This document shows positions 1 through 64,000 of a stretch of 64,000 nucleotides of DNA, one piece after another. The DNA is taken from the NCBI GenBank assembly GCA_964016885.1, contig OZ024747.1, positions 7,316,001 to 7,380,000 of the forward strand. The letters are read 5' to 3'. The notes below the pieces were generated by a model. The model worked only from the letters and a program-made list of their open reading frames with translations, was not told the DNA's origin and did no database searches. Source of the DNA: Eledone cirrhosa. Taxonomy: Eukaryota. Position 1 is the stretch's first letter; each line of letters opens with the position of its first letter. A program made the translations under genes and the position numbers.

Positions 1-84
1 GAAAAAACAACGGAAAGACGGGACAGTCCCATCTCCTCAGTCAAACTGTTTAATAGACATACGTTGACCATGCCATCATCATCA

Positions 85-178
85 GTTAGTAGCAGTAGTA
101 GTGGTGGTGGTGGTCGTCGTCGTCGTGGTGCTTGTAGTTGTGGTAGTAGTAGTAGTGGTGTTGATGGTTGTGGTGGTG

Positions 179-220
<42 letters not shown>
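85..220. repeat. (GTA)n/(GTG)n microsatellite; other simple repeats at 3895-4090 (TACA)n, 13505-13672 (TG)n, 16800-17200 (TCTG/TCG), 41220-41420 (TA)n, 54186-54530
   Basis: direct reading. Confidence 0.9.
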
Positions 221-1613
221 ACCACTAGAATTTCGTGCAATCCGCTGCTTAGAATGGCCATTGTAGTTAGGAGCTGATGTAATGCAAAGGAATGCGCCGA
301 GCCAGCAGTCTCTTACTAAATAGGTCTCCTCTCTGTCTCTCTATCAGTCTATCTGTCTAGCTTCACTGACATCTCTTCCTGTGTCTTTCCGTACACATAC
401 TATCTTTCACTCTCAAACCAATCCTTTATGCAACCACACCTACACGCCCACACGCATGCACATACAGACATACATGCGTACGTGCACACGCATGCATACG
501 AGCTTCTTTGTAATCAGTTGTCCTGCTAGAAATAGCAGCTAAATCTCTCTTAAAAGCACATCTTTCAACTCGGTGAGCTTACAGTTAGTAAATGTAAACC
601 TAGAAAGATTATGTCTGAAAAAATAAAAAAATGAATAAAATATAAAAGAAGAAATGATTTTGACATGGGCCATTCCTATTCAGAGCTGACCGAGGGCTAA
701 AAAACAGAAACACTAGCATTACAAGAAATCTAGCAAATGGTGAGAAGGCGCCGCAGTAATAAGATATGTAACGACAACAACATGCAGAACAGTAGTAACA
801 ACACAAACATCACTGCTATCTCAACAATCACCACTATTGAGCAAAAGGGGAGCCTCTGCATGGTCACTCGAAATGCTAGAAATAGTAGTCCCATCATACA
901 CCCTACTGTCAAAAAAAAAAAGTTAGAAGACATAGCCTAATACCGGGACTTAAACAGATTATGTTCGTGTTAGACACCGTTGTGACTTCCGGTGACCTCT
1001 GGTGACCCCATGCGTCTTCGGACTCCGAACTACTATTATCCTTCGCCAAACTGAGAGGAAAGGGGTTAACGTACATCCCATTCGAGGAAAGAGCCCTCTT
1101 ATGATGAAGTGGTGGGTGTCGCTGGCTGTTATATGATAATAATAATTGTTTCTACTTTTGGCACAAGGCCAGCAATTACCCAGTGCATTACTGGTACTTT
1201 ATTTTATCGACCCCGTAAGGATGAAAGGCAAAGTTATATGATAATAATAATGCCTTCGGCATTTTGTCGAGGGAGTGCAGCTGAGTCCTACCGCCTAGAC
1301 TAGAGTGTAGAGTCATTCACGCTGTCCCACTTTTACCTTACTTTCACTATTTAAAGCGACCACTTAGAAGACATTACTTAGAGGCGATCACGTAGAGACG
1401 GCCGCGTAGGCCGACATACTGCGCTGTCTCTGTCTAAACTTTATTACGTTAGATAATGAGATTTCAGTCAGGTTGTGCAAATCAACTAAAGCATTTGGAA
1501 TTGCTCACTATAATCCCTTGAACAATGGCAATAACACACACATACGCACAGAGACACAGACACACTCATTCTTTCTCTCATACATTCACCCTCTTTCTCT
1601 TTCACTCTCCCCC

Positions 1614-1645
<32 letters not shown>

Positions 1646-3247
1646 CTGCAGGCCAAAGCACACCTGTACCAGATATACATACAGACTGTTTGTAGAGACA
1701 CGCAAGTTTTTTTGTTTTTTTTTTAATTAAAGCCAAACCAAATGAAATAACAGCCAAACCTCCCTGAATAGTTAAACAAAATATTTCGTCTTTAATTATC
1801 TAATGTTTTTCATTTAGTTTGGCTGGGGTTTTAAAATTGTCTAACTTTACGAACACCCTGTATAATGGATATTCGTGTACACAAAGAGAGAGAGAGAGTA
1901 CAATTGTATGCATTTTGTCAATAAGACATTGGCTTACTACCAGAACCACATTCTGGGCAGTAAGAGACCGAGAACATCTTCGCAATAGTGAATAGCAAGA
2001 CAAAGAGTCACACACAAGAATTCTCAACACTTTTTTTTCAATCCTCAGAATTTAAACCTTCTGGAATTTCTCTTTCTCACACACATATTTTTCCTGAAGA
2101 CATTGACTTATTCAGACTGATCAAAAACCGTATCAGTTTCACCACTTTACGAGGACATGTAAAGGTAATGAGTATTGTCCCTTCCTTCCGACAGAACCAT
2201 TATATGTAGATAGCAGGGAAATAGAAGTCTTGTGAATTTTACACTTGATACGTCGCCGTAGAGTTGTGTTGATTTGGTCACATAAATTTATGGAGAACAA
2301 TAGCATTCCAGAAATGTTGTTCTACAGTTAGATATCCTCATGAGGAAAGATCTGTGGAGAGATTCTTTCTTTGATATAAAGAATTTCATCAACCGACGAA
2401 CTAGCTATACCACCACGAAAACCTTTAGAGGATTGTATGAACACATTTCTAAAAAAAACGTAATGAGAGGCTCGTATCTCTGATGACATCAAACAAATTT
2501 CTCTGTAAAGCAAAAACTGCTCAGCTCGTGGAAACTTCTGCGACATTGAGCCAACGCAGTACCTCTTACAGAGTCGTTCCACCTACAATAAAAAGTAATT
2601 AAATCTTCCTAGAATCACGGCTTAAAGAAGCACACATTGAATCGTGTAGAGCGGCGGACGGGGAGACCTCCCACCCACTTTGGGGTGTGTGAGAGATGTC
2701 TTTTCTTGTGAAAATGGGTATAGCTTTCATCCTTACGGGGTCGATAAAATAAAGTACCAGTAATGCACTGGGTATTTGCTGGCCTTGTGCCTAAAGTAGA
2801 AACAATTATGTATAATATCCCAATTTGGGCTCATTTCTCCCCGTTTGGGGTACTTCTTTTCATGGTACACCTCATTTGGATTTTTAGAGGTTGGCAGCTC
2901 TGATGTTTGTTAATCAAAAGTAGGACTCTGATCTCAGCAGACATACATACACTCACTGCTACTGTATTCACATACAACCATGTACGCTAAAAAATCTAGA
3001 TCACATCTGCGTGACATTTTGACCCACATGAAAGCCCACAGTATCATATCTATGTCACCATAAGTGATCCATTTACCATACATGTACAACACTCACTTTC
3101 GTTGTTTTAGTTATTGTTGTTGTTTAACCTCTTGATCGAGATGACCTATAATGAAAGGTGTTCCGGCCACAATTATTCCATCCGTTTCTTTTTTTACTTC
3201 AAACAGAACTATATCGTTCATTTTATCCATTTTATCATAATCGTAGG

Positions 3248-3440
3248 CAGTGCCAGATTTACCATTGTGCTTAGGTGTGCTTAAGCACAGGGTCCCGTTG
3301 GCCGGAAATGGCGGGGGGGGGGGCATCTTCTTGTCCCCAAAAATATTTTTACCGGGTTTACCTCCTTCAAGACCCAAGTAAGGAGCCTCATAACTTAACT
3401 AACACAGAACCTCATTTCATTTGTCCTAAATCCGGCACTG
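3248..3440. mobile_element. hAT-type MITE
   Basis: TIRs CAGTGCCAGATTTA / TAAATCCGGCACTG; 8-bp TSD ATCGTAGG / GTTGTAGG (6/8 identical). Confidence 0.75.
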
Positions 3441-4119
3441 GTTGTAGGGTACGGTGTGGGAGAACTTTAGTTCCTGATTCAAACAGATCCATAGACTGCA
3501 GTAGATAGGCAAATTCGTAAATAGGCAATTCGAGTGGTAGACCAAACTTCTGCGGTATTTAGAGGCGAACCTTTATATCAGAGCGTCTGACTAAATTTGT
3601 CGCAAGCTGCCCAGGCCTGACGTAGAATCTCTCCCGTTAACTCCTCATGCTCTGCTGCTTTCATACCTGCTATTCTATTTCTATTCATTAATAACATTTA
3701 TTCTTTTATTCCTTCACTTCTTTGGGGGGGGGGGGGTTGCTTTGATTTGTTTGTTGTTGGGGTTTTTTTTTTGTCGATATTCGAATGCCACATGTAATCT
3801 ATTTAAATATTTATCCATTTAAATATTTATGATGAGAAATGGTGACAGATTGTGAAGAAGTTAAATGATCGTAAACATAAGAAAAAAAGAAATGATACAT
3901 ACATACATACACATACATGGTTACATACATATATTTATACATACATGCGTTCATACATACATACATATACATACATGGTTACGTACATGCATACATATAT
4001 GCATACATACATACACACATGCATACATACATACACGCATATATACATACATACATACATACATACATACATACATACATACATACATACAAGAGAAATA
4101 AATAGTGTAGATAGATAGA

Positions 4120-6339
4120 TTTTTTTATTAGCCACAAGGGCGCAACAAGAAAAGGGGACAATACAAAGACATGCCGGGGATTTTACATACAGTCGTGTAA
4201 AAAATATAAAAACAAACAATTTCAACAATCGAAATCCCCAATAGGGGGGAGGCGCCACAAATGGGTTGTTTAATACCCCGTCGATAGAACAACCCTCAAC
4301 TCCAGGAGCGTGTTGTGCAAGTGCTCCTTTCTTCCTTTTGCTCTCTTCCTCAACCTACAGGCTTATAAACAGAGAAGGCCCAATCACTCGGGCCATTTTC
4401 GCTTCATTCACCCACCTTTCAGTAAATTTACTGGGGTGCAGCGCCTCTCTCTCCACCCTGATTCTCCTTCTAAAGTGATACTTAAAGAAGGGAATCAATT
4501 GTTGTCCGGAGAGAAAGATATCTGTCCTCAGTCCTCTCAACCTCGTCCACCATATAACTTCTTTCACCATAGCCACCGTACAGAGGAAAGCCGCCTCTCT
4601 TTCGTTTTTGAAAGAGGCTGGCGGTTTGATCCTTACTATGGACTCGGCAGTCAACTGGATTTGTCCCATACGCGACAGCAGTTGTTCTGCATAGTTCCAC
4701 GGGTCGGTTACGCCCGGGCAGTGTACAATTGCGTGCAGGACTGTTTCAATGTCCTGCGCGCATCTTGGACACGTCCTCTTGTAAGGATCCCTGCCGGGGC
4801 GTCCGTGCCTGTAGATCTTGTCACGAACCGGTAGAGCTCCTCGGTAGCACTGCTATAGATCCCGGGCGGAAAGTCCTACCAAACAGACTGGTGAGCTCAT
4901 CGTCTTCGACGCCCAGAGTCTCTCCGAGCACGTCGTCGCCCTTGTAACGTACAATCCCTCTATAGAATGTCGAAGTGGAGTCTCCACTGATTGCTGCGCC
5001 CGCTTGCCAGAGGACTGTGAGCGCCTGAGCGCATTCAATGTGCCAGGCGCCCATCGTTTTCGGTCTTTTCTTCACCCAGGACTGCAGCTCCGTTAGCGAG
5101 ACGAGCTGTGGGAAAGCCTGTCTCACAAACGGTGCCCACACCGGTTGGGGGTCGGTGAGGAATACCTGGAGATGTCGCAGCCTCAGCGCATGTTTGCGCA
5201 TCATCAGCCACGGCATTCCCAGCCCTCCGTTGGAAGGGTGCTGACAGCAGACGGATCTCCTCACCAGCGGAGCCTGCTTCTTCCACAGAAACTGGAAGAG
5301 CATGCGTTCCATCTTGGCGAGGTGTTCACGGGGACAAGGCACGACAGTCAAGCGGTAGTAGATGACGGACTCTATGAAAGTGTTCGCCACCTCCGCTCGA
5401 CCTTTCAAGGACAGTTTGCACTCTGCCCACTTCTGGGTGAGTGCAAATACCTTGGCCGTGACCTCGTTCCAGTTTTTCTCCACCTGGAGGTCTGGACCGA
5501 ACCAGACCCAGAGCAATTTCCCCGGTCCGTCCGTCCAGCGTCCAACGACGCTGTCGGGCGTCATCGGTTTGCCTCTCCACATACCGAGTTGCAAACCGAA
5601 AGACTTGTCCGGGTTTAGTTTTGCTCCCGTCAGCGTTTCGTATTCTTTCAGTAAGTTGCCGATCACCCCGATTTCCGAGGTGCTCGACACCATTACCGTC
5701 ACGCCGTCGGCACAAGCCGACGCCGCTTTGCGCAGTCCCGGTTCTAGAGGGATGCCCTGCAACAGCTCTTATTTCCTCAGTAATGGTTCTAGAGTCAATA
5801 CAATCAGAATGAAGGAGAGAGGGCACCCCTGTCGAATGGAACGCGTGATTGCAAAAGGCTCCGATAGGTAGCCGTTCACCTTGACTCTCGAGCAGATGCT
5901 GGTGTGCATCGCCTCGATCCATCCTCTGAACACGAGACCGAAACCGGCCGCCTTGAGAACCGCTTCCAAGTATCGATGGTGGACCCTATCGAATGCCTTA
6001 GACTGATCCAAGTTGATCAGATCCCCACTGAAGCCGGGTTTATTACCCACCCTCTCTATGATGTATCGCATGAGGTGGAGTTTGTCGTGCATGGACCTGG
6101 TCGGGATTGCACACGTTTGCGCTTTCCCTACCAGGTTCTCGACGACAAGCGCCAACCTCGTCGCTAGCACCTTGGCCAAAATCTTTAACTCTGTGTTGAG
6201 CAGAGTTATGGGCCTGAAGTTGTTAATTTCGTCCCCCTTGTTCTCGTCTTCCCTGATCAGCGTTACTACGCCCTTGCCTGCAGAACTGGGAATTCTCCCG
6301 TTCTGCTGCCAATTGCAGTAGACGGCTTCGAGGACGCCA
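4120..6339 (-). mobile_element. 5'-truncated, inactivated Tx1/L1-clade non-LTR retrotransposon (RT, thumb, zf-RVT-type CCHC, 3' UTR)
   Basis: RPITLLNTELKILAKVLA, LDQSKAFDRVHH, RQGCPLS, catalytic YADD decayed to CADG, GGLGMP, CPRCAQDIETVLHAIVHCP; in-frame stop at 5769-5771; 3' end AATAAAAAAA abuts (TCTA)n. Confidence 0.92.
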
Positions 6340-6375
6340 GAGACAGATAGACAGACAGACAGATAGATAGATAGA

Positions 6376-6658
6376 TTTCTTTATTTACCATAAAGGCATA
6401 AAAAGAAGGGACAAATACAAAGGGGGAGTTTACATGAAATCGAGTAAAAAGGGTATAAAATGAAAATAATCGAAAACAACCTCAAACAGACAAATAGATA
6501 GATAGATATATTTCTTTATTTGTCACAAGGGCGCACAAGAAAAGGGGACAATACAAAGACATATGCCGGGGATTTTACATACAGTCGTGTAAAAAAAAAT
6601 ATAAAACAAACAATTATAACAATCGAAATCCCCTATAGGGGGGGAGGGGGAGGGGGGA
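6376..6658 (-). mobile_element. Two further short 3'-end fragments of the same or a related Tx1-like family, each separated by (GATA)n
   Basis: 6511-6640 closely matches 4121-4250 (CACAAGGGCGCA..AAGAAAAGGGGACAATACAAAGAC..GCCGGGGATTTTACATACAGTCGTGTAAAA); 6376-6485 is a more diverged version. Confidence 0.8.
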
Positions 6659-6899
6659 TGGATAGATAGCCGTGACTGTATACGCATGATTGAAGTATAA
6701 GCCGGTAGCAGTGACATATCTAAGCACACCGTGACCCGGACATATCTAATTGCATACGTGCATCGACAAAGGCACAACCGTTAATCTGGCATTCATAATG
6801 ATTATATCTGCTCCTCAGCCAACTGTCTAATTGCACAGGTTCACATGCATGAACGGCGCTATGGATGCATACTGATATAACACGTACTAACGTTTACAA

Positions 6900-7081
6900 T
6901 ATACACACACATGCACACACACACAAGCAATAATGCGCATACCCACACACTTGCTCTCTCTCTCTCACGCTCTTTTTCACTCTTTCTTTCTCTCTCTCTC
7001 TTTCGCTCTCCCTTTCTCTTCTCCCCACTCTCTCTCCTCTTTCCTTCTCCCTTTCTCTCTATCTCTGTCACGCTCTCCCCC

Positions 7082-7113
<32 letters not shown>

Positions 7114-7289
7114 TACACATGCACACACACACACACAAGCAATAATGCACATACCCACACACTTGCTCTCTCTCTCTCTCTCTCACACACACATACACAT
7201 GCACACACACACACACACAAGCAATAATGCACATACCCACACACTTGCTCTCTCCCTCTCTCTCTCTCTCACGCTCTTTTTCACTCTTT

Positions 7290-7339
<50 letters not shown>

Positions 7340-7414
7340 GCTCTCCCTTTCTCTTCTCCCCACTCTCTCTCCTCTTTTGTTCTCCCTTTCTCTCTATCTC
7401 TCTCACGCTCTCCC

Positions 7415-7463
<49 letters not shown>

Positions 7464-8100
7464 ACACATGCACACACACACACACAAGCAATAATGCACA
7501 TACCCACACACTTGCTCTCTCTTTCTCTCTCTCACGCTCTTTTTCACTCTCTCCCACACACACACACACACACACATACACATGTACACACGCAAGCCCA
7601 CACATACCCACACAAATACTTTCACACTCTCTTTCTCTCGCTCTCTTTCACACATACACATGCACACACCTACACACATATATGTACTTCAATACACACA
7701 CATGCATACACCTACGTACATACTTTCACATACACACACAAACACGTACAGCCCTACTAACACACACACAGAGCACTCAACACACGTACATGCTTTCGTA
7801 CATACTATTACACACACACACGTATATACTCACATAAGTACACACGTATATATACACACACACACACACACACACATATATACACACAAATGTACACACA
7901 CACGTATATACACACATATATACACACATATGTACACACACACGTATACATACACACACACATATATACACACAAATGTACACACACACACACACGCGTA
8001 TATACACACATATATACACACAAATGTACACACACACGTATATACACACATATATACACACATATGTACACACACGTATATATACACGTATGTACACTCA
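6900..8100. repeat. Compound (CT)n/(CA)n/(TACA) array with four copies of CAAGCAATAATGCACATACCCACACACTTGCTC
   Basis: direct reading; local tandem duplications of a microsatellite-bounded unit. Confidence 0.9.
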
Positions 8101-8212
8101 CTCATGTTACACCATCAGATAATTTTTGCACAAGAGTGTGCGTGCTTCGTCATCACGTGCAACGCAACTGTTGGCTTTTGCACGAGTTTCATTCGCATGT
8201 TCTCTCCCCTAC

Positions 8213-10560
8213 TCCACCACCACCGCCACCACCGCTACAGCCATCACAACCACCGCCACCACCACCGCCACCACCGCTACAGCCATCACTACCACCGCCA
8301 CCACAACCACTACAGCCATCACTACCACCACCACCACCACCGCCACCACCGCTACAGCCATCACTACCACCGCCACCACAACCACCGCCACCACCGCTAC
8401 AGCCATCACTACCACCGCCACCACCACCACTACAGCCATCACTACCACCGCCACCACCACCACTACAGCCATCACTACCACCGCCACCACAACCACCGCC
8501 ACCACCGCTACAGCCATCACTACCACCGCCACCACCACCACTACAGCCATCACTACCACCGCCACCACAACCACCGCCACCACCGCTATAGCCATCACTA
8601 CCACCGCCACCACCACCACTACAGCCATCACTACCACCGCCACCACAACCACCGCCACCACCGCTACAGCCATCACTACCACCGCCACCACCACCACTAC
8701 AGCCATCACTACCACCGCCACCACAACCACCGCCACCACCGCTATAGCCATCACTACCACCGCCACCACCACCACTACAGCCATCACTACCACCGCCACC
8801 ACCACCACCGCCACCACCGCTACAGCCATCACTACCACCGCCACCACCGCTACAGCCATCACAACCACCGCCACCACCACCACTACAGCCATCACTACCA
8901 CCGCCACCACCACTACAGCCATCACTACCACCGCCACCACCACCACTACAGCCATCACTACCACCGCCACCACAACCACCGCCACCACCGCTATAGCCAT
9001 CACTACCACCGCCACCACCACCACTACAGCCATCACTACCACCGCCACCACAACCACCGCCACCACCGCTACAGCCATCACTACCACCGCCACCACCACC
9101 ACTACAGCCATCACTACCACCGCCACCACCACCACCGCCACCACCGCTACAGCCATCACTACCACCGCCACCACCGCTACAGCCATCACAACCACCGCCA
9201 CCACCACCACTACAGCCATCACTACCACCGCCACCACCACCACTACAGCCATCACTACCACCGCCATACCACCACCACTACAACCCCTACCTTCGTCACC
9301 ACCACCATACCACCACCACCTTCACCGCCAACAGTGCCACCACCGCCACAACTAACTTCTTCACCATATGATTACCACTACTACCACCACCACCGCGGCC
9401 GCCACCACCATCACCACCCCACCACTGCCACAACTACCACTAGCCGTATCACCATGTGATCACCATTACAACCACCAACACCACACAACCCCCATCACCA
9501 CCACCACCACACACCCCCATCACCACCCAACCCCCATCACCACCAATACCACACAACCCCCATCACTACCACCACCACAACCCCACCACCACCACACAAC
9601 CCCCATCACCACCACCACCACACAATCCCCATCACTACCACCACCACACAACCCCCATCACCACCCAACCCCCATCACCACCAACACCACACACCCCCAT
9701 CACCACCCAACCCCCATCACCACCAACACCACACAACCCCCATCACTACCACCACACAACCCCCATCACCACCACCACCACACAATCCCCATCACTACCA
9801 CCACCAACACCACACAACCCCCATCACTACCACCACCACAACCCCACCACCACCACCACACAACCCCCATCACCACCACCACCACACAATCCCCATCACT
9901 ACCACCACCACCACACCACCCCCATCGCCACCACCACGCTATCCCCATCACCATCACCAGGCCATGTGACCCCCCCCCCCATCACCACCACCACCCTCAT
10001 CACCACCACCACCACCACACCACCTCGCCATGTGACCACCACCACCTCCTCGCCATGTGACCACCACCACCACCACCACCACACCACCCTCATCACCACC
10101 ACCACCACCACACCACTCTCATCACCACCACCTCCTCGCCATGTGACCACCACCACCACCACACCACCCTCATCACCACCACCTCGCCATGTGACCACCA
10201 CCATCACCACCACCACCACATACCACCCTCATCACCACCACCTCGCCATGTGACCACCACCATCACCACCACCACCACATACCACCCTCATCACCACCAC
10301 CTCACCATGTGACCACCACCATCACCACCACCACCACCATATCACCCTCATCACCACCACCTCCTCGCCATGTGACCACCACCACCACCACACCACCCTC
10401 ATCACCACCACCTCGCCATGTGACCACCACCATCACCACCACCACCACATACCACCCTCATCACCACCACCTCGCCATGTGACCACCACCATCACCACCA
10501 CCACCATACCACCCTCATCACCACCACCTCGCCATGTGACCACTACCACTTCCAACAACT
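8213..10560. repeat. Compound (CAC)n-derived minisatellite blocks
   Basis: units CTACAGCCATCACTACCACCGCCACCAC.. (8213-9266), ACACAACCCCCATCAC.. (9480-9950), CTCGCCATGTGACCACC.. (9960-10545). Confidence 0.95.
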
Positions 10561-11289
10561 AACATCCCGGAACAACTATATTGAAGTAATATCGCCTCTC
10601 GTCTGCTACGTTGGTGGTAGTGATAACATTTTATTCAGAGGAATGAAAATACACCAAATTATACAATAGAAAGAAAAGAAAACAAATAGCAAAAAATAAG
10701 GGAAAATGAGAGACGGCACAGCAGACTCTTCACCCCAGTCTGGGCGGTATATCTCGGACAAGATGGCGAAGGTACTGCTGCAGATAACAGCCAGAGACAC
10801 TCCCAGCATCAGCCATTCCACCACATGGGAGCTCTTTCCTCGGGCGGGATGGTCTTCTGCCGATTTTGCGGAGGAAAACGGCAGTTTGGGAACTGAGGAC
10901 AACGTTGTCGTTGTTGGTGGTGGTGGTGGTGGTGGTGGTGGTGCTGGCGGTCGTGTCGGTGTTGGTGCTAGTATAAATGAAGCAATTATGATATAGTTAA
11001 GAGAAAAACGTGATGGTGTTATTGTTTAACCATAGGGGCAACCTCTGATCGAGCAGACCTATGTTCAAACTAAAGTCTAAAGTCTGTTTCGAGCCCGGAA
11101 GTTCATACGAGGCGTTAAGTGACTGAGAGTTAAACCACCAGTTATTGCTGGAACTCATCAGCTGAATATACTGGAGCAACGTGAAATGAAGTGTTGCCCA
11201 GTCCAGGAATCGAACCCACGACATTACGATCGTAAGTCCAACACCCTTACCACTAGGCCACAAATGGTCCAACGGTTGTGGTGGGAAAG

Positions 11290-11727
11290 GCGATAGTGAT
11301 GATTGTAGTGGCGATTATGGTGGTGGTGGTGGTGACGATTGTTGTAGTGGCGATTATGGTGGTGGTGGTGGTGACGATTGTTGTAGTGGCGATTATGGTG
11401 GTGGTGGTGGTGACGATTGTTGTAGTGGAGATTACGGTGGTGGTGGTGGTGACGATTGTTGTAGTGGAGATTATGGTGGTGGTGGTGGTGACGATTGTTG
11501 TAGTGGCGATTATGGTGGTGGTGGTGACGATTGTTGTAGTGGAGATTATGGTGGTGGTGGTGGTGACGATTGTTGTAGTGGAGATTATGGTGGTGGTGGT
11601 GGTGACGATTGTTGTAGTGGAGATTACGGTGGTGGTGGTGGTGACGATTGTTGTAGTGGAGATTATGGTGGTGGTGGTGGTGACGATTGTTGTAGTGGAG
11701 ATTACGGTGGTGGTGGTGGTGGTGGGG
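11290..11727. repeat. 39-bp minisatellite, about 11 units
   Basis: ACGATTGTTGTAGTGG(C/A)GATTA(T/C)GGTGGTGGTGGTGGTG. Confidence 0.95.
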
Positions 11728-12751
11728 GTGCTTTAGTGGTGGTGATGGCGATGATGTAGACAGGAGAGACAAACCAAGAGTGGTAGTGATAGAGTTGAGC
11801 TGCCATAAACGAAGATGCTAGCTTTAAAACTTGTTGCATTTAACCGGGTTTATATCGAGAGATTGTCCAAGCTGTGGAGAATCGTGTTTAGAGATATTTT
11901 TCATAACATTCCCTGCAATGAAAGAGTCAGTGGCGGAAATATTACGAGGAAAGCATTTCTACAAAAAGCACGTGTAGCCACCACGACTGAAAACATATTT
12001 CATTTGACCCAGTACTCTTTACAATATCACTATACGATTAATCTACCATTGGTACTCGAGAGGTGGAATATATCTTCGAGAGAAGAAATGGTATAATTCT
12101 AGGGCGACACCCCTACTATTCTATATGGGTGAGCTGTTTCCCTTTGAAGGACCAAGACAGGTTAAGATAATCTATTAGATTAGTTGAAGTGTATATTTTA
12201 GAAGTTCGTATATGAAATTAAAGAGTCGTGAAAGTAGGGGTCAATCACTGTAGGGCAAACTAAAGAATCAGAAAACCGGAGTAGGCTCCAGAATGTCGGT
12301 GATGAGGTTAAAACTATTGCCAAATACATAAATATAGAAAAGAAAGTTGAGTGCCAAGCCAAACGGGATGCATTTTTATAATACCGAAAGACCATAAAGT
12401 TGACCTTGTTAATAGACTCTGCTGTAGGTTAGGACTAATCAGTGAGAGAATGTTATATCTATCATAACTGTAGATCACAATATACGGCATCACATTGTGT
12501 AAGGCGGGTTTCTAGATTTTTCGATCGTTTCATGGTGTGTATATTATCCTCATTTGTGACCGTATCACTGTTAAAATATCCTATCAAACTGGTCTCTCTT
12601 TTCTTGCAATATTATAATGATCTTGTATAGCGATATTTTGTTTAGCGCTGCAGTTTTGGGAACTTACTCAGCGCCCTAACTGGGGCATATGTGTGTATAT
12701 ACATATATAAACATTCATACATAAATATATGGCTTCCGCGCGTGTGTGTGT

Positions 12752-13365
12752 GTGTGTGTGTCACACAAATGTCGTTATGGAGCTGTCACCGATGAGTTCG
12801 GCCTGCACCTACTATCATGCCGCCAGACGCATGCCGATCCCCCCGATATGCCGCTCTGAATGTCATGATGAGAAGGAGGCCGAGGCGTTGAACCACTCCG
12901 AGGTGAGTACATTCGTCATCAAGAAGGGTACCGGTTGATAGTGAAGGCACCAAATTGAGCCAGACGCCGCTGTTTGGCTGCGATGCGGGACGGAGGCAGG
13001 CGAAGCGGTGTTGGTCCAAGCCAGACTCAATTCGCCTGAAGATAAACCTGCACCCAGTTACATTGGACATTTGTATACTAGAGACGGTGAGGCCTTCGTT
13101 GTTCCAGCGTCTGCTCCAGTTCTTGGTTCAGTCAGGTTGTCCCGTTTTGCTGAGGACCTCATTGATGAGATGCGACTCGGGGAGAATGAAGAGAGGTAGG
13201 CGAGCAGTGCCAGATCTGATGTAGATCGGGGACCGAAGTCACCGAACCTCACAGGGAGCTTCGCCTGTTGCCAACCGGTGCTATCGAAATTGATATTGCA
13301 GATGAGTTCCACACAGCGTCGGATGGTGGTATCGAGTTCGCCGAGGCGATCTGCGACAGGGTGAC
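12752..13365 (-). mobile_element. Decayed CRE-clade (restriction-like endonuclease type) non-LTR retrotransposon fragment with an inverted 3' piece
   Basis: minus strand: ELICNINFDSTGWQQAKLPVRFGDFGPRSTSDLALLAYLSS and SQPNSGVWLNLVPSLSTGTLLDDE..QRLGL; plus strand 12752-12875: VCVSHKCRYGAVTDEFGLHLLSCR..PRYAALNVMMRR (CCHC knuckle). Confidence 0.8.
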
Positions 13366-14014
13366 ATATATATATATATACACTTTAGTAGAAAATCTGT
13401 TGATAAAATCTTTTGATGAAGCAATGACGTTACAGATAAGACGCGGAGACGTCACAAATAAAACGCAATGATGTCACAAAGCTACAGCCCAAAATACATG
13501 TCATGTGTTTGTGTGTGTGTGTGTGTGCCTGTGTATGTATGTTTGTGTGTGTGTGTGTGTGTGTGCCTGTGTATGTATGTGTGTGTGTGTGTGTGTGTCC
13601 CTATGTATGTGTGTGTGTGTGTCCCTATGTATGTGTGTGTGTGCGTGTCTGTATATGTGTGTGTGTGTGTGTATTGTCAGTTCTCGCTTTACATAGTTGA
13701 GAAGTTTAACTTCAAGTGATATGATATAAAGTAAAACTAATTTTACCACAGACTATAATATAAACAAGAGTTACGTTTCTACGCTATTCCCATAGTCACC
13801 AAACCTCTGAATAAGGACTCAAAACACTTCTAATATTAAACATTGGTATTTTAAGTGGTGTGCAAACATTTAAGAAAGGTTGATAAAAAAAGATTAATAT
13901 TTACTTTAAAAAAACACATATCCAAGGTTTGTTGTAGTCAGTAGCGTGGCTAGGAGGGGGCGAAGTGCTGTCTGCCCCCGGTGATTATTTTATGGGGGTG
14001 GCACATTTGGAACG

Positions 14015-14054
<40 letters not shown>

Positions 14055-14530
14055 CGTATATATATATATATATATATGAAAAATGGTCGTTTTGGAAGCC
14101 TCAACAATGCAGATGGGTAAATCTCCAGGTAACAAAACCAGGTGGTATTGAACTGAGAGAGGGAGAAGCAGGAAGAAGCGTAGAGAGCGTAAAAGAACGT
14201 AAGAAAGGTGTAAAAAATAACAAAAGATAGAGTCACCTTGGAAGCGATTTAATTATCCCTATATTTCGGATTTCACATCCATCAACAGGGGGGGGGGTTC
14301 GAGGGGAAAGAGCTGTGTTGGAAAAAGTTGTTGTTGTTTACCATGTACTACAACGACACCATACCAGGTACGTACGTTTCGTATGGCGACTAACTTAATC
14401 AACCTGTACTGATGAAACGGAACCACCTGGTATGAAGTCGTCGTAGTACTGATCTAAATATTTATATTCAAACTCGCCCTGCGGGCTTGAGTTGCTCTAC
14501 ATATTGGATTTCTTTTGCCTATTACTATTA

Positions 14531-14615
<85 letters not shown>

Positions 14616-14616
14616 A

Positions 14617-15048
14617 TAATTCAAAATATTAATAAATATAGGCATTCAACGTAATCAAAATATATTTTATTATATATATTTCGGAGGTACTGTGCTGTTT
14701 TTTCAGTACGTCCTCATCAGATAAAATATATAAATTGATGTATGACATACCTCAACTGTGCTGATGGTTCAATTCCAGTATTGCCAAGACTCGAATTGAA
14801 CCATCAGCACAGTTGAGGTATGTCATACATCAATTTATATATTTTATCTGATGAGGACGTACTGAAAAAATAGCACAGTACCTCCGAAATATATATAATA
14901 AAATATATTTTGATTACGTTGAATGTCTATATTTATTAATATTTTGAATTAATATTAATAACTCCAGAAAACTTCTTTGTTGAGTGCTTCTAATCTATTG
15001 TAAAACTATATTCATTGATTAATCAATGAACCTTGTTTAACTTTTGGT
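14617..15048 (+). mobile_element. PLE-pLTR-like unit, family A: 159-bp inverted repeat (14617-14775 / 14793-14951) plus about 97-nt tail, between (TA)n tracts; relative at 22152-22345 (-)
   Basis: arms differ at only a few positions; contains a hammerhead; the tail (TTGTTGAGTGCTTC.AATCTATTGTAAAA...GAACCTTGTTTAACTTTTG) recurs reverse-complemented at 22152-22233. Confidence 0.65.
14837..14908 (+). ncRNA. Minimal type-I hammerhead ribozyme motif (mirror copy at 14660-14731 on minus)
   Basis: stem I ATATATTTTAT/ATAAAATATAT (11 bp), CTGATGA, stem II GGAcGTACTG/CAGTACcTCC, GAAA, palindromic TATATA, cleavage triplet AUA. Confidence 0.75.
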
Positions 15049-15299
15049 TATATATATATATATATATATAGAAGTGTGCGTGTGTGTACATGTGTGTGTC
15101 ATATATATATATATATATATATATGACACACACATGTACACACACGCACACTTCTCACAATGCTTCTGTTAATTTTCAGTAGCATTCTTGATACGGTAAC
15201 CATGCCAAAATTAATTTACAGTAAGTTTAGTAACACCATCTAAAAACTTAATCTAATTAATTAATTAAAAGGGCTTCGTAAAAAGTAGACTTCGAATTT

Positions 15300-16190
15300 A
15301 TCTATAATCCCCTGTCCGAAATATGTTGAATCAAACTGGTTGTGTCTGGAGAGCAGGACATCCATGTTAAGAAAATGACCTGAAACATTGCTCACAAGAA
15401 ACAAGGTTTCATTTTCAAGATCCTTACCCTGACAATATTCTTTGATAGCCGAGCAGAAACACGAAGTAAACTAATCTTAGAATACTGTTCTGGTGATTCT
15501 TTTTTTTTTTTTTTTTGATCCACGTATAACAGAAAGATCAGATTTTGAGTAACCTTTCATGACTATTGGTGTCTCAAAGTGATAAACAGCCAGTGGCTTG
15601 AGCTTTAGATCTAAGATATTACAACTAATTAGGAGAATCATACGATCTTTAGCAGCCATGTACCTAAATGCAAATTTGTTTTGGCATTCGTTTCCAAACC
15701 AGGGTTATCTCATCTACGTTGGAAATTTTGCAGTAAAGCTGAACTACTAAAACTACTTCTTTGTTAGTATTTGTTATCTGTATGTCATTCAGATGACGCC
15801 TGATAGCCGTATGTTGTGCAAGCTGGAGCGATTCTTGAAACATTCCAACCAATCCGACATGTCACGAAGTTTTCATTTTCAGCAAAAGAACTTTGTTTTT
15901 TTCTTTAGCTCACTAAATGAACTTAATTTCTATGGCGAATATGGAGAGTTATGCTGATGTAAGTCCTCTATCCATGTTTTAAAGTATTTCTATGTTTCCA
16001 TTATGTTGGTTACATTTGTTATTAATTTTGAAGCAGCTAAATATCTTACATTTTTAACACAAACGCTAATTTTATCTACATTACAGCGAATTATTCGTAC
16101 AGTTGTAGGGTGTACACGGGGATTATTCTAATACCTAAAGACATTCTCTGTAAAACTTTTTAGTTTCTGAAGCAGCCTCTACTACTACTC
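15300..16190 (-). mobile_element. Decayed Tigger/pogo (TIGD1-like) DNA transposase relic
   Basis: collinear frameshifted motifs VHPTTVRII..NVDKI, TWIEDLHQ, WLECFKNRSSLHNIRLSG, ISNVDEITLVWKRMP, AAKDRMILLISCN..KLKPLAVYHFETP..MKGYSK, NVSGH, PDTTSLIQ. Confidence 0.85.
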
Positions 16191-17371
16191 AGTTTAAAAC
16201 CATACAGTTAGAAAAACCGACTCGTTTTGAATCTGGCAGACTCAGTAGCTATTGGCCGTTGTACTCTTGTCTTTCTCTGCATTTATGTCTATTTATTTGT
16301 CCCAATTTATTATCTATAAGGCCAATTAAAACGCGATTCGTTATTGTGAACACCGAAAAAGAAATATTTGGCGCTTAGTACGTTAATGTTGAGATTTTAT
16401 ATGGATTATTAAAGGTCAAATATATTTTAGAAGTGTATTACTTTGTAGCTGTTAAATACAATTTCATTCTTTTCTTCCCTTATCTATGTCATATTTCTAT
16501 CTATGTCTTACCTTAAAGAAGTTACATATCCATGAAATTATCGATAGACATTATTATATCTTAACTGACGATCGTGAAATAAAAAAAGTTGAATGATTAG
16601 TATCTTTATTAATCGTTGTTTATTATTCATATTTTGCTGAATTGAAAACCGTAACAGATTACAAAATAAATAAATAAACTGAAACAGAAATTCAGTGTGA
16701 GAGACATACACTGTAGATATTTCGATTTTACAGTATTTGGTTTTATTTTATTTTTCATCAATGTTATTATGAAACGACATTACCTGTTGACTTAATGTCG
16801 TCTGCTGTTTTCTATTGTCTGTCTGTGTTTGTCGTCTATCTGTCGTCTCTCTGTGTTTGTCGTCTGTCTCTCATCTGTCTATCGTCTATCTGTCGTCTGT
16901 CTCTCATCTGTCTATCGTCTGTCTATCGTCTGTCTATCGTCTGTCTCTCATCTGTCTATCGTCTGTCTCTCATCTGTCTATCGTCTGACGTCTATCTGTG
17001 GTCTGTCTCCCATCTGTCTATCGTCTGTCGTATGTCTGTCATCTATCTGTCGTCTCGCTATCTGTCTGTCGTCTCTCTCTGTCTGTCTGTCGTCTCTCTC
17101 TGTCTGTCTGTCGTCTCTCTCTGACTGTCTGTCGTCTTTCTCTCTCTCTCTGTCGTCTCTCTCTATCTATGTGTCGTCTCTCCCCCTCTCTCTCTCTCTC
17201 TGTCCTACTGCCCTATGTATGAAACTGGGTGGAACAGACATAAGAAACGATTATTAGCGTCTTCTTGATCAACAATAAATAGGGGTGTGATTAACAACGG
17301 CTGTTATGTTATTTACTACACAGATGATCGAAAAACAAAAACAGATGAGGGTTTTATTTTTTATATCCACT

Positions 17372-17546
17372 CACCCAGATCTCATATCCATACAGTGAAC
17401 TCGTAGGTTATCTGGCACCAACTTAACATCACCCAGATCTCATGTCCATACAGTGAACTCGTAGGTTATCTGGCACCAACTTAACATCACCCAGATCTCA
17501 TATCCATACAGTGAACTCGTAGGTTATCTGGCACCAACTTAACATC
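17372..17546. repeat. 58-bp tandem repeat x3
   Basis: CACCCAGATCTCATATCCATACAGTGAACTCGTAGGTTATCTGGCACCAACTTAACAT at 17372, 17430 and 17488 (one substitution). Confidence 0.95.
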
Positions 17547-18700
17547 GATTTATTTCACAAATTTCTATTTCCAATTTTGCCGGAGAACATGGGGCCTGAA
17601 GCGTTGCTTATCTTTTCTCTTCGCGGCACACCAACATGACCAGTTTTATGCCTTATCTTTACAACTTTCCATTAATTCATGTCGACGCTAATCCCCATTG
17701 GCATAATCATTATAATGCTTCTCTCTCTCTCACTCTTTTTTTTTTCACCCTTTTCCCCTCTGCCTATCCACCCCGATCTTGCTCTTTAATTGTTTTTCTT
17801 TGTTCACTATATATAGTCAATTTGTTTATCTCTTATTCTCTCTCTCTAATTCTTCGTTCACATCTTTAGCCTCTCTCTTTCTCCCCCCCCCCTCTCTCTC
17901 TCTCTCTCTACCTTATAAGTACGTATACTCACACTGCCTTGAAATACATTTACAAGCTCACACACTTAAATGTCCAATCAACAACACCATTCATCTATCT
18001 ACAAAGATTTCTGTTGTTCTTAACTTTTACCAAAGACTCTAAGCTCCTACTCATCTTAGCAGCTTGTCAAGATTATTGATTTGTAACTTATTTAATTTGG
18101 AAAGAAGTTTTCAAATCATTTATTAACGAAATATTGGTTTCTGAGTTAGACACAAGGCCAACAATTTGGTGAGAGGGAAAAGTCGATTAAATCGACCTAG
18201 TGTATTACTGGTACTTTATTTTATCGACCCCGTAAGGATGAAAAGCAAAGCTAACCTCGACAGGATTTGAACGATACTCTACCGATACGTCAACCCACCG
18301 CCCTCGTTATTAACGAAGTATATATATATACAGGTGCGTGTATGTACGCGCACATGAATACACACACATGGACATATGTATATATTGATACATGTGTATT
18401 TGTGTTTATACAGGCTTAACATACAAAAGACACACCTAAGGTCAATTTGAATTAAAATTTATACATTTTTATAGTTATATGTCAGTTAAGTTTAAATGAT
18501 TTGTTTACATTTGTTTCGAAAACATGTTTGTGCAGCCAAACTGTGTTGAACGAATTTGAATACAAATAAACTTCAATTGGTATTCAAGCTGCGTCTCGAC
18601 TATGAGTCCTTTCTCTCTATGATTTAATTGTCTATGATTTGTTATTGTTAATAGAGTTATACATTTTGGACCTTATATTTATGGATGAACCTTTTATTAA

Positions 18701-18921
18701 CCCTTTAGCATTTACATTACTCTATATTTACTATTATATTTTTATGGTAAACACTTTACCTCACATAATTATCTCACAAAATATCGAATCTACGAGATTT
18801 TGATATTATTTATTTTGAGGACAATACCTTGATGTCGGCATGAGTGGTCGGTTACAGCCAGTTTAAACAGAAAGGGGTGAGAGAATTCTGGACGGATATG
18901 GCCGGTTTAAACGCTAAAGGG
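18701..18921 (+). mobile_element. piggyBac-type MITE
   Basis: TTAA|CCCTTTAGCATTTA ... TAAACGCTAAAGGG|TTAA; homologous to the copies at 57601-58026. Confidence 0.8.
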
Positions 18922-20810
18922 TTAAATATTCACAATTGTACTACGTCCCTATCGGTTTGATCCCTCGTAGTCAGCAGGATAATCGTCTGAAGAATTATAA
19001 TATTTTTCCTTATGATTTCAGTGAAATGATTTGAAGAAATGTTATTTCCATACTGAAGTGTAGGGAGCTCTGAATAGAGGTAGTACTTTTGATGTCTGGT
19101 TGCTGCATTCCTTGGGAGTGGACAGGCTCACCAGTCCTCATCCAGCCCTAAAGCTTGCACTTCTGACTCCTAATGTCACTCCCTGGTAGACCGCTTCAGC
19201 GGGCGAGCTAAACGACATGACGGGTTGATGTCGACAAGACACCACTGGGCAGTTTTGAGAATCGATGGCCAAGACGGACCTGTTTCCTAGAGGAATATCA
19301 ACAGTCACGTGTCCATGACCAGAGCAAACCACCTACTTAGGAAATTTTAGATGTGGTCAAGCCGTCTTTTTGTATATCACTCCGTCTGTTTGTATATTAA
19401 GGATTAAAAGTCCAGTGTAACCTTTTTTTTTTTAAAAAGATGGCAAGGTATGGTTCGAGGTTAATTCAGTTACTATTTCTAGCAGGTTTAGCGAACCACA
19501 CAGAGGCTTTTTCGTTATTACTAATGTGTGTTTTATATGTTAACGTCAAAACTGTTACCTGTATGGGTGTTGTCGGTTAATTTGTTTATGTTGATAATAT
19601 TTCATATTGCATTTCGGTGTATAGAATATGCCTATCTGTTTCTAAATTAGGTGGATGAGATAGTTGTTATCAACGAGCTGTTGTTTAATGCAAGAGAATT
19701 ATGTTGCTAGAATGTTTGATGTGGAACATCATAGAGTGAAAGAACTTTAAAAAAGTGTTATAATGTCTAAATGTTTAATTCGAAATGCGTTTCGTTTATC
19801 TTACTTAAGTACACGCCTCAATTGCAGGGTGGAATATAAATAGAATATATGCGAGTTTATAACAGAATTCCACGTTTAAATCTTGGTATGCGAGTTTGTT
19901 GCTATAGTTGTTATAATTTGGTTCATGAATTACTTAGTTTCTAACATGTTTCACACAATTGCAGTAAGGAGTGAATTTATAGACAACAATAGATAATTTG
20001 GTTTTCTAGTTGGTTTCTATAATAGTTGGCAAATCTTGTTGTATAAGCCCAAGGTCAGCCCTTATAAAGCAGATATAGGTAATTTGCCGAATGACTCAGC
20101 GCGACCCAAAGTTCCAGATATATCATATCTTTGCCCAACTGAGGACCATATTAGAACAATCAGATATGCATTGGTTAATCGTATGGGATGCACTGTTGTT
20201 ATTCTTGTTGTTTCTGCTGTTGTTTCTTTTCAGAGAGAAAAACATTAAAGAGGCAAACAGTGTGTTGCTGGATCTTACGTTGTTGTACTATCAGCTTCTA
20301 AAAACATGTTCAAATTCAGATACCAGATATTGAAAATTGATCTTATCAGCAGTTCTAAATTTTTCAAAATCAAATTGATGCCAGATCTTCACTAAATTCT
20401 TGTTGTGGTGTATCGTATGAACGGTAAATTGCCCGTTGTGTATAGTTTTGTTCAAAATTGTATGAATTTGTTTAGTTTCACACACACAAATCGCATCAAA
20501 TTGTCTTTAAAACAGGATACATTAGGTACCTTAACCAAAGGCTTGAATGCCTTTAATCAGAGATCTACTCGAGTATGGCTGGCAATGGGCCGAACAAAAT
20601 CAATATTAACAGCATTCGTGGTTTTGTGTTGAAAGAAATCAATATTGTTAACAGCTAGAAATCACATATGCATTCCTTTATAGATCACCGATGCATGTTT
20701 CTAAGGTGTATGTATGATGTCAACATGAATGGACCTGTTATTTTTATCTAAAGACATTTTTTCTAATTCCATCCCGCCCGTCCCCTCAATCTATCTTATT
20801 TCTCATTCTT

Positions 20811-20846
20811 TCTTCTGATGAATGACTACCGTCCGAAACGTTAAGA
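20811..20846 (+). ncRNA. Minimal hammerhead ribozyme motif (sister copy at 61956-61985 on minus, truncated inside the core)
   Basis: TCTT-CTGATGA-A-TGAC-tacc-GTCC-GAAA-CG-TT-AAGA; the sister copy has perfect stem II GGAC-tggc-GTCC; palindrome AACGTT. Confidence 0.65.
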
Positions 20847-20930
20847 CCCTCTTCCTGCTATTTCAAGCGTTAACCTAATATATACCTTCCATATACTGTA
20901 CCGATTGTGTTGTTATTTCTGTTTACCTTT

Positions 20931-20976
<46 letters not shown>

Positions 20977-21143
20977 AAAGTTCTATTTAAATTGTTGGGA
21001 TACAACAAGTAAATATTTTTATAACTGATATAAAGCACTCGACAAGTATTTGGAGTAGATATACTATCCTGATGTCCTCCAAAAGTAATGGTCGCATTTT
21101 GAAAGGGTACGTCAATGCTTATTTGTAAAACTGATATATATTG

Positions 21144-21208
21144 TATTTTGTCTGATGAAGGCATACCATAATTTAACTTGGTATCCTTGAAATATGTATA
21201 ATGAAATA
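21144..21208 (+). ncRNA. Minimal hammerhead ribozyme motif (sister copy at 43889-43954 on minus)
   Basis: TATTTTGT-CTGATGA-AGGcATACCA..TGGTATCCTT-GAAA-TATGTA-TA-ATGAAATA; stem I uses G-U pairs; the sister copy keeps the core but has a different stem-II apex. Confidence 0.65.
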
Positions 21209-21246
21209 AATATGGTTTTATAAATATAGTTTCCATTTATTAATAT

Positions 21247-21298
<52 letters not shown>

Positions 21299-21302
<4 letters not shown>

Positions 21303-21489
21303 AGTAAGTAAGACCCCGACGGCTGAGCTCAAGCCGTTTCGACGGCTAATTCTGTACAGAATTAGACGTCGAAACGGCTTGAGCTCAGCCGTCGGGGTCT
21401 TACTTACTCCTATTTCCCACTCTACTACCCTAAGTATTGAGTACTTTGGTGCGTTATGGTCCACCTGGTTCCTTACCACTTTTCCCTCG

Positions 21490-21490
<1 letters not shown>
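21299..21490 (+). mobile_element. PLE-pLTR-like unit, family C: 114-bp palindrome plus tail; other copies at 43646-43822, 23265-23363, 63948-63991
   Basis: GGAGTAAGTAAGACCCCGACGGCTGAGCTCAAGCCGTTTCGAC...GTCGAAACGGCTTGAGCTCAGCCGTCGGGGTCTTACTTACTCC; shared tail CACTCTACTACCCTAAGTATTGAGTAC..TTCCTTACCAC..(TA)n. Confidence 0.7.
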
Positions 21491-21520
<30 letters not shown>

Positions 21521-21525
<5 letters not shown>

Positions 21526-22134
21526 ATACTTTGGGAGGGTCATGTTGCCAATAAGAAACACACGCACCAGTTGCTTTCACTTCAATTTATTATAAATTAA
21601 ATTTATAAATTTAGGAATTTATAAATTTTCCGGTTGGTTGGTTGGTTCCACAACCAGATGATTGTTCATATATTGTCAAAGTTCTTTCGTCACACATTCT
21701 GTGACCTCTTCAGTAACATGTAAATAAACAAATAAATAAACAAATAAATAAACAAATATAAACACACACAGACATCCGGATGTAACACATACGCAAACTA
21801 AGCACACAACACACACAAAAACAAGATGGCGTAGGACAAAACAAAGGAGAGGCACAAAAACAAAGAAAAGAATCCCCAGTCACTGAAGAGGTCACAGAAT
21901 GTGTGACGAAAGAACTTTGACAATATATGAACAATCATCTGGTTGTGGAACCAACCAACCAACCGGAAAATTTATAAATTCCTAAATTTATAAATTTAAT
22001 TTATAATAAATTGAAGTGAAAGCTACTAGTGCGTGTGTTTCTTATTGGCAACATGACCCTCCCAAAGTATAACAATATCGGTTTCAACACACGTTTTCAG
22101 ATAAAGAATCGTGCTAAACAAATTCAGAAACGAA
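21521..22134 (+). mobile_element. PLE-pLTR-like unit, family B: about 195-bp inverted arms plus about 56-nt tail; shorter copies at 42553-42620 and 45506-45743
   Basis: (TA)n-TTGTTATACTTTGGGAGGGTCATGTTGCCAATAAG... mirrored at 21882-22078; tail ends AAACAAATTCAGAAACGAA-(AT)n. Confidence 0.7.
21879..21921 (+). ncRNA. Minimal hammerhead ribozyme motif (mirror copy at 21675-21717 on minus)
   Basis: GTCA-CTGAAGA-G-GTCACA-gaatg-TGTGAC-GAAA-GAAC-TT-TGAC. Confidence 0.65.
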
Positions 22135-23362
22135 ATATATATATATATATATTCAAAAGTTAAACAAGGTTCAAATAATGACTTTTACAATAGATTGGAA
22201 GCACTCAACAAAAATGGTTTTCCAGAGTTATTAATATTAATTCAAAATATTAACAAAATAGATATTCTTGTGATCAAGTATATATGTATAAAAAAATATA
22301 CTTGATCACAAGAATATCTATTTTGTTAATATTTTGAATTAATATATATATATATATATATAATAATTAGAAATTGATTAACATATATATAAACATGAAT
22401 AATCACGGGAGATAATTTTTACAAGTGTGTAACCACACATAGCTAGGTGGGTAACTATGTGTGGTTACACACTTGTAAAAATCATCTCCTGTGATTATTC
22501 ATGTTTATATATATGTTAATCAATTTCTAGTTATTATAAAATGCTCGGACCGACTCGATAGAATCTTTGAGCTTATTTTCCGGGTGATATGGCGCATGCC
22601 GTTCTGGCATGACACCCATGATTTTGATTTAGATTAAATTCATTTAATTTATCTTAATTTTGTATATATATATATATATAATACAATAACAGAGAAAGCC
22701 TTAAGCTATACTCTGACTGGCTTCCGTCTCACTCAACAAACATTAGGATATACCTTAGTATAATCCCAATATTACGTTTGGGGTGCTAACTATATGTATT
22801 TTGCGGAAGGCCAGTTGTATTATTTTATATGAGACATAATTAAAATATATCTCCTTTTCCAAACAATTGTTTCATTATAAGTTTTCTACAAGTTGGGAGA
22901 ATGTGTCCGATATATATATGAAAAACAAGGGGAAGAAGAAAACTGCATGGTTGCACATGGATTACATATTATAAAATTAGTCCCTCATCAGTGATTTTGC
23001 CAACCATCATTGGTATTTCATCGCATTAAAAATCAGATACCTCAGGTTGGTGCGAGCAATAACTAAAATAAGCTATTGGGACAAGTGAAACGCGTAAAGC
23101 GAGTAAGACAAGTAAACAACAGAAGGAAAAGCAAACCGAAGGTTGGAAAATATATATATAAGAACGAGAAGGACCCCAGTCTTTTCGCAAAGAGGTCGAT
23201 TTTTTGCGTGAGCATCCGAAGGTAAAGTTTTCTCGGTGGAACTGGGATGTTCTTTGCGAAAAGACTGGGGTCCTACTCGTTCCTATTACCCACTCTACTA
23301 CCCTAAGTATTGAGTACTTTGGTGCGTTATGGTCCATCTGATTCCTTACCACATTTCCTTCG

Positions 23363-23470
<108 letters not shown>

Positions 23471-23531
23471 CCCAAGGCTCTGATACCATCAACACCATAA
23501 ACACAGAGCTGGCATATCTAAGAACTGACTA

Positions 23532-23587
23532 ACTGCCTGATGAGGTCATAGCCATTCAATGACTATCATCGAAATATATATAGCAGT
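23532..23587 (+). ncRNA. Minimal hammerhead ribozyme motif
   Basis: ACTGC-CTGATGA-GGTcATAG..CTATcATC-GAAA-TATATA-TA-GCAGT; perfect 5-bp stem I. Confidence 0.75.
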
Positions 23588-23628
23588 AAATAAAGGATTA
23601 TGAGTTCATGCAATTGACTTATGTTTCG

Positions 23629-23707
<79 letters not shown>

Positions 23708-24026
23708 GACTTCTACAGGACTAGAGCTGTTTCAATAGAATGAAATCATCAAGAATTGTGATTTCATGGGAATGAAACAGTTCTAGTACTGTAGAAGTCA
23801 TGTTATATATATACTAAAGATACTCTACCCTTTTTAACTGTGGTTATCTCCCGTCACAACTCTACATTATATATATGTATATATATGTGTGTGTGCGTTT
23901 ACTGCTGTTAATATATTTATATATACACAACGCAAACACGCGCCATTTCTCGATAATCTGCTGTTTTTATTTGCGTGACCTCCTCTTTCCTCTATTTCTT
24001 CTTTGTTCTCTCCTACCCCTCCCTAC

Positions 24027-24067
<41 letters not shown>

Positions 24068-24494
24068 GCTCCATCTATTCCACTTTGTCCTTGCTTCTAT
24101 CACTATCGTTCTCTTGTCTTCTTCCTCTCTAACCTTTAGTCCATCCTTCAGTCTTTTGTCTCTCAACCTTGGTAGGTAGCAGACCTCTTTTCTTCAGCTC
24201 CTCAACCTAATTCCCCAGTGTTAATATGCTGCACATATTGCATGCTAAGTCTCGTGTCTATTTATGTATTTATCTGTGTTTATGTTGAAAAACAGCCGTA
24301 AATTTCCTTGTCTTTTTTGTTTGTTTTGTTATCATTTCACAAGCATCTTACCAACAGAGCAGTTCTCCAATCTATTGCGCGGACTGGTATTACAAAAGCA
24401 ATACCACTTTAATGCGCACATAATTGCATGCCGGCTAGGTGGCTGATGAGGTACAGATGCAACAGTCTTAAGTAACTGAGTTCATTTTCTGCTA

Positions 24495-24548
<54 letters not shown>

Positions 24549-25595
24549 AGTATGTAGTCAAGTGAGTGTTTGTTTCTATAGACATGTGCATCGGAAAATG
24601 CGAATGAGTGCTACGTATGCATGTTTCTAAAGTGGAAGTCTATATAAATGTATTTCTAGGATATATGATCCACATTTTTGCAAGAAATTGTGCCAGATCT
24701 CCAGTATGGGGATAACATCCCTTCACCCCACAAGCCCTGAAAAGGTTCATGGGCGTTGCCTTTCCTCTCTCGACTAAGCTATTTAAAACACTGAATAAGT
24801 GTTTCCGTAAATGTGTATGTGCATCTTTGTATCAGTGTGTATGGGTTCAGTAAGTATGTAAGTGAATGTATGTTAAGTGACTGAGTTCGTGGGTGCGCTT
24901 GCTGATGTCTATGTGTGTGTGTGTACGCACGCATACATATGTATGTACAAATTTATGTACGTGTATGTGTGTGAGTGAGTGTGTGTGTGTACGCACGCAT
25001 ACATATGTATGTACAAATTTATGTACGTGTAATGTGTGAGTGAGTGTGTGTGTACGCAAGCACACATGTATGTACAAACTTATGTACGTATGCGTGTGTG
25101 TGTACGCACGCACACACACACACATATATATATATGTACAAATTTATGTATGTGTGTGTGTACATATATTTTTCTACTTTAGTGTGTGTGTGGTTTCAGA
25201 AATTCTATCGCTATAAAAATGCTCTTAAAAGCAGAAACGTGAAAAAGGTTCAAGACTGTCTTCAAATACCGCCACCAAAATACTTTCTGTATCTACGCAC
25301 TAAACCTCTCTACCCCACCACCACCATCATCGCCACCTCCTAATCTTACTCTCCTCTTTCCTCCTTCTCTTTTCTCTGTATATCTAACTTTCTCTGGCGT
25401 TCTCTCTCGTTTTACCTTCTTTATCGTTTTTTCAATTCTTTTCAGTGTTTCTACCTTACATCTTATTAGCACCCTCTTAAACTACGTTCTTCTCCCGTCT
25501 CCTATTCTCTAATTTCCTTTCTCTCATTCCACTTCACCCTCTTTTTTTCCTATCTTTTCATTTTCTTGTTTCGTTCTCAGGTCCTCGTAGCTACC

Positions 25596-25631
<36 letters not shown>

Positions 25632-25996
25632 ATCTGCCACCCACCCCACCATCACTCCATTTGTTCACTCTCTATAGTTATTTAAGTATTTCTTTTCCAA
25701 TGTCATTCCCCTTCTTTCACTTTCTTTTTCTCTTACACTTATATAGCTTATATAACTCTCTTTCTCTCCCCCTCTCTCTCCCCCTCTCTCTCTCTCTACT
25801 TGTTCGGTTGTTTCACCCTCGCTTTCTCTTTTATTTGTCTCTCCAGTTAAGCATCTTTTTTCCCCGCCTGATAATTCTTTTTTTAGTTATTCATTATCCC
25901 ATGTCTCTCTATAGAGTAAGTTCTCTCTATAGAGTAAGTTCTCTCTAACTATCTATCTATTTCTTTCTTTTTTTCACAAACCTCTCTTGTCATTGT

Positions 25997-26051
<55 letters not shown>

Positions 26052-28491
26052 CTCTCGCTCCCTATTACCGGGTTTTTAATCTCGCCTCCCTCTTCGCCTC
26101 AGTACAATCACTCATTCTCTTACTCTTTCAACACCTCTATTGTTATCGATGAGCACCTGTGACCCTCTCAAGTCAACAATGACGTCATAATGACGTCAAC
26201 GGCACACGATCTTCTCTATGCATTATATTCTTCGCCTTTCTTTTTTAAATATTTTCTTCTTCCTAATCTTCTCTCGTCTATTCTTCTATCTCTTTCTCTC
26301 CTGTTTTGCCGCTTTCTCTTGTCTTTTACTTTTGTCTCACCCACCTACCCATTCAGTCTCAATTTCTCAAGGACCAACAACATCTAATTACGAACATTAT
26401 GAATGTCTACAATAACAAATGTCATTACATATGGCACTACCACCAACACCACCAAAACAGCCAACAGAACACTCGTCACTTATACTAACAATGACATTAC
26501 CACTACAACTATCTATAATGTCATTATTATATCCCACACCACCGAGCTTAACTTTGCCTTTCATCCTTACGAGGTCGATAAAATAAAGCACCAGTAATAC
26601 ACTGAGGTAATTGCTGGCCTTATGCCCAAGGTAGAAATAATTATTACATCCCACACCAACAACAAGAATATATTACATCACATTTAACACTTCTATAACC
26701 CGAATCAGCGGTCGATTGACCTGTTAGAAAGAAAACAAAAACAAAACAAAAAGCAGCCGAATTTCTCTCAAATTCCATTAATTAATGTAGTCTTAGGGAA
26801 AAGACGCGATGGTTACGGCTGGAATGTCTTTGATCTTGGTTGATCTAGCTTGACTAAATATCAACACTGCCATGAACAGCAGCCGACACAACGACGGACG
26901 AGCGCAGTCGTTTAGAAATAGCAGCCGAATTCTTTTAAATCACACCCTATCGTCATAATTAAAGACGCTTTGGGCAATGCAGTCCTACATATTTTTTTTA
27001 AGAGAGAAAAAAATCACGACAGGAACACCTTTGATCATTGAACAACCCAATCAGGGTTGACATGGAACTAAACAACAACATAACCCTCAATCAAAACCGC
27101 AGATACGTTTCGCTACTTGGTCACCATATCGGTTCTTTACTAAGTAAAGAAATATGTATTAAATCGTACATCATCTCACATTCAGATACAGATATACTCA
27201 CAAGCATGCTGGCTTTTCTTTTATTCTATACACATACACTCTTTAGCGCGCAATATAAACGCATTAAAAAATGAACATAGGTATACAAAAGACGGAGTGG
27301 TTTCGACTAGAATGCCTTTTTATCATTGGCCTGCTCAGTTGACTAAACATGAGAGTTAAACAATTATAAGAGAAACTATATAAACAAAAACACAGGGACC
27401 ACTATCAAACGAAGAAACCTTTACATAGTTGTTTGGCCGGATAGAAATAACAAATCACTTAAAAGAAGGACACCTTCTGGTGGTGACGACCCCATTCCAG
27501 ACTGGATCGTCACGGCTAGAATGTTTTGATCATTGGTCTACTCAATCAAGGCTGCCCTAGGGTTAAATAACACAGGTGTACACACACCAAAACACAAGGT
27601 CTCTCTCTCTCGCCACAAACGTGTTGGGCAAACTTAGAGAAGACAGCGACATGACATTGTGGGTAGTAGTAGTAGTAGTAGTAGTAGTAGTAATTGGATG
27701 GGATGGAGACGTCGGATAAGAGCTTGTTTAACTTTAGATTAACCCTTCGCATATGATCAAAAGCATTCTAGATATGGCCATCACATCGTATTTTAAAAAC
27801 AATTATACATAAAGGGTGCCATTGGGGTCGATAAAATAAAGTACCAGTAATACACTAGGTATTTGCTGGCCTTGTGCCAAAAAGTAGAAACAATTATTTA
27901 AAGTCCTTTTTTTTTTATTAAGATAGCAGGGTGTGATTTTGAGGATGAGGTGGGGTACGATTTATAACATGTCTAGCGACCATGTAGAAGCTGCTTGGAG
28001 AGCTCGTGATTATGAGGTTGACATGGGATGGTGAGGGTGTATATATTAGGGCTAAATGATGCTGCACTGTGATGGTGGTAGTAGGTATAACGAGTCTGGT
28101 GGTGAAAGATGTAAAAAGGGTTTATGTGACGTGTAGCGACGACGAGCGATGATGGCAGTAATACAGTGATATGTGTACAGTGAAGAATGTTATATAGTGG
28201 TTGTAATGTGGTGATGAATAATCGTAATAAGATCGTGGGTGTGGAAGAAGAGGTGGTGGTGGTGGTGGGGTTATTATGGTGGAGAGAACTGATCACATTC
28301 CCTACCCCCAGACAGACATCAGACATGTGTTGCTGTATATGTTCATTTTGAATCATACTGTTAACACACATATGTGTGTGTGTGTGTGTGTGTGTGTATA
28401 TGCTTTGAAATTATTGTATACATATATATATGTATATACATACATATAAATTTATACACATGCACACGCACACACATCTATACACACGCAC

Positions 28492-28533
<42 letters not shown>

Positions 28534-29794
28534 GGCCAGACTTTCACCTACTGAAGCCCTCAGCTATATGAAATTTGAGGCCCTTTTCTAAAACAAAATT
28601 CGGGTAAAAAACATTTTAATTATACATGATTATTATTTTTTTTATATTAATGCTTTCACCGCTCCTGATTATAAGTACAAACGTACTCATGTAAATACCT
28701 CAAATACATGTACGAACACATACATACTATAAACACACAGGCATATACAACAGCTAAACACACAGGTACAGATAGACATATACACACGGTAAACATACAA
28801 GCAGGTTTGGTGCTACCATCAAAGCCAACTAGGCAGCTACCTATGAAACACACTTCAGTGAAGTGTATTACTAAAACTTAGCAAATTTATACAATTTATA
28901 TAATTAAATAAAACATGTAATTGTTTCTACTTTAGGCACAAGGCCAGCAATTACCCAGTACATTACTGGTACTTTATTTTATCGCCTCCGTAAGTATGAA
29001 AGGCAAAGTTAACCTCGGCGAGATAACATATAACTTCCTATGAGCAATAAATAAATCACTAAACACCTTTGCCCTGTAGTAGAGTTGTGAAAATATCCAA
29101 AGCGACAGTTAGGGTTAAGACCTGTTACTCGATTTGGCATGGGTGTGTGTGGACTGTATGGTGGAAAGTGTAGGCTTAGTAATTTTTTTCAGTGTGGCCA
29201 GAGCAAAAAGTGTCAAGAACAACGTACAACCCACACAGGAATGGAACCCATGATATTATGATCGGAAGTCAAGCACACACAAGCCTTTAACACTCACGTT
29301 ATCATCCTTCAATGAAAAATAAAAATAAAAATTTATCAAAAAATCTCAAAATATAACTAATATAAAAAAAATGACAAAATAATCCCAACATATTTTACTT
29401 TTTAATTTTTTTTTTTTTTTTATTATTTACTTCATGAAGTTAAACATCTTGACAACAATTACAGAAGGGCCAGCTAATGACCTTCAGATATACATATGTA
29501 CAGAAAAATGTACATGTAAACATTTATGTGTGAATTTACATGTAGAATAAACATATTTCAAAAATACAGACTGAGCAACAGATACAGGAAACTACATGTG
29601 ACACTGTTTGAGTTCAGAAATCTTTCAAAAGCCAATTTTGTTTTCTTAAGTGATCTGGTAATAAATATTCTCTAAATTGAGACAATAATTTTCTTCTTTT
29701 GTAGACAGCAGCAATTTTATTTTGAAAATCTTGGAATTTTTTTTTTTTTTTAAATAACAACTACGCATGTATGTCTCTCAAATTGAAAATATAT

Positions 29795-30212
29795 CAGAGC
29801 TGTGTTCTTTCCCCCCTTATGTACAGCTCAGAATGCTGGAGAATGACCTGACTAAACTGTCAGTGCTTCACACAGACTCTTACAAGAATCCTTAGCATTT
29901 TTTAGCCTAAAAAGATCTCCAACATGGAATTACTGAGTAGATGCCAACAAGAAAATATGTCAGCAATCCTTCCCAGAAGATGGAAGTAGACAGGGCATGT
30001 TCTCAGAAGAGAGAAAGATAGCATGCCCAGAACAGCCCTTCACTGGACACCAGTAGGCCAAAGATCAGCTGGTGCAGAACAGTTGCGTTAGAGATGAAGA
30101 CCAGGCAACACACACAGGGTACCATCCTGAAGCTGACCCCGGACAGGCAGGTGTGAAGGACCTTCGTTTCTGCCCTATATACTAGTGGGCATAACAGACA
30201 GTAGCAGTAGTG
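29795..30212 (+). mobile_element. Old RTE-clade LINE 3' fragment
   Basis: SCVLSPLMYSSECWRMT, RILSIF*PKKISNMELL, RRWK*TGHVLRREKDSMPRTALHWTP, DRQV*RTFVSALY; stops and deletions present. Confidence 0.75.
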
Positions 30213-32269
30213 AGTATGTCTCTATAGAGTTAACTTCAAAAGCCAACAACATCATTTTCTGAAACAATTGTGTAATTCTATAAATATGTAATGTTTCCCA
30301 ATTTATAATTGCATTATTTCTTCTAGCTGAACTTTCAAGAGCTTATTGGTATTGACTTTAATTCTATTTGAATTAACTGCATAAAATGTAGTTTATAGCC
30401 AAGATAACTGGACATTTAGCTATTTTCTCTTATAATCATCGTCAGTTTAACATCTGTTTTAACATATTGGCTTGTAGATAATATTGCTTATTGTCCAATG
30501 TTATAATTTTACCTTTCCAAATTGGGAAATATCCCAAAATTAACAAAGTGTATTCATCATCATTCATCATTTCATTTTACGTCTGCTTATCCCTGCTTGC
30601 AAGGGTGGGACTATTCATATTTCATAATTGCTGATTCTCAGGAACATTGTAAAAACATCTTACAATTTTTCTTATGCATCTTTGTAATATCTAACAGATC
30701 ATCTGGAGAGGCACTGTTGTGTAGAGTCAAAAGCTTGGTACGAAGACGTACATCTTCAAATATGAAAAGATCAACCTTGCAAGATGTGAAGACTCAAGAT
30801 CAGTAACAACAATAAAAAAGGTTTTGTTTCCTACAATAAATATTTCTGTATGCTTCTAGAATCTGGTGGTGACTACAATAGTTGTTTCTACTTTTGGCAC
30901 AAGGCCAGCAATTACCCAGTACATTACTGGTACTTTATTTTATCGACCCCCGTAAGGATGACTACAATAGTGAAAGTTAAGGTGAACTCAGCCTGAGCAA
31001 GCCCATGATAAAGCTTCTATGTGGTCACTCGACCTGCTAGAAATAGCAGCCAAATCTCCCCCAACTTCCCCCTATAGTCTCTAAAATGTTTGACTATACT
31101 GGAAAACTCAGTCCTGGATATAATAGGTTAGAAAAGAGAATGAGATGGCCATGGCTAGAACACTGGTCAGACAATAAATATTTTCCAGAGAATGCCATGA
31201 CAGTTGCAGAAAGCAATCAAACTTCATGACATGAAGACTTGATCAAATCAGCTACAGTTGGGTACGTTGTTTTAGTGACACCAGAATATATTAAAAAGAG
31301 ATTATTTCCTAATTTTACAATTATCTTTGGTCCCCAGAGAAACAATGTACTACATGAAAACCTCTCAAATATCTTTTATTTATTCTAATTTCAGTTCACA
31401 ATAGTTTCAGGTTGGCTAATGCCTTGCAAGTGAAATTTATTAGACAGAAATTGTGTGGAAGCCCACCGCATGTATGTGTGTGTATGTATGTATACCAACA
31501 TCATTGCTCACACAGCAATATAAATTGTTATAGTAAAGTACATTCAAGGTAGGTAACTCTGTAAAGGAAATGTAACTCTGGTAAACGTAACCATTCAATA
31601 AAATGAATACCAGACAAAGTACTAGGGTTGATATAATTGTCTAAGACATTTGAAGAGAGTGACTCCCACATGTCTGCAATCTAATGGCTGAAACAAATAG
31701 ATCAGTAAAATTTAATATGAAGTTATTTTCTGTTAGCAAACACAGTATCGATTGAAGTTTGTCTTAAACCTGTAAATCTAAAGTTGGTTAACTGCAGTAA
31801 AAGAGTAGGAGAAATTGAACACACTGCTTCATACTTTAGAATAAAGAATTTAACAAGTAAAAGGAAAAGAATTAAAGTTGTCAAATTTATACTTGTATCT
31901 AAATTGTTGGCACAAGTTGTTCCTTCTTTTACAGATGAATATGTTGTTGTTATTTTACTGAGTGTGCTGTGCCAAGTAGCATGATGTGTCTTGTCCAAGG
32001 ATGCATCTTAATGCCTGTAATAGGGTTTGAATGTCTGATCTTCCAGTCAGAAGCCTTTAATTTTCGTCACACAGAAACCCATACTGGCAGAGAGACATAT
32101 GTAATGTAAATCATGGCTGACCTAGGGCCACACAACAATAAAAATATAAACGTAGATATGTAGACGCAGACAGACAAGCATAGGCATCCACTCACACATA
32201 AATGGATGCATACATACACATATAAACGGACGGGGGCACACACAATACAATTATCTGAAACACGAGGTA

Positions 32270-32506
32270 TCACGCTGAAGCTTCACCAAGGAGCCGTCGC
32301 TGTGCTAGTTCATTGTCAGGGTTCATCTCAATCAATTCGTTGCTAGATACAGCCAAGTCTTGCACTGAAATACGTCCTCTCTGATGGATGTACTTTGCCA
32401 CAGCCTGCAGCTCATCTTTTGTTATGTAAATGAACTTTCCCCGGTCATCCATGACTCCAGTCAATGTGCCATCAGCAAGTAGACACTGCACCCGATCAAT
32501 TGCTTC
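32270..32506 (-). CDS. DDRGK1: DDRGK1 terminal coding exon 8 (winged-helix/PCI-like region with DDRGK motif); UFM1 E3-ligase adaptor UFBP1
   Basis: acceptor TCCCAG|GAA; [59 protein letters not shown]...*; the spliced CDS totals 981 nt = 326 aa + stop. Confidence 0.97.
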
Positions 32507-33211
32507 CTGGGAATGAAACCACAATGGATGAAATAGAAATAGTGAATAGATATGGAAGAAGGGTAATTTTGGAGAGGTCAGATAAAAATGGAGATGGGAT
32601 CAAATGAAGTATGTACGGGATCTTGGGATCAAAGTGAGGTTTCATAAAATGAGTCTGACATTGGTGAGATGAAGTGAAGTGGGATGAACTTAGATTGGAG
32701 TGAGGCAGAGAGAAATGAAGAAACAATGTTTATTAATCTACTGTTAAGTCTTAACAAACATAATGATGGCAGTGCTAATGGTAATGTGCGGATAATTATA
32801 ATGACAATATCATTGGTAGAGTGTGGATGCAACATGACAGAATGTTTAAGAAGTTTGCTACAGAATCACTAAGTTCTAGGTTAGATTCCACTGAATAGCA
32901 TCTTGGGCAAGTGTCATTTACCATAACCTCAGCTCTACCCATGCCTTTTCAGTGAAACTGGGTAAACAGAAACTGTTATGGAGATTATCAGCTGGTATAC
33001 TCATCATTGAAAGCAATGGTGGACCCTGTCATGGGTAATATAGGTAAAGATGTTAGGAGAGTGGTATTGATTTTGTGGATGGAATGATCATAGTTGTGGT
33101 GATGTGATGATGCAATATCGAAGATGTTGACGAGAGGGAAAAGGGAGACATTCTTAAAACAATAAAAAAAACAGGAATATATTCAGAATTAGAAATAAAT
33201 GTAATCCCTAC

Positions 33212-33268
33212 CTGTGTTTTGATTGAGAAATGGTGAGCCAAATCTTCCAGCATTATGACTTTTATCTC
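33212..33268 (-). CDS. DDRGK1: DDRGK1 coding exon 7
   Basis: acceptor TATTTCAG|GAG, donor CAG|GTAGG; EIKVIMLEDLAHHFSIKTQ (conserved KVVxLEDLA...TQ). Confidence 0.93.
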
Positions 33269-33367
33269 CTGAAATACATAAAAAAAAAAAATATTGATAA
33301 AATATTGGTTGGTTGTGATAGAGGGGGGAGATGAAGCTGAGATTTAAGGATTACTTTGTCATAGAGA

Positions 33368-33620
33368 AGGTGCATGGCTTAGTGGTTAGAGCATCGAATT
33401 GACAATCATGAGTTTGTGAATTTGATTCCTGGGCTGAGTGATGTGTTGTATTCTTGAGCAAGACACTTTATTTTCATGTTGCTCCAGTTCATTCAGCCGT
33501 AGAAATGAGTTGTGACATCACCAGTGCCATATTGGCCTTAGCCTTTCCCTTGGACAACATCGGTGGTGGGGAGAGAGGAGACTGGTATGCATGGGTGACT
33601 GCTGGTCTTCCACAAAGCAA
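33368..33620 (+). mobile_element. Second tRNA-derived SINE family (related copy at 11150-11262 -)
   Basis: TGGCTTAGTGGTTAGAGC (A box) ... TTGATTCC (B-box-like), then CTTGAGCAAGACACTT..TTTCA.GTTGCTCCAGT. Confidence 0.65.
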
Positions 33621-34082
33621 ACTTTTTGAAGGAACTGTTTTTTTGCCTCAAACCCTAACAACAATTTCAGGGTCAGTAGAGGAGACAATGAGCAGAGTTT
33701 CTTTTCCAAGAATATGACAAGCAAATCCAAAGGACAACACTTGGGTAAGATAGCAGTGATAATAAAGATTTCTTTTCACATTCAACCTCGGCCAAGGAAT
33801 TTGTTTTTCGTTTTGGAGGTGTCGAGTCAATCTAGTAACCCCAATATTTAACGATTTATTTCATTGACCCAGAAGGAATGACAAGTAAATTTGACCTGAT
33901 GAGATTTTGATGTTTATAAGTGTTTATATGAATGTATCCTTGTAAAGATAACATAACAGTAACTGATAATAGTGAGTAGCGATGTGGTACTGGACCCAAG
34001 AATGTCAGAAGTCTCCACCCCTACAAGTTCAACAACAAACCTATCAGAAATTAGCTGATACTTCAATAGTTTGAGATCTTAC

Positions 34083-34121
34083 CTTGATATAATTGATAAA
34101 TTCTTCCAGCAATGACTGTGA
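34083..34121 (-). CDS. DDRGK1: DDRGK1 coding exon 6 (39-nt micro-exon, absent from ORF track)
   Basis: polypyrimidine acceptor TTCTTTTCTTTCCTTACAG, donor AAG|GTAAGA; SQSLLEEFINYIK, close to vertebrate SQSFLTEFINYIK. Confidence 0.93.
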
Positions 34122-34614
34122 CTGTAAGGAAAGAAAAGAAGAAGTATTTGTTAATCAATTTTCAATATTTTACACATCACATATTGATTTACAGGTTAGA
34201 TCATAATCCTCCTTCTCTCTCCATCTGTTCTTCTGCCCACCATCTAATAATTTATTCCAACATTTAATTCTGACCAACTGAATCTCATAATTAAAATGGC
34301 TAATAAAATAAATGTTTGATGAGGGGACCAACCAGGGAGGGGTTCCTTCAACAAGAGAGAGAAGGCCCTGGATTGGATTGGATAGCAATGGTAACAATAG
34401 TTGTTTTCCTACTGATAAACAGTATTGTAATAGTTGAGTGATCTGACCCCAGAAAATACAGGAATATTGAATTAGAAATCATAAATGTGAGATAGTAAAC
34501 TAGACATACAGATAGCTGCTACCACCTATACGTTATCAACTCTAAGAATAACAGATGTCTACCAGAAATATTTAAAACTACACACATACAAACAAGAGAA
34601 CCTAAGGAGCTTAC

Positions 34615-34737
34615 ATCCAAATCTCCTGATTGTTCTTGTTCTCCTTCTTCATCTATCGTAAACTCAGCTTTCAGTTTCAAATACTCTTCATATTCTCTTT
34701 TCTCCTCTTCTTCCTTCGCCTTGCGCAGAGCAGCTTC
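34615..34737 (-). CDS. DDRGK1: DDRGK1 coding exon 5
   Basis: acceptor TTTTCCAG|GAA, donor GAT|GTAAGC; EAALRKAKEEEEKREYEEYLKLKAEFTIDEEGEQEQSGDLD (conserved EEYLKLKxxFxxxEEG). Confidence 0.93.
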
Positions 34738-34911
34738 CTGGAAAATATGAATAACAATGATGATTTCTGAACTTGGCATGAAAAAATAAATGTTAAAAGA
34801 TAAACTTTCAAATGAGAGCTGATGAGATTAAATGGCTAGGATATTAGAGACTATTGACTCAAAATCTGTAATTTCAGAGCTTGTCATATCATTGTCAATA
34901 TAGAAACTTAC

Positions 34912-35013
34912 CCTTTCAGCTTCTTCTTGTTGATGTTTCTTCTCTTCTTCTTTCTTTTTTTCCTCCTGAACAGCTAACCTCTCTTTTTTCTCCTCACGTT
35001 CTATTTCCATTTG
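34912..35013 (-). CDS. DDRGK1: DDRGK1 coding exon 4 (E/K-rich coiled coil)
   Basis: acceptor TTTACAG|CAA, donor AGG|GTAAGT; QMEIEREEKKERLAVQEEKKKEEEKKHQQEEAER; 102 nt. Confidence 0.9.
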
Positions 35014-35762
35014 CTGTAAAATATTAAAAGTTCTCGATAAGATATAAATCAATGTACCATAGACAGTAGAGCAATCATCAGTGGTAGATGTCTGGCCCAA
35101 ACATATTTCAGCTGGATTAGAAAGTTTAAGGTCATTTTTAAAATCAATAAACTTACATTGTGGCAAATATCTTTACATACATACAATGCCCTCACACAGA
35201 CATTACAGACAAGCCTTCACATATGTGTGCACATTCATGCAGTAACACACACATGAGGGGACCTCAAAAACATTATTAGCCCTAATAAAAAGGTAAAGAA
35301 AGAACTGCACAGAACTTAAAAGTTCCTTTGCATTCTTTCTTGCCTGTTGGTGTGCTGCCATTGAGAGTGAGAAGCTGAAAATATTTGGGCACTTGCTTAA
35401 GGACTTCCAAAGCCTATCACCATTCTTGTCGGGTCCTAAAGGACCAGTTTTTCCAGTGACAGAAGGCAGGATTTAAACTCAGAGTCCACAGAGCTAGAAT
35501 AGATCTTCAAATGCTTTAACAATTCCAACAATCCACTCTGAACAGATTCTATATTAATCAACCTCCAATAAAATGAAAGGCAAAGTTGACCTCAGAGTAC
35601 AAACAGCTGAACAAATACCACCAAGAATTCTATCCAACACACTAGTGTCTCAGTAAGTAGCCCCTCTCACTCAATAATTTCCAAAATACAGATATCAATA
35701 AGCCTCTGAAATCTTCTATTTAAATATACAATATTTACTTTTTCTTTAAATCAAAATTTTAC

Positions 35763-35920
35763 CTCTCTCATTGCTTTTTTCTCTGCTTTTTCCTGTAGTT
35801 TACGCATCTTCTTGGCACCAATTTTGCCTTCTGGCATGACAATGTTGTCGAAAATATTTTCTTCATTATCTGAGGCATTTTCTCGTTCATCTCTACCCAC
35901 ATTAACAGGAACATCTTCAT
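35763..35920 (-). CDS. DDRGK1: DDRGK1 coding exon 3
   Basis: acceptor TCTCTTGCAG|AT, donor GAG|GTAAA; ...EGKIGAKKMRKLQEKAEKKAMRE matches the conserved DDRGK1 KIGAKKxRKLEEK motif; phase 1-0. Confidence 0.92.
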
Positions 35921-36265
35921 CTGCAAGAGAAATCAACTAAACTCAGCTAGATTCTAGGCAAACACTATTAGTAGAATGTATTCTATGAACCTTGGTTACT
36001 TCTGACCACTAAATTGTAAGAACTTAAACTGAACATAAACTACATCTTAAAGTCAGCCCTGATGAGGCAAACATATGTTAAAAGACGTTCCAGTTGTGCT
36101 ATCCCATCTTTTCATAAATCCAGAACAACATTGTTTAACAGGTCCTTCCATTTTTTGAAGTAGCAAAAAAAAAGGTACAACTCCAATAAAAACTATAGTT
36201 TAAATGTTAACATGAAGAAATTGATGTAACCCTGAAAGTCTGCAGAAATATAAAGAAACCATTAC

Positions 36266-36373
36266 CTGAATCTCTTTCCAGTTGCATTCGCCGCCGAGCT
36301 ATCTTGCGTCTAGCTCCAACTGGGATATTCTCACGAACAGGAGGAACATTTTGTAACCGGTTGACAGGTTCAG
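36266..36373 (-). CDS. DDRGK1: DDRGK1 coding exon 2
   Basis: acceptor ATTAAAG|CT, donor CAG|GTAAT; (A)EPVNRLQNVPPVRENIPVGARRKIARRRMQLERDS; 108 nt, phase 1-1. Confidence 0.8.
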
Positions 36374-37345
36374 CTTTAATGACAATGAGAGAATACATTA
36401 AACACCGATATTTATTGTGAATGTTGATTAATATGTCTCTGGATGTTAACTAACAAAGGCAGTGTTGTTAGGAAGATTAACACATGATCATCATTTTACG
36501 TCCACTTTTCGATGCCTACATGGGTTGGATGGGTCTTTTCCAGCACACACACACATTGTCATCCCTATGTGGACATTAACACAAAACCCAAGCTAACATA
36601 TCACTCTTATCTACCACATTATCACTGCCAATGATCGATGGTATTATACGCCACATTATGTTTCCAATAATCCCCAAGTGAGGATCCTCCTTTTTCCGCC
36701 TTCCTTGTTTGACTTTGTTTCTGACTCCACTGGCGAAGAATAACGCAGTTGACCAAAGAATCGTTAATTGCTCTTGCCTAAACTACACCTTCCATGTGAA
36801 TGCACAACCAAGGAAACTACGGAACCAGCGGTGTTTCATTGTCACAAGTGCGTGTACTACCCAACAGTCTGTTTGTTTGTGATTCCAAGAAGTCTGATTT
36901 ATGCTGGACTTGGATTATAGTGAAGGAAAACCACATTAGACGACCAGCTTCACTCTCTTGATTCCCTGGGCCAGTGACAAAGCAAGTCAAGACGACTGTG
37001 AGTATACTAGGAGCAGTGTAATGACCAGAGCGATCTACGTGTTTATATATGAGAACATTCTGATGGATTTGACTGTAATAAATAATAATAAACGTAGAGA
37101 GGATAGTAAACAAAGACTTGAAGAGTTAAACTGCAGATTTTACGCCACTAAAATATATCTTAGCCTATACAGCAATATATATCGAACCTAAACACGGTGG
37201 AATATTAGAACTAAAGTTACGTATTAAAAACAAACCCACTAACAGTGAAAACAGTTATGCTAAAAGAGAGATTAAGATAAACTTGTTATCAACAATAAAA
37301 CGATATAAGGAACAACATATGTTTCCTGATAACGGAACATCCTAC

Positions 37346-37502
37346 CTCTAATTGGTTTCAGTGGCTCTTTAGTGCTGAACCATCGGTTAATGAGAGTAAG
37401 TATCAATATAGTTAACAATAATAATCCAATTAATACGATGTAAACAGTCTCTCTTGGCCAAATTGACTGTTTGCTGCTGTCGGTAAAAGTCTCGTCCTCC
37501 AT
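37346..37502 (-). CDS. DDRGK1: DDRGK1 coding exon 1 (start Met, N-terminal transmembrane anchor)
   Basis: ATG at 37502; MEDETFTDSSKQSIWPRETVYIVLIGLLLLTILILTLINRWFSTKEPLKPIR, with a hydrophobic TM stretch; donor AG|GTAGG at 37345, phase 1 matching exon 2. Confidence 0.85.
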
Positions 37503-38440
37503 CTTTCTTACGTGTGTACAAAGTTAAGTAGATTGAAAATTAGAATAGGCTCAGCGGAAAGAATAATTTATATTTTTTGAGAAAAAAAAAATCAAAATAA
37601 ATGTAGTGCTAAAAATATCTAACTATATATTATACGTCATATAATGATATTTTTTATTCTATCAATATTTTAAGATTTGACTAAAATATGCATGAAATGT
37701 AAAGAAAAATATAATGTCTGTACAGAAATAGTAATAATGATTTGGCAATTTATTCGTTTCATTAGTCCTCAAGTGGGATAACTCGTGTGTCCAACGAGCG
37801 AATCTTCTATACCATCGTTCGATCTGCTAGAAATGACAGCCAAATTTCCTTTAAATCGCACACTTTTCACCTTAAATAGATAATGTTATTCTATTAAACC
37901 CGAAATTATAATAGGACTACTCGATCAAGATTGACCTGAGATAAAATAACAACTCATATCTCAAACTGTATTCCACATTGTATAGCATTTCTGTTTTTTC
38001 AAGCGAGCTTTACAGAGATGCTGTAGAACTACAAAAGCGTGGAATATTGTTGAATTGAATATATAGCCCTAAACGAAAATTCAGTAGCAATGCTAGAAAT
38101 AAACTATATGGCTTGTAGTGCCATATATGTAATAAGATAACCAGACACTGATTTAGAACACAAGTTGGTTAGGTTACTACCAACGTATTTAATGAGCCAA
38201 GAAATGTTAATAAGAACGACATCCTTGGTGAAAGAAAACAATTTGTTTAATGATCAATTTTCAAACAGGGGACGCAACTCTAAAATTGAAATTAATAAAC
38301 ATGAAGAATGTGAGAAATGCAATGAGAGTCATTCTGATCTTGGCAATGCCATGACAACTCTCCGATTTTTAATCATATGAGGTATGTTAGCACCGACTTA
38401 TTATTTGGTTTCCAAGCAGAGCGTATTTCTGGGTGTTATA

Positions 38441-38890
38441 TAATAATGAAATATTGTGTACAGTGCTCGGGTGCACTACAACTCATCAAAAAGTGTATGT
38501 ATAGTACATAGGGTAATGTACAAACATCAGGAAAATGAACAGTGCATGAGTCATGATATACACATAATAATGAAATTATTGTGTAAAGTGCTCAGGTGCA
38601 CTACAACTCGTCAAAGGTGTATGTATAGTACATAGAATAATACACAAATGTCAGGGAAGTACATGTGTGTATGTGTTAGCTGTTCTGTTGGCGGATATCG
38701 GGAAGCATGGAGGCCTTAAAGAATGCAGTGTCTCGACAGCTAACAACTGATGCAGGTAGTTTGTTCCATGCTTCAGCAACTCTGAGCGTGAAAAAATGTT
38801 TCCGAAAGTCATGGGAACTGTGCTGTTTTCTTACTTTGTGGGCATGTCCACGTGTGTTAGACACATGGAAATGTTTTCCCCAGTTCTTAG
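38441..38890 (-). mobile_element. CR1/L2-group LINE 3' end plus a tandem extra 3'-UTR copy; further tails at 42243-42300 (+) and 58875-59032 (-)
   Basis: TRGHAHKV..RKHFFTLRVAEAWNKLPASVV...FKASM; 3' UTR GAGTTGTAGTGCACCTGAGCACT.TACACAATAATTTC(ATT)n. Confidence 0.85.
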
Positions 38891-41216
38891 AATACTTGAA
38901 GAACACAAATGTAGGCTCACTGATTATGAAGTAAGCAGGAGTAAAAACTACTTTAACGGTTTTCTACATTTTCAACTGAAGTTAAGTTGTGTGATATAGT
39001 CGAAATCTCGACCCTACAATTCCATGGAATTCACTACTTGCTCGTGGTTTCCCTACAAATATAACTTACTGAAGTTTATACTGAACATCAACTTCATCTG
39101 TCTGCAAAGACCTTCTCTTCTTTTCTGGCTAATTAATGGTTCAACAATTTTGGAGGAGGGGAAAGTCGATTAAATCGATCTCAGGGCATTACTGGTGTTT
39201 TATTTTATCAACCCTGTAAAAATGAAAGGCATTGCTAACCTCGGCGGAATTTGAACTCAGAACGTAAAGGGATGTAACTATATGCCGCAAAGCGTGTTGT
39301 CTAACGCCAATCCACTGCTGACTAATTAATAAAAAGAACAATCCCTATGTTCACATTTAACAGCTCTTTTCTAAGACACACTCTTCTTTCTCCAACTCTT
39401 TCCAACCACTCACTATTCAACTATATTTTCTCTCTACCTTTCGTTCACTTACCTGTTATATTTCAATCCCTCTTAATCCTAATCAATACACATATACATC
39501 CTATATTATCACCACTACTGCCACTGTACAAAATACTTTATCCAATAAATGTTATCTTTACCTCATCCTTCCATCTAAAAAGAACAAAAATGTACTCATT
39601 CAATAATGTAGTTCTTGATACACTGTCTAAAACAAAAGATTGGATGGCTATATATGGAATTACTTTGATCTTATGTCAGCTTGTTCAGGGCTGTGCTGGG
39701 ACTAAACAACGACAAAAACACTGGCGAATCTTTAGAATACGATTGAGTGCAATCTATTTTCTAATATTTTCTTTAAATATTTCGGGGTTTCGTGAAATAA
39801 AATGTTTTTAAAAATTTGCGGGATTTTTTTTTTTTTTTTTTTTTTTAATGAATTCTCTTGAAAACATTTTTTTTTTTTTTTTGCTTCATTAAATATCTTA
39901 TTGAAATTAGAGTGGTCGGAATAGCTCGTACAATATAGATAGGGGAGCCCCCCCCCCCCCACACACACACACTCTCTCTCTCTCTTAATTGCTTAAGAGT
40001 TCTGCGACAAAATAAGTTTGGGAACCACAACTACTGCGGCAAGATATTCAAGGTGAATGGAAATATAAAGAAGATATGTCCGAAAAATAACTATAACTTT
40101 ACAAATTAATAAGACTAATGGCGTTTAAGAAGTGAAACATGTCAACAAGAGTGACATCACAAAATAACTACTGATTACATAACACTACACATTTTCTACG
40201 TTGTCTCTCGACCTTCTAAAGACAATAGATAAAACTCACTCAAATCACGCCCTGCTTTATTTTAATAATTGTTTCTACTTTTGGCACAAGGCCAGCAATT
40301 ATCCAGTGCATTACTGGTACTTTATTTTTAATAATGTGACACAGTTATAGATAACCTGTTTCAATAAAAACGGGATGGTCATAGCTGGAACGTCTTAAAT
40401 CTTATGTCTGCTAGCTATTTCCTGATCTGTCCTAAATATTTTACGAAACTACTATTTCATTTCCAAAAGCTATAATTCTTTTCTGAATTGAAACCCGTTA
40501 ATCTCAAATCGATCAAACTAAAAATAATTTAAACGAACATAAAACGAACTTCCGGAATGTTAAGTATTACAAGAGCAGATTCATATAATCCCCCGTTAAA
40601 CTGCTGCTATTCATAGTACCGGTTTAGCCGACGACAATACACACCATTTTGCTTGTAATCTAACGAAGCGAAAAAGAAGTGACAGTCCTAGACTACAACA
40701 GATGTCATAATTACTTTGTATTTACATCACAAACTGACAACTATCACAGCATTTAATATATACACTAAATAGAAATACGAAAATATTTCCAGTGTAACAA
40801 CATCGTCCGACTCTCTGTCTCTGTTGTTGTTGCTGCTGCACTAATTAACGTCATGGAGACGACTTAATTACACGTCTGTGTGTTCCAATTATTTCTTGTA
40901 TTCTTATATCGTTTTCTTCCACTGATCTTCTGAGAAACAGACATACACACATGGCTCGGTAGGTTTGACTTTTACTTCACAAATCAAATCAAATTTGTAT
41001 TGCGTAGACTACATAACTGTACATTCATGCAAACACACTCACGCGCCTTACATAAATATACACACACGCACACATTATATACATGATGATTGCCTTCGAA
41101 TGAAACAGTTCTAGTCCTGTATAAGCCATTTCTATATTAAATCTGTTGTATATACTATACTAATGTATTGGGTACGTTAATTACTGTGGTTAGCCCCGAT
41201 TGAAGAACTCATACAC

Positions 41217-41330
<114 letters not shown>

Positions 41331-41384
41331 ATATATATATATATTATAATATATATATATATATTATAATATATATATATATAT

Positions 41385-41421
<37 letters not shown>

Positions 41422-42503
41422 TTACACAGTCACATAGCTTTAAATATTTGTCATTTAAAGAAAATAGTTTCATCATCTTGATCTTACGATAATGTGTGTG
41501 TGTGCGTGCTGTAAATTCTGTCTACCAACTTTAAAGTACATTTACGGAACGTATGTTTAAAATAACACATGCAACCTAACACGTATACGTGTTCCTTTTG
41601 GAAGCCAGCCTATTAAGCACTAACTTTAGAATGGAGATTTATGCCCTTGTGGAAAATAAAGAAATAATGATTAGAATGGAGATACATACATCTATATATT
41701 TAGATGTAAATATTTATGTATATATATATTTACTTCTAATACCTACATATGTTTATCCACTAACGTTTGTGTCTATCAGCTGGCATCTAAAATCAATGTG
41801 TATACGTGGTATGTTCCATGTGTCTGTGTGTATATATCTATACATACACGTGCGCGCGCACACATACATCTGTATGTGTATATGTATATTGATATATATA
41901 TATTGATAGTTATGTAATAAACAACATAAGGCAATTATTTCATTTACCAGTGGTTTCTTGAAAGCAAACAAATTTTGCTTTCAATCATCAGAATGAAAAA
42001 ATCCTGGTGTATTTATTGACATTGGATTTTAAAAACAAAAATATAATCTATATGAAAGTGAAGCATACATAAAAGAGTTCCAAGTATTTTATTATACGCA
42101 TTTACATATAGATAAGTTTATCCCGGGTTGAGTCGGGGATAACCACAGTAAGTAAGGTACTCAATACATAGCAGAGTATAAATATTTAATATACAAATGG
42201 CTTCTACAGGACTAGAACTGTTTCATTCTTCTATGTATACCTTTGATGAGTTGTAGTGCACCTGAGCACTGTACACAATAATTTCATTATTATTATTATT
42301 ACTTACTGTGCTTACTCCCGATTGAACCCGGGATAAACTTTAGCATTTTAAAGGGTCCGTCGAGCTGCCGATTATAGAGTCGGGTAAGATCGATACAGAT
42401 CGAACCTTGGGCTGATCAGTGGCGAAACGTCTTTGTTATCCTTTCAATATATTACACTCTGTATAGCTCTACACCTCAACACAGAAGTGAACCTAAACAT
42501 CGA

Positions 42504-42556
<53 letters not shown>

Positions 42557-42619
42557 ATACTTTGGGAGGGTCATGTTGCCAATAATGATAAAGATTCTTG
42601 CCAAACAAATTCAGAAACG

Positions 42620-42654
<35 letters not shown>

Positions 42655-42676
42655 CAATGTTTCTAAACATAGATAA

Positions 42677-42719
<43 letters not shown>

Positions 42720-43166
42720 GATCGTAAAATGATGAAATTTTTAATATAAGGAACTGTTTCTTTGTTTTTATTCATTGTTTTTATTAATTTATCTTGACTC
42801 TGTTTTCCTGTGTTTTTCATCTAAAAAAATTTTGAATACATCTCTTTTCATATTTGGATTACATTGAGTTCTTCATACGGATTGGACACTACCGTATATT
42901 TTGGTAGATTTATCTATCTATATATATATGATTTTACATTCATTTAAATTATTGATGTATTGTTTTATTGATATTTTTTATCTGTTTGTCCCGAATCTTC
43001 TATTATCGATTTTTTTTATCGTATGGTTGATTGTAGACTTGTTCTATGTGTGACGGTATTTTAACGATAGTTATAGCTCTGATTCATCTGAATTATTGAG
43101 CCCTCTGCCGCTCATTTCGAATATTGTTTATCGTGAACTCGTGCGCCGATTTTTCCATACTCGATC

Positions 43167-43237
<71 letters not shown>

Positions 43238-44427
43238 CTATTTTTAGAAACATTGTGCGGATGTGTATTTATTTAAAATTTAGAAGCTTCATCCTATCTT
43301 TTGGACTAGGTAAAATAGTTTAACGAATTGGGGAGAAAAGCACCTGGGCAGAAAATTGAAAGCATAGCCCGGGCGACGATCGTTGTATCATATATCGATC
43401 TTTATATATATCTTTTAAAAAAGATCGATATATAATATAACTGTTTCTACTTTTGGCACAAGGCCAGCAATTTTTCCAGTGTATTACTGGTACTTTATTT
43501 TATCGACCCGGGCGCTTCATCATCATATATAAAGCATCTGAAACTGTATTGATCCCCCGCGAAGGATTGTTCATGAACTTGTCTCGTCCGGGTTTTTTGT
43601 TTCCTACATTTCCCCTACGTGTTTGTTTAAGGATATATATATATATAGGAGAGAGTATGACCCCGACGGCAGAGCTCAAGCCGTTTCGACGGCTATTTTT
43701 GGACTAATAGAAATAGCCGTCGAAACGGCTTGAGCTCTGCCGTCGGGGTCATACTCTCTCCTATTACTCACTCTACTACCCTAAGTATTGAGTACTCTGG
43801 TTCCTTACCACACCTCCTCCGTTATATATATATATATATATATATACAATATTAAATAAATGGAAAACTATATTTATAAAACCATATTTATTTCATTATA
43901 TATATTTCGGGGATATCATATTAACAATATGCTATGCCTTCATCAGACAAAATACAATATAAACAGTTTTATAGATAAATATATTCGACATACCGTAATA
44001 AACATCAACTTCATTTGAAGAGGTTTACGCTAGCAGTGAAAATATAGAGAGAAAGAAAGAGAGAAAGAAAAAAGGGAAAAACGAAAGAAAGAAAGACAAA
44101 ACGAAGAAAATATTTGTCGAGTGCTTTTATATCAGTTATAAATATTTACTAGTTGTAACCCAACAATTTTAAATATAACTTTTCATATATATATATATAT
44201 ATATATATTATAAATGTAAGCTATCGCCGTATTTTGACTAAAGAAATTAAAGAAATTATTTAGCCTGATAGTGGGGTTAAGAACCCTCGGAGAAATGGAA
44301 AAAAATGAGGGTTCTTAACCCCACTATCAGGTTAAATAATTTTCTTTAATTTCTTGAATCAAAATAGGGCGATAGCTTACATTTATAATTTCAAACTCGC
44401 TCGTTGTTTCGAAAATATTCTTACTTT

Positions 44428-49217
<4,790 letters not shown>

Positions 49218-49434
49218 GGTAAACGGAATAGAAAATGCTGACAAATTGTTCACAGTTGAAAAATGGTTTAGTTAGGAATAAAAGAGTATTAGTGATTGTA
49301 TGGGTTAGTATTCAGTTGTGGTTTTAAGTTTTTAAGTTTTTACCGGTTGCGCATTTCTAAATGCTTTTCAAAAAAAATTTTGAGATAGAGTGTCCGTGCT
49401 GTTTGCTCTGATCTGTATGTATCTGTTTGCTCTG

Positions 49435-49486
<52 letters not shown>

Positions 49487-49568
49487 AAATATATGTATAT
49501 ATATATATATAAATCAGGAAAGAAGAGTGACACGGTTTGCTATACAAAAAAATGTGTTTAATCTCATT

Positions 49569-49640
49569 GCTGACAATTGTTTCTCTCAACTGGTAGGTCG
49601 ATCACCAATACATAGTTGTAACCAGTCAATTCATCGGAGC
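49569..49640 (-). ncRNA. Degenerate hammerhead motif (U4>C)
   Basis: minus strand GCT-CCGATGA-aTTGACTGGT...ACCAGTTGAga-GAAA-CAATTG-TC-AGC; palindromic stem III ACAATTGT, GUC triplet. Confidence 0.55.
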
Positions 49641-50930
49641 TTGTATATATAAAGAAGATGAGGAAGTCTTTTTAAGAATATTTATTTGTAAATAAATATT
49701 CTTAAAAAGACTCCAGTTGCATTTTCCATTTCTTTTCCTTATATATATATGGAAAAAATTAAATTTCATTTCCCACTCTTAGTACGGCTGACACTTGTAT
49801 GTATGTATATATTTATAGAAGCTCTAGTGTGTCTTGTTACCAATTATAGCGGTTAAAATTATAACGGGTCTGGTGTTAAGATGAGAAGGTTGTGTTGTGG
49901 TGTTGATGGTTGAGTGTATACTCACTTGTGGATTGCTCAGTCGTGTAGTCACTGTTGTGTAGAGTTTAGGCGAAAGAAGCTGGATGTGTCTGAGACAGTG
50001 TGACAGAGATTGTGGGTGCGCTAGGAAGTGAGTAAGTGTTCATTATGATGATGATGATGTAATGGTTCCTTGGGCAAGTGGTAGGAAATTAAATATATAA
50101 ACCACAATAACACTAAGCCGCTGTGTAAGTAATTTATTGAATATAACTTTTGTCGAAGTTATTACGACAATACACGAAGGATAAACAACCACAGTTGAAA
50201 TGTGAGATGTTATGTATCATGTACAATGGAAACTTATCACCAAGGTCAACTTCATGGTGTCCACTGATAGTATGAAACTCTATTAAGGAGAGTATCACAT
50301 TACTGCTATATATATATATTCTAGATGTAATAGTAGACTCCTAAAGCTGTTAATAGACCCAGGTCAGGTATGATATGTAGGCCCCATATCAACATACTCA
50401 TTAAGTATTTTTATGTTAAATACATGTATGATTTATGTTAGGGTCACGGGTATAAACAGGCACTTGATGTAAGCTCCTTTAAAATGCTAGCCCCATGCCA
50501 ACCAAACCAGCTGCCTACCTGACATAAAACAACTATGGTACTGTTATTAATTCTCCACTCTGCCATCTATTCATTTTATTGCCATCATATTGAAGTGAAA
50601 ATGGGGAGAAGACATACATATTCAAGTACACACTACAACAGAGAATGCTGGTGTTGCTTTCTAAAATTGTTTGAGGTTAGCCAAAATACTCAGCATTCCT
50701 ATAGGTAGTAGTGACCCTAAGACACTGGAATGGCCAAGCACCTTCATGTACATTACCTGATTCTTTACAGCTTTGTTGCCAGTGGCCCAGCTTCCTCAAA
50801 CATTTTGAATGCCACAGACTGAAGAATGAATTTACCAATATATTGTACTTCATTAGTTGACCCTCACTTCCACCACAGCATCTTGGATTTGAGAAGGAGT
50901 GAAAGAGTCATTGACAGGGACGTTATATAT

Positions 50931-51893
50931 ATCATCATCACCGTTTTACGTCCGTTCTTCCACGCTAGCATGGGTTAGACGGGCTGTCCTGTTGTGGGCA
51001 GTGTCCGGTCAGCTGACCTTGTCTTGCTCATATGGGAATTGATTCTGGCTTGATTTCTACAGCTGGATGCCCTTCCTAACACCAACCTCATTTACAGTGA
51101 GTGCTGGGAGCTTTTTTTCCGTGGCGCCTACACGTCCACTTTATAGTGTGGGCTGGGTGCTTTTTTGCCGTGGCACCTCCCCGACCACTTTGCAGTGGGA
51201 GGGTGTGGGGCATATTGTCTATATGCTTCAGCTTCGGCTTGTACCCGTGGGGGGGCCGGGTCTTCTGTATTACTGCATGACGCCAGAGGTCACGGTCGTG
51301 CGTCATCGCCTTTGAGAGGTGTAATTGGGTAAAGTCGGCTTTTATCACCTCATTCCAGGTCTTCTTGGGTCTCCCCACTCCGCGGTTTCCATCGACTTCT
51401 AGTGCTCTGCACCTTTTTATGCAGCTGTCATCCTTCATACGCATCACATGTCCATACCAGCGCAACCGCCTCTCCTGCACACAGCATTTGATTCCTCTTA
51501 TGCTCAGTCTCTCTCTCAATTCATTTATGCTTTGCCGTTCGTGTATATTACTATTACACATCCATCGGAGCATGCAGGCTTCATTTCTTTCTAATCTACG
51601 CAAGTCTTCCACAGACAGCGCTTAGGTCTCGTTATTATGTAACATTGCTGGTCGTATACACGCATCATACAGTCTGCCTTTCATTTTGAGGGAAAAGCCT
51701 TTTGCAGCTAACAGTGACAGTAGCTCCCTGAACTTCTTCCATCCCGTACTTACCCTAGTTATTGTACTTTCCGAACACCCACCTCCGCTGCTAATTCGGT
51801 CACCTAGGTAGCAGAAGCTGTCTACTGTTTCTACAGAGCCCTCCCAGAGTTTGGTGGTACTTGTTTCCTGTGGCTGTTTGCTGCTTGCTTTCC
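50931..51893 (-). mobile_element. Second, more truncated copy of the same RTE family
   Basis: near-identical to 55515-56449 (FCYLGDRIS, ERNEACMLRWMCN, RLRWYGHVMRM, same 3' UTR and (GAT)n tail); in-frame stop at about 51622. Confidence 0.92.
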
Positions 51894-52535
51894 CTATATA
51901 TATATAAGAACATCCCAGTGAGGATATATATATCATCAGCAGTAACATCATCTAACATCCATTTTCCCTGCTAGCAAAGGTTGGACAGGCTATCATAAAC
52001 CAAGTCAGTACTTAATTGGAGCTATTGATCTCTTAGATAGGCCAGGAACCATGTCTTATGTATATTCTCCTACTCTACAAGTGAAGACAATCAAGAATTT
52101 TGAGAGATAACTTTCTTTTTTAAAGTTGCAACTAGAATGCCTCTGATCATTGTTAACCTTGCAAATTAAATGCAGTGTCATATAGATTATTTTTTTTATT
52201 TCAATACAGACTAACATATGGTGCATCTTCCAGTTCAATTTTTTTCTCCTATAAAAATGTTAATAGTTTTTTATGCGTCATTGGGGTTAGTCAGTCATTT
52301 ATAGTGAAATAGATCTACAATGAAAAGTGGTTGTGTGAGTGTCACGACAAAAAGCACCCAGCTAACACTGTAAAGTGGTTGTGTAGGAAACAGCAAAAAG
52401 CACCCTGCACATACTGTAAATAGAAACCAAACCAGAAACGGTATGTATGAGCAAGAGCTGGTTACCTGAACCGATCTACCTCAAACAGGACAACCCATCT
52501 AGCATGGAAATAGATGTTAAAGGGCGATGATGATG

Positions 52536-52572
<37 letters not shown>

Positions 52573-52639
52573 GATGGATTTAACATATTTACAGAAGGAG
52601 TCTCTCTCTCTGGTAGTCTAGACCCAGCAAAGAAGACTT

Positions 52640-53450
52640 CATTTATATTGCACTAATAACATTATTTAGACAGACCCTGTTCCAAACAGCACTGTGTTTG
52701 GCCATTCAATTTCATTGGTACAATCTGCAGAGGATTGAGATATGCTGCCTTCTTTAGATTTTATCAAGGAAAGTTTTGGTTCATGTGTCACAGTGAATGA
52801 CATAAATGTGAATGTCATTTACAAAACAGTGTGGTCAATGATTGATGGCAAGATGGTATCTCTTCTTCAAGGTGATAGTGATGCATTTATGCCATGCCAC
52901 TTGAGCTGATGTAAACGATACTTCATTAATATATGATGGATTCCAGATAACAAAGGGTTATAATTTCTGTAAAGAAGGATGGGGAAAAATTTGTTGCTGG
53001 TGAGATATCATATTCTAGCAGTGAAAGACAAAATAATGAAATGTCTCTAAATATCTATATTAAACAGTTCAGCCCATTTGAGTATCATTGTATTGGGTAC
53101 GATCAAACAAAAGTGTGTTATTTTAATTGAGAACTGATCTGTTGCGAGCTGCAACAAAGAATATTCAAGTCAGCATAAAACTTCAGTTTTTAAGTCCTTT
53201 TAACTGGATTTTTGCTCGAAAGTCCACCAGAGCTAAAAGATTCTTCTTCAAAAGAAAATTTGCTATAAACAATGGTAGACAAATGAGAGATACAATTGAT
53301 GACATGAAGAGAGTGTAAATATAGTGAGATCTGAAAAATTGACAGGTTGTATAAGTCACAAATGACTTAGTTGAAATAATAGATCTCAAAATATTGATTA
53401 AGCAAACATAATTCTATGTAATAGAAAGGAAAACTAAGCTGCAGTAATTT
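52640..53450 (+). mobile_element. Highly decayed Transib/RAG1-like DDE transposase relic
   Basis: I*TDPVPNSTVFGHSISLVQSAE (52664-), WSMIDGKMVSLLQGDSDAF..CH (52832-), GFQITKG..C...W, TGFLLESP and AKRFF (53203-53245), in the expected order. Confidence 0.55.
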
Positions 53451-53553
53451 AAAAGATCCTTTATGAGCTGTTGGAGGGGGAACTTCTATACGATTGCTTC
53501 AACTGCTAGATGTAGCAGCTAAATATCCCTCAAATTACATCCAGACATCTTAA

Positions 53554-53785
53554 CCCTTTAGTAACCAACCAGGCCAAAACTGGCTCTGGTTCTATGAAAT
53601 AAAACTACCCATTTTAAAGGTTTCAAATTTAAATTAAAATCTTCCAACATAATTTTATATAAGAACCTTACATTAAGTTATTATCTTAGTAATGAAATAA
53701 TTAATAATGTGAGTAAAGCCCTCAAAATTTTTCATTAATTAATTAAAATAGAGTGTATTTTATTAGAAATGCAGTCATGAAAGGG
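53554..53785. mobile_element. piggyBac-type MITE (second family)
   Basis: TTAA|CCCTTTAGTAACC ... GTCATGAAAGGG|TTAA. Confidence 0.65.
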
Positions 53786-54182
53786 TTAAACGAGAAGTTG
53801 ATGACAGGCAAGGTACAAGAGAAAGATTGAACGATCGTAAATCAAATGGTTTTGGTGATAGATTTTCTCAATCTATGTTGATCTGGAGCTAATCAGTATA
53901 AGCATGCTAAACGCGTCAAAAACTGGTATAATGATTGAGAAAGTCACTTTTTGTACAATGGATTCTGAAACACAACAAAACCAAATAATTACCCATTAGT
54001 GAGAAATATAATATTTATGTCCTTCTTAACACTACAGATTACAATGGAGTACTCAATAACATAGTTTGGAGTAGAAACAACAAATCTAGTAAAAAGGCAG
54101 CTTAAAACAACACTCTGTAAATTAATATGCTGACATCCCATGGTTTTCATTTTGCACCAACCAACTTAATACAAAGAAACAT

Positions 54183-54228
<46 letters not shown>

Positions 54229-54229
54229 G

Positions 54230-54266
<37 letters not shown>

Positions 54267-54727
54267 GATGTATATATATGTATGTATATATATGATGTAT
54301 ATATATGTATGTATATATATGATGTATATATATGTATGTATATATATGATGTATATATATGTATGTATATATATGATGTATATATATGATGTATATATAT
54401 GTATGTATGTATATGTATATATATATGTGTGTGTGTGTGTGTGTGAATATATATATATGTACATGTGTGTGTGAATATATATGTACATGTGTGTGTATAT
54501 ATATATATATGTACATGTGTGTGTATATATTGTCTTAGATCAACTGATTTGAATTAGGTCTAATTTGTAAATATATATATATATATATACTATAAAGTAT
54601 GTCCATAGAATCATTTGATAATATATATACACCATTTCCTCTCCCAATTAGCATAATCAACCACACAAAAATTCAATTAAACCAGGCTATAAGATTAAAA
54701 GGCACCTATGAAGAAATAGTAGATAAA

Positions 54728-56449
54728 TAAGGAAACTATAGAGGTATAAAGTTGATGGACCAGGTCATGAAAGTAACAGAAAGAGTTATAGCACAGCTGA
54801 TTAGGGACCGGGTGAATATAGACGAGATGCAATTTGGGGTGTACCAGGAAGAGGCACCACTGATGCCCTCTTCCTTGTGAGGCAATTACAGGAAAATTAC
54901 CTAGCTAAAAGTAAGCCACTCTACTTGGCATTTGTCGACCTTGAGAAAGCCTTTGACAGAGTTCCACGTGCTGTAATCTGGTGGGCTCTTAGAAAACTAG
55001 GAGTAGATGAATGGCTTGTGAAAGCGGTACAAGCCATGTATAGGGGAGCAGTCAGCAAAGTTAGGATTAGCATTGAGTATAGCGAGGAATTTAGCGTACA
55101 GGTTGGGGTCCACCAGGGCTCTGTTCTTAGCCCTCTCCTGTTCATCATAGTCCTGCAGGCAATAACGGAGGAGTTTAAGACCGGATGCCCATGGGAACTC
55201 CTGTATGCTAATGACCTCGCACTCATAGCTGAATCTATGGTAGAACTAGAGAATAAATTCCAAACCTGGAAGCAGGGACTAGAGAGAAAGGGTCTCAAAG
55301 TCAACATGACAAAGACTAAGGTCCTTGTAAGTAGACGAGAAAACAGAACCCAGATCCCCTCAGGGAAATGGCCTTGCTCAGTGTGTAGGAAAGGTGTAGG
55401 TAGGAACTCCATTCTCTGCCCCAAATGTAAACAATGGGTACACAAGAGATGTAGCGGGATCTCAGGAAGCTTAATTAAGAATGTAGGATTCACATGCAGC
55501 AGCTGTGCTGAAACAGCAAGCAACAAACAGCCACAGGAAACAAGTACCACCAATCTCTGGGAGGGCCCTGTAGAAACAGTAGACAGCTTCTGCTACCTAG
55601 GTGACCGAATTAGCAACGGAGGTGGGTGTTCAGAAAGTACAATAACTAGGGTAAGAACGGGATGGAAGAAGTTTAGGGAACTACTACCACTGCTAGCTGC
55701 AAAAGGCTTCTCCCTCAGAATGAAAGGCAGACTGTATGATGCGTGTATCCGAACAGCGATGTTGCATGGTAGTAAGACCTGGGCGCTGAAGGTGGAAGAC
55801 TTACGTAGATTAGAGAGAAATGAAGCCTGCATGCTCCGATGGATGTGTAACAGTAATATACGTGAACGACAAAGCATAAATGAATTGAGAGAGAGACTGA
55901 GCATAAGAGGAATCAAATGCTGTGTGCAGGAGAGGCGGTTGCGCTGGTATGGACATGTGATGCGTATGAAGGATGACAGCTGCATAAAAAGGTGCAGAGC
56001 ACTAGAAGTTGATGGAAACCGCGGAGTGGGGAGACCCAAGATGACCTGGGATGAGGTGATAAAAGCCGACCTTACCCAATTACACGACCGTGACTTCTGG
56101 CCTCACGCAGTAATACAGAGTACCCGACCTCCCATGGGTACATGCTGAAGCATATAAACAATATGCCCCCACACCCCCCACCGCAAGCTGGTCGTGGAGG
56201 TGCCACGGCAAAAAAGCACCCAGCCCACACTGTAAAGTGGACGTGTAGGCGCCACGAAAAAGCACCCAGCACTCACTGTAAATGAGGTTGGTGTTAGGAA
56301 GGGCATCCAGCTGTAGAAATCAAGCCAGATCAGTTCCTGTATGAGCAAGGCATGGTCAGCCGACCAGACACTGCCCACAACAGGACAACCCGTCTAACCC
56401 ATGCTAGCGTGGAAGAACGGATGTAAAACGGTGATGATGATGATGATGA
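54728..56449 (+). mobile_element. 5'-truncated RTE-clade LINE (RT, internal PHD-type finger, 3' UTR, (GAT)n tail)
   Basis: GNYRGIKLM, EMQFG (frameshift about 54836), FVDLEKAFDRVPR, GVHQGSVLSPLLF, YANDL (YADD mutated), FCYLG, RLRWYGHVMR, GRPKMTW; ends GTAAAACG(GAT)n. Confidence 0.93.
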
Positions 56450-56576
56450 AATAAACGACAGCAATCTATTCGCGACCAACCGCTATAGAATATTTACCCA
56501 ACATTTCAATAGCACGTGGAAATCAATTAAATATACGGTCAACCATACACAATTAGGTATAAAATTAAAGTTAGGA

Positions 56577-56671
<95 letters not shown>

Positions 56672-56913
56672 CTTTTTAGTTTTTCTTCACTTTTTTTTTA
56701 GCTATTCAAAAGGGTGGATAAGTTGTTTAATGTTGGTGATTGTAATGTGAATATAGAATGTAACTAAGTACATTGTATATACAATACATTATACACATAC
56801 AATTCATGGAAAGAGTACTCAGAAATTGACATTAAAATCTCATGGGGATCATCATTACCACCTGTTTACAATCAATTTTTCCACATTAGCATGGCCAGTT
56901 TATACATATAAAA

Positions 56914-57104
56914 ATAATTGTTTCTACTTTTGGCACAAGGCCAGCAATTACTCAGTACATTACTGGTACTTTATTTTATCGACCCCGTAAGGTTGAAAGG
57001 CATAGTTAACCTAGGTGGGATTTGAACTCAGTCCGTAAAGGGATGTAACTCTATGCTGCAAAGCATGGCGTCCGACCCTCTACCGATACTGCCAATCCAA
57101 TGCT
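56914..57104 (-). mobile_element. Near full-length copy of the same SINE; partial copies at 1141-1235, 2724-2808, 18150-18270, 26545-26645, 27825-27895, 28920-29020, 30880-30960, 39140-39300, 40265-40330, 43441-43510
   Basis: recurring TTGTTTCTACTTTTGGCACAAGGCCAGCAATTACCCAGTGCATTACTGGTACTTTATTTTATCGACCCCGTAAGGATGAAAGGC. Confidence 0.85.
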
Positions 57105-57600
57105 GGATATTTGAAATAGTTAACGAGATGTGAGGCTTGACTTTCTGTTTGTATATAGGTAAATAGGAGGCTTTAGTTGGTTAGCAGCTTAGGCAGTGAA
57201 GCAGTAACTGGCCTAAAGAATGACAATTAAAGCAGTCTTTTATCAATAATTGGAGCAGAATGTTTGAGCCTCATTGTGCTGTTGCAAAAACTTGTCTGCA
57301 TCTTTGTAAAGGTGTGTCTAAGCTGGTAAAAAGTGTATATGTTTACTCACATACACATGTTGTACACAAAATTTTAACTAGGAGACTTTGTCAATAACTA
57401 TTTGGCAGTTATATACAGCAATAAGCTACAATACCTATTTACAATTTTGTAGGTATGGGCAAACAGATTGTGTTTTGGTTTTGGTGACAAGGAATAATTT
57501 GTCAACCCATTAGGTTGTCTGGTGCCTCAAACACAAGTGAATCTCATTACATATTTAACAAATTAAAAACAGCATAGTCTTGGTTGTTTTAGTTCCCTGT

Positions 57601-58026
57601 TTAGCCTTTTAGCATTTAAACCGGCCATATCCGGCCAGAATTCTCTCACCCCTTTCTTTTCAAACTGGTCATAACCAGCCACTCATACCGACATTAAGGT
57701 ATTGTTCTCAAAATAAATATCAAAATCTCATAGATTCGATATTATGTCAGATAAAGCCTTTTCTGTGAAAATACAATAGTAAATATAGAGTAATGTGAAT
57801 GTTAAAAAGTTAATGCTAAGTTACATGTATATTTACTATTGTATTTTCACAGAAAAGGCTGTATCTCACATAATTATGTCATAATATCGAATCTATGAGA
57901 TTTTGACATTATTTATTTTGAGAATAATACCTTAACATCATGTTTGAATGGCTGGTTACGACCGGTTTGAACAGAACGGGGTGGAGAGAATTCTGGATAG
58001 GGCCAGTTTAAATACTAAAGGGTTAA
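57601..58026. mobile_element. Two adjacent, oppositely oriented copies of the 18701-type piggyBac MITE
   Basis: 57601-57813 is the reverse complement and about 57820-58026 the forward copy of 18701-18921; the right end reads AATACTAAAGGG|TTAA. Confidence 0.75.
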
Positions 58027-59794
58027 ATCTAATATCCAACACATGCTTCAATAGCATTCATATCTAGTCTCAAAGTTAGAGGAATCACATTCTATTTTAC
58101 ATATTCAGTTAATACAGTGTTATGTTATAGTTATTGTTGTTAGGGAGCTTCAAAGCATTTAATAAATATTTCAGCTTTCTCATTGGGACACTGTCACAAT
58201 ATTTGAGGGCTCAAAACATTTGCTCGAATGTAGAGATTCTTGAATAAGATTTCATTTTTCCATTTTGCAGGCCTAATGACTACACCAGCACGTTTTCTAT
58301 TACAAAATGCTGTTTGATACAAGTTGGGCATTTTTCATACAAATTGTTTTCTGTTTAATTTGTCACTTGAAAGATTTTTTTGATTTTTTACTTAATAGAA
58401 CCAACATATTATCTAGTAGCAACAAAACTTTAAACACTTTGTAACAATACAATTGATCATGACTTCTAAGTTGTTGTCTACTGTTATGACTTATATCTTT
58501 GTATTCACATGAGCTACTTAAAATAGGAGCCAAATCTTTTTTTTCAATTCACACACTACCATCTTGAAAAAAAAAAGGAAGAACATAGTAGATAATTTAG
58601 CACCAGATATATTATATCTTAATAAAAGCTGTAGTGCCTTTAATAATAGGTTTACTGGAGTTACAATAACTTGTAAAGGCAGAATGTTGTAGTAATTACC
58701 AATGTATATATAAAGTATTATATTATTATATATATTATCATCATCATCATTTAACATACATTTTCCATACCTGCATGTGTTAGACGAGTTGTCACGAGAC
58801 AAATCAGGTCCAGACACCTTGTATGCTCATATAGATCTGTAATTTGGCTTGGTTTCTATGGTTGGATGCACTTAATAATAATAATGAAATTATTGTGTAC
58901 AGTGCTCAGGTGCACTACAACTCATCAAAGGTGCATGTATAGTACATAGAATAATGTACAAATGTCAGGAAAATGAACAGTGTATGAGTCATGATATAAT
59001 AATAATAACAATAATGAAATATTGTGTACAGTGCCCTAACACCAACCACATTACAGTATGGACTGGGTGCTTTTTATCATGGCACCAAAATGACCACTAT
59101 ACAGGGTGAGCTGGGCGCTTTTTGCAATGTCACCAGCATGACCACTTTTGGCATTGAAACGTTACAGGGTAAACTCGGTGCTTTTTGCCATGTCAACACA
59201 TCTAGAAGAAACGTCCCCACCTTATAATTGTCTTTTCATTTAATAATACATGTGAATGTGTTTTAAAAGTTATTTCATTGCTTAAAATGAAACTCATGAT
59301 TCTATTTGTGATTTCTAGAGCATTAGTTATTGGCTTTGTTTGATAATCAATCACAATTCTTGATCATGTTCTGTATTTAAATCTTACCTAGCTCAAAGAT
59401 TGAATTGTTTCATTAGCCTCTCTAAGTTTATCAAATAAGTATCACCAAATATTGGAGTCAGTGTAATCAATATATATTTCAATTGATTTTCAATGTAATC
59501 AAGATTTTGGAGGAGTTTAGTAACCTCGACGGCATTAGCTATGCCATGCATGGAAAGCCATTTCTGCAAGAGATATAGAAAATAAATAGCGCTGACCATC
59601 ACTGCCCATGTTATGAGAAAAGCATTATCAATTTAAACACTTGGCAAAGACATTTGCTGTTGTGTTTATGTCCTTATAGTATCATTTGGGTACCAGTTGA
59701 TTGTTAAATATGTATTACCAAATTTTGCCTTAAGCACCAGGTTGACAATTGGCAAGATATGAATGAAGTTCCTCATAATAATAATAATGATAAT

Positions 59795-61240
59795 AATGGT
59801 TTCTGATTTAGGCACAAGGCCAACAATTTTGGTGAAGGGAAAATCAGTTAAATTGACGCCCAGTGCATTACTGATACTTTATTTTATCAACTCCGTAAGG
59901 GTGACCTGCAAAACTAACCTCGGCAGGATTTGAACTCAGAATGTAAAAGGATGTAACTATATCCCACAAAGCATGTCGTCCAACACTCTACCAATTCTAC
60001 CATCCCACCACCCTATTATAATAATTGTTTCTACTTTTGGCACAAAGCCAGCAATTATCCCAGTGCATTACTGGTACTTTATCCTGTAAGGATGAAAGGC
60101 AAAGTTAACCTCGGCGGGATTTGAACTCAGATCATAAAGGGGCATAACTCTGTGCTGCAAAGCATGTCGTCCGACCCTCTACTGATACTGCCAGTTCACT
60201 GCCCTTGGTTTACTTGGTTGTGCTACTGAATTAAAAGTATCTATTGAAGCATGAACTGTAAATAGCATGGCTACTTTATATCACCATTGCCATGCTTTGC
60301 AGCAAAGAGTTCAAATCCCGCTGAGTTTAACTTTGCCTTTCATCCTTATGGGGTCGATAAAATAAAGTACCAGTAATGTACTGGAATAATTGCTGGCCTT
60401 GTGCCAAAAGTAGAAACAATTATTATTACTAGCAGAAAACCAACTAACATGTGTAGTGTCATCATCATCATCATCATCGTTTAACGCCCATCTTCCACGC
60501 TTGCATGGGTTTGGACAGGAGTTTTCCCACTTGAGGCAAGATTGGTTGTCCTGCTCGTATAGTGTGTATATTGATATTATACACAAGTATATATACATGT
60601 AGATATGATACATCAAATAACATCGTAATTGACAATATATAATACATAGAAATTGAACAAAGACTCTGTTACACTGTCTTATTTAATCAGTAACGTAATC
60701 CATGATACATTAAAAAAAAGACGATATTATATATAAACTGCATTAGGAGAAAATTAGTGACGGAAATATATGAAAATTTTAAAGAAGTGAATCTTTAAAT
60801 AAACAATAAAATATATTTAATCAACACGAAATTTAGTAGATAAATTATGTAATATTCATTCATTATTATTTATTCAAGGTAATCCAACTTATTTTACTAA
60901 CGGGATAAAAAATTATATTCTAGATACAGTCCCACACTCCTTACTTTAGATAATAATTGTTTCTACTTTTGGCACAAGGCCAGCAATTATCCCAGTGTAT
61001 TACTGGTACTTTTTTTATTGACCCTGTAAGGATGAAAGGCAAATTTAACCTCGGCGAGATTTGAAATCAGATCATAAAGGGACATAACTCTATGCTGCAA
61101 AGCATAACGTCCGACCCTCTACCGTTACTGACAATAGTTTAGATAATAATTGTTTCTACTTTTGGCACAAAGCCAGCAATTACCCAGTGCATTACTGGTA
61201 CTTTATTTTATCGCCCCCGTAGGGATAAAAGGCAAAGTTA
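59795..61240. mobile_element. Cluster of five copies of the dominant tRNA-derived SINE (59795-60013 -, 60020-60204 -, 60304-60424 +, 60953-61131 -, 61145-61240 -)
   Basis: sense consensus has A/B-box-like TGGCAGTATC.GTAGAG ... GAGTTCAAATCC, core GCCTTTCATCCTTACGGGGTCGATAAAATAAAGTACCAG and tail GTGCCAAAAGTAGAAACAATTAT. Confidence 0.85.
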
Positions 61241-61791
61241 GATGATATAAAGTAGCCATACTAGTTATTACATGCTTCAATAGCACAACCAACTAAGTAA
61301 ACATAGAGCATAATCAATAGAGCAGAAACTCTTCACAAACAACAACCAATAAAATAATATACTCCCCACAGTGTCAACCTATATGACATAATATCTATAG
61401 TGCATATTAAACACAATCACTAGGCAATAACAATAACACAACCTACATGGCATTTCTTTTCTATATAACAAACAAATAAACGTGACATTAAACTAACTCC
61501 AGAAATATGTAATTCACAGTAACTGAAATATACAAACACCATCCCATACAGCCAATAAAAAATTCAATACTGTATTTACTTTGCAAACAGGGAGATGAAG
61601 CTGGTGATGCAGAAGGTTGTATGAAACTGTTGTCTGAGATATCACCATAGACAGTAATCAAAGCTAATAGACCAGATAATGTTGGTAAGGACCATCAGGA
61701 AAAGAGGTGTTAACTGACTGGAGTTTGTTGTCAAGGACCATCAGTAAAGGAAATGTGATAATGTATCTCTAATAATATATCTATATATGTA

Positions 61792-61861
<70 letters not shown>

Positions 61862-61983
61862 TGTGTATCTAAAAGGTAAACAGAAATAACAACACAATCG
61901 GTACAGTATGTGGTCGGGATATATAAGGTTAACGCTTGATATGACAGGAAGAGGGTCTTAACGTTTCGGACGCCAGTCCTTCA

Positions 61984-62017
<34 letters not shown>

Positions 62018-62019
62018 CA

Positions 62020-63580
62020 CATCATCATCATCATCACTATTTAATATCCATTTTTCTATGGTAGCATGGGTTAGAGGAGTTGTCGCATTGTGAGACAAGC
62101 CAGATCAGATGACCAGGTTCTGCTCATACAAAACTGATTTTGGCTTGGTTTCTATGGCTGAATGCCAACCACATTTATAGTGTGGACTAGGCGCTTTTTG
62201 TCATGGCATCTACATGACCACATGTACAGTGTGGACTGGGCGCTTTTTGTCATGTCACCAACATGACCACTTTACAGTGGAAAGTTAAACAAAGCATTGG
62301 AAGGACCCTTCAGTGGTGTCAAGGATACGACAGCCTCCCTAGTGTTGGTGTTTATCTACATGATAAACACACCCAGTACATGCTGTAAAGTGGTTAGTGA
62401 TAGGTAGGTCATCCAGCCATAGTATTCTTGCCAAACAAAATGGTCATGAGGAGCCTCAGTTGTGTCAAAGACATGACAACCTCTCTTGTGTACTCAGTAG
62501 AGTATCGACCATACATAAAGCGGGACACAGAACCTTCGCATAAGTCCACACTGTAATGTGGTCGTGTAGGTAACATGCTAAAAAGCTCCCAGTCCACACT
62601 GTAAATATGGTTGGTGTTAGGAAGGGCATCCAGCCGTAGAAAACTGCCAGATAGTCCTATACGAGCGAGACACAGTCACCCAACCAATCATGCCTCAAAT
62701 GGGACAATTCCCGTCTAACCCATGCTAGCGTGGAAGATAGACGTTATATATATATGATGATGATGATGATGATGATACATACATATATACACATATACAT
62801 ATATAGTTAAAGAAATGAGAACCCACACACAAGAATGCAATAACATAGTCTTATTAGTATCAGTTTTAGGAGAAAGTAGAGATTAGTTCAGTGTTTAAGT
62901 AAATTGGGCATGGTAGACGAGTGGTCCAGCTTTCAGGAGTGGAGGTAGTCAGTCCAGATGTAGTTATGTGTGTGTCGATAGGGGGGATTGCATAGGCGCT
63001 CATTACTGCTTCTGTGTGTGTGTGTACATGTGCGTGTCTCGGAGTCTTTCTATTACTTTTTTGTAAGAGTGTGTGTATATGTCTATGTCGGTGTGTGTAT
63101 ATGTGTATTTCGACGCGTGTGTCTGTGACTTTTTTTTTTGGTTTGTATGTGCATGAGTGTGTACGTAGGTTTGTGTACATGTATATTTTCACATGTGTCA
63201 GAATTCTTTGGTGTTTTATGTGTGTGAGCATGTTTTGTGTGTATGTTTATGTATGGGCATGCTTGTGTGTGAGCGTGTGTATGTGAATATACACATATAT
63301 GTCCAAATGATATACACACACACACATATATCATCATCATCATCGTTTAACGTCCGTTTTCCTCGCTAGCATGGGTTAGACGGGAATTGTCCCATTTGAG
63401 GCAAGATTGGTCGGGTGACCGTGTCTCGCTCGTATAGGACTATCTGGCTGGTTTTCTACGGCTGGATGCCCTTCCTAACACCAACCACATTTACAGTGTG
63501 GAACTGGGAACTTTTTACCGTGATACCTAAATGGCCACATTACAGCGGGGACTGTGTGTGTTTTTTGTCGTGACACCTAC
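62020..63580. repeat. Cluster of RTE 3'-UTR-related non-autonomous fragments (62020-62280 -, 62540-62775 +, 63330-63580 -); others at 52340-52535, 58740-58870, 60460-60560
   Basis: GGTGTTAGGAAGGGCATCCAGC..., CCCGTCTAACCCATGCTAGCG.GGAA...(GAT)n shared with 56280-56449. Confidence 0.75.
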
Positions 63581-64000
63581 ACGATCTCGATCTCATTTTC
63601 TTGTGCTGTTGGTGGGAGTGGGAGGATAGGGTAGGGGTAGTAGATTGGGGTGTATATTTGGTTAAGAGGTGCCTACTGACATATGTATATGTGTGTGTGT
63701 ATATCATTTGGACATATATGTGTATATTCACATACACACGCTCAAACACAAGCATGCCCATACATATATATGTGTGTGTGTGTGTGTATCCTCCACCTTC
63801 TAAAGATACCTTTTCTTGCCAACGTCCTCTGGTCTACTTTCATACACATTCCTTAGAATTTGCGTTGTAGATTTCACCTTCTACGCTTGACCGGCTCTAC
63901 CCACTCCCCTATCGTTCTACAAGCAAGTTCAGCCATCCCCACCGTTATGGTGCGTTATGGTCCATCTGGTTCCTTACCACAACTCCTCCGTTATATATAT

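What the first reader, a model, noticed from the sequence alone, without database searches (positions are those of the whole stretch)
21521..22134. Stereotyped 'inverted copy + forward copy + unique tail' architecture with a family-fixed inversion start
Seen: three family-B copies (21521, 42553, 45506) begin at essentially the same base, (TA)n-(T)TGTTATACTTTGGG. This is the reverse complement of an internal AACAATAT site about 56 nt from the shared 3' end (..CAGAAACGA(A)-(AT)n), while the internal inversion junction differs in every copy. Family C (21299, 43646) and family A (14617, 22345) also have fixed outer boundaries at TA-containing internal sites. Established: Penelope insertions often have an inverted 5' pLTR and a short 3' 'tail'. 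Inference: the second (TA)n target strand primes at a defined internal TA/ATAT microhomology (twin-priming-like), so each insertion creates a new palindrome.
Basis: partly seen in the sequence, partly recalled or inferred. Interest (0 to 1): 0.75.

Follow-up and report, generated by a model that had tools for sequence, protein, structure and literature searches.

The report
Two-start Penelope retrotransposon insertion stubs
These mirror-image pieces in TA repeats are stumps of very abundant Penelope-type jumping genes in a layout already described for that class; the addition here is that the two outer ends of one insertion nearly always sit at two different fixed sites, likely because each cut DNA strand starts its own copy of the element's RNA.

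Summary
Families B and C are Penelope-like retrotransposons (PLEs): B is Neptune/Nematis-type and C is Hydra-type by motif. A is probably one too. The fixed inversion start (S1) is the pLTR end and the shared 3' end (S2) is the tail end. These match the two reverse-transcription start sites reported in vitro for another PLE (PMC11167929), and the layout is published. Measured here: 16,068 exact S1-(TA)n junctions for B; 40 of 45 head-to-head pairs join one S1 end to one S2 end (50% expected); 12-13-bp target duplications flank 3 of 7 such units in non-TA targets; raw reads show both ends. ATAT (B) or TAT (C) lies at both starts, but a longer ATATAT nearby is unused (0 of 100) and non-TA targets need only 1-3 nt, so microhomology does not set the site. 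About half of copies are not inverted. Arms overlap in 44 of 50 B pairs, unlike L1 twin priming on one RNA. Inner junctions cluster at a predicted transcription start in C and A. This scan noted the same class on other DNA before. Verdict: known kind, with a testable mechanistic rule.

The parts
21491..21521 (.). (TA)n target, left of family-B copy B1; last ATAT also matches the element at S1
21522..21714 (-). B1 inverted arm beginning at start site S1; lacks the 5' strand of hammerhead stem I
21711..21714 (.). CAGT microhomology at the inner head-to-head junction of B1
21711..22078 (+). B1 forward arm up to S1 (pLTR part)
21879..21921 (+). minimal hammerhead-like motif (GUCA/UGAC stem I, CUGAAGA, 6-bp stem II, GAAA); activity untested
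21923..21928 (+). ATATAT control site, longer than the S1 microhomology but not used as a start
22053..22138 (+). probable first codons of the ORF; the frame continues past S2 in near-full copies L189 and L193 (read by eye)
22075..22078 (+). start site S1 (ATAT, followed by CG in the element)
22079..22138 (+). tail between S1 and S2; S2 ends in ATAT, followed by CG in near-full copies
42553..42619 (.). B2: 33-nt S1 arm (minus) and 33-nt tail-only arm (plus); arms do not overlap, no palindrome
45507..45747 (.). B3: S1 arm 45507-45650 (minus), S2 arm 45648-45747 (plus)
21298..21493 (.). family C (Hydra-type PLE) copy: S1 arm minus, S2 arm plus, S1 at 21413, 80-nt tail, inner junction at the predicted transcription start
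43645..43825 (.). family C copy, S1 at 43764, tail shortened by an internal deletion
14617..15050 (.). family A copy: S1 arm minus, S2 arm plus, S1 at 14955, tail about 95 nt, hammerhead-like motif 14840-14905, junction at the predicted transcription start
22154..22345 (-). diverged family A copy in the (TA)n that closes B1, opposite orientation

Best explanation
These are 5'-truncated insertions of Penelope-like retrotransposons whose two outer ends sit at two fixed sites, S1 and S2, and each end was likely primed by its own nicked target strand before the two copies were likely joined head to head. Shown: RT and C-terminal GIY-YIG in family B, PLE motifs in family C, two fixed ends 60-96 nt apart, strong one-S1-one-S2 pairing, 12-13-bp target duplications around some units, solo copies ending at either site. 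Inferred: the endonuclease makes staggered nicks about 12 bp apart in (TA)n; the protein places one 3' end at S2 and the other at S1; the short TAT/ATAT match only sets the register; the cDNAs stop early or run off the RNA 5' end at the pLTR promoter; their ends are joined through microhomology, a natural palindrome or untemplated bases. About one pair in eight fits classic twin priming on one RNA (S2 arm stops inside the tail). The rest need the same stretch copied twice, likely from two RNAs of one source or by displacement on one RNA. If only one strand primes, an ordinary solo copy results.
For: Identity: RVT_1 (E 2.4e-4, below the curated cut-off) and GIY-YIG (above cut-off) in L036; 717-aa frame with Hydra-type motifs in a tandem array. 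Pairing: 40 of 45 head-to-head pairs within 4 kb and 34 of 36 within 1.5 kb are mixed, 50% expected, p 4e-8. B: 50 mixed against 4 like-ended among 73 pairs. C: 28 against 3, and 14 against 2; A: 12 against 0, and 3 against 0. Two 10-20-kb tandem arrays of C are also bounded by S2 and an inverted S1. Target duplications on 3 of 7 testable mixed pairs. The S1 arm reaches further than the S2 arm in 22 of 50 pairs, and the S2 arm is tail-only in 6. Arms of a pair are more alike than arms of different pairs (median 0.972 against 0.945, 27 pairs). Of 23 junctions without an insert, 15 overlap by 3 nt or more; 5% expected for random joins. 70 of 113 C arms end within -6..+12 of a TATA/Inr-like start; raw-read depth is thousands-fold only between S2 and that point and roughly 50-100 times lower outside. 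Two internal RT starts bounding the tail and extension of both strands in vitro: PMC11167929.
Against: No biochemistry here. PMC11167929 saw no difference in start site between strands and no homology at the start for Poseidon. 13 of 50 B pairs have arms ending within 12 nt of each other (3 expected), which fold-back also predicts. 4 of 7 testable pairs lack a clear target duplication (1 ambiguous, 3 none). Later deletion at palindrome centres could change arm lengths, and gene conversion could make arms alike. The transcription starts are predicted from motifs only; the B peak is weak (46 of 302 arms within -20..+9). Several samples were chosen by one end, so only searches are balanced. Family A has no ORF evidence here, and its sequence beyond S2 was not found.
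Confidence: 0.68

Rival explanations
1. Fold-back and resolution: one cDNA primed at S2 folds back on itself, is extended into a hairpin, and the endonuclease cuts it at S1; only one target strand primes. This is close to the self-priming idea in PMC3846280 and the EN-resolution remark in PMC8557442.
For: Explains mixed pairing and same-source arms directly; 13 of 50 B pairs and most C and A pairs have arms ending together; the D. virilis EN needs the tail for cleavage (PMC11167929).
Against: The S1 arm is longer than the S2 arm in 22 of 50 B pairs, and 6 S2 arms never reach S1; in C the S1 arm is longer by more than 10 nt in 6 of 28 (counted by eye); long copies end at S1 without a tail arm in view.
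Confidence: 0.17
2. One reading: the second target strand finds S1 simply by TA/ATAT base pairing on the same RNA, as in L1 twin priming.
For: ATAT or TAT at both starts in B and C; 6 of 50 B pairs and 4 of 28 C pairs have non-overlapping arms.
Against: Longer ATATAT unused, 0 of 100; many other TAT sites unused; S1 used with 1-3 nt overlap in non-TA targets; 44 of 50 pairs overlap.
Confidence: 0.08
3. Two independent insertions into the same (TA)n, a shared palindromic MITE, or assembly artefacts.
For: PLE copies do pile up in the same TA repeats.
Against: Arms abut head to head with no TA between; mixed pairing far above chance; 50 of 50 distinct junctions; one target duplication around whole units; joints in raw reads.
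Confidence: 0.03

Closest known systems
EN+ Penelope-like elements: pLTR, adjacent inverted 5'-truncated copy, tail at one end (PMC3846280 passages; PMC8557442 passages and sections 11, 15)
   Same: Head-to-head inverted copy, one-sided tail covering the sequence after the pLTR, partial tandems, (TA)n targets, hammerhead-like motifs in A and B, short target duplications.
   Different: Tails here are 56-96 nt, not 30-40. Copy number is in the tens of thousands. The pairing is quantified here; the passages read state it only as 'often only at one end'.
Poseidon of Anolis (PAc) in vitro: two internal RT start sites bounding the tail (PMC11167929, parts 1-2 of 4 read)
   Same: Two fixed starts near the pLTR-ORF junction, AT-rich target, both strands extended.
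   Different: PAc starts are reported as not homologous to the target and alike on both strands; here both starts carry TAT or ATAT matching the (TA)n target, and the two ends of one insertion take different starts.
L1 twin priming (recalled, not read here)
   Same: Both target strands prime cDNA; the products are joined head to head with microhomology inside one target duplication.
   Different: In L1 the second start is variable and the two parts do not overlap; here both starts are fixed and the arms overlap in about 88% of B pairs.
Hydra clade of PLEs (PMC8557442 section 11)
   Same: Family C has RWR, DKT, a CxCX5C linker, no CCHH, CxxC and CxH around E and N, (TA)n targets.
   Different: Unit is 3.5 kb rather than under 3 kb; no canonical hammerhead core was found in the copy examined; no tree was built.

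Membership tests
EN+ Penelope-like element (family B) | single ORF with RT and C-terminal GIY-YIG | tested here: met
   on separate pieces of the broken copy L036; RT hit is below the Pfam cut-off, GIY-YIG above
EN+ Penelope-like element (family B) | pLTR and tail overlapping the 5' end of the ORF region | tested here: met
   the tail sequence recurs at the 5' end of near-full copies L189 and L193 and continues into the ORF
EN+ Penelope-like element (family B) | hammerhead motif in the pLTR | tested here: met
   motif and 4-bp stem I; no hammerhead among the 150 Rfam rows shown of 218; cleavage untested
EN+ Penelope-like element (family B) | inverted 5'-truncated copy with one-sided tail and target duplication | tested here: met
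Neptune/Nematis-type (family B) | CX2-5CxxC linker and CCHH in the endonuclease | tested here: met
   CX4CxxC linker and two Cys inside the GIY-YIG core read; criteria
Neptune versus Nematis (family B) | placement in an RT tree | not tested
   no reference proteins on hand
Hydra clade (family C) | RWK, DKT, CxCX5C linker, no CCHH, flanking CxxC and CxH | tested here: met
   read by eye; RWR in place of RWK. Pfam and PDB gave no hit; Atlas neighbours carry GIY-YIG or RVT_1 in part
Hydra clade (family C) | canonical hammerhead | tested here: inconclusive
   stems visible by eye but the core reads CUUGAGAA in the array copy; pattern scans found none
Hydra clade (family C) | placement in an RT tree | not tested
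   no tree built
EN+ Penelope-like element (family A) | RT and GIY-YIG ORF | tested here: inconclusive
   no long copy recovered; architecture and hammerhead-like motif only
L1-type twin priming | non-overlapping parts of one RNA, variable internal start | tested here: not met
   44 of 50 pairs overlap; start fixed
MITE | copies share one internal structure | tested here: not met
   50 distinct junctions in 50 pairs; base-level differences in C and A

The most novel reading that the evidence does not exclude
PLE integration is an asymmetric double-priming reaction: one complex, perhaps the dimer predicted for PAc, assigns one nicked target strand to the tail-end start and the other to the pLTR-end start, registered by TAT/ATAT pairing in TA-targeting clades. 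This one rule would explain the tail, the inverted pLTR and the promoter-bounded stubs in clades as distant as Neptune-type and Hydra-type elements.
Probability: 0.5. Interest if true: 0.6.

Novelty: new member of a known kind. Interest (0 to 1): 0.36.

Why it matters
How PLEs form their inverted, one-tailed insertions is named as open in PMC8557442 (section 15). The pairing rule, the staggered target duplication and the promoter-bounded stubs give sharp predictions for the in vitro system that already exists. The process has also left tens of thousands of short palindromes, many with hammerhead-like motifs, in this genome; they explain many apparent hairpin or ribozyme findings as by-products. 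The architecture itself is not new.

Tried and rejected
Rfam: the 150 rows shown were matches below the gathering score, mostly to TA-rich microRNA models; no hammerhead among them. The repeat finder was swamped by (TA)n arrays. The first search for sequence beyond S2 in B (30 loci read) excluded the true continuation and showed no shared one; it was found by walking from the RT region. Family A continuation: two patterns gave 3 and 2 hits; the first three were flanks and I did not read the ends of the last two. L204 looked like a continuation but is an A/D chimera. Family C protein: no Pfam or PDB hit. No RNA holder on record was listed, so transcription starts could not be checked. No long-read run was offered. 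Empty-site comparison between individuals was not possible. One search mislabelled S1 because the reference copy is mutated there; classes were recomputed. Untemplated-insert calls (26 of 49) are inflated by mismatches to the seven reference copies. Literature searches for a pairing rule or PLE twin priming listed none by title or abstract; Arkhipova 2006, Evgen'ev and Arkhipova 2005 and all supplements were not seen and may already state it.

Full report
Observation. B1 has an inverted arm 21522-21714 and a forward arm 21711-22138 with a 4-nt overlap; B3 is alike; B2 has a 33-nt inverted arm and a 33-nt tail-only arm, so it is not a palindrome. I call the fixed inversion start S1 and the shared 3' end S2. 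In the genome (3.0 Gb), an exact pattern for S1 running into (TA)n occurs 16,068 times and the read-through of S1 14,200 times; reversed controls give 0. Raw Illumina reads from 2026 runs show about 1,060 reads each leaving B at S1 into (AT)n, plus strand-switch joints. For C, thousands of reads end at S2 and S1. These are RAD-seq runs, so depths are not copy numbers, and this exact locus was not spanned.

What the families are. [quoted passage not shown] Near-full copies of about 4 kb begin inside the tail and continue past S2 into the ORF, which is the pLTR-tail-ORF overlap described in PMC3846280 (passages). C occurs in 3.5-kb tandem arrays with an uninterrupted frame showing RWR, DKT, CxCX5C and no CCHH, the Hydra features of PMC8557442 section 11. 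Pfam and PDB gave no hit for it. For A only short copies were recovered; it has the same layout and a hammerhead-like motif. Clade names rest on motifs, not on a tree.

The two ends are paired. From the first 100 S1 junctions and the 95 tail read-throughs in the same 35 Mb of contig C1, 40 of 45 head-to-head pairs within 4 kb join an S1 end to a tailed end; independent choice predicts 50% (p 4e-8). In 150 B loci there are 73 distinct pairs: 50 S1+S2, 2 S1+S1, 2 S2+S2, 13 with an end elsewhere and 6 cut by the locus edge. C gives 28 mixed against 3 like-ended in loci not chosen and 14 against 2 in those chosen by it; A gives 12 against 0 and 3 against 0. Many of these loci were selected by one end; some searches were not. 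Two tandem arrays of C spanning about 10 and 20 kb are also closed by S2 at one side and an inverted S1 at the other. Among 7 mixed B pairs with a non-TA flank at S2, 3 have a clear 12-13-bp target duplication, 1 is ambiguous and 3 have none; 4 of 12 such solo copies have one. So at least some units are single events at staggered nicks. About half of copies are solo: 29 of 60 complete tail-bearing copies, from 70 loci of which 3 gave no hit and 7 were cut by the edge.

Microhomology. In B the element reads AATAT then CG at both S1 and S2; in C it reads TAT at both; in A S1 has ATAT and the sequence beyond S2 is unknown. But a longer ATATAT just after the B hammerhead gives no TA junction in the first 100 of 11,260 matches, other TAT sites are not used as main starts, and in non-TA targets S1 is kept with 1-3 nt of overlap (read by eye). 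The site is therefore likely set by the protein-RNA complex, and pairing only fixes the register. This softens the contrast with PAc, whose start is reported as non-homologous (PMC11167929).

Inner junctions. All 50 B junctions differ, which excludes one palindromic MITE. The S1 arm reaches further in 22 pairs, the S2 arm in 15, and 13 end within 12 nt of each other (3 expected by permutation). In 6 pairs the S2 arm stays inside the tail; in 44 the arms overlap. Arms of one unit are more alike than arms of different units (0.972 against 0.945, 27 pairs with 100 nt or more of overlap). Of 49 junctions parsed, 26 show inserted bases (an overcount), 2 are blunt, 6 overlap by 1-2 nt, 10 by 3-12 nt and 5 lie in a natural AT palindrome; random joins reach 3 nt in 5%. 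In C, 70 of 113 arms end within -6..+12 of a TATA-like plus initiator-like site; in A, 25 of 44 (sample partly selected for reach) and 6 of 16 (unselected); in B the peak is weak. Raw-read depth for C falls about 50-100-fold outside the stretch from S2 to that site. The promoter motifs are recalled consensus shapes and no RNA data were available.

Mechanism. Most likely both nicked strands prime cDNA, one at S2 and one at S1, and the two cDNAs are joined at their 3' ends (0.68). The tail-only class fits one RNA; the overlapping majority needs two passes over the same stretch from the same source. Fold-back with endonuclease resolution (0.17) explains pairing and symmetric ends but not longer S1 arms or tail-only S2 arms, unless later deletions made them. 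Pure microhomology twin priming (0.08) fails its control.

Comparison and novelty. The inverted copy with a one-sided tail is standard for EN+ PLEs (PMC3846280 passages; PMC8557442 passages and sections 11, 15), and two RT starts bounding the tail were shown in vitro (PMC11167929, parts 1-2 of 4). Seven searches listed no paper that, by title or abstract, quantifies the pairing or calls it twin priming; older subscription reviews and supplements were not seen. This scan has filed the same class in this and other genomes. The elements are new members of a known kind; the pairing statistics are a modest, testable addition. Interest 0.36.

Noticed in passing
L296-L300 (G000:C1:91473097-91493801 and C1:377711724-377722356): Tandem arrays of family C with a 3.5-kb period and uninterrupted frames, closed by S2 at one end and an inverted S1 at the other; long multi-unit insertions obey the same rule.
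   Followed up: partly
L204:1336-1500: Chimeric arm joining a family-A tail piece to the end of another family (D), head to head with an A arm; suggests a template jump between families.
   Followed up: partly
many loci, e.g. L122, L161, L176, L287: A further family (D) with the same two fixed ends in (TA)n, about 85-90 nt apart; no ORF sought.
   Followed up: no
window 22362-22535, 44208-44388, 23158-23366, 23706-23801, 57600-58027: More palindromes next to TA runs; 23158-23366 ends in a family-C tail; 23538-23585 and 20817-20848 carry hammerhead-like cores read by eye.
   Followed up: no
window 15070-15155: Perfect palindrome of CA/TG repeats centred on a TA run, unrelated to the PLE ends.
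   Followed up: no
window 44763-45049 and 46811-47097: 287-bp direct duplication (98%) beside long TATG-type arrays; could be a local duplication or an assembly repeat.
   Followed up: no
window 4821-6380 (minus) and 54805-56148 (minus): Fragments that look like two LINE-type reverse transcriptase ORFs, judged by eye.
   Followed up: no
L189:5050-5350: Family B ORF contains an AAC-rich, Asn/Thr-rich stretch, reminiscent of the N-rich inserts described for rotifer PLEs in PMC3846280.
   Followed up: no
family B, tail-only arms (L057, L068, L090, L093, L140): Five of six tail-only S2 arms stop 22-32 nt short of S1, as if blocked by a complex sitting at S1.
   Followed up: no
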